A stretch of 49,996 nt of DNA, counting the filler, from Bipalium vagum (taxonomy: Eukaryota): the NCBI GenBank assembly GCA_037834085.1. It is 2 parts of 2 records of this genome, joined end to end, with 100 filler letters (N's around TTAATTAATTAA, not from the genome) between each part and the next. Parts side by side here need not be neighbours in the genome. Positions count along the whole stretch, not along the records: positions 1 to 27,530 come from JBBMKC010087151.1; 1 more part is not named here. The stretch is one strand, 5' to 3'. The number at the start of each line of letters is the position of its first letter. The first letter of the stretch is position 1. The translations under genes were made by a program, and so were the position numbers. This document shows positions 1 through 49,996 of the stretch, in pieces. The notes under the pieces are model-generated. The model saw only the letters and a program-made list of their open reading frames with translations, ran no database searches and was not told the DNA's origin.

Positions 1-376
1 TTGTAAAAATATATGTAAATATTTCTACGTTTTTCATAATAAATTCTATATGGCTAACACTTTTGAGCATGAGTATACTTCTTTTTATAAACGGCTTGAA
101 AATGCATAATTTGATGACCTTGTAACGTTCATTAGTATTGACACTCACGACTAAAGTCAAGAGAATTAGAGTAAACATTTAAAAAACATTTACAAGTGTG
201 ACTGGAAATTTATAATTTTTTATCGATTTTGATTGGTTGGAGAAAGTATATTTTTTAAACTTGCCAACTTTTCTTTTCCGATTACAAATTATTGATCCCC
301 GAAAAGCAATTCCGACTGGGTAGAAGAGAAGAAAAACAAGTGGTTTTTTTAGGATTCATGTTTAAATCAGGCATTA

Positions 377-411
<35 letters not shown>

Positions 412-467
412 TATTATTATTACTGTTATTAAAAAATAATTATTCTAAATATATATATTTTCTTTTT

Positions 468-733
468 CTAAAACGAAACGATATTGTTTATCTCTTCACT
501 TTCATTTATGGGGTGCGTGTACTTCTTTTCCTCCTTAGCCAAGAAAAGAGCCTTGCATAGAAATATATTCCACGTCGAACTTAATGGAAACTCCTCCCAG
601 TCACGAAGGAAGGTAATCTAAAATAATGGATGTCAATCACTCACCAAATCCTCTGAGGTTGCTTAAAGCATTAAAATAACCAATTTATTCAAATTTGCTT
701 GGCTTTTGTTTTCAGCTCTCGGAGCGAGATACC
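468..733 (-). pseudogene. Possible decayed spliced gene fragment (unknown product) with a 27-bp GT-AG intron at 618-644
   Basis: Minus strand reads ...ATSEDL|GTGAGT...TTTTAG|ITFLRDWEEFPLSSTWNIFLCK... in frame across a canonical-looking 27-nt intron, but there is an in-frame TAA just upstream (ML*AT). No recognised homology. Confidence 0.25.
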
Positions 734-1318
734 TGTTGGATAAATGGAAAATGGGTGAGAAGATGTCCGAATGAAAACGATTATAAGATGAAATGCCTTT
801 TGGTTTGGATGATTTTATATTTTTAAATTTAATGTTGCTTTGCTGTAATTTCTATGGTAACAATAATAATGATAATAATAATAATACTATTATTATTATC
901 AAAATAAATTTTCTGAAATATTCTATGATATTAATAGAATAATTATGGGAAACTGAAAATAAGCGTATCTCATGTCTCCAAAGGAAAGGCTATTTAAGAA
1001 AAAGAAGTGCTTTGCTACAAAATGTGGGGAACAATGAATATCTACAGAATCCCAGTGCAGTTCTTTCATAAATCCCCACTTGTAGACGGAAAAATCTCTC
1101 ACCAACGCAGCCTGGAGGAATACTTTTCCTCAATATTTCGTCCAATTCGTTTTGCATTTCTTTGTTGCTGCAAAGAAAATATAAGAAGACAACTTTGTAA
1201 GAATAAATTATTTTTATCTTTTAAATATTCAGGAAAACAGAAAATCGGAACAAGTGTTTGTACTTCATTTATTTAATTATTATTAATACTTTTAGATTAT
1301 AGAAAACATTTTACCTAA

Positions 1319-2210
1319 ATGTTTCTGGTCAATTTGTTTCTGCTAATAGTCACTGTCAAAGGCAACGGCTTTTACAAAACGGTTCAGTCCTGTGTGTTTA
1401 AAACGTTTACGGAGATAACAGTGACTTCTGAGATCGAATGTGGCGTTGAGTGTGATCTGACCGAACGCAAGGCCTTCATATTTGATGTCAAAGCCTCGAG
1501 CTGCTCTCTGTATCGATTTCTTGAAATATGCCAGTCAAACACCAGCTGTATTAACGTCACCATATTTGTCAATGATCGATATAATGGAATGGTGAATGTC
1601 TTTGTGCCAAAGATTGGTTTTAATTATCTTTCTCTTTTAGTTTCATTCAGATGTCACTCATCCCCGTTACCAAATATTGAAGAACATCAATTTCAAATTT
1701 GGCATTGGGACTCCGTCAGTTTTTAAAATTTCTAATAATAGTCAATCAATGCCAATATTGAAAAACGGGAAAAATATGGTGTTAAGTGCTCTTGGGTCTC
1801 ATTTCAAAAGTAAATTGATCACTTTGCCAGAAAGAAATTTGGTTGAGAATGCAAAGAAAATTACCAAATATAATGTTCTGCTAAATAATGTCGTTGCCTT
1901 TCTGACAGACGGGGTGTGCAGGACGTACCTAGATTGTGTCCTGCCAATTAATCAATACAAGGAATACATTGATCAACAAGACCTAGTGTTCAGAGTTTGG
2001 GAGACTGATTCCTTTGATTTGGGGAATTTGACTGAGTTATTAAGAAATAATCGCAGTTGGCACTTTATAATTGCAGGAACATTTTGGTCAGGAGAGTTGA
2101 AGACTGAAGTTCGACATTTAGCTAAGCTCTTCGGCATTTCTTGTAAAGACACACGTGGGACTAGCGACTGGATAATACATAAAAGCATTTGCAGAGATAT
2201 AAAGAAGTAA
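1319..2210 (+). CDS. Secreted PAN/apple-domain protein with uncharacterised C-terminal domain, 280 aa (family copy 1, intact)
   Basis: Exons 1319-1591 and 1641-2210 are joined by a 49-bp phase-0 GTGAAT...TTTTAG intron, fusing the 1319 and 1677 ORFs into one frame. Hydrophobic signal peptide MFLVNLFLLIVTVKG; PAN-like ECGVEC...KAFIF...CSLY. Two paralogues lie at 6277-6750 and 7620-8365. Confidence 0.8.
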
Positions 2211-2439
2211 GGAAGGCGAAATGTCACAGAACGAACGTCTTATGATTGTTTAGTGAGCTCGACTCATCTTTATTATTGTGGTCTTTATCATTGTGTAGTC
2301 CTTGTTTGATTATTTATTTTAATGGAACAATATTATATTTCTTTATTTCTAGATAACATTATTTATTATCTACATTCATCAACATTGTCCTGTCAGTGGT
2401 CTTAAAAAACAAAATTAACAACAGCTTATTAAAACTTTT

Positions 2440-2757
2440 ATTGTTGAAACATTAATATTATTTGTCATCTTTTAAATGATCACCATTACAACCAATAGGT
2501 TGTCTCCACCTTTTCCTTAGGGATCGAAAACATCCTTCGTATTCATCAAGTGTGTTTAATTTTAGATTTCGAATTGTTTCTTCCTTAATCTCATCAACAT
2601 TGGTATGAATATTCCCTATCATGAGACATTTCAAATTTCTAAAAAGCAGAAAAATCGCATGGTGATAGATCGGGAGAGTCTGGTGGATGTGGCACAACCT
2701 TAACTTGTCGTTTCGACAAAAAATTTGTGATAAATAACGAGGCACGGAGTCTTGCAT
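2440..2757 (-). mobile_element. mariner transposase C-terminal relic
   Basis: Frameshifted HPPDSPDLSPCDF motif followed by LFRNLK...VDEIKEETIRNLK...KRWRQPIGCNGDH, the typical mariner C-terminus. Confidence 0.8.
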
Positions 2758-2769
2758 ATAAAATTTATT

Positions 2770-3230
2770 TAATAAAAATAATTTGGAGTTTATTTCTTCA
2801 GGACACAGTGGATCTGCATGGATTTTTGACAGCTGCGCTGAAGTTATCAGCTGTAGTTGAATTGTGCTTCAGCCTTCTTCGCCAAGCTTTGTCGACATCG
2901 GAAAATATCACACTTCTAGATAGATCTCAGGATTCCTGTAACATGCTACTGCCAAATCTTTGCCGAGTATTCAATATTTGATGCTGCAAATTCTTTGAGA
3001 AGTGGACCAATTTTTGACCTCCGGACACCGATTTTCTCAAATACATCAACTGTTTTTGGTGGTACTGTTCCTAGAGACCCAATTATGCTTGTATGCAGTA
3101 CAACTTTATGATTAGACTTCAACACTTGAAGTCGATTACGAAGATCTGCATATTTAGCTAAGTTGTCTTCATCTGAATTCCTGAAATTTTCCAGGATATC
3201 CATCGGACATTTGACATCAATGAGAAAAGA
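2770..3230 (-). mobile_element. 3' end of a restriction-like endonuclease (RLE) non-LTR retrotransposon (NeSL/Utopia/R2-group-like), 5'-truncated
   Basis: LIDVKCP...N..KYADL...V.LHTSIIGSLG...IG...IW matches the C-terminal RLE domain layout. A short 3' UTR with AATAAA follows near 2790. Confidence 0.75.
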
Positions 3231-3235
3231 GAAAA

Positions 3236-4066
3236 TTTAAGAAGCTTTCTGGTCATTTGTTATTATGAGAAATTTATCAATGGATATGCAAAAAAGTCAA
3301 GAGTGTTAGAACAATTGTGTTGGAAGAACAATGAAAAATTAATATGGACCGAAGCATGCAATGAAGCCTTCCAAGAATTGAAAGATTCACTAACAAAAGC
3401 GCCAGTGATAGCTTTTCTCGACATTAAATGAACGTTTATATTAGACTATGAAGCGATTGAAGCAATGTTGTCACAGACAGATGATATTGGAAAAGAGAGA
3501 GTGATTGCGTCCGGATCACATGCAATGAACAGTCATGGAAAATAATATTGCATCACAAGAAAGAAACTATTAGCAATCTATTATTTCTGTAACCATTTTA
3601 AGCATTAATTGTATGGGAAAAAGTTTCTGGTGAGAACAGATCACAAAGCAATAGAATTCATGTTCAAGACGACCAAGCCAATAACACCACAATTTCAGAC
3701 GTGGATGAACTACCTCAGCAGTCTAGATGTAGAGCTTAAATACAGAAAAGGAATTGATCACACAATGCAGACATATTATCGATAAAAACTTGTCGTACAT
3801 GTTCTCAGTGTATGATGATTCATGAAGAGCCAAAGACAGAAAAAAGGAAGACCAGAGCAATAAATACAGTAAACGAAGAGGCAGTATATAAATGGCAGAA
3901 TAATGAAAATGAAATCAATCAGATTACAGAAGATATTGAAAAGAGAATTATATCTTATTCCCGCTTGGAAGATGGTCTGGTCAAAACGTTAGAAGGAAAG
4001 TTATGGATTCCAAAAACGAAGAGTCAAATGTTAGCGGAAGAGATTCACAGATCGAAGTGGTATTGA
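3236..4066 (+). mobile_element. Ty3/gypsy LTR retrotransposon pol relic (RT thumb/RNase H into the integrase N-terminal region)
   Basis: Broken frame WTEACNEAFQELKDSLTKAPV...ERVIA.GS...YCITRKKLLAI...LYGKKFLVRTDHKA...YRKGIDH, with stops and frameshifts. Confidence 0.88.
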
Positions 4067-4489
4067 GTCAAGTTTCGACTGAGTACATAACTTTGAGCAA
4101 TAGATGGAGTGTTATACGTTCATTTTTTACACATGAGAAAATAATCATAATTGCATAAATTAAGCTTATATTAAGATTATTTTATACAATAGTTCAATAT
4201 GTGCAACCAGTACGATGGACTTAAATCCTAACGACTGGAGATTCAATATAAGCAGGTTCCTTATTATTTCATATACACATTCATAGGTCAGTTCTTATCA
4301 AATTCGAGCCAATTTCGAATTTAAATGGTTACAATATCATAATAGCTTTGAAGAAACGATGAATTTCTTAATAAAAACATATTTGTTGGTTGTCAATTTT
4401 ATCTTTCTTGTTATTATTAACATTGGTTTTTATTGTAGGTCAATAAAAAAACAAATGTATTTCTGTAGGTCATAAAAACATTGTCCAGC

Positions 4490-5592
4490 GTTCAGTAGCG
4501 TTATTTTTAAGTGGTAAACCGTAATTCACTCATGTGTCAAGCAAGTGATAAGTGTATTAATGATAACAGTATAAAAATACCAGATGTTTTCTAAAGTACC
4601 CTTTGATTTAGAAACATTCAAGATTTTTAAAAATGCTGCAGAATGTCGAGGCACAAGTCAAAGTCTTCCGAAGACCCCACTTATTTTGTGTCAGAAGAAT
4701 TTGATCAAGGAACGAATGTAATTTGGAGGCTTTCTTATTAAGATTGAGTTGAAAATCTGTTCAAAACGCCCAAAAGACCATCCAGATGTTAATTAAATCT
4801 CATTTTCTATCGAGACTGATTGATTGTTGAATGTCTCAGATCGTCTTTGATTAACAGTCCCTTAACATGGACAGCAACAGACTGCTAAAAAGAGCTCGAA
4901 ACTTATACCCTGATTTTTCAAAAAATATGACTGCGTATTTTGCATGACAAAACATTCTGCGTCGCTGAGTTCAATCAAATTCCAGAATAGAAATTTTATG
5001 TTGTGAAGAAAAGAGAATGCATAGCGCCAAAATCTAAAATAAAAAACTATCAGTTCCGCTCAAAATATTTGATGTGGTACGCAATATGTTTATCTGGACG
5101 AAAAAGTAAAGAATTTGAAAATTAGGAGCAATCAATAGCGAGATTTACGTAAGGAGTGCCTGGAAAAACGATTGGTTCTATTTATTGAGTCCCATACTTT
5201 TTCTGTATTATCGGCCAGATTTGGCAGCTTGTCATTACAGTATACAAGCTCAAGAATTATACAGTCAGAATAACATCAATGTAGTTTCAAAAGACGTCAG
5301 CCCACCAAATTGTACTATTGGGTTAATATAAAATCTATGGCTAAAGGAAAAAAATTTAAAGCATCGAACCTTAAAGAGTTCAGGCATAAATGGCGTAATC
5401 AAGAAAATAAAATCAGCCCAGTAGATGTCCCGACACTTATGGGCTTGAAAATTGATTAGGGCCTGTATCTTTCGTATATTTACTGCTTAATGCTGTCGTT
5501 TTGTAATAAAGATGACTTAAAAATATTTCAATTTAGTTTCGATATATATTTTTCCATTTTTATTCCTGCCAGATTTTTTCTGAAACACCCTG
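4490..5592 (+). mobile_element. Tc1/mariner-superfamily relic, DD37E (TRT/ITmD37E)-like
   Basis: Degraded KECLEKRL...PDLAACHYS...VSPPNC...YW motifs. The right end CTGAAACACCCTG (5580-5592) is a CAGGG-type TIR. A diverged copy of the 5' part lies at ~7377-7560. Confidence 0.6.
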
Positions 5593-5671
5593 CATTTAAA
5601 CTGAATGAGAAAATATTATTTGGATTCACAAAAAGTTAAAAAGAATAAGAAAGGAAAGCTAAAAATACCAT

Positions 5672-6225
5672 TGTCAAAACGGTTCAGTGCCTTGGAGAGG
5701 ACAATAGAAAATATGTAGTAAAGGAAGATAAAAATGTAAGTTCAATGAGAACGAAAACGAGGAATTATTATCAAATGCAAACATCGACGCCCGCAACATT
5801 GCAACCTAATATCGACTGTCAATTTAAAAGTCATTTAAGGTATAACGGGAAGACGCAACGAAACGTCAGAACTCGCAATTAAAAAGAACCGTTAAAGTTG
5901 ACGATTGAATGAATTGTGGTTAGCTAAAAGATTAAGAAAGAACAGAATATGGATAACGAAGAGCAATTTCAATAATAACAATGAACGGGAGATATGTGAG
6001 TCATAAATGATAAAAGAACAGCTACCAGAGATTCTTGTTGAAATATGAGACCGTTGTCAGTGTGTTCTTTGCGTAATTAAAAGTATTATTCTAAAATGAA
6101 AGCTTCAATTTTAACCAATCAGAATTTGATAATATATTTCAGAGGAATATTGTAAGATTTTGTCCATTGGTAAAAGTGTGTCTTGAAGAATAAAGTAATG
6201 AACAACATTTATTTTATAAGTGACA
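5672..6225 (+). mobile_element. Candidate solo LTR
   Basis: 554 bp bounded by TGTCA...TGACA, non-coding, with AATAAA ~30 bp before the end. No target-site duplication is visible. Confidence 0.35.
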
Positions 6226-6276
6226 TAAATTATAACAAGTGATTTTAAGGACGTTTTGTGTTGTTATGGATTTCTG

Positions 6277-6750
6277 TTATGTTTCCACAGAGGTTTCTAA
6301 TTTCCCAAGAATATGGCTTTGAAGTCTGTTGTGATGAACTTTGTTGAGTAGAACTAAGTTTTCAATATCTTTGGGAGCCTTCAGAAAATGGTAAGCTAGG
6401 ATAAAGTGCGATTTGGTCTTCTCAGCGGTTGATTTAAAGTCGTTGAAATTGAATTTGTCTCCTGCCTTCAGGAAGAAAACTTGATTCATTATTGTGCCAT
6501 TGTGAGTTGTATAGTCTTTAACAGGATGCAGACATTGAAGGTAATTTCTACAAAGGCCATCCGTTAGGAACTCAACAAAACCGTTCGCCATCTTGATTGA
6601 TTCTAAGTTGTTTTTCTCAAATTTGGCAGTGAAAAGTATAGAAGCCTGCTTTTTCCAGTAGTGCCACGCTCTCAGATTCCGAAAGAAAGAGGGAGAGTGA
6701 AATAATTTGAGAAAAACATAATTCGGAATGAGAATTTCGTAAAACAACAT
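6277..6750 (-). pseudogene. PAN-protein family copy 3: C-terminal domain only, apparently 5'-truncated
   Basis: FVEFLTDGLCRNYLQCLHPVKDY...VF...F...HFILA aligns with copy 1 VVAFLTDGVCRTYLDCVLPINQY...VF...F...HFIIA. No PAN exon is found upstream. Confidence 0.65.
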
Positions 6751-7116
6751 TTTCAGCCTTGTACCACCATTGTAACATTACCTATCTTCTCTGCAATCTT
6801 ACCCTAACGAAAACCCCTTATTGTTACTAAAATTATTATTTTTTATCATCCTTTGTCTTGCTAAGAATAGTGATGATATGAAAATGTACTGAATAATTGA
6901 CTGAAATTATGAAGGAGGTGGTTGGTGTTTCTCTCCTTCACGCCTTAAGCAGAGACAGATTTGTCCAAACGTTGAGACCGTGATGATGACGATGAATACC
7001 GAAATGGTTTGCCGGGTACCACTTGACATGTTGATCTTCTACTCAAAAAGAATCATCTATGTAGGCTGTCCGGTTAATATTGAGAGAGATACTTCGCTAT
7101 TCCTCTATACGTGTCA

Positions 7117-7167
7117 GACAGCTCTGTCTAGCTATCCACCTCCTTGGACTCGGTTTGGGAGTAGAAA
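7117..7167 (-). repeat. Ectopic copy of the arfaptin terminal exon/3' UTR (38 bp + 13 bp, with 36 bp skipped)
   Basis: 7117-7154 is identical to 11306-11343, and 7155-7167 is identical to 11380-11392. Confidence 0.92.
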
Positions 7168-7376
7168 GTAGAATTTTTAAAGAGAGAGGAAAATATTTCA
7201 ACGATGAAGAAGGTAAAAGTGACTAGAAGCAGCGGAAAGAAAAGAAGTCGAAATCGAAGATCAGAGAATAGCAACAGGAGGCTGGAGTAAGAATCAGTGA
7301 GGCTTTAGCGATAAGAATAATGATCATCTGTCAAAGGACAACTTACGTTTTGTGTCACATTACATGTTTCAATTAG

Positions 7377-7560
7377 CGTTATTCTTCTTTGGTGAACCGC
7401 AATTCACTCAAGTGTCAATCAAGTACAACTTATAGGATAAAACATGGCAGATCTTTTATCAAACACCCTTTAATTAGGAGACATTCAATACAAATGCTGC
7501 AGAATGTCGAGGTCTTCCAAAGACAACAGTTATTCTGTGACAGGAACATTGAATCAAGTA
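7377..7560 (+). repeat. Diverged second copy of the 5' region of the 4490-5592 transposon
   Basis: Shares GCGTTATT...AACCG.AATTCACTCA.GTGTCAA.CAAGT...AAATGCTGCAGAATGTCGAGG with 4498-4730. Confidence 0.75.
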
Positions 7561-7619
7561 ATGAGAGTAAAGGTACAAAGCAGACATTGTTACAACAGTG
7601 TTACGCGCGCTAACCCATA

Positions 7620-8365
7620 AAATTTTTTAGAAATTCTTGAGAATTGTATGACTAGATAATGTACTATTCGTGAGAATGAACCCTTTTGTGTCGGTTTTCG
7701 AAATCCAATAAATCTTTGGACTTCATTACAAAGATTTGATCCTTCTTACCCGAGTGGGTTTTGTAATCCTTAATAGGATCCAGCCATTCGGAACGACTTG
7801 CCCAAGACTAGCTCGTTAAGAACTCCATTAAAGTATTCTTCATTTCAACAGTTTTCAAATCTTTTTCGTCATTTTTGGGCAGTGGAAAGAAGAGAATCTT
7901 GCTTCTACCATTTGAGCCCGAAACATTGATCACGTCTTTATTGTTATTTATCAATAACGAAAGTGCCTTTTGACTATCCAAAATAAAAATGCAATATAAA
8001 GGACTAAAAGCAGATTTTAAGCGAACATTTCTCAGCAACCGGTAACGAGAATTCGTTGGACCCACATTAAAATGCAGAAAAATTAAAAACGATATCATAA
8101 CAAATGTCTTAATGATCTTGTTGATCTTTCTACAAAGGTCCTCTCAGTTCGACATCTGTCATAGGACTCGCATATTCCTTGATATTTGTACAAAGAGCAA
8201 GCCGACTTGTCGTTCACTAGAAAGCTTTGCATCGGTCAAGTCGCACTGGGCAGCGCATTTGAGCACAAAAAGTCGCTGTATATGGTCAAAATGTTTTAAG
8301 TTGCATAATTGTGTCGCCTTGAAGAAACCACTGACGATTAAAGTGAGGCCAATTGAAGTGAGCAT
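7620..8365 (-). pseudogene. PAN-protein family copy 2, pseudogene
   Basis: GFFKATQLC...CAAQCDLT, then a frameshift to LVNDKSACSLYKYQGICES. Second exon reads FNVGPTNSRYRLLRNV...MEFLTS*...PIKDYKTHSG. It has a premature TAG at 7808-7810, frameshifts and a degenerate intron at 8072-8112. Confidence 0.8.
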
Positions 8366-8921
8366 AATGAGATAGTGTTGAACAGTACTCAGCGCTGAGA
8401 TATATTCATCTCTGTGTCCTGTTCGATTTTAATTGGTCAGATGGTTCGTTCTTAGAGACATGTTAAGCAGCACTATTGAATTGTCACGCTTAATTAGGAA
8501 ACCCTTATATGAAAGAAAGACCTTATTTTATGAGTAACGCTTGACATTGATACTCTTTGAGGAAAGATTGATTTCTCGAGTTTCTGTAAAATTTTGTATT
8601 AGTTATGTATCCCTTATTGTGCTCAGCACAGATTTTCATCCCTGACTTGTTTTTTTCCTTGTTTCCATTTCGTAAGGATATAGGGGAGAGTGAACGGGTG
8701 AATGAGAAACAAAGCGAGGAATTTTCTGTTTTTTTCAGGATTGTCGAGTCCTAAACCTGAAAAGGGCATAGCTCTCTCTCGAGGAAATTTGCTCCTTAAA
8801 GAAACGGTAACTCAACTGTGAGAAGCTAAAAATATCTGAGTAACATATTTATTTAATTTTGTTTGCAGTATATTGAGCTAAAATATTTCAATAATTAAAT
8901 AATTTTTTAATCACCACTGAC

Positions 8922-9233
8922 ATGGCGAACCACAACTCTCTGGACCTACTCCACGAAGCAATTCACCCTGGGATCTTCAACAAAGCAGATGTTGAACAAA
9001 TTATCAAGAGATGCACCAGGTACTTTAATGGTACTGAAGTGAAGAAGAATATGCGAAGCATCCTCACAGTAACTTTTTTAGACAAAGGAATCAGAGATGT
9101 ATACGAAAATGAAGGCAACTCTCTGGGTTTCGATGAAAAACTTCGAAAGGATTTCCATAAACCAACGACGATGATGAAAGACATTAAAGAGTTACCTACG
9201 GAAAGGAGACTACATCAATGTTTACAAAAATAA
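8922..9233 (+). mobile_element. Probable Ty3/gypsy gag N-terminal relic
   Basis: P.IF...DVEQIIKRC.RYF pattern resembles retrotransposon gag N-termini; the frame decays afterwards. Recognition by eye only. Confidence 0.35.
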
Positions 9234-11316
9234 AATAGAGAAACTAGCAGACAAATCACTGGCTACAAATTACAAAATTGCTACTTGAAGAAACGGTAGC
9301 GCGACTTTGCTGACTCTGAGGAGAAACGGACAGGCAGGTTCATTTTAAAAAGCTTATTACAGAATTGGACGTCCTAACAATTACGAGCTTTACCTTCTTA
9401 AATCTTAATGCACTTCCTCAAAAATCTTTCTCTTTTGAAACAAATTTATTATCAATTTTAAATTGATATTTCCTTTCATTGTCACTTTCCTCGGCGAAGA
9501 GCAACGTCGATATTCACACGTGCTAATTCATCAATTGAAATTACTTATTTGTTTTTCTGCTGCAAATAATCACTTGACGAAACATTAAAGTTTGTCACGG
9601 GAGGGTTCCTGGCCTTCCTCTAAGGCAGAGGTCTGAAGAGGTCGGGAAATTGTTGATCAAGATGTGTTACCTAATCATCTGTTGTCAATAGACATAACTC
9701 CTGTTGATTTTTATTTGGTTCGGTCGGATTGTCCGATAAAAGGAAGCTACGGTTACTTTAATACTAGTAAGGCCCCAAGAGTCAACAATAATGACAAAAG
9801 TTAAAGGATGGCTACATATCATTCTTATTAATAAAAACTAATTTTGGTTTTGTTTGGATTCCACAAGAACTCTACGAAGTCTTTTCAAGGTAGTCAAATA
9901 CCTCATCTCTTTAGAAGATGGACACGGGGAATTTTGGAAACAGTTGAATAGGCTTTATCGCATTTTTTCTCATTCTCATTATTGTAATAATTGTGCAAAA
10001 AGTAGAGCTATTTTGCTCGGCTCTGTGTAATCTTAATCCTTAAAAAGTTGCCATGTGTTTTTGTCATATAAATGATCAGCTGAATTTAATCCATAAAATT
10101 AATAGACAAGCTATGATAGATTTCCCCATAGTCCTGCGAGGAACATGTTGATGGTCGGGGGATAATCTATCGACTTCATGCATGACAGCACCCATAAAAG
10201 ACCTCTGCTGAAAAGGATTTAATTGGTGAGTTGATGCAGCACCTTTAACGGACATTGAAACACACCCAATGTTTAACTGTTAAAATCCAATGAATTTTCA
10301 AGGAAAACTTCAATTGTCGAAATTAAATTGATCGTTTTAAACAAATGTGGATAATTGACTGAGACTCCCCAAAATAAGTTGTAAAATTGCAAAACAAAAA
10401 AATAAAATTATTTTTTAATTAAAAAAATAATTTTTCATTTGGAGTTTTAAATTGAAAAATAATTTTTGGATTTTCGTTAACTTTTTCCTCGAAATTTTTT
10501 CACATTTCTCCTTCTCTATACATTTTGAAAAAGATTTTATGTCTGCTTTAAAAATAAGGATAACCTTGACTGTCTCTATAAAAAATGAAGCTTCAGACCC
10601 ACAGAGAAAGCTGAAATGGGATATCGGGACGCAAAGCTAATAACAGCAGAAAACCCTTATTCTTGTCGGAGTCTAACTAATAGGACCAGTGTGAGACGGA
10701 TAGTCGATTTGTGAAGCCCACAAAAACAATTGTCCGATGTATGGGTTTCTCAATGTGAAACTTTGATAAAAGCTGTGAAAGAACGCATGGTTCAAGCTAA
10801 TGTCTAAGGCAGATGTAACGAACAAAATAATTACCATACATTTCATTGTTATCCTTCACATATAAAGGGGAAACGATTACGATCCCAATCTCTTTAAATA
10901 CTTTAAACAAAATTCGTAACGTGACTTTTGACTGTGAAATTAACGAGCTTTGAACTTGCCTTCCACAACAGGATTGTATGATTTAGGGCTGTCTTTCACG
11001 TCGACAACTTCTCCCCATTTCGTCTGGAAGTCAAATTTCATTTTATCAAGAAGAGAACAGAACCGTTGTAATCTAGAATATTATTAGAAACAAAAAGGCG
11101 AAAAAGCCACCAAGCAAGAGAAGCCTGAAACAAATCTAAAGCAATCACACAAAACTAAACAAGTGATGGGCGTTGCACCAAATCTAAAAGGGTGCTAACC
11201 CAACACCATGCTCTATACGGAAAAATATCAATAGACAACGATATGCAAAAATTGGTCCCAAAGACGGTCAAGAATGTCTCGACCAGTAAGGCAACGATTC
11301 TTCCGGACAGCTCTGT

Positions 11317-14300
11317 CTAGCTATCCACCTCCTTGGACTCGGTGACCGCTGTTCTGGGCTCGGTGTACAGGTCGGCGCATTGGGAGTAGAAATTGAACCA
11401 AACGTGTCTGCAGTTTAACAGCTCGCGTTGAATGACGTGATTCTGAAATGGAAAAAAGTCAAGGGTTTGACGGTCACAATTTGTACAAATGAGGGTTTCT
11501 GTCTTTCAACACAAGTTTGCAAATCAATCTTAAAACCTTTTCAAAGTTCGGTTTATTTATCTGTATTCAAACATTGCGCGACCAAGTAAAGATGAAAGCC
11601 AATTAAATGGAGGACAGTTGCCAATCGGTTGTGGTTAAGTCAGACTTGACTGGATTGTGGAATATTCAGAAAATAATACTGTCACGCACAATTGATTATA
11701 TAATAAATGGAGGGAAGTCATAATAATTGGATTTCTCAAGCAGCAGTGCCCAATTTGGGCAAAACATATTCGATGCAGTGTCTCGAACTTCAAGGAGAGA
11801 AGAAAGAATAGAAAATGTTTACCAAGAGATGACCAGTCCAGTCTAGGAAGATTCATTCAGACAACCACCACAGACAAGGAATCCATATTCAAGAAAGACT
11901 TCATTTGACCTTTGAAATCTAAACGTTTTTGAACTATTGGACATCATAAAACACCCTCCAAATTGCGCAGATGTAACACTTTCTGATTATCATTTGTCTC
12001 GATTACTGCATAACCATGGAAAATGGTTTGGGTCTTTTAAAAATTCCGAAGATGGGTTTCCGTGAATTTAAATTTCCCGGATCCTATGCCAAAAGTTCTT
12101 CGGGATCGAAACACAAAGCTACCTCAGAGATGACAGATGATCATTGAAAACAGCAGCCAACATCCAACCGATCAATGATTGAAAGGAAAATGGATTTTTA
12201 AATTGAACAAAAGTGAAGCGCCAATTAAATAATTGCATTGATGCATTAAAACAAAAAAGCCTCTTTTTTCAAACATCCGAGATCACTGCACTGGACCTTG
12301 GTGGATAACGTCATTTAGCATGAAAAGATATCAGAGGTAATGATAAGTGTTTTTGCGTTTCGAACGAGATTATTTCAGATCACTTGATCACCGAGATTTA
12401 GTTTGAGATTCTTGGAGAAAAGGAAAGAGATAAATAAAAGATATGAGAGGTCCCATTTCTAACAATGGTAACAAAGAAGTGAGCAGAAGAGAGTTCTGGA
12501 TCTTAACCAGTCGGAATGTTGCGATAAAGTTTAGCTCTTTTGACCCTCTTTCCACGTGGGCTGATTTCAAAATCGTTTGTCTTTTAGCGTAGGGGTATTA
12601 TCAAAATTTCTGATTTTCAAAGTGTCACCTTGTGGTCCTCGAGCAGATCGATTTTGATAAGTAAGTTGTCCTTGATGAGCTCATAGCGTTGGCGTCTCTG
12701 TTCCAGACTCTCCTGCATCTCCTGCAGCCGAGTCTGGTCATGGTTGTTGACGCCAGCACTGCCTTTCTGTTGCAGCTGGGTCACAAGGTTGACGGTCTCC
12801 GTTTTGTAGGCATCGAACTCGATTCTGGCATTTTCGTAGCTTTGGATTGTGGACATAATGTCGTCGAAGGTCTTGTTCACGAGGGTCTCGAGGGTTTCGT
12901 TGGAGCAGGCCAACTTGTCTATAAGCGAACACAAACAGTTCAGCGGGTAAATCGATCAAAAAGTAATGTGAGAGCTCACTGATCAGATCTTTTATCAGGA
13001 CCGTCTTGTTAGTCTCGATTTGAGTCTGCTTCAGAAAGTTATCCGTAAGCACGAGCTCCGTCTGGCTCATTTCAGCGTTCATACGGGCTGAGTACTGGTG
13101 AACTAGGATCATCTGTCGCAGCTGCTCGATGGTGCGTAGGTTGTTGTTCACCATCAGACCGTACTGGGTCTTCTTTCCTCTGAACGAGAGACCGTGAGAC
13201 TTTCGATTCCGTTACAAACACCCATTACCTGAGTACTTCTATCTTGTCTTCCAAGTTAGAGTCAACTGTCCTGCTCGTTTTCTTCAGCCGCTCCTTCACC
13301 TTCTGCTTGGTCTTCATGAAGGCGTTAATGCCCCAGTTTTTGAAGTTCTGAACCCTCTCCGAAATGTCCACATTCTTGTTGACGACCACGTTTTCCGATA
13401 CTGGCGAAAGCAATGATAAAATTGTCATCTTTATTATCATCAAAGATTATTAATTATTAATTATTATTTATTACTACTGATAATATATTATGACATGTAA
13501 AAGGTCGGCATAGCACATGGACGTCCGGCCCGATTATCACCGCTATTGCAACCAACCAAATGTGCATTCGCTGGACCGTATGATATAACGGTCATTATTC
13601 TGACCCAAAATAATTTTTGCTCAAACGCCGAATCGTAAATGCATAACACTATCAAGATGGAGACGAACGGTGCTCCTCTCTGGTAGGTCAGTACAACGAA
13701 TTGTTGTCGATCGCCTCTGGCAGCCAACGTGTTAAAGATCGTCGTGCTGCAAAGTAAAATGGGTAGCCATATCAATACCGTTCGAAGGTCGATGGCAGTG
13801 GGAGCTCGTCCAGCCGTGACAAAACAGGAATTGACTTCCGACAATAATTGGATGAGATGGATTGGAAAGGAATCATTTATTATGAGTTCCTTCCACAGAG
13901 AGCAAGTGATTCCGACCCGTATTGGGACCAATTAACAAGGCTGCAGCAAGGGATTGTAGAAATCAGATCAGATTCGACAAATGGGAACAGTGTTGTTACC
14001 GTACCGCATGACAGTCACAGACCAAAGACACCTTTGAAGGCCTGGCGCAGATTGGACAAGATTGGCTGGAGAGTAAAGATTCAGACTTGAGTTGAGGTCA
14101 GCTCTTTGCAGGATCGGAAGACTCATTGAAACCATTTTCTGTGAAAGGTTAGGAACGTCTCAGTGGGACGAGTACACGAAAAGTGGCAAAGGGAAATCGA
14201 CGGAAAATAAAGCGTCCCTGTCGTTTAAAGAAATATTTTTGATTCAATTTCAAATGGTTTTTCATACGATACTAAAGCCCTCTTGCACTCTCCCAGCGCT

Positions 14301-14936
14301 ATTGATACAACGTTCCCGTTGTCAAGATGGTCGTTTTTTTTGTCCCTAAGCAGTAGTTAGGCATTTTCGATAGAGGCACAGGAGGAGACCGATGAAGATG
14401 GTTTTTAACAAATTTGACCGGATCATCGCTCAGTCTCCTTCCATTACGGCCGAACTTGTGGCCCACGTGAAAATGGGTCTTGGTCAGGGCGCAGAGAATG
14501 TTTTTTCAGAAAAAGCGAACTAAATGGCGGACACACAGCGAGGCCTGTTGGCCGACAACGTACGATATCGATCTCAAATAAATCGATAAAAGCAGAGATT
14601 GTTGATTTTATCGGAAAATGTAATCGACGGTCAAAGTAAACATTACCGACAGCGCTGTCATTGGTCTCGGTCTTGTCCACGGGAATGTCCTCCATATCCT
14701 CAGTGTTGTCGTGGGAGCCATCTGAAAAGACAAAACAGCGGCTCAACGTTCGCTAGCCCAGCTCAACGCAAGCTACCCTGACTGTGGTCGTTGCTGCTGT
14801 CGTTCCGGGGCAGTGGAACCTCTTCGTTGACACTGTGGGTCCTTGGCGCGGCAACCACGACATCGTTGTCGTCCGCAGTCTTGTGGTCGTCGTCGGAAAC
14901 AACTTCCTGTTCCATATCGCTGTTGGTGTCGGACAT
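11317..14936 (-). CDS. ARFIP: Arfaptin (AH/BAR-domain protein), 340 aa, 6 exons
   Basis: Exons 14936-14777, 14721-14647, 13400-13229, 13179-12980, 12918-12629, 11442-11317. All introns are GT-AG with consistent phases (1,1,2,1,0), giving 1023 nt. Motifs KNWGINAFMKTKQ...SRTVDSNLEDKIEVLR and TLVNKTFDDIMSTIQSYENARIEFDAYK...IKIDLLEDHK match arfaptin. Confidence 0.93.
13700..14090 (+). mobile_element. mariner relic inside arfaptin intron 2 (antisense to the gene)
   Basis: DWKGIIYYEFLP...Y.DQL.RL...HDSHRP...L..IGW, the mariner catalytic-domain segment. Confidence 0.8.
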
Positions 14937-15619
14937 TGTTGCGAGAAAAGCGTTCAAAGTGCAAAGGCGGGCTAGACAAACGTTCGGCAAGTGTTTATTA
15001 AGGTTGAATTCGTCTCACAAATCGCTCGGGCAAGCGGCGAAAGCAATTTCAGGTCGGCGAAACAAAATTTGAATTGCGACAATTACGAGTTTATGGAGAT
15101 GGACGATTAAAACAAAGGACCGGTTTCGGCAATTACATCCAGAACTCGTTTAAAGCTGCCAACAGCCAACCGACCGTGCTGGAGAGTTGGAAAGTTTTTT
15201 TTTCATTTTAATCTGCAACACTTTGTAGCTAAAATTATCGATTTTTCAATTTTTCAATCAAAAAATTGATTTTTCACCAAAACATCACAAAACAAAACAA
15301 ATTTTTATATAAGAAAAATTAAGCAAAAATTTTCCGAAATAAAACAAATTTTTACTTTGGAAAAGTTTTGATAAAACTTTTTAAATTTAAAATTGTCGTT
15401 GGAGTTTTAGAGCCTAAAAAAAGGTTAAAACTCAAAATTTTTTAGTTACAAAATTAAACAATCAATAATTTTTTAGCATAATACTGATAATAATATTAAT
15501 AATAATAATAATACCGTGGTTACAAATATATTTAATGTTTTCAAAGTGTTTTTAACCAAATACCGTCTTTGAAAATCGTTACCTCACTTTAACGGTTTGT
15601 TCGTTTAATTATTTTTGTT

Positions 15620-16390
15620 AAGTTTTATATTATTATGAAACTATTCGTACCGTTAGCTCGTTAATTGACTTACCTTGTCACCACTGCTGTCAAAAACGTG
15701 TGCGCAAAGAATCGAATCAAAACGACTTTAATAATCAAACTTTATTCTTTTAATATAATAAGACAAAAGTGAATAATGTGCAATGTAAAATGTCTCAAAT
15801 AGTCGGAATCAATAAACAATATTGAAAATAAATACAATCAAATCAAAAAATCAATAAAATTTAAATCAAATGTTAATAGTTAATCAGATAAGTGTTAGTT
15901 TAACAAACGAAAAAATCCAATCGTACTCTCACATATTGATAAAACGATGGGTCCTAACAGCGTGGGACTCATCGTTGTCTCCTGCCGCATTAAAACTTGC
16001 ATAATCAGTGATTATTAATCACAATGAATTTTAAAAACTGATAAATATATAGGGCTTCTGAAGTTTTTGTGGCAGTCCATTGAAGATTCCAGTGCCTTTT
16101 ATACTGATGAGACGACTACTCGGTCCCAGACCAGTATTCTTAATGGGAAACATCAATTCCCTTTTTAGACACTAAAACCTAAGCCGGTCTCTAATTTTGG
16201 AATTTGGTTTAATCATGAAAATTCAACATTCGCCATTGAGAAGATTAAATTATTAATTGATAAAAATTGTTATTTTCATTATAATTATTAGTTTCTTCTT
16301 CTCATTCCGATTTTGACCCTTTTGTGGTCTTTCTAATTAATTTATTAATATTGTTATTCTATTATATTGTTATGCTACCCTATCACAACA
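15620..16390 (-). mobile_element. LTR (copy A, ~15688-16390) followed by a PBS-like TGGTGACAAG (15683-15674) and internal leader
   Basis: Ends ...AATAAAG...TTTTGACA, then GCAG-TGG. Homologous to 16425-17001 at its 3' end and to 21305-22225 at both ends. Confidence 0.7.
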
Positions 16391-16424
16391 CTTTGGTCGT
16401 AAAGTTTACTGATCCTTTCACTTT

Positions 16425-17001
16425 TGTCAAAACGTGTACGTAAATGAATGAATCAAAACAACTACAAACAACACTTTATTAACACAGTTACAATTACAAT
16501 GTTTCAAATAATCAAATCGAATTATCAGCAAAATGTCTACAATCAAACAATCAAATGTTTCAAAGACAAAATCCAAAAATAAAGAATAATAAGAATCATA
16601 AATAATCAAATACTTTCAATTAAATCAAAAGGTAAATGAAATGTCTTAGGAAAATGTTAATAGAATTAAAGATTTATTTTAAACAGAAAATTAAAAAATA
16701 ATGAGACTGTTTCTGATCTGTCGACGACAGGTCCACAATGTGGTTTTCTGAGCCTAATCCGGTTTGCTCAAAACAATTAAGAGCATAAATGACACCAGCT
16801 TGAAATCTTAGAATATCTTCTGATCAATAAATTTTTCCTTAGTCTCTCTTTTGTGAAAACCCACTGGATTCTAACGCTTAAATACCATTCTCGTCAGTCG
16901 ATCAACCAATCATAGCCAAACTTTATCGCTTGTAAATGTCAATTCCATTATTATAGTCAAAGTACGATTTGTACGAGTCAATCCTTTACGATTTACTGAC
17001 A
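16425..17001 (-). mobile_element. LTR (copy B), 577 bp, TGTCA...TGACA
   Basis: Perfect 5-bp terminal inverted ends. Its 3' 60 bp are similar to copy A (AATAAAGT...TTTTGATTC...CACGTTTTGACA). Confidence 0.65.
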
Positions 17002-18267
17002 TTTAGAGATCAGATAATTACGAAGGTCAAGAATTTAGCTGGGGTTCGAACGAGTTATGTGGAGGTGGTTAATAAAAAAAATAATAATGATATTAATAAT
17101 AATAATAATTTAACAACTAAGACGTTCCAAGAATGACTCTTAAGATCTTCGTTTGATTTGGTTCATTCATTCTAAATTTCCGAATATTACAATACTTTGT
17201 CATACGATTACATTTTCGCCAAACAATACCGGGTGCCACTTTATCGATTTCGGATCAGTGGTTACATGAGTCCAATTTACTTTGGAATTCATTTGCCTTT
17301 GGATCCGAGAAACCATGTGAGGCGATAAATATGGTTTGAGGAAAAATTCGGTTTTCGCGATGAGCGTTAACATCCGTTGAAATCTTTATCAATCCTGAAA
17401 ACCTTTTTAAACTCACCACAGATATGAAGGAGAGAAATCTTTTGTGGAAAGACAAATAGGTTGAGCTTGACCATGAACCATCACCAAGAAAATCATGAGC
17501 TTTTTAATATTAAGGTGATGGAAAACCAAAGTCCGTGGAGGATACACTTTTTACACAAGGAAAATGACTGAGATGACGATGGAAAACTGACAACCACAGA
17601 TGGAGTGACCCTTAAGCTCGTCCTTGTGGTTATTTAATTTTTCTTGTCTGCTTTTTCAATTCCCCTCTCCTTGTCCATTATCAATAGATAATGTTTGAAG
17701 GTCTCCAACTCAGAATTAAAAAGAATTAAGTAATGCTCACAAGTCACGGAGGCCACAGGAGACTGAGATTTAAGAATGGAGATCTTCAAAGAATTCGATT
17801 TTATTTCAAGATCGTTCAATGATTTCATTTCAGCAGCTGGTCTTATGGAGTGTGAGGACATCTTTCCGAAGACTTGGTGTCTATAAACACCAGCCCTATG
17901 AAACCTAACGCAAAATCGACCGATGTAACTTTTTTCAACCCTCAGATTCAACGCTCCGCTCGCTATCCGCAGGGTTCCGCGTTGCTTCTGCAAAAGATGA
18001 CGGACTTTCATCCGTAAAACCGCACACCGCACTGTGCTGCACACCGATGATGATAAGCGTTGGCTTGGTCGATGTTTTGTAATAATAATTATGATTACAA
18101 GACCTGTACCACGCACTGAGCTGCAGCGTCGGATCCAATTAATTCGCTGATGAGCGTGGGCTGGACCAGCTTTCTTGTGCTCACTTGGATTGATCAGCTC
18201 ACACTTTGCACTAAACGTTCTCATGACTTTGCTCAGTCAGCTCCGCAAACACGTCCGTCACTATCCC

Positions 18268-18639
18268 ATGCAATGTGCCCTGCGTCTTGCCGTGTTTCTG
18301 TGGGTCGCAGTGACTCTGTCGCTTGGAAAGAGCGAGGAGAACATGAAACTGCTCATGGACACTCTCAGTAACAAGGCCACCGTGAACAGGATCAGAAATT
18401 ACGTTCTGATTGACCTGGAAAAGTATAAGGAGACAATCTGGGAGACGACAAGCCTGAACGAATGCCACGAAAGGTGCAGGGACGTCTACATCACCATCAG
18501 CAACCATTGCTACAAGAACCTCGTTCCTTATCCCGAGAAAGACGTCTGTCGCTACAGCATTCTGCCCCCGGTTCTCAGAATGTGCTTGGAGTATTGTCGC
18601 TCTCGATTTCCGTTTGTGACGCTGCAGACGTATTCTTGA
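18268..18639 (+). CDS. Small secreted six-cysteine protein, 123 aa, unknown family
   Basis: Signal peptide MQCALRLAVFLWVAVTLSLG; mature Cys pattern C-x3-C-x10-C-x12-C-x11-C-x3-C. GC-rich third codon positions resemble arfaptin. Single exon. Confidence 0.7.
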   Translation: MQCALRLAVFLWVAVTLSLGKSEENMKLLMDTLSNKATVNRIRNYVLIDLEKYKETIWETTSLNECHERCRDVYITISNHCYKNLVPYPEKDVCRYSILPPVLRMCLEYCRSRFPFVTLQTYS

Positions 18640-20413
18640 AGGCCATGTCGTTTTGGAGACCTCTCTGCAGTGCTCTGAAAAGTATCCGAACATTTTCATG
18701 TTTACTATCCTGTAAGGTATAATAAAGGGTCCAGGACATGAGAAGAAGTTTTTTTTATTTAAAATGATCACAACGTTAACAATCCAATCACCTTGTCCGA
18801 AGGTTTCATACCTAATGCGGATGACTTCGGCCAAGGAAACCCTTTGATCTCAGAAAGTGATAGAGAAAATAAATTCCCGAACGCGGGTTCTGAGATGCTC
18901 AAAGTTTTAAATATGGAAACGGTCCTAACGGCTGACTTTTAACAGGGTTTAATCTAGGTTCCCATGGAAAATAATTAAAATTTGTTTAAATCGATCCGAG
19001 GATTTGACCAGAGAAATTGCGGGTCTTAACCTGGTTTCATTTATTTAATCAATCTTTTCTCACATGGTTAGGCAGGTGAGCACAAGTTCAGATGATGAAA
19101 AGGGCCGGCCCAGTCAATTCCAGGATCCCAAATTGAATTTGTAGGAGAGACGGTCATCTTCTCTATCACAAGAGAAGGGTTGCTTAGAACCCAAAGAATA
19201 CAAAATAAATGATTTGGTGAAAGTTAAGCTTTCTCTGATCTGTCACTGATGATTCCGCAAGTGGTAACTATTTCACTAAAAATTCGAAATGGCGGGGACG
19301 TTTGTGGAATCGGGTACTTTAAAAAGAACAAACGACACCAAAACTGCTTTCATTTTTAAAATAATCTTTGTTGAATACACCGGAACCTATTTTCCAAGCA
19401 GTATTTTAGGCGATATTAATATCTGGCGACACAAAATGTTCCGTAAGATCTTTAAGTTTGAACAAAGAGAAAGCGACATTGTTTAGCGCAAGCCCCCTGG
19501 TCAGAGTAACTCTTTATATACTTGATGTCCAGTCCGATTTTATTGGATATTGAGGTGGGAAAGAAAGTTTAATTTACACAAAGCCCAAGACACCAGTCCA
19601 CTGATGTTGTGCCTGAATCGTCATTCCCCCTTGTCTGTCGCTCATATCCCTGCTCATCTACTGATCACAGTGTTCAAAGATTTGCTTAAGGAAATGTACT
19701 TGAAAAGTCATATTTGTAAACCATTTTGTCCTAAAATATTATCAACCGAAGCTTGTGAACCATGTCCCTCTCAATTGACACAAAATGACAGAGACTCTTA
19801 AGGCCAAATCATCTTCGTTTGCAGAAGCTTTTACCAACCCTTTGGTTTTCTGTTTGAGATTGTGGAAATAATGATCTGTTTTCCTTTGTGGCCAACTGTT
19901 TCCCTCCAAGATAAGGTGGGAAAAAATAAACCTTTTCATTGGGTACTTCCTGGAATTACCTTGAGCTTATCATTACCCATTCTTTGCAGACTTCTTTATT
20001 AAGAGTTTTTCTTTCTATAGCACCCTCTCAGTGACCCTTACTTTCAAGCCCTGGTAAGCTCTACAAATTGCTGAGAATAGTCGATCCTACTTTAATTTGT
20101 AACAGAACCTTTCTCCATTAATTTGTTCAACGTATTACATTTTTATATTTCATCAAAAGGTACCCTAAACTTTATACACGGATTTTCATGAATATTGAGG
20201 ACGTTGTTTCTTGGAAGGCGGTTGCACTATTTTATGATTTAGTCTTCATCAATAAAACGAGCTTAGACCTGGCAGACGTAGTCGATGTGACTGGTGAAAC
20301 CATTTGACTGCTCTTGCGTCCACTGTGCACTGGAAGGTCGTGGGGGGCAATGGGTTCCACGTGAATTGTCAGAAGATAACGGATTAAGTGTTCTTAGCAG
20401 CTGTCCTGCAACT

Positions 20414-20770
20414 TCAGGCAGGAAAAGTATTCTTTCTGAGTGGTTGGTTAATTTGCAACGAAAGAAGATGTCGTACTTCAAATAGAAGTGTTCTCCCTTG
20501 TTTTCATTAATTACTTACCATTATTATCTAATTGTTTTTGCCCCATTTGGTCACTGACCCTAACAGTTGATGTTGTGAGAACATAATTGTTCTCCATTTG
20601 ACACTTTGACAAGTGATCACTCTTTTCTTTAAACTCGATTAAGTGTTTGAGACCGTCGACGATTCGAACATTACCCATGGGCGGTTTAATCGATTTTACG
20701 GGGCAGGAAGTGATTTTCATCGTTTTACTGTCACTTTCCAGTTGAGCCAAAACGTTTCGCGTGTCTATTT
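20414..20770 (-). CDS. Possible 3' exons of an unknown gene (43-bp intron 20476-20518)
   Basis: ORF 20511-20750 ends at a strong G|GTAAGT donor. Splicing to TTGAAG| gives VRHLLSLQINQPLRKNTFPA*. No homology recognised and the 5' end is unresolved. Confidence 0.3.
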
Positions 20771-21049
20771 TGATGCATTCATAAAAGAAGACGTTAATAT
20801 CAAAAGTGAAGGATCAGCACATTTTATGCTCAGTATTGAAAAAAAGACTTTTACCGTGAGAAACACACGGACTGTTTCGGTTACCTAAGCTTTTTTGTTA
20901 TTCAATTTTTGGATAATTTTAAAATTGTAATTTATTGGCGCTCGAAACACCAGCGCCTAGAATGACCTAAAACTCGGGGTCTACTTTTTAAGGTAACATT
21001 ATCATAAAGACGATTTTTATTATTATTTTTAGTATTAATATTGGTGGAC

Positions 21050-22480
21050 AAATTGTGTGTTGATACAATACCGCTTCGTGAGACAAGGTCAATCAATCAC
21101 AGCAGAGGTCTATAGTATTCAATTGTAAGGAATGAAGAAGAATCTTTCAAAAAACCAGCCCAGATTGGCCTATAAAGACAGATCAATACTCCTCATGATA
21201 ATGTTTGTCAGGACGTTGCTAATCTAATTGTGTTTATTTAATTTGTTGGGTTAGCAATGGTCACATCCCTTTAATCCTTTAGATTATTTTTTATAGACCG
21301 TTGAAGGGTCTAGGATATGTATAATATTAATTAATTAATTAGAAAGACCACAAAAGGGTCAACGGAATAATAATAACAAAATAATTATAAAAGTACAAAC
21401 AATTAATTATAAAAGTAATAAAAATATATTATTTTTTTATCAATAAGTGATTTAGTCTTGACAACGACAAATGTCGAATTGACAGGGTCATCAAATCGGG
21501 ACCTATTTAGGTTATAATTGACATTCCCCCTTAAGAATATTGGTCTACGACTGAGTAGTCATATGATCAGTATAAAAGGCAATGGTATCTTCAATGCAAT
21601 GTCACAAAAAGGGAATTAGAAAAATTTGTATTGATTTTAATTTTCGCAAGAAACGCTGACTTCTTGATTATTTGTCAGAAGAAAGATTTGACTTTGTCAG
21701 ACGAAATATTGATCTATTTGTCGGAGGTAAGCCATTGAGAAGATTTTATTCAATTTGGTGAAAATTTTATGTTTATGTCCACTTGTTTTAGACAGGAGCC
21801 AATAATGGGCCATTGTTGTTAGGGCGTTTATGAGAGTACAGATTCGGACTTGTCAAACAACCATAGGACCCATCGTTTTCAAAAGACTTGTATTTCCTGT
21901 CGTTCCTGTTTTTCATTCAAAATTAACATTACTCTTATTAATAGGTTTGAGAATGTTGATCCAACATTTACTGACTATTCGATTTGATTATTCATTATTG
22001 ATTTTTCTGACTTTTAGTATTTTTTTATTGATTTTGAATAATTGAGATATTTTACGTTGGATACTGTGTTATTGTGTGACCACCTTTGTGTATCTGTGTT
22101 AACAGAATTAAGTGTTATTGTTGTCGTATTGATTCAACTATTTTCGAGCACGCCAGGGTCACTAAATTTACGAGCTTAGTCTTACGAAAAGATTTCATAG
22201 TAATATAAAGCTAACAAATAAAAATTCTGGATAAGGATTTGGAAACCATGGATCATCCTCTATATTCTCAAGACCTTTCACTTACCGAAAACCATTTTTC
22301 AGAAATTTGTAAAACTTCTAAAAAGAAAATAAGTTCCAATTCGAAGAGCTTGTCTAAAGTGTCTTTATATAATTTATTGGTTCTCTCTGAAGCCAGAGTT
22401 TTTTCATGAATGTATCTCCGAATATCCGATTATACGCAGAGATGACATATATCCGTGCCGAAGGTGTCTACTTTGATTAG
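21050..22480 (+). mobile_element. mariner relic interrupted by an LTR-family insertion
   Basis: GQSITAEVY...QPRL...ILLHDN-like segment at 21090-21210 resumes as LETMDHPLYSQDLS at ~22235. Confidence 0.7.
21305..22225 (+). mobile_element. LTR family copy C plus leader, inserted in the mariner relic
   Basis: TTAATTAGAAAGACCACAAAAGGGTCAA matches the 5' end of copy A. ACGAGCT...TTTCATA.TAATATAAA matches the leader downstream of copy A. Confidence 0.7.
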
Positions 22481-23636
22481 TTCCATCGTTCCATGTCAAA
22501 GACCTCTAATAATGGTCGAATATTAAATCTACGTATTCCACGCTTCATGACCTCACATTTTCCTTTAAAATTGAATTAATCTTTATTTTCATATTATCGT
22601 TTTTCTTTTTTATTTACTCCACAAAATATTGATTGAAAGCTTCCTTTATGGAGAATTCTTTTTTTCTTGGAACAACGTCCTCCTCAGAAAAGGGGTCTTT
22701 GATGAATGGTTCAAATCAAACAAGAAAAGATGCAATACAGATCTTACACACCTTTAAACAGTTCAAGACCTATACTATCTCTCAACCCGTACTCAGCGAA
22801 ACCAAAGATCTTTAATTCTTAACATATACAAAAAGAACTGGTCCCCGGTCCTTTGAGTTACCCGTCGAGCAAGGCTCTTTTCCTTAATTCGTAACAGGTG
22901 TCACCTCGTACAGCTTCAAAGAGCCAAAGCTTTCAGATTCAAAGAAACAGGAATATTTAAAGAGGAAGACAGAGGAATGTATTACGACTAAAGGAAAACC
23001 GATATTACTGTCTCCAAAGCTCAGAAACAGATATCCTCACATTACTTCCTTGTCCCCTAACTCTGATTATATCATGTCATCTTGAATAGAAGAGTGAGAG
23101 GACATGGAAAGCTCTGTCAAAACAAGCTCTGTCGAAGAAAGACGACCTGGAATGACCCGAAATGCGAGGCCTAGTGATCTGTTCACCTCCACAATCCAGG
23201 CATGAGCCAGATCAATAATTACCAAATCTAAAAATACGCTGCATTCTGATTGGTCGACGTGGTAACGTGTGGCATTGTCATTTATACTTTCTCTGAATCA
23301 CCGAGGTCGCTCTACTTTTAGAAACGTTTCGATGTGCCTGGTCAGCTGATCGACGTGTGCGACCTTTGTCCGAAAGGGTGACGCCATTTGTGCTCGAGCA
23401 CTCAGCTGCACGCACAGGGGACATTCACAAGGTGCAAGGCAAGTAAAAATGTTACGGTTGACGTCTGTGATCACAAACCATAAAACAATTATACTGTTAC
23501 TTCCAGTGAACGCAAAAACAAAGAGGTCGTTGGAAAAGGTCAATGTCGACAACAACGACGCATAAAACAACGCTGGAACGATTTATTTACACAAATACAT
23601 TCTGAGGTAAAGGCTGGTTGAGAGGGGTCGGCACTG

Positions 23637-24266
23637 TCAATTGTTGGAGATGTACTGCACGGGGACGACAAGTGAGAAGGACCTCGCACGCGGAAACTGA
23701 TGCACGTCCTCCGTTGTGGAAAACTTGCGTGACTTGGTCCGGATCTCAGTTCCGGTCGTGGAATGCCTGACCTTTGCTGCAATGCGCTTCTTCAGCAGAG
23801 TCTGCAGCTGGACGTGCACCTGAGACTTGTCCATGCTGCGCAAGCTGCCCGTCAATTTACGCTGTGAGTTTTCCATTGTGTGAGAACGTTTGACGCTTTT
23901 CTGTTGCATATCGTCTTTACGATTCATTGTGACGGTCGGACTCTGTCCATGAACGAGGTCAATCTGCACCGGCTGAAAGAGAGGCTGACTGAGCGGTGAC
24001 TGGACGATTTGGAGGAGGTTTTCTCGATGAATCGTGTTGGGTCGGTGGCCCACATCCAGCGACGCAGGGCAGACTGGACTGTTAGCAACACAGTCGGAGT
24101 CGAACAGGATCTCCTTGAGCTTGACGATCATTTTCCAAACCATGAGCTTGTAGAGCAGGTTGGTTTCCTTGGTGGTGCCCCGAGGGCTGCAGTACTTGGA
24201 GATGGAACTAGACACCATGGAGTGCATGTTGAGAGGGTCGATGTCGCAAAACTTGGCAAGCGGCAT
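23637..24266 (-). CDS. Intronless IER (immediate early response)/SERTA-like domain protein, 209 aa
   Basis: HSMVSSSISKYCSPRGTTKETNLLYKLMVWKMIVKLKEIL aligns without gaps to the IER5-type N-terminus as recalled ([40 protein letters not shown]), conserving H, VS.S, K, R, L, L.V and the hydrophobic periodicity. The remainder looks disordered. It has a well-formed promoter and a polyA signal. The gene is likely real; the family call is moderate. Confidence 0.65.
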   Translation of the reverse strand: MPLAKFCDIDPLNMHSMVSSSISKYCSPRGTTKETNLLYKLMVWKMIVKLKEILFDSDCVANSPVCPASLDVGHRPNTIHRENLLQIVQSPLSQPLFQPVQIDLVHGQSPTVTMNRKDDMQQKSVKRSHTMENSQRKLTGSLRSMDKSQVHVQLQTLLKKRIAAKVRHSTTGTEIRTKSRKFSTTEDVHQFPRARSFSLVVPVQYISNN

Positions 24267-24270
24267 AGTG

Positions 24271-24380
24271 CAATGACGCCGACTGTAATGCAGCGATTTT
24301 TATATGCCGTGCTTGCGTACGACAGTGACAGCCAATCACAAACCACTACGTTCTGACGTCATTGGCCGATCTATTTTTAG
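24271..24380 (-). promoter_or_regulatory. Core and proximal promoter: Inr (TCATTG, +1 at ~24274), TATAAAAA (24297-24304), CCAAT (24332-24336 and 24361-24365), CRE TGACGTCA (24354-24361), MEF2 CTATTTTTAG (24371-24380)
   Basis: All motifs were read directly. The TATA starts 30 nt upstream of the Inr A; CRE and MEF2 are perfect consensus matches. Confidence 0.8.
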
Positions 24381-24764
24381 CGCGCGAGTTGCAACTGCCT
24401 CTACCGCGATCGATATTCATCTCGCCACGACTTTGTTCTCCCGCTCCTCTCGCCCTTTCCATGGCGATATTTCCTCGCTTGTCTCCCGTCTCTCGTCTCT
24501 TGTCTCTCGTCAACGAGACAAAGGCAAGGCAGATTTTCTCACATTGCAGACCTTTGTGCTGCAATCTTGTCCGTCCTCGGCGGTCGTCGGCCGTCGGCTG
24601 CAAGCAGCATCCTAGCCCAGTGGAGGCCTGCTCGCGAGGGTGATGCTATGATGATCTGAATGGAGAGGGTCGCTTTCAGGTGACGGTTCTCAGTCGAACG
24701 CCCTGTTATCAGCCTGCAAATACCTGGCTTTGTTTAACGTCCCATTTGATTTACTCTCCCTGCG

Positions 24765-24915
24765 GCCGTCAACGTCGTCAATAGCGACCTCCTCTGCGAC
24801 AGAAGCCGACTAATTTTAGACTCTCCTCTGTTCGTGGGAAGGCACGACGACCTCGTCCTTCTCTGTCCTGACTCAGGTTGCGCCGTGTCATGACGATGAC
24901 GAGCTGATGACGCCG
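24765..24915. promoter_or_regulatory. Candidate distal enhancer: MEF2 CTAATTTTAG (24810-24819), AP-1 TGACTCA (24869-24875), five half-CREs
   Basis: CGTCA at 24767 and 24776; TGACG at 24891, 24897 and 24908. Lies in a CpG-rich island upstream of the IER-like gene. Confidence 0.5.
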
Positions 24916-25228
24916 ATGCTCTCTCATTTGCCGCTGTTGCTGGGGAGGATTCGGAAGATTAATCTCTTTCTCTAACGTTATCATTTTCTTTGCTAATCCC
25001 TTTATACTACCTCAACGTCTTTTCGAAACTGTGACCAATTGACAAGTGTTTTCCGCATTCCCCTGGACCCGCTCTTCAAATAGAAGAGCCCCGTAAAGGG
25101 TGTTGAAAGTCACCTGAAACCTTTTTTATCTTTTTATAAATGTTAAAAAACTTTCCATCTATTTTTAGTAACAAGAACACTGACGAATATCACAAATACG
25201 TGTCACGTGATCATATTATTATGTTGAA

Positions 25229-25306
<78 letters not shown>
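25229..25306. repeat. (ATT)26 microsatellite
   Basis: Pure trinucleotide run. Confidence 0.97.
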
Positions 25307-25472
25307 GCTGTCAGTTATTAACAGACCCTATGTTGTTCCTTCTATCTTAAACGTCAAATGCGGTGGTGGTTTTGTTAACTCCGAAGTAATAATATTACTT
25401 GGTTATGGCAGGACCTTGCCAAATTCGAGCCCACGAGGATCAGGAAGTTGAGGAATATCAATATATAAATAT

Positions 25473-25518
25473 AAATGAAATGTTATAAATTTGAAATGAA
25501 ATGTTATAAATTTGAAAT
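25473..25518 (+). repeat. 21-bp tandem duplication AAATGAAATGTTATAAATTTG x2
   Basis: Read directly. Confidence 0.85.
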
Positions 25519-25789
25519 GTGATGTTAGACCCTGTAAATCTCAGTTCGGTCATTTCAGCCAGGATCCAGACTACCGACGGTCTTTGTAATAAAGGAAAGA
25601 GAAGCTTGAAGCGTCTGGCCTGTAAGGACAATCGTAAGTCGAAGAGAATTTCTAATTAATATCACGGACCCCGTTTAACTCGACCCCTTTACATTGCAAA
25701 AGCTAAACGTTTATATTTCAATAAAATCGATTTAAATCCATTTGAAACTGTGTTAAAATTTGTGTGCTATCTTTGTTTAAATAATACCC

Positions 25790-27040
25790 TTTATGCGTCA
25801 AAGTTAGGTAAAATTGAATTACATTTCCTTTTGAAAGCCTAACGGCAAGAGTATTACAAATATTCACACCCGGCACTGCTTGAGCATGACGTAGGCACCA
25901 AAGCGAAAAAGTCTGACAATATATCGCCTTGAAGGAGTCAAAATGATTACAGAAGTCTTAAAGATCTCTCAGAATAGGCCGTCCGTCCATTGTCGACGTT
26001 GAAAGGCTAATGCGATTGATTGATGACAACTCGAAACAAAGTACTGGAGAATGGGCTAAGATTTTCGATTGCCATTCATTACATCAAATTGGGAAATCAT
26101 ATAATGCCGGAACTTGGGAACCATACGCTTTATCTGACAACCGAAATTTGATGCGAGTTACAATGTGCAATGCGAACCTCTTTAGACAAGATCCAGATCC
26201 ATTTTGAAAAAGAATTATGGTATCCGATGAAAAGTGCATTGAATACACGAATCCTGATCTTCGCAAGTAATGGTTATCGGCTGGACAACATTCAGCTACG
26301 ACCTCAAAAGAAGGCATATTCCCAAAAAAATTCCAAGGCTGATGGATGGGATTGCTTGGGAGTCATTGGTTGGGAACTCTTGAAAAATGGTACTCGATAA
26401 TGGTAACCGATTTTGAAGGATTGCGAGGGAGAAGTAACGAACACAACCAGGTTAGATTTGGATTCAGATTCGTGTGGGGTTCGTTCAAATAAACAAAAAA
26501 AAGAGAAAACTTCCTCGGTTAAGAGCAAAAATTAGTGTTAAAACGCGAGAGAAAGAGTACAAGTTTGAGAGAGATATTTATTTAAGTTAAAAGGGGGTCT
26601 GAAAATACCGTTGCACTGTTGAGACGAATTCTTTTCGGTTTTAAGTTAACATACCTACAGCGATGGTATAGGAAGATTAAAGGGCAATAGGGAAGGAATA
26701 ACGGATGGTTTCGGGAGACATTCTGACTCTACCACTGGGTCTGCAGGGTTGTAAGGGGGAGGGTCCATCTTCATTAATTCATACTACAAAATAGAGAATA
26801 GAAACACCGAAGAAAATATTTAAAACGGATCCAGTAGTACCATAACTTTATCAGAACCTCAAAAGCATGGCAACGTCCATAACTAAAGTATAAGGAATAT
26901 TTCTTAGTTTTAAAGCAGGTCCTTATTGAATCCAAACAGTTCTTGTCAAGGCTCAGAGACCCTTGTACTCACTTCACAACGTTCATTGAAAAAATAATCA
27001 CTCATAAAAAGCCGCTTTGAAAAGATCGAAATTTTATTTT
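25790..27040 (+). mobile_element. mariner relic with a ~390-bp unrelated (LTR-like) insertion at ~26400-26790
   Basis: WEPYALS (WVPHxL motif), DEKCIEY and WDCLGVIGWELLKNG, with the mariner-like tail resuming after 26790. Confidence 0.72.
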
Positions 27041-27080
27041 AAATGAAGTCCCGATTCTGCTTCCATTTCTTCACCAATGC

Positions 27081-27374
27081 TTAAGGATTCAGTCGACGCA
27101 TTTTAATACGGCAATATTCATCGTATTGTTGCTGAGTTCCCCGAAATGGGGCACAAGCCATCAATGTACACCATGGAGGATTAAACGGATTGGTAGAGCC
27201 ACAGCTGCACATGTTACATCCGTCATTGAATCTGCGTCCGGGACTCGTCTTGCAGAACTCGACGGCGTTGATGCACTCAGCCGGGAAAAGCCTTACTTCG
27301 TTCCGAGCACCAGTGACATGGCAGAGAATCAGATTGGTCAGACTGAGGATAACGAAGATCCAGGTAGCTTTCAT
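27081..27374 (-). CDS. Secreted pacifastin-like (MEROPS I19-type) serine protease inhibitor, 97 aa
   Basis: Signal peptide MKATWIFVILSLTNLILCHVTG; C-x11-C-N-x-C-x-C-x10-C-T-L-M-A-C matches the pacifastin six-Cys core. Confidence 0.75.
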   Translation of the reverse strand: MKATWIFVILSLTNLILCHVTGARNEVRLFPAECINAVEFCKTSPGRRFNDGCNMCSCGSTNPFNPPWCTLMACAPFRGTQQQYDEYCRIKMRRLNP

Positions 27375-27453
27375 GGTTGGTCTATCTAGATTTACAAGTG
27401 AAACAATATCATAACATCATATGGGGCACCTCTCTTCCTAAACAGTTTGGTAA

Positions 27454-27479
27454 CATTATTATTATTATTATTATTATTC

Positions 27480-27530
<51 letters not shown>
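27454..27530. repeat. (ATT)n microsatellite at the contig end
   Basis: Near-pure run ending at the N spacer. Confidence 0.95.
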
Positions 27531-27630
27531 NNNNNNNNNNNNNNNNNNNNNNNNNNNNNNNNNNNNNNNNNNNNTTAATTAATTAANNNNNNNNNNNNNN
27601 NNNNNNNNNNNNNNNNNNNNNNNNNNNNNN
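27531..27630. other. Artificial contig-joining spacer N44-TTAATTAATTAA-N44
   Basis: Exactly 100 bp and symmetric; the 12-mer places stop codons in all six frames. Confidence 0.95.
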
Positions 27631-28339
27631 GTTATAAACAACAATGGAGATTACATTACTCATTAATTAATTGTTATTTTTATTGAATATATATATTTGG
27701 TTAATTAATTGTTTATTTTATTTGAAAAATGGCGGGAACTTAGTTGCCAACCTAATATTAATAAAATTTTCTTCATTTCCAGGAATCCATACTTTTTAAC
27801 ATTTTAAGTGTAACCAGATTTATTGTCTTAATACTTTTATAAATTAATGGACTTGAAATAATAGTTATAAAGGATATAAAATTCTAAACTATATTTATGT
27901 TATACAGAGTGTTCAGGATAAATTTGACTGTGCCGTCAAGAAAAAGAAAAATTGCTTGGTAACTATAAAATTTTGTACATCTCAGATAAATACAATACAC
28001 AAGTAAACTACATTATTGTCAAACAGTTTCATTCAAAATAACGTTATTGATGTCTATCCATGAAATCACCAATCCGAGAGCAATCAGATCGTCTGCTATG
28101 TGGTCTTCTTCCTGCCAAAGCCTCGTAGTCTTCATTGCATTTCTCCAGTATATGCTGAATTGTTTTCAGTGTTCACGGAGCATTGAACCGCGATCATAAT
28201 TTCCTTGTTTTGATAACCGTCTCGAATCATCATGATACAAATTTGTTAGTAGCTCAAGAATGGTATAGCAAAATTTTCCTGAAAGAACATTTGCACAATG
28301 AACTATTTTTGTTTGGGAGCATATAAAGCATTTAGTTTT

Positions 28340-28960
28340 CTCGACCAATTCTTTCATTTCAAGATGAGAAATGGTCTTTTTATCAAAATAAAGCTCAAGG
28401 AGTTATTGGTTCCTGCTTATATTGCAACATTCAGAATTAAACAAAACTCGCATCATAAGAAAGTTATGATCTCTGTTTTCTGGAATTGAACTTGTTTCAA
28501 ACACTACGAAATGATCCAGAAAACCAGACAGTCGATAAGCATCTAAACACGAATTAGTTGTGACGAGTACATGAAATTATGAAAGGAAAAAACAGATAAA
28601 ACGAGTCATGAATTTTTTCAATGATAACGTGAAACTGCACAATGGAGATATAGTTAAAACAAGCCACCAAGAGGTCGATTGGGAGGTTTTTCATATCATT
28701 CTTTGACGTTACCCAAAGAGATTTCTATCTTTTTCAATTACTGTCAAGCCAAATGAAAGACATTAGTTTTGAGGAGGTGAACCTTAAAAAGTATTTGACC
28801 AAATTAATTCAGAGTAGATCTTGCGAATTCTGAAATGAAAATTTCGATAAACTGATGAAAAGATGGAAGAAGGTCCTAAATAATAACCGAAATTACATGA
28901 CTGGTTGATTTTTCATTATTATTTGTAAATAAAATGTTTTGTTGCTTATAGTTATATTAT
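28340..28960 (+). mobile_element. mariner relic (3' half)
   Basis: DEKW, HHKKVMISVFWN, NDNVKLH and RWKKVLNNNRNY fragments. Confidence 0.75.
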
Positions 28961-29004
28961 CCAAATTCACGAAAAGCTGTTACCAAAAAATTTACCTCTC
29001 AATA

Positions 29005-29073
29005 AGGTCAAACCTCCTTATAACATCATAAAATCCTGGTCCCAACGAGTGACGTTATAAAGAGGTGTGACTG
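29005..29073. mobile_element. Miniature inverted repeat (pogo/Tigger-like ends)
   Basis: GTCAAACCTCCTTATAACATCA...TGACGTTATAAAGAGGTGTGAC forms an imperfect ~22-bp inverted repeat, followed by TA. Confidence 0.55.
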
Positions 29074-29937
29074 TATTCCAATTTTACGTTTAATCACAAG
29101 TTGAAAAATAAAATGTTCTGAAAGTTCTGTTCATTGACGTCATTAAATCCACTCTAAACACGTATTTCAACAAAAGAATGTTCTTAAAAATTGCTGTCTG
29201 GCTGAAATTTTAAGAAAACCAAAGTTTGGTATTGTTTTTATTAAATATTATCTTGTGATCTGAACTTTTATTGTTCTCTTGATAGAAATATTTTTGAACT
29301 TACGTAATGTTTTAAGCAGAAAATGTTTAATTTGACCTTTGAATAAAACCTTATCTATCTAATTTATTTATCTTTATACAATATTATCAAAATTAGATTT
29401 TATTATTTACATGTTCTGGTTTTCTCAACTGATTGATCGATTTTCTTCAGAGCTTATCTCTATTGATCTATTGATTGACGTTTCCAGCTATCTGAGCTAA
29501 CCTGATAAATCAACTCTTTCAAATATACCCAGAAATCTTCGATACAGCCAACTTTTATATGTCTTTGTCTTCTGCATAAATGGAATCTTTACTGTGCGAA
29601 AAATGTTGATTGCATGATCCTGCGAAAACCCTTAACTACCTCAGTAAAGTTGGCGCGAACTATTAAACTGAAATTTTCTGATAACCTTGTGATTAAACAT
29701 GACTTGAAGGCACTGGTATTTGTTTGGTCATTAATTAAGGAATAGCACCACTTTCATTAAATCTTTCAAGCCTAGCTTCATTTTCAACTCGTTGAGTTAT
29801 TTCATATATGGTGCTTTGATGCATTATTTTGTTTCTAAAATACTGTACACTTTTATCTACAACTGGATGATCTAATTAATAGTTATACACTCGTTCTCTG
29901 TCAATATCTTGGTTTTATCTCAATTTTATAAAATATC

Positions 29938-32266
29938 TAAAGTGGTGGTCCATACGTTTTTTCGTATTTTTGTTTTACTATTTCAAATTAATTGTGTAAT
30001 TGATATAAATATTTAAATCTATACAATTATATATCATTTTGAAAATAAAAATTTCCTTTATCAGACGGTAAATTAATATTTATTTAATTATTGTAAATAT
30101 ACTGCTTTTATTTGTTTAGAAGAAATATGGATAAATTGGAAATTAGAGTACTGTTGACATTATTGGAAAAAAATGTCAATGCAACACAAGCGGCCAAAAT
30201 AATATTTGAGATGAAGAGCAAGGACTTTGTTTCAATGCGTATTATTCAAAACTATTTCAAAAAAATTTAATCAAGTCTGATGACCACGGATTTCGGATGT
30301 ATACGCAACGCAGTTGAAGCTAATCCATCGACCAGCACTCGAAGATTATCTGACGCACTCGGTATTTTAAAGACATCAGTTCTTAGCCATCTTCATTTAA
30401 TAATTAAGTTCAGCAGATGCTGTTGACAAATTCCTCACAATTGACAGAAAATCAAATAAAACTGCGTATGGAAACGTGCCAGAAACTGATTTCAAATTCT
30501 TTTTATGCGCTGATTTTATACACCGGTGAAAAATGGATCTATTTATATAACTATTCGGAGTACCCATAAGTAATCAATTATATAAGTGGCAAAACAAAAT
30601 GTTCTAGGTGAGTTCGAACATCATCGGGATTTTCGAAATTTTGATTCTTCAGGGAATGTTCCATGGACCGGAATAAATGAAGATCCGATAACGCTATGTC
30701 TGGAGAATATGGGGGATGTAGTAAAACTTCTCAGTCTAGCTACCTTATTTTTTCTTGGGTTAATTTTGCTGCATGAGTTATTGAATTATCATGTTGCAAT
30801 ATTACCCCTTTTCTGTAAACCAAACCTGGTTCACGAACAATTTGGTTTCGTAATCTATCGAAATTTTGGCAATACAATTCAGTCGTAACTGTTTCTCCTA
30901 ATTTCAATAGTTCAAAATGAATTATGTCACCACAGTCCTACTAAACGCACAATAATACCTTCTTTAGAGTGAGGGATGGTTTCGGAATGGGTACGGTTAG
31001 CCGATTTGGAAAAAGCCATTGCTTGGTGCGCTTGCTGTTGTACAAGAACCATTTCTCGTCACCAGTAACAATCCTTCTTAAAAACGGATCATTTTTTTGT
31101 CTGCATAAAAGAGATATCTAAACTGTACACTGGTGATCTTTATTCATCTCCGACAATAGATGTTGGACCCATATACCCTGCCTGTAAACTTTCCAGATTT
31201 CTTTAAGATGTCCTTGAACTGTTGACCAAGTAGCTGGAAATAGTTTTTGCTATTTCCTGGATACTCATTTTGGAATTCGTTTCCACCAGTGCTTTTAGAA
31301 CCGATCGCTATCAGACAAGCCAAAATTACCATTTGAAAATTTTCGAAACCAATGTTGGCACTTATTGAATTTTAATACGTCTCCATACACATCACAAATC
31401 TTCTTTGTTGCAACGATTGCATTAACACTCGATCGAAAATGAAACAGTATGCAATGACGTAAATGTTCCTCACTTGCTTGATTCTCAGCAATTTTATATC
31501 AGAATAATAAGAACGTTTGAATTTAATTATAATCAATATTCAAGGTCAATGATTGTAATTTAATTGTAATAAAACACGTGTTTATATATTCAGGGTCTGA
31601 ACTAGAATGAATCAAACACTACATACTAAAAATAATTAATTACTTATGGGTACTACTAAAATAACAGACAAACAATCAATAGCTTGACCCCGGACAATTG
31701 CCAAAACAGGTACCAAAGAGAGAACGGTTCTCTAAAAAAGTATTATTGTGCGTTTGATAGAATGTCGAAGCTTGATCCACTTCGAACTTCTTAAAAACAC
31801 AGACCTCAACTGCTCTGAATTGGATAGGGTGTACATAAAGTTAAAGGAAATATATCCAGAACTGCTCAATTGAAAGAGAATACTCTACAGCAAGATAACG
31901 CCAAACTTGCACTACTACCATGAAAGCAAAGAAAAAAATAAAGGAATTGAATGCCTTTGAACTTTTACCACATCCAGCTTACATTCCAGATCTCGCACCA
32001 TCAGACTATCATCTTTTAAGATCTATGGCACATTTTTGCCAGTGGTTGTTTCAATAATTTGGATGAGGTAGAAAAGGGTGCCAATAGTTTTTCAGCTTCA
32101 ACGACAAAGACTGATATCAACGCGGGATCCAACAACTTGCCGATAGATGGATTCAAACTATTAATTCAAATGGTCTTTATTAAGAGGCTTAATAAATATT
32201 TGTCCTTGTTCTATTTTGTTTTTAATTTTTGATTAAAAATACGAAAAGACTTATGGACCACCTTAA
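29938..32266 (+). mobile_element. Full-length decayed mariner (outer element) with both TIRs
   Basis: Left GGTGGTCCATACGTTTTTTCGTATTTTT and right AAAAATACGAAAAGACTTATGGACCACC. Transposase relic MDKLEIRVLL...TGEKWIYLYN/.../QQDNAK...PHPAYIPDLAPSDYHL. Confidence 0.88.
30554..31659 (-). mobile_element. Second mariner nested in opposite orientation inside the outer element
   Basis: TIRs GTACCCATAAGTAATCAATTA and TAATTAATTACTTATGGGTAC. Transposase relic EEHLRHCILFHF...RIVTGDEKW...LHPPYSPDIALSDLHLFRSM. Confidence 0.88.
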
Positions 32267-33425
32267 TAAAATAAATTTTTTTAATTTAAGTTGTACAGAT
32301 TTAAATGCTCTACAAATTCAAACACATATTTTTTTATTTTACTTGTAATCCATGATAAAAGATTTTCGCATCACATTGACAACTGGCATTTTCCCATAAT
32401 ACACTTTTTAAAAAAAGTTGTAAGATTTATTACTAAATATTTTTTATTTTTAATCTTACATATTTTATTAATTTTAATTTAAAATTACTTAATTAAATAA
32501 TTTATTTTTTACGACTTTATTTTTTTCAATTTTATAAATTTTTTATTACACTTTTAAATCAATATCTTTTTTATTTTATTAATATTATGTATGAAAATAC
32601 CATAATGATAATGAAAAATAATAATAACATAAAAAAATAATATTAAATGAAGGATATGTGAAATTCATTCGATTTTGGATCAATTTAATAGAAAAATACT
32701 GGAATATAAAGTCATAAGAATTTTGGAGACTGCCGAAGTCAAAAACATTTGAGATCATGTGCAAATTTTTAAGTACCCTTTTTTATTATTAGGACAATTT
32801 CTTTGTTGCACTAAAAATGATAAAGTTGCATTTATTTTTGAAAAAAGATGCAATTTTGAATAAAAGTTACAATTACTTTTTAAAAGTGGCATGTATTATA
32901 AAAAAGAAAACTATAAAAAAATGTTATTACTTAAAATTTGTCGGAAAGCTTTAAACAGTATTGATATATGTTATATCATTTTCGATATTTTCATTCGACA
33001 AAAATGATTTCTATCAATAGAATACTCTTTTAATAGATCATTATTCATTTTAAAAATTATTTATTTTTATTTACAAAAAATTATATTTTTTATTCAAAGT
33101 TGCGCTTACAAAAATAAGTTGCAACTATACATATCTTTTTACCGATTATTCGCATAGGTCTAGAACTTACATATATCTCGTTTTAAGAAATTTTTATAAA
33201 ATTAAAATAACCTTCATTTCGTGTCAAACAATTGCCCTACGTATTATTCATGTAAAATTTTTTTTAAATATCACAATTGAAATTATTGTATTTTATTATA
33301 CAAAAGAAATAACCCTGAACTCTAAAATGAATAATATTTTTCTAAGAAAACTTGAGACCAAATGCAATTGATATAGGAAAACCAGTTTTTTTAAAAGGAA
33401 AAATAATATTTCAGAGCAAAACTTA

Positions 33426-34325
33426 TCAGGGAGAAAGATGAGAAGTATCATCATTTAAATCAAACATATAAATGTTTATAATATTGGTAATTTCCGAATC
33501 AAACTCATTTAAACCTTTAATTGTCGAGAAAATGTTGTCCTCAAATAATTTCGTCAAGGTAAGAAAACATTTCTCAATGGGATCTATATCAATATTTGTT
33601 GATTTTGGGCGATTGACTGCAATAAGCCTGGAATCTCGGTATTTGTTCATTGCAATTTTGTTTCTCAATCTTTCCTCCATATCTTCATCCATGGTTGTTA
33701 CAGTACTACGGGTGTCGTCCATACTTGAAATATCATCTCGGTAGTCGATTTTCTCATTGGCACTATAATACCCATCGCTGGAAACAAAATCTTCCATTCT
33801 GTTATGAAATTTTAAATGAAATGTGTTGTTGACAACGGTTTTACGTAGAATTTCCGATGAAATATCACATGTCTTTGGCAAAATCACCAATCTGAAACTG
33901 CAAAACACTTGTTTTGTGAAACTAATTTTTATGGTTTCTAAAATATCTGCACCTTCTTCACGAAACTTCGTATCATCAGAAATGATGAATGCTCTTACTG
34001 TCAAATCACTCATTTTCGTAAGGTAACTCACGTTTTTTACACCTATGTAATCCGAATCCAACAGTTTCCGAGACAATTTTCTATCAAGACTGTTCAAAGC
34101 AGAATTTTCTGAAATCGTTTTCTGAACATTCTGATGGTTCAAATTCGAACAATTGATTCTGTCCAATTCGGATCCGACCTGATGGTATGGCCACCTTTCA
34201 AATTTTAACTCCATTATGGAATGTCTTTTAAATACAGCGTATCGCAGCCTTCTATTTCTACTGAGAGAAGAACAAACAGATTTCATCTCGAAATTTGGTC
34301 TGCATCTGTGTGTACTATCAGCCAT
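33426..34325 (-). CDS. Hypothetical protein, 299 aa, single exon, no recognised domain
   Basis: 900-bp ATG-initiated ORF in very AT-rich flanks, far longer than chance ORFs here. Confidence 0.6.
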   Translation of the reverse strand: MADSTHRCRPNFEMKSVCSSLSRNRRLRYAVFKRHSIMELKFERWPYHQVGSELDRINCSNLNHQNVQKTISENSALNSLDRKLSRKLLDSDYIGVKNVSYLTKMSDLTVRAFIISDDTKFREEGADILETIKISFTKQVFCSFRLVILPKTCDISSEILRKTVVNNTFHLKFHNRMEDFVSSDGYYSANEKIDYRDDISSMDDTRSTVTTMDEDMEERLRNKIAMNKYRDSRLIAVNRPKSTNIDIDPIEKCFLTLTKLFEDNIFSTIKGLNEFDSEITNIINIYMFDLNDDTSHLSP

Positions 34326-34686
34326 GTGGATGTTTTACAAGAGATTTGTACCAAAACATTCTTGCATCGATATCTGTTATTGATTCCTTATAAAGTAAAT
34401 AATTATAAAATAAATCGTTAATAACTTTCATTTTTTATAATTAAAAATATTTGGAATTTTTGTTGAAATACGATACAGTGAAATCGTATTAGTTTGGCAT
34501 TTTTCTGAATCGTGCCAGTGAAAATTAAAATGATGAAGTGTTATGCAGAGGATAATTAGAATTTTATTTCGTTCATAACAAACTGGTTAGGTTAAGATTT
34601 ATCATTTAACGGATTTCACATTAATATAATAATTTGACTATCCTAATGAGGATAATATTAATAATAAAATAATAATTTTAATTATG

Positions 34687-34687
<1 letters not shown>

Positions 34688-34734
<47 letters not shown>
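34688..34734. repeat. (AAT)n microsatellite
   Basis: Read directly. Confidence 0.95.
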
Positions 34735-34737
<3 letters not shown>

Positions 34738-34799
34738 GTGTCTACAAGTTGAAAGAAACGCAATTTTTTTTATTATTTAAATTTAAAATATTTATATAT

Positions 34800-35784
34800 A
34801 CAAGATATAACTAAAAATTATTCTGTGATATAATCTCCATTATTCTCAATGCATTTCAACCATTTTTCGGATAACTGGCAGATTTTTATTTGGGAAAAAG
34901 ATGAAGGTTATGAATCTATGTTTAATAATTGGAGATCGATTTTTGAATATCAACCGTTTCGAACAACGAATCAACTAGGTAATGTTGAAGACGTCTGAAT
35001 AAATTATAATTTTGATAGTGCTATGCCAGGTAAATATTAACTTGGCATTTCGACATTTAACTTTAAAATGATAAGACACACGAAACAAAAAATTATATTA
35101 ATTAAAATAACAATTTTAAAATAATAATTTTTCTGGTTCTTGAATTTTTTTTCCAGAATGAAAGAGGTCATGATGATAATCAAGCGAGAAGTCCAGTGAA
35201 TAGATTTTCGTATCCCGATTCGTGCAACTTGTGAACAATTTTTTTTAAGACGTGTGGTTTTGCATTGTCGTGCAGAATAATTGGTCTTTTTCTGTTGACA
35301 AATTCCAGGATTAAACTTAGAATCTTGTAATTCACTTCATCGATTTTTTGTACATATTTCTCCGAAGTAATAATTTCATTTTGTTTATTAAGCCTGCTCG
35401 TCATAACTAAATTCGATATAAATTCGGTTTAGAGAAGTTCCATAGAGCCTCGTCACGATCTAATCACTGACTAGATTGTTTCTTATTTTCGTAAATAAGA
35501 CATTTTTCGTTGCATGTTACGATACATTCAAGAAAGATTTCGATTTTGTTGCTTCCAATGAAACCTTCAGTTGATCGTTTTCGTATCTTGCTTAACATTA
35601 TTTCAAGAGGCTAAAAATAAATTAAAAAGTAATTTAAATAAAATTTGAGAACCCTACCATATTCAACGAAATATAAGCGTCGAATTTATATAATGATTAT
35701 TATTTATAAGTTAATATATTTAAACAAAATTACAACAATCGTGGAGCATTATTAAACAGCAATTTCTTTTGCACCAACCTGATA
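34800..35784 (-). mobile_element. mariner relic(s), with a cecropia-like TIR TATCAGGTTGGTGCAAAAGAAATTGC at ~35759-35784
   Basis: VNRKRPIILHDNAKPHV motif in ORF 35180-35404; a further C-terminal fragment at ~34810-35030. Confidence 0.78.
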
Positions 35785-35789
35785 ACTCG

Positions 35790-36690
35790 AATGACAAGAA
35801 TGCCCCAACGCAAAGAAGAAAGATAATGCACGGTGGTCTTTGACATATGTGGTCAAGCATTGTCATGCAAAAGAATAGCAAGTCTTTTCCAAGACTATGG
35901 TCTATTTTTCAAGCACTTCTTTCAAATGATTCAATTAGCTTATGTATCTTTTTGTTTCCTTAAATCGAGTGGGTGTCCTGGTTTGTTGTCCAGTATCAAC
36001 AGAATTTTGAAATCATGATTCTTCTTCCTCATATAGGCTTTTGCATCAGATATAAAGCATAAAACCAATCTTTAAAAACAATGGATGTGATCCAAACATT
36101 TGTATTTGGTCTCCAATAAACAGATAAAATTGTTTTGTCAAATTCTTTCAGTGCTCGAGGGCTTAAAGACCGATTAAAAAGCAAAAGTTTCATCATCAAA
36201 TCTCCAGAAGAATAAGAATATAAGAGTGCAGATACTCTTTCTTTCCCACCTTGAATTCATTTGCATGGTTTTCATTTTTTATATATAAGTTCGATGTGGG
36301 ATCTTTTTCCAACATAATTTAGTCTCAAGCGCATTGAATACCTGGTCTGGTGTGTAGCTATTATTTGTATAATTTCATTAAAATCTGACGGAATCTCTTC
36401 CGATTTTTTATATTATCAATGAGAAACTTTTTAAAATTTTCAAACCATCCTCTGCTAGCAGCAAAATCGCAAGGTGATTGTTCAAGTTTGTTTAAATTAT
36501 CATAAATGTCCAATGCTCTATTCTGAATAATGTTTTTATCTATAGGCGTTTCAATCTTCAAACTTCTTAGTACATTTAATTTTATCACTCTAAATTGATT
36601 ATTTATTATTATGCACAAATTTGAATTGACCATGACTCTAGAGCAAATTAAGATATGTATGATTTAAGAGTTCAAGCTGAACTATTTCTT
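35790..36690 (-). mobile_element. pogo/Tigger-like transposase relic (CENP-B-type HTH + DDE_1)
   Basis: IIQNRALDIY...FAASRGWFENFKK, YTPDQVFNA.ET.L.WKKIP.RTY, VWIT..VFKDWF and ILLILDN.PGHP. Confidence 0.85.
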
Positions 36691-36699
36691 AGGATAGGC

Positions 36700-37680
36700 A
36701 GCCCGTAACATCGTGCAGCATGGGGTGAGGACTATGTTAGAGAACGTAAGGTTCATCGTACATATTTACGTTTTTGATCCGGAGGTTTTAGAATTTAAGA
36801 TAGATCTCGTGAAGAACGTCCATCAGCTAGTAACAACAAAGTTCTAAAGAGCAGATTGAATCTGCTTCTTCCCAAACAGCATCTGAACTTGCAAAAATTC
36901 TCAATGCTCAATTTAAGACCATTGCAAATTATTTTCATCACATTGGCAAAAAAGTTGAAGCATGATAGATATATTCCACACAGATTGAGTGAGAAGAATA
37001 AATAAAAGCGTCTATCTATCTGCACTTCTTTGGTGGTACGCAACAACAATGACCCACTTTTTAACAGAATTATCACCAGTTATGAGAAGTGGATCACTTA
37101 TGACAATGAATTGATATGTATGAGTCTCCAGAAAAATTGACAAAATGACACATTCATTTCAAGAAGACTATAGTAACTGTCTACTGGTTTATGTCAGGTA
37201 TAATCTACTTTGAGTTTCTCAAACAAGGCAAAACCATTACAGTTGATGTATACGGCAAACTGCTTGATAAAATTAATGAAAAACTTAAAATTCAACACCA
37301 AGCATTGCTCAATAGTAGAATTCCAATTCTTCTCCATGATAATGCAAGACCTCACACGTTAAAATTAACTTTACATAAATTGAAAGACCTTGACAATAAA
37401 ACTCTTTTATATCTTTTTTATTCACTAGACATCCCCTACAGATTGTTATTTATTCAGGTCATTGTCAAACTTACATTGTAGGAAAGTCTTTTAACGCTTT
37501 TTTAATAGCTTCCACAACTTGGTTAATTCTAAAAATCAGGAATTGACAAGCTAGTGGACCATTGGATCACGATTATGAAAACAGACGATGACTATTTCAA
37601 TGAATAAATTTTGTTGTTTGACTTAATTATTTTTGTTCGATATGTCAAAAAACCGACATTACCTTTTACGCAACCTGATT
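36700..37680 (+). mobile_element. mariner relic with 3' TIR
   Basis: RIITSYEKWITYDN, GIIYFEFLKQGKTITVDVY and ILLHDNARPHT; ends CGACATTACCTTTTACGCAACCTGAT. Confidence 0.88.
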
Positions 37681-39564
37681 CATTGATTTTATAGACTGTT
37701 TCATAAACTGTGCATATTTTTCTTGGTTTTTCTCTGATTTTTATTCATGATAGCTTCATTAACATTACAAAATAAATCTTGACTAAACAATGTCAGTAAT
37801 TTACTTTTAAAAAGTGGTAAATTTTTAAGGTTCAAGTTCCGTAAATTATCTAACCAAAACGATATTTAATATAATAAAATGTCATACACTTCTAAATATC
37901 CAAGTTCTTAATAAAATCAGTCAACTGAATGGATATTTTGTAAATCGAGACACGGTTAGGAGAATATGAATGTCTGTCACGAAAATTAAGAGAAGATTAA
38001 AACCTCTTCACCCTTCATTATATTTATCTTAGGATTAAAATTAATAAATTTAACATTATCAAGGAGATTTGGTTATTGTCTCAATTTTATGAATATTGAT
38101 CCTATTTAAGGGAGAAATCCTTAAAAATAAACAAATACTTAATACGTTGCGAGAACCAAACTCTCAATGCCAATTTTTGTCTAATTTTTAATATGTTACG
38201 AAATTAAATATTATTTAATAATTATTAAAATTTTATTTAATTTCCAAAATCCCATTTAGTCCTTAAGAATTAGTAACCATGAGAATAAATAATTTTCCAC
38301 ACAGACGGGAAATCCTTAAGTATTTTTCACTCAAGTGACTTGAAATCTATTATGCAATATTATTTATATTATTATTATTGATTTTTACTAAATAAATAAT
38401 ATTCAAGGTAAATCTCAATTAAATTATAGTAAAACTAGTGTAGATTTATTGCTTCAATTCTGGCAAATTCTAATGACATTTTGTAGTTTTTAATCAATAT
38501 TTTGTGGGGTTTTTAATAAATTTTTCTTTCACTAAATACGATTTTTATCAAAAATTTAAGCATTTTATGTTTAATTTGCACTAACGTAAATGTGCTCGTA
38601 AAATAATATATAAATAAAATATAATAATTAAAGACATAATAATAGTGAAAAATTATTTTAAAAAATTGTGACGGAAACTTCCATACAGACCCCAATGTCA
38701 ATCCCCTTCTGTGAAGATATGAAAATAATTTTTTAAAAATGACTCTTATTCAATAATCCAAAGGAAAAATATCATAAATTATTTTCTGTAAAAATCAATC
38801 CAAAAATTTTATTATCAAATGGGTTATTAATTAAATGATTAATAATAAAATAAAGAAAAAAAAATAAAATAAACAATATTTTACTCAACAAAAAAAAAAC
38901 CACATTTACGTAATGTTCATGTATCTACGCGCGTGTGTGAGTGTGCATTATACCTGATTGTGAGTATGTCAATGTGTGCGTGTTCGTGTGTATGTCTGCA
39001 GGTGTGTACAAATGTGCCAATGGCCCATGGATCAAATCAAATGAAAATATTACATTAAACAAATACATTTTCCCATGGAATTGCGACACGCAATAAAAAA
39101 ATTTTTTGCAAAAAAATTTGCCAAAATTCAATTGAAATTCAATATAAAGTTTTATTGATCAGTAATGATAATGATTAGGCAGGTAATTTAGCATGAAATA
39201 GCGAAAATATTGCAGCAGTCAGTATATTAATGAAGTCGATCCAGCAAAGTTGGGAGTAACGAAAATTGACTTGTTATGATCGCTGACATCTTTCCTAATC
39301 ATCTGGTTGGTATTATTGTAGTCCGTCTGTTCATTAACATTTACCGTTGGCACTACCAAACCGAAAATGGAAATTGGGATTGGGAAGCATCACAGAATTC
39401 ATGTGCGATCGAAAAAGCGGTATTCATGGCAATAATGCATGTAATTTTTCTGCGAGCGATTTCATTGGTTGTTGGAGTTATAGTGGAAATTAAAGTTTCA
39501 TAATTTTTTTTATAAATTATAAACGTAAAATGTAATTATGTATTAATTGTTTTGAATTTGAAAA

Positions 39565-42500
39565 ATGCTTTTCTCTTGGAATATCTGGCTGTTCTTGTTG
39601 AACTTTGCAGTCTACTCCATCAGATTTCAAGTCGGTGGAAGTAATCAACGACTGAAACAATGTTATCCGAAATTCGACAATCACACCCTTTGTATGGGTT
39701 CGGGAATTTTGAATTCTGTTAACAGTTTTGCGGGCCTGTTGAGAAATTCTCGCAGCGGTTTCTCCATTTATCAATCGAACGTGTGGATTATTCTTTTGTA
39801 TACGAAATGTCACAGTGACCTGGAAAAGTTACTCTGTTCGATTTATGCCCCGATTTGTTTGAAAGGTCATCTTTTCACTCGGGTGCAACCTTGCCAAGAA
39901 TTGTGCTATTCTGTCAGAGAAAAGTGTCTTCCCCGCATGAAAATCTATGGGTTCGAATGGCCAGCCATTGTGGATTGCGCCAAATTTCCAACGGACAATG
40001 AAACGAATTGCATTCAATTAACAGACAATATTGGTAAATTATTATGATTATTATTATTATTAATATTTAATTCGTATTATTATTGGTATTACCATTATTA
40101 TTGATTTTGTACTACCACATATTAATCCCATCAATCATATGAATTATGAAAAATTGAATTTTTTCCATCAATCAATTGTAACTATAAATTATTAATTAAT
40201 TTTATCAGCTGGTTTTGTCGATCACCCACAATGACATTTTCGTCAAACCAAAACATTTCGGAACGATTGAGGCATGGTCGAGTTGCTTTGAATTTCCAAG
40301 TTTCATTGACAAGGGAAAATCGCTTCAAATCTGTTTTAAATGCACTAATATAATATAATTGATGATCCATGGAAAAGTTCAACATAAATCCACATTTAAT
40401 GAGCACATTTGATATCAAGACCATATGATAACTATTTATTATTTTATATATATAATGAATATAAATTTTATACGTTTAAAATGTGACAATTGCACATAAA
40501 AATTCAATTTCGATTTTTATATAAATTTAATTTCCATTGATACGGTTATATAAAAATTAATTAATTCCATTCAAGACGAAATCGTGTGGATTTTAATGTC
40601 ATTAAATCGGGATATTTTTATTCAGCTTTTATTTCATTATGTCCATTATATAATTCCTTTAATATCGTTATAAAGTTAATTATATTGACAATTAAAATCA
40701 TAATAATATTGGGGTTTATTTAATTCGGTTCCTTTTCATTCACGGACGTTTTTCGTTGGTGAGGACGACAATTATCTGTCTTCAGCAATTTTATTTTTTT
40801 TAAAGAATTTGTTTTAAACTTATCACAATTAAAACAAGACCGGTAATTTAAAAATATGGAGAAATCGATTTTTCAATTATAAATTATATGGATTTTAAAA
40901 TGTAATTTTTTTTATTATACTAACGAACTCATAGAATTGATGACCTTTCAATGATGTAACATTAAGCATATCTTTCATTAGGTTTTATTTGGACTGTTTA
41001 ATGTGGAACCAAAGGAAGGGGAGAAATTAAAAAATAAATAAATAAAAATATATAAATATTTGAAAAACGGAACTTTTACCACATTTATTCGTGATTTTAT
41101 TATTATCAATAACTTTTGACAATGTTATTATGTCGAAATCGGTCATTCTGAGTGTCCTGGGGATAAAATTATGGTAAAAATATTATTTTATCGATTTTAA
41201 AAATCTTAAAAATTATTTTTAAATAAAATACTTTTAATCAGTTGAACAGTTTTCTCAATCAATTAGAAACAGTTCAAAACACATAAAATAAAAAAAATAA
41301 AACCTTTTTCTTTAAAAATTTCATTAAAATTTTTTTTCTTTTACTTAATTTTCTTTCCTAATGCTTTCCCTTCAAACATTTTTCTTTTATGTCTTCAAGG
41401 TTTAATTTAATTCTGCTTCATACTCACATAAAATTTAAATTGGTTTTTAAAAAAAAATCAATATTTTCTAATTTTATGTTTTCAACACTCGGCGCATTTA
41501 AACAAAAAAGAATCATAATTATATTATTATTACTAAAACTACGTGATCCGATTTTTTGCAGCTATACTTAATAGTTATCTTAATTAAGACACGTCAAAAA
41601 TAAAGGTAAAATTATTTTCACACAAATAATTGTGCCATTCCTTTGATATAAAAACTATTAAAAGCTGATATATTTCACTGACCATTATTAAGAAAGCGTC
41701 TATGGACATGAAAAAACGAAAAAGAAATGCCGTCAGCTCCGATAAAGTTGGACAATTTAAGGACGAAATTTACTGACCAGAGAATCGATTAAGATAATTC
41801 TTTGAAGCGTTCGCTATCAATTTTTCGAAAGAAGATTCCCTTTTGCCATTTTTATTCAACTAAATGTACTGCGGTATGTAAATATGATATGAAGATAGAT
41901 TATTTGCCTTGTAGTTCCGAAAAACGAAGAATAATAATAATAAAAATAATAATGAAAAAAGTGTTTTAATCTGTTCAAAAAGAAACACAGTGATAAGAAA
42001 AAGAAGTCAAGCGTAAAAAAGATTAAAGCTCGTTTTTTCTAAAATTGACTCGTCGGTATGATAGTTGGAATTGGGAAATACGGTTTTTGCTTTTNNNNNN
42101 NNNNNNNNNNNNNNNNNNNNNNNNNNNNNNNNNNNNNNNNNNNNNNNNNNNNNNNNNNNNNNNNNNNNNNNNNNNNNNNNNNNNNNNNNNNNNNNNNNNN
42201 NNNNNNNNNNNNNNNNNNNNNNNNNNNNNNNNNNNNNNNNNNNNNNNNNNNNNNNNATAATAAAAAGTAATAAAAAATAATATTATAATAATAAAAAGTA
42301 ATATTATTATAAATAATATTAAAGCTTATGATAATCTAAATAATAACAATAAAAAAGTAATAATAATGATAATATTATAGAAATAATATTGTCCTAAAAG
42401 CGAAGAAATGATTTCTGCAAATCGGTTATTGACAACAGAAGCGACTCAATTGTTTTAATTCTTAATTTTGTTAATTAATGTGCCATTCACATAAAATATA

Positions 42501-45500
42501 TAATTAACATGGTCAATTATAATCTTATATTCACAAAAGAACATTGTGAATAGTCTAATCAATTTTTATTTTTAAAATATTTTGTTTTAATTGGAATTTT
42601 GTTATAATTTCTTCCATTGTCAAGATTTAAGTTTACAAGGTCAAGGTAAATGAAAAAAAATTATATTCGCACAAAAAATCTGGAAATAAACACCAAAATT
42701 ATTAATTACTAATTAATATTAATATTAGATAGCCAAAATGGTAATGGGATATTAAATCATTAAAAAGATATAATAAATAAAGGATAATATTTGTACACCT
42801 TTCACATGTTACCATTAGATATATAGAATGGCTGAGGACGATAAATGTCGGTAATGTCATTTTAAATCGTTTGAGAAAATGAAGACTTGGTGGCGATCCG
42901 GAAAATAAAAATATAAATAATTAATAAATAAATTTAGTCAAGATGCATTACTACTACCGCCACTACTTCTGACTGGTAACATTGAATCGTCTCTCCGATT
43001 CGTACAGATTGGGAAACATTTACTTTGAAACTCATTAAAATTGCTTGGTAAAACAAAATAATTCCGTAATTGGTTTTATTTTTTTCTCCATCGACCAAGC
43101 TGGGTAAGTATCAATTTTTTAATATAAAATTTAATTTACACAGAAATAATGGTCTTGAACTGGGTAATTAACCGACGATAATTTATTCTGTTGAAAAACA
43201 TTTCTCTTTTATTTCATTTCTCATCAAAAAAATTTTATGGCTTTCGACGCGATTTCGTCGTCTGATCCCGAAGAAAAAAGTGCCTCGTTCTGGGGGAAAT
43301 CTTCTATTTTTTTGGAAATGGCGTAAGAATAACATTTTGAAGAGTCCCAAAGTATAATTCTTTTTTCGAGAACCTTTTGGTAACTTGATGACCATTCAGG
43401 TGTGATTTAGAAGAGTTAGATAGGAACGATTAGGTTTCAAGTGAAAACCTCGAAGATCTACCCTTTAGAAATGAAGAATCTATATTTAAAAGTCGACGTC
43501 CTGCTTAGTTCTTTTACTTCTTGTTCAACAAAAGCAATCAGTGCATTGTTTAACATTTTTTGTTTTAATTTTCAGAATTTTTAATTAAATTCCATTTCTG
43601 GAAATTTCTAAGAGATAATTTATCATGAAATCTGATGGACGCTTTTTTCGAGAAAGATTTTCCAGTTAATCCATTCTGTTCATTATCTAATTAAGGAAAG
43701 GTTAAAAATATATTTAATGTGGTCATAATGAGTCTGCAATGGCAAAGACACCACCATTAAGTGGTTAGCACATATTTGTATTCTTATGTTCAGTAGTGAT
43801 AAATGGCTATTTTTGTATTCTTTGGATTATGTAGAATTGTGTTTCGAAGAATTTCGATGGGAAATGCACTGATTAATTACAATATAATGAAAATTAAAAA
43901 TATATGTGTGGACTAATCAAGGTTTCCTAAGTACTTTCTTTATTATGTGTACCAATTAGGTAAATAATACCATTATTATATTACATTTTGGTACTCCTAG
44001 TTAAGAAATCAAGAAGATCTATAATTAATTGGTAGAAATATAAAATTAATTAATTATAACTAATTTTCCAATGTTTTTTACACATTCTTACAACTTAACT
44101 ATTTAAAAAATTGATTTTTATAAAATGACTTCTTAAGTACTAATATATGTCATAACAATAATAATGATAATATAAATAATAATAATATAAATATAAATAA
44201 TAAAATTAATAATACATGGTTTTTTGAAATATTTAATCCTCTTTTTCAAAATACTTAATCCACCAATTAAAAGCAAATTCAAACGATTAAGTGGTGTTTT
44301 ATTTACAGTTAAAAATTCCTTCATAAAATACTCCCATTCGTCTAACACAATTAATCTTTGTACATCAATAACAAAAATCTATCATCTTAGTTCGATATTT
44401 ACTTGTGAATTTCTTGGGATGGATTAAATATTTCTGGAAAATGATAACTGTTATTTTATGAAATCTTTAAAATTTTTCAAACTCATCACACTTTTAATTA
44501 ATTTAGAGAAATATAATTTTTATGAAAATAAATGTGACAATTAAAATGACAAAAAGAAATGTGAAAAAAACCTCGCCATGGTAACTGCCAACCCCTTATT
44601 TCGGATTATTATATTCCCACAAATAAAAAATCAATAATGAGTTTTGAAAGCCGTGTGGAAACTTTAGTGAAAATGTCATTTAAATGGTGATTATTCAGTT
44701 TTCATTAAGGATTCGTGTTTCACAATCTGCCTCGGTTATTAAAGAACAGGTAGGTAATTCAGCTATTTGACAAAAATAGATAAAATGTCAAGTATTTTTA
44801 TTTTTGACGAAAATATGACATGTGACTTACAATAAGTCTTGTAGCAAAGGAAAAATGTCCTGAAAATTGTGAGTATTCCAATACCAGGGACTTTTCATTT
44901 TAATTTATCACGGAATGATTAGTTAGAAATCAGCGAAAACAGGAAGCAAGTTAACTTATGCAAGGAGTAAAGCAGAATCAGAGATAACTGTTCGCTGTAT
45001 GAATGGAAGCATATGGATGTCTCAGTGTGTAACCAGATTCCCGACGGAGTCTGCTGGACAAATGTTACAAAAATTGGGGTGTTTCCATGCTTAATATTTA
45101 AAATGGCGCTTACAATTATTATTTTGATTATTTATTAATTTTTCAGGGTTATCCGAAATATTTAATCCTCTTTTTCAAAATACTTAACCCACAAATTAAA
45201 ACAAATGATTAAATGGTTTTTTAAGATTTAAAATTCCCCCATAAAATAATCTCATTTCGTATAAAAAAGTTAATCTTTGCACATCCACAATTTTTCTATA
45301 ATATTCAAGTCTTCGATCGATATTTAATTATGAATTTCTTTGTGAAGGATTAAATAATTTGAAAAAGAGGATTAAATATTTTGGAAACCCTGTAATATAA
45401 ATTGTTTGAGTTTTGCATAATTCTTTTAATTAATAAAATAAATTAAATTACTCTGATTTTTTAAAATTAACCTTCGGCGCTACTCAATGGACAAGCCATT

Positions 45501-48500
45501 CCAAACTTCCTAGTAAAATGGAAATAAAGGACATATCCCGCCTTCCCATCACCATTATCATTGGTTTTCTGAATGATATTTTCTGATTTTATTTTACAGT
45601 CACAATTCAATATTTTGCTCACCTGACAAAAAAAAACCAGTCCGTCTTAAATCGTAACAGGAAAATATTATTTATTAATTCAAATTCGAAAAATAATAAT
45701 AAAAGAAGAAGTTATAGATTACAGTCGAGATTAAGCCAGGGAAAACATTTGGTCGGCAAATGATGCGTGTGAATTCTCAAATTTAGGTTATTTGACCTGT
45801 GCTGTGCAGATGTACAGTCACAGAGGTCGCAGCGGCTTCTCTTTGAAAAAAAGTTGAAGATAACGAGTTCCCAAACATTTCCACCAGTTTTCCGTTGTTT
45901 GATGAGAAAAATATTACTTTATTTTCAATTGAACATTCATCCCAAAATATTTTTCGAGAAAAAAGAAAAACATATCAACAGTTCAAATTTGACATTGTTT
46001 ACACAAAAATAATAATAATAATAATAATAAAATAAAAATAAAGAATAATAATAATGGTAATAATAATATTATTATTGTATGTCCTGTTTTTCAATATTTA
46101 AACTCCTTTCCAGAAAATAGATCATCATACAGCAAGGTTAAGCGACAACGTGAAGATCGTTCTTTGAATCAAACTATTCTTTCCGATGAAGAAGAAAGAC
46201 GAAAAAAAAGTAATTTTTTACTTTCTTGTTTACAATGTACTTTTATTGTGTATGGAGAATGGTAAAACCCGAATTCTTTTCCCCCTTTATTTATTACGAC
46301 ATTTTCATTCAATTACTCAATGAAAAACTCATAAAATAACCATGGGCATATTGTGGTGCGGCGATAACACCCCTCACAGGAATCTGTTTCAACGGATTTG
46401 TCATTTGAGAACTGATGAGTCGCGTTGACAAGCCATGATGTCATTTCTGGTATTAATGGTCGCTACTTTCAATGGGTCACGAATAATAGGATGAAATTAC
46501 CCATTCTGTCACATTCACTTATGATGTAATGGCAAAAGGAAGCTGTAATTTTTCAATTGACAGCTTAGAAAAAAAAAGAAATGAGCTCTTCAAATTTGAA
46601 AGAATTTCAAAAATAATAATAATAATAATAATATTTTCTTCAATTATTTATTATGTTGTGCCTGAAATTAACCGAAAAATTACCGAACGTGAAGTTGAGG
46701 GAATTCAGTTCGCATTATTTTGTTTTGTGTGGAATTTGACATTTAATAGGGGAAAATAATTGATTGATTTCTTTCTCTTCCATTGGAAATGGTAAAGGTG
46801 GTAAAAATAAGTCGTTGAAATATTGTCTATATACGAAATAAATTGGAAATAAAGGAGATTGGCCAGGAAAAAGTTGCTGGGCTGAACACAAACCAAATCC
46901 ATCTTTTAAACCAGTATGAAAATGGCAATCATTTTTATCAATTCTTTGATGATGGTCGGATTTCTTTCTTGTTAGAGGTCAAAGTGCCGATGGTGATTTC
47001 TACGCAAAACTTATAAATCCTGCCTTTGTGGGACATATTACGAATATTATTAATCATCAGATTAAGTTAACTAGACGGAGAAAATGAAAATATAATTATA
47101 TTTTTATATAATTCTAATATTCCACCGAAGCAGAAACATTGTCACTGTTATGTTGAGAATGAGTTTCTTGTATATTACGTAAAATAAGCTTACATCAGGT
47201 ACCAATTCTGTGGGTTAGTTTTGCTGAAAGTATTCGTGAAGTAAGCTCGGTGGATTATGTAACAGGTTTTAGTGGACCCAGTGTAAGTGTCATAAAACGG
47301 TAATTCTGAAAACAACAGCTGTCTTGAATTACCATATGAAAATGAAGATTGAAAATAATAAATCCGGATCGGAAAATATCATGTAAAAATTGTATTGATT
47401 AATTTCCTTTTTGTACATCAAGTTTATATAAAAAATCACATGTGAAAAGTTTTGGAAATTAACGAACTTCTTTTATGATATTAATAATGTTATGGTTTTA
47501 TTTGTAAATTAAGTTAATTTTTTATATTTTGTTTACATTAAAACAAAAAATGCTCTAGTTATTATTTGAATTTTTTTTGTTTTAATATTACAGTAACACT
47601 GCTCGTTCTCATTTACTTAAAGTAAATAAATGAAAATTATTTTATTTTTATTACATGGAACAAACAACCCTTGGAATTTTTACGACAGAGCTGAAATTTA
47701 ATGTTCTGTTGTAGTATTATTGATATCGGTTTATCAATTATTGATTTCTACTTATGGTAATTGAAATTTTTTTAGCATCATTTTAAGTGGACTATATCTT
47801 GTCACGTGTCAATGTTTAAAATTAGATCTGATCTATCAAATTTTCTATTCATAGTGATTTTTGTTTGGCGTTATTTTAAAAAATGGAAAATTTATGCATC
47901 GTACAGTAATTGAATATTTGTGTGAAAAGGTTTAACCGTTAAACAACTTTTCGGTGATATAGTCGACGTCCCAGGAAAACTGTATATTAGTATGCCACTA
48001 TGAAAATTGGTTAGCTGAATCCAAAAAAAAAGGTTTCACAACATTGCAGAAGAACAACACATTGGTCGTCCAAAAACATATGACTGAAGAAAATATCAAA
48101 TTATATTTACGATATGGTAAGAGACGGAAAAATTGATCTTGTGCGAAATATTACTGGGCATTTCATATTTTGACAGAGGATTTAGATTTGAGAAAGCTAT
48201 GTGCCACATGAATAACTCATTTTTTATCTGAAGATTAAAAATTCAATCAAATAAAACTTTTCCAACAATCTTTAGACAGTTTTCATCTTTAACATATCTG
48301 TACTCTTATAATCCTGAATCCAAGGAGCAGGACAGAGTGAACTAGAGCTAGAAGATAAGCTCCAAAACAATCGAAAACCTCAGATTAGTCACAAAGGGTC
48401 TCAGTTTTTTTTGGGTTGTGAAAAGAATTTTATTAATTGATTACCTTCAAAACGGTAACACAATTAGTGAAGCATATTATTCAACAATTTTATTTAAACT

Positions 48501-49594
48501 ATCCAAAAGGACTCTTGTTAAAAGATCCGGAATAGAATAGAAAGTATTCCTATTCTAACTATGATGATGCACCACGTCACTACGACGTTATTCCCATTAA
48601 AAAATATAGAAACTTGAAATACACTATTGGAATATCGTATTCACAAGATCTTGGTTCTTTCCATTTATTCCTAAACCTCAAAAATTTAATTCATGGAATG
48701 CATTTCTCAACAAATTGTGAGGTCATGGTAGTTGAGTGAGAGGAGTATTTCGATAAATAACTTTAGGAATAACATTTTCCACTAGCTGAATCTTTGGATC
48801 ATCTGTAATGATCTTAAGAGATATAAGTCTGAAAAAAAAGTATTTTTTGTCAGGATAACAAATAGTTCAGTAAAATAATAAACATTTCCGAACTAAGATA
48901 TGTTCCCTATAATCAAAATTGGAAGGTTAGTGGACATGGATGCATTATTTTATAAATAATTTTATATTTATACGACTCTGATCAATTTAGGTTTTAATAT
49001 ATTATTGTCCATTAGGAAACTGTCAGATTTGCAACCAGAAGGTTGTATTGAAGAATTTGGTAAAGAAATTCTGCGAATATTCTCTAAGTAATATTAATTA
49101 ACATAATAAAACAATAATGAAATTGATACCATATAGCAATAAAAGCAAAGATTTCAAACATTTTTCAAAAACCCAATGGAGCGATTTCAATTCGACTGAG
49201 ACCTAAAAGCAAAATCATCTTCAGTTCCCAACCCATTAAAACGTCTTTGACAAATTTAATCACCGAGGTCCAGTGTAAATGTCCAGTTCTGCAAGGCTCA
49301 GAACCCGTCAATCGTGGAAAGTGGCTACTTGTCGGCGACATTGAAAACGGTCAGTTTGTTGTCAAATTTCTTTCAAAGTGGCAACGGAAGCGCAAAAAGT
49401 TTCTCTATCTCTTTCGATTGCTGCAGTCCAACCCGGAGAAACATTGTAAAAATCAGAGGAGTTTGCTGAAGTTGATAAAAACGTACGTGAAGCGTTCCGA
49501 ATCGGGAGGTCGATATATTATGAAAAAAAACAAAAGACAAATCGACCATTCGATTGGTGGCAATCGATTTTATTTTACTGGGGAAACCAGTTGA
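39565..49594 (+). CDS. SFRP: Secreted frizzled-related protein (sFRP1/2/5-like), 332 aa, 3 exons
   Basis: Exons 39565-40033, 49016-49087 and 49137-49594 (both introns phase 1, GT-AG). Signal peptide, a frizzled CRD with all 10 Cys (LLCSIYAPIC, PCQELC, YGFEWP, CAKFP) and a netrin/NTR module (CQIC...FCEY...CKCPVL). The 9-kb join spans an N gap. Confidence 0.88.
42095..42256. other. Assembly gap (162 N) within sFRP intron 1
   Basis: N run without a linker. Confidence 0.98.
44215..44440. mobile_element. MITE, degraded copy
   Basis: Colinear similarity to 45144-45392 (GAAATATTTAATCCTCTTTTTCAAAATACTTAA...). Confidence 0.75.
45144..45392. mobile_element. Tc1/mariner-type MITE, ~250 bp with ~46-bp TIRs
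   Basis: CAGGGTTATCCGAAATATTTAATCCTCTTTTTCAAA...TTTGAAAAAGAGGATTAAATATTTTGGAAACCCTG, followed by TA. Confidence 0.85.
47960..48890 (+). mobile_element. mariner relic (irritans/Himar-like) in sFRP intron 1
   Basis: IGRPK, ILTEDLDLRKLCA, YNPESKEQ, LLIDYLQNGNTISEAYY, DDAPRH and YSQDL fragments. Confidence 0.8.
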
Positions 49595-49996
49595 ATAGGA
49601 AGACCGTTGCCAAAACGGTTCAGTAAATTTATGATTACCTCGACATGGTTTATAAATATGTTTTAATTTTTGTGCTTCATCCGATCTGTGCAAACGATTT
49701 TGAGATTATTTGTATATTTTGGTGTATTTCATTTGATAAATTAAATTAATTCTGACTTCGTTCTTAAAGTTTTTCTTTATTATTTTGTGTCACGCATCTC
49801 AGACTAAAGGTAAACAAAAATATCATTTTCAAAGGTGACTTTTTTTATTGAACTACCCTCTAAATTATAGGTCACGACCTTTAACGAACAGAGTAACTAT
49901 TAGGAAGCATTTCAACTTTATATATACAGTCTGTTAAGAAAAAAACGCAACACTAACAAATTTTAAATTTTATGGCTAGATATTTTGAATTAAAAT

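Follow-up and report, generated by a model that had tools for sequence, protein, structure and literature searches.

A planarian gene family with a conserved proximal promoter and a predicted N-terminal hairpin, possibly of the IER/SERTA type, in Bipalium vagum

The window, i.e., the whole stretch of 49,996 nucleotides analyzed here, comes from the genome of Bipalium vagum (GCA_037834085.1), and its first 27.5-kb piece (JBBMKC010087151.1) carries the gene described in Table 1. The intronless 209-aa ORF that had been reported in a preliminary description of this DNA is present and conserved, and it is a real gene, since it has relatives in other planarians and a paralog in the same genome. The TATA box, the Inr-like element, the single coding exon and the AATAAA signal would make up a compact transcription unit with a predicted mRNA of about 0.7 kb. 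An Rfam scan of the 27.5-kb piece gave no match.

Table 1. Features of the window gene and of its upstream region.
Feature	Position	Strand	Basis
CDS, intronless, 209 aa plus stop (ATG at 24266; stop ends at 23637)	23637..24266	-	ORF listing; full-length colinearity with relatives P0001-P0005 (162-179 aa) and paralog L002
Predicted helix-loop-helix, residues 11-55 (helix 11-23/25, loop, helix 37-55)	24102..24236	-	AlphaFold2 models; alignment
Low-complexity linker, residues 56-146, poorly conserved	23829..24101	-	Alignment A3; pLDDT < 50 throughout
Conserved basic helix QLQ.LLKKRIAAK, then K.RK, residues 147-170	23757..23828	-	Alignment; AlphaFold2 model
C-terminal R-x-x-S-F/I...P motif, residues 193-202	23661..23690	-	Alignment A3
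Poly(A) signal AATAAA	23582..23587	-	Direct sequence reading; about 50 nt past the stop, then a GT-rich stretch
Inr-like TCATTG	24271..24276	-	Sequence reading; paralog has GCATTGCA equally far from its own ATG
TATA box TATAAAAA, within CATATAAAAA	24297..24304	-	CATATA colinear in window, L002 and L008
Inverted CCAAT (ATTGG)	24332..24336	-	17 nt after ACGTCA; ACGTCA-N17/18-ATTGG kept in window, L002 and L008
Composite CCAAT/CRE CCAATGACGTCA	24354..24365	-	Sequence reading
Proximal MEF2-consensus site CTAAAAATAG (CTATTTTTAG on + strand)	24371..24380	-	Same 10-mer in L008, in colinear position
TATCGAT, DRE-like palindromic core, most upstream conserved block	24409..24415	-	Common to three promoters
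Distal MEF2-consensus site (CTAATTTTAG)	24810..24819	.	Member of the 3-site cluster in the upstream kb
Distal MEF2-consensus site (CTATTTTTAG)	25159..25168	.	Motif scan of upstream DNA

For the 58 N-terminal codons, the comparison of the window gene with its paralog (L002) yielded a dN/dS of 0.31; between species, dS has reached saturation. Neither L002 nor the orthologous locus L008 shows an interruption of the coding region. In these sequence comparisons the gene proved to be conserved, with purifying selection acting on its coding region. The intronless structure and the 8-nt leader discussed below could point to a retrocopy, but it is extremely improbable that the ORF is spurious, or a functionless pseudogene or retrocopy with motifs present by chance, because that reading is contradicted by the conservation of the whole protein in the paralog and in four or more other sources, by the dN/dS value, by the uninterrupted coding at both other loci, and by a promoter that is kept across loci with saturated synonymous sites.

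Apart from the paralog, the relatives are X1.C.D3.1 of Schmidtea mediterranea, proteins of Dendrocoelum lacteum, and two further samples, with E values of 5e-22 to 6e-21 for a single-sequence query and down to 1e-79 for a profile. X1.C.D3.1, a deposited protein (AHD24754.1 / V9XRU8), shares 45% overall identity with the window protein, and the D. lacteum proteins T1DF83 and T1DBM4 share 36% and 39%, respectively. All three have the same architecture, and their N-terminal 58 residues are 55-66% identical to those of the window protein. The latter carries the sequence traits of the X1.C.D3.1-like family in alignment A3, i.e., the N-terminal M..SMVSSSI.KY...KEPNLLYKLMVSK.I.KLKE.LFD and the C-terminal QLQ.LLKKRIAAK ... 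SF.L.IP. The window copy departs from its planarian relatives in a linker about 45 aa longer, in a W at position 44 instead of S (consensus S/N), and in a T at position 35 where the family has P; both copies in the B. vagum genome lie on long branches.

An exhaustive search of 1.8 billion proteins with the family profile found no match beyond the family itself, and so far the family appears confined to planarian flatworms, the named relatives being triclads. The expectation that homology-based annotation would leave this gene an orphan was borne out. No function has been described for X1.C.D3.1, T1DF83 or T1DBM4. The literature search on the clone name X1.C.D3.1 or its accessions found no paper, and that on planarian IER/SERTAD and planarian mef2 found nothing bearing on the window gene.

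The N-terminal residues 11-55 are the best-conserved part of the family, with M14, M17, V18, S21, I22, K24, K33, E34, N36, L37, L41, K45, I47, K49, L50, K51, L54 and F55 invariant in alignment A3. AlphaFold2 predicts here a helical hairpin, with block pLDDT values up to 85-88 and a confidence that is moderate only (pTM 0.23-0.33). Since the N-terminus is predicted as a helical hairpin, the preliminary description is not contradicted on this point. The linker opens with a conserved acidic FDSD/FDPD motif. It is followed by the region of the basic helix, where K147, Q153, L154, Q155, L158, R161, I162, A163, K165 and K178 are invariant; a helix is modeled at residues 147-170, with a pLDDT of 88 for the 151-160 block, and this region is a possible bipartite nuclear localization signal. 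Near the C-terminus, P202 is invariant and S196 is conserved in six of the seven members, being T in P0004. Judged by its RxxSF-type pattern, this motif may be a site of the basophilic-kinase type.

The TATA box, the two CCAAT boxes, the perfect CRE and the MEF2 site that had been claimed upstream of the ORF are all in place on the minus strand. The palindromic CRE TGACGTCA occupies positions 24361-24354, and the upstream CCAAT (24365-24361) shares its T. The claimed TCATTG initiator holds as to its position, the putative +1 A at 24274 being exactly 30 nt past the first T of the TATA box, but the element does not fit the old YYANWYY consensus. We take the GTCATT at this site to be compatible with the relaxed BBCABW form. 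Transcription from this putative +1 would leave a leader of 8 nt. A leader of this size is unusually short.

The window promoter was compared with those of L002 and L008, the synonymous sites of the three loci being saturated. They share the same colinear order, i.e., TATCGAT, YYAAAAATAG, ACGTCA, a spacer of 17-18 nt, ATTGG and CATATA, with 25-30 nt from ATTGG to CATATA. In all of them, TATCGAT/ATCGATA precedes the MEF2-like site by 29-39 nt. At the place of the MEF2 site the paralog has CCAAAAATAG, with an additional CTATTTTTAA further downstream, and it carries the 10-mer CCAATGACGT in inverted orientation; L008 retains the ACGTCA half-site of the CRE. The full composite occurs in the 440-Mb genome only at the window gene and its paralog, with none in the control. 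Taken by itself, the MEF2+ACGTCA pair shows no enrichment over the genome (18 matches vs 22 in the control), and it was discarded as a regulon probe; two look-alike sites, L015 and L027, lie in AT-rich DNA with no related gene.

The single motifs were also compared with expectation. TGACGTCA is found once in the 27.5-kb piece vs 0.35 expected for the whole piece, and CTAWWWWTAG four times vs 0.70 expected, with three of the four copies within 900 bp upstream of the ORF. The cluster of three MEF2 sites in the upstream kb has a shuffle P of about 3e-4, and four YTAWWWWTAR sites were found upstream at L008 vs 0.03 expected. At the level of sequence, the proximal promoter of about 150 bp is a conserved colinear module that combines the DRE-like TATCGAT, a MEF2-type A/T box, a CRE fused or adjacent to a CCAAT, an inverted CCAAT and a TATA box, and this conservation is the strongest result of the analysis. 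The claim that the cis-regulation is better conserved than the protein is upheld, since the promoter motifs exceed neutral sites and, in relative terms, also much of the protein.

The c-jun proximal promoter contains a CCAAT/CTF element, the jun1 ATF/AP-1 site and a RSRF/MEF2 site, CTATTTTTAG, whereas the promoters of IER genes contain SRE, HSF1 or p53 sites, a content unlike that of the window promoter. The module appears to resemble the c-jun proximal promoter rather than that of any particular IER gene: the same three types of factor sites fall within about 50 bp directly upstream of the core promoter, and the MEF2 10-mer is identical. It differs from c-jun in the order and orientation of the sites, in having a full palindromic CRE instead of TGACATCA, and in the addition of a second CCAAT and a canonical TATA box. 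With this composition, transcription would be signal-dependent through MEF2 and CREB/ATF with NF-Y, a reading to which we give a chance slightly below even.

A comparable chance, again just under even, is given to a promoter that is constitutive, cell-type specific or linked to proliferation, with no immediate-early switch, driven either by MEF2 in muscle or neurons, or by the CRE, the double CCAAT and the DRE-like element in cycling stem cells, as in the SERTA gene CDCA4. Clusters of MEF2 sites, such as the one found here, are also typical of muscle genes, and a CRE plus two NF-Y boxes is found in cell-cycle promoters of the cyclin A type. Likewise, the conserved TATCGAT presumably resembles the DRE of fly proliferation genes, and the short 3' UTR, read directly, contains no AU-rich element. 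The name of the S. mediterranea clone starts with 'X1', the label of the FACS fraction of cycling neoblasts, a clue that is only a hint because no paper on the clone was found. However, cell-cycle promoters are usually TATA-less, the window promoter has neither a CHR nor a clear E2F site, and the combination of TATA, CRE, MEF2 and CCAAT in a span of 110 bp is that by which the proximal promoter of c-jun is characterized.

The membership of the protein in the IER or SERTA families, as proposed in the preliminary description, was not sustained by homology searches. Pfam IER (PF05760, cut-off 22.6 bits) gave no match at E values up to 10 with the window protein or any of the seven members, and neither did Pfam SERTA (PF06031, a 36-position HMM, cut-off 25 bits) with any of the seven; the matches to DUF4758, TOP6A and KH_TffA are noise only. 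Six-frame scans of the B. vagum genome detected no canonical IER or SERTA gene, the PF05760 scan finding none over the whole genome, with no match in its control either, and the PF06031 scan nothing on the window ORF. The latter gave five sub-threshold chance matches elsewhere, the best one of 19.7 bits in a 32-aa ORF. Sequence searches of the PDB with the family profile, and by phmmer with the 60 N-terminal residues, gave no match at E values up to 10, the IER5 chain included.

Structural comparison was equally negative. Foldseek against the PDB with the whole and N-terminal models yielded no match at E values up to 10, including IER5-N50, and the VIA search returned generic hairpins, all with Z < 6 (the best being the N-terminal domain of PRC1 with Z 5.9, SYCE3, TraM and PKA D/D domains), with IER5 not among the best 50; these negatives have little power because the hairpin is so small. 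In the ESM Atlas, the orthologue taken whole and its residues 1-62 gave look-alike scores of 0.84-0.88, i.e., the noise level. The preliminary description had itself made a profile match the measure of membership, and its claim fails on that measure, none having been found.

The remaining link with these families is found at the level of individual residues. In IER5, the mutations S14A, K17E and L30E abolish B55 binding, and I10A, L35A and V39A reduce it (Cao et al., PMC10491241). In IER2, K17, L30 and L34 are B55 contacts; the mutation of K17 or of the S33-S37 block abolished binding, whereas single mutations of L30 or L34 did not (Kruse et al., PMC11446282). When the IER5/IER2 hot spots (I10, S14, K17, L30, L34, L35, S37 and V39) are shifted by a fixed +7 without any gap, they fall on M17, S21, K24, L37, L41, M/L42, S44 and M/V46, all of like chemical class and most of them invariant in the family. 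The relaxed hot-spot pattern arises in no more than about 1e-3 of the shuffles that preserve composition, a figure to be read knowing that the pattern was tailored post hoc and that shuffles are blind to helical periodicity.

With the ten IER5 contacts I10, S14, K17, R25, K29, L30, H31, K32, L35 and V39, the class is kept in 6/10, the basic contacts R25, K29, H31 and K32 being lost (T/S/H/N, N, L/F and Y/H/Q at the mapped places, respectively). The IER and SERTAD proteins have been joined in a single superfamily of helix-loop-helix proteins, for which the consensus of helix 1 is [I/L](aliphatic/aromatic)-x-(aliphatic)-S-(aliphatic)-x-K-(aliphatic) and that of helix 2 is [H/K/R]xxL[L/I]x[S/N] (Cao et al., PMC10491241). 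Searched with regular expressions, the strict consensus is matched by no family member, failing at 2-3 positions. When M is allowed for I/L, S for one aliphatic residue, L for the basic one and M for L/I, the consensus is matched in helix 1 by all members and in helix 2 by 6/7; MVSSSIxKY and L.KLMVS of the family approach the superfamily consensus. The gapless N-terminal alignment to IER2/IER5 that had been claimed was compared with the residue numbers printed in the two papers: the hot spots line up ungapped at +7, whereas neither the basic contacts nor the strict consensus is reproduced.

The likeness to IER2, IER5 and IER5L (PF05760; IER5-N50, PDB 8UO5) extends to the general plan: a small protein, disordered (as predicted here) except for an N-terminal helix-loop-helix of some 45 residues, together with a basic C-terminal signal and a single coding exon. 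The window family differs in having seven extra N-terminal residues, and the remainder of the protein is unrelated. Taken together, the IER/SERTA reading of the gene seems only partly supported, the remaining link being the pattern-level match to the published B55-contact residues.

We propose, tentatively and with a chance clearly short of even, that the hairpin is a very divergent one of the IER/SERTA type that would dock on PP2A via its B55 subunit and would block or redirect substrate recruitment in the nucleus. A B55 gene is present in the B. vagum genome, with exons of about 50 aa each in G000:C223044. Together with the NLS-like helix, a B55-docking hairpin would resemble the minimal functional IER5 (N50 plus NLS). 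A somewhat lesser, still considerable chance goes to a protein that is specific to the planarian lineage and has no kinship with IER/SERTA, whose amphipathic hairpin would serve for homodimerization as a four-helix bundle or for binding another partner, the hot-spot likeness being due to chance or convergence. Every statistical test of homology was negative, the best structural matches are dimerization hairpins, and neither the strict consensus nor the basic contacts are kept, all of which fits an unrelated protein. However, eight hot spots are ungapped, including the three whose mutation abolishes IER5 binding and that correspond to the invariant S21, K24 and L37, the architecture is like that of minimal IER5, and Z values < 6 are uninformative for such a hairpin.

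As a whole, for this planarian gene family with its conserved promoter, a B55-type hairpin combined with signal-dependent transcription is the best explanation that we can offer, and we hold it with less than even confidence. Its most specific form is rather unlikely, i.e., that the X1.C.D3.1-like family would be a flatworm branch of IER/SERTA beyond HMM detection, docking on PP2A-B55 via S21, K24 and L37, and switched on by MEF2 and CREB/ATF through the colinear module of about 150 bp. If true, planarians would have a stimulus-responsive promoter that is compact and dissectable, together with a phosphatase regulator through which wound or activity signals could be tied to PP2A. If the hairpin binds B55, PP2A regulators of the IER/SERTA class would be present in the Platyhelminthes as well, in a form missed by profile searches, which would call for caution in orphan-gene counts. 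If it does not, the family would still be conserved and planarian-specific, its protein presumably nuclear and probably under the control of MEF2, and worth analyzing by RNAi.

Planarian regulatory DNA is reported to be almost undescribed (PMC9522251). The promoter of the window gene is short, has sites for named factors and has been kept in paralogs and in different species at a divergence that is saturating, and because of this it is ready to be used in regeneration models with reporters and mutated motifs.

As for the SERTA proteins (SERTAD1-4, CDCA4 and Drosophila Taranis; PF06031), their consensus is approached by the window family, which misses the HMM and the strict consensus. CDCA4 has an EPNL turn before helix 2, and so do most members of the window family (KEPNL).

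A word search returned two relatives of the window protein (E ~1e-21), namely S. mediterranea X1.C.D3.1 (AHD24754.1, V9XRU8) and a protein from a Logan contig, and a profile of these first relatives added one protein of an ENA assembly and a pair from Dendrocoelum lacteum. In the window's own genome, which comprises 440.8 Mb in 272,664 contigs, a paralog, L002, lies on a 690-bp contig. All family members are colinear from the first Met through the C-terminal SN(N/S), which implies a coding region without introns, also in L002 and in the orthologous locus L008. Over the N-terminal 58 codons, the window gene and its paralog have a dN/dS of 0.31, and the synonymous sites between window and L008 are saturated (pS 0.80, third-position identity 0.48). 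This colinearity and dN/dS bear out the intronless gene proposed in the preliminary description. Compared with the Schmidtea-like and Dendrocoelum sequences, both copies of this genome form long branches; the organism's closest relatives are triclad planarians. Searched exhaustively with an HMMER profile, 1.84 billion representatives yielded nothing beyond the X1.C.D3.1-like family. It is a firm result that this gene is real, conserved, intronless and planarian-restricted, with a conserved TATA promoter rich in factor sites.

The ORF and promoter motifs previously assigned to this region are correct when the minus strand is read, and the unit would yield a predicted mRNA of ~0.7 kb. It lies inside a GC-rich island (0.48-0.53); the DNA around is mostly 0.28-0.39 GC, with more GC-rich stretches farther off. 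The GC3 of the coding regions (window CDS 23640-24266, L002, L008) is 0.64-0.82 versus ~0.33 GC in the genome around, which for a gene without introns is a strong bias in codon use or GC. Inside the island there is also a run of GAGAC/GAGACG-like repeats (gagacaagagacgagagacgggagacaag) at 24470-24530 (-), 200-260 nt upstream of the ATG.

Table. Coordinates of the transcription unit and its upstream MEF2-consensus sites
Feature	Position	Strand	Remark
Perfect distal MEF2-consensus site CTATTTTTAG	25159-25168		0.9 kb upstream of gene
Perfect distal MEF2-consensus site CTAATTTTAG	24810-24819		0.5 kb upstream of gene
MEF2-consensus site CTAAAAATAG	24380-24371	-	direct sequence reading
CCAAT	24365-24361	-	direct reading; shares one T with TGACGTCA
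Perfect palindromic TGACGTCA (CRE)	24361-24354	-	direct reading
Inverted CCAAT (ATTGG)	24336-24332	-	direct reading
TATA box TATAAAAA	24304-24297	-	direct reading
TCATTG	24276-24271	-	direct reading; A at 24274, 30 nt from TATA-box start
209-aa ORF	24266 (ATG) to 23637 (end)	-	ORF listing
AATAAA	23587-23582	-	direct reading; ~50 nt beyond stop, then GT-rich stretch

The best-supported part of the finding is the conservation of the promoter. Upstream of the window gene, L002 and L008, the elements agree both in kind and in order. Relative to the ATG (window / L002 / L008), the five colinear elements are, from the most upstream, TATCGAT or ATCGATA (-149 / -129 / -197), YYAAAAATAG (-114 / -100 / -158), ACGTCA (-93 / -88 / -142), ATTGG, 17-18 nt after ACGTCA (-70 / -64 / -119), and the TATA box CATATA (-40 / -39 / -90). 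The TATCGAT/ATCGATA core (window 24409-24415, L002 ~678-684 (-), L008 ~741-747) precedes the MEF2-like box by 29-39 nt, and the 10-mer CCAATGACGT is common to both paralogs in opposite orientations. Genome-wide, the pattern AAAAATAG-N2-12-ACGTCA-N16-19-ATTGG occurs only in the promoters of the window gene and its paralog (0 in the control). The MEF2+ACGTCA pair alone is not enriched genome-wide (18 matches versus 22 in the control); the weight rests on conservation and not on the presence of both sites. Three overlapping contigs carry the paralog promoter, and two are allelic upstream variants. L010 and L011 (G000:C209481 and C238733) end within this promoter and diverge upstream by indels, and look like two haplotypes where the assembly broke.

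The sequence CATTGCA is located ~10 nt before the ATG in both paralogs of this genome, which implies a predicted leader of only ~8-10 nt or a trans-spliced leader, whereas the colinear TATA box of L008 predicts a leader of ~60 nt there.

The first piece (27.5 kb) contains one copy of TGACGTCA versus 0.35 expected, and four copies of CTAWWWWTAG versus 0.70 expected, three of them inside the 900 bp upstream of the ORF. The three MEF2-consensus sites in the upstream kb of the window gene have a mono-shuffle P of ~3e-4, the loose consensus reaching 0.7 per kb in AT-rich flanks. Upstream of L008 there are four such sites versus 0.03 expected (0/200 shuffles reach four), and upstream of L010 there are three.

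In the c-jun proximal promoter, a CCAAT box and sites of the MEF2/RSRF and ATF/CRE types are packed right upstream of the core promoter, and Nur77 is also driven by MEF2 plus CRE. The c-jun-like make-up of the window promoter, whose MEF2 site matches the c-jun RSRF site exactly, fits a signal-induced gene. However, MEF2 clusters are also a mark of muscle genes, and a CRE with two NF-Y boxes marks some cell-cycle genes. Also pointing away from signal induction, the conserved TATCGAT resembles the Drosophila DRE (TATCGATA), the 'X1' of the S. mediterranea clone name is the label of the cycling-neoblast fraction, and the short 3' UTR of the window gene has no AUUUA. A literature search on clone X1.C.D3.1 found no paper. 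On balance, stimulus-inducible transcription of the window gene may be given slightly less than an even chance.

AlphaFold2 with the family alignment predicts helices at residues 11-23/25 and 37-55, in line with the helical hairpin expected, then disorder from ~residue 56 to 146 (a linker ~45 residues longer than that of the relatives), a helix at 147-170 and a disordered tail. Conservation falls in three blocks of the alignment: the hairpin (invariant M14, M17, V18, S21, I22, K24, K33, E34, N36, L37, L41, K45, I47, K49, L50, K51, L54 and F55), a basic helix reading QLQ.LLKKRIAAK and then K.RK, and a terminal RxxSF...P motif. We infer that the family protein is a nuclear, probably phospho-regulated adaptor. 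Right after helix 2, all relatives have an acidic motif LFD(S/P)D (window 24096-24107, residues 54-57, LFDS). Its FDSD form, present in both paralogs of this genome, faintly recalls the ENSA/ARPP19 core FDSGDY, but most relatives carry P for S.

The preliminary description had read this protein as IER/SERTA-like and had inferred a PP2A-adaptor module. None of the seven family members matched Pfam IER or SERTA, six-frame genome scans with both HMMs were negative for this ORF, and none of the seven matched the published strict IER/SERTA consensus. Profile and phmmer searches of PDB chains gave no match, although IER5-N50 should be among these chains as 8UO5, the entry that Cao et al. (PMC10491241) give for it. 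Foldseek with both models gave no match either; the ESM Atlas was negative for kinship, and VIA-align returned only generic hairpins (Z <6).

In IER5, residues 3-45 form a hairpin, S14A, K17E and L30E abolish B55 binding, and I10A, R25E, K29E, H31A, K32E, L35A and V39A reduce it (Cao et al., PMC10491241). IER2 contacts B55 through K17, L30 and L34; mutation of K17 prevents binding and that of the S33-S37 block abolishes it, whereas single L30 or L34 mutations leave it unaffected (Kruse et al., PMC11446282). Using the residue numbers printed in these papers and one fixed offset of +7, I10, S14, K17, L30, L34, L35, S37 and V39 map to family M17, S21, K24, L37, L41, M/L42, S44 (W in the window's copy) and M/V46, that is, eight hot-spot residues of the same class and mostly invariant in the family. 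In contrast, the basic contacts of IER5 are not kept (R25 to T/S/H/N, K29 to N, H31 to L/F, K32 to Y/H/Q). At this offset the predicted helices also coincide with what we take to be the helix positions of IER5. Of shuffles that preserve composition, ~1e-3 contain a relaxed hot-spot pattern and <1e-5 a richer version; however, these patterns were designed after the sequence was seen, and the shuffles disregard amphipathic periodicity. With every statistical kinship test negative against this pattern match, true IER/SERTA-type B55 binding by the window protein is plausible but somewhat less likely than not. The reading is a reasonable, testable hypothesis, short of demonstrated membership; the original observation is confirmed and its interpretation supported in part. 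A PP2A B55 (PR55) gene, located via the PROSITE-type EFDYLKSLEIE signature, is present in the genome (G000:C223044:9303-9335 (-), i.e., L012 1429-1793), where two neighbouring short exons of only ~50 aa were read, with EFDYLKSLEIEEKINKIKW and HTGEFVATGDKGGRVVVF.

Elsewhere in the window, the ORFs 1677-2210 (+; 177 aa) and 6277-6750 (-; 157 aa), both without a Pfam match, are paralogs of each other: BLASTP gives E 7e-11, and they have an FLTDG.CR.YL.C block in common. At 18175-18639 (+), a 154-aa ORF whose start resembles a signal peptide, overlapped by a 207-aa ORF on the opposite strand, has a weak, sub-threshold similarity to Pfam CYTL1 (cytokine-like protein 1; E 3.3e-4, 21 bits versus a cut-off of 27). 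Perfect (ATT)n microsatellites of ~26 copies are found at 25229-25306, which explains the poly-Leu 'ORF' 25140-25451, and at 27455-27530.
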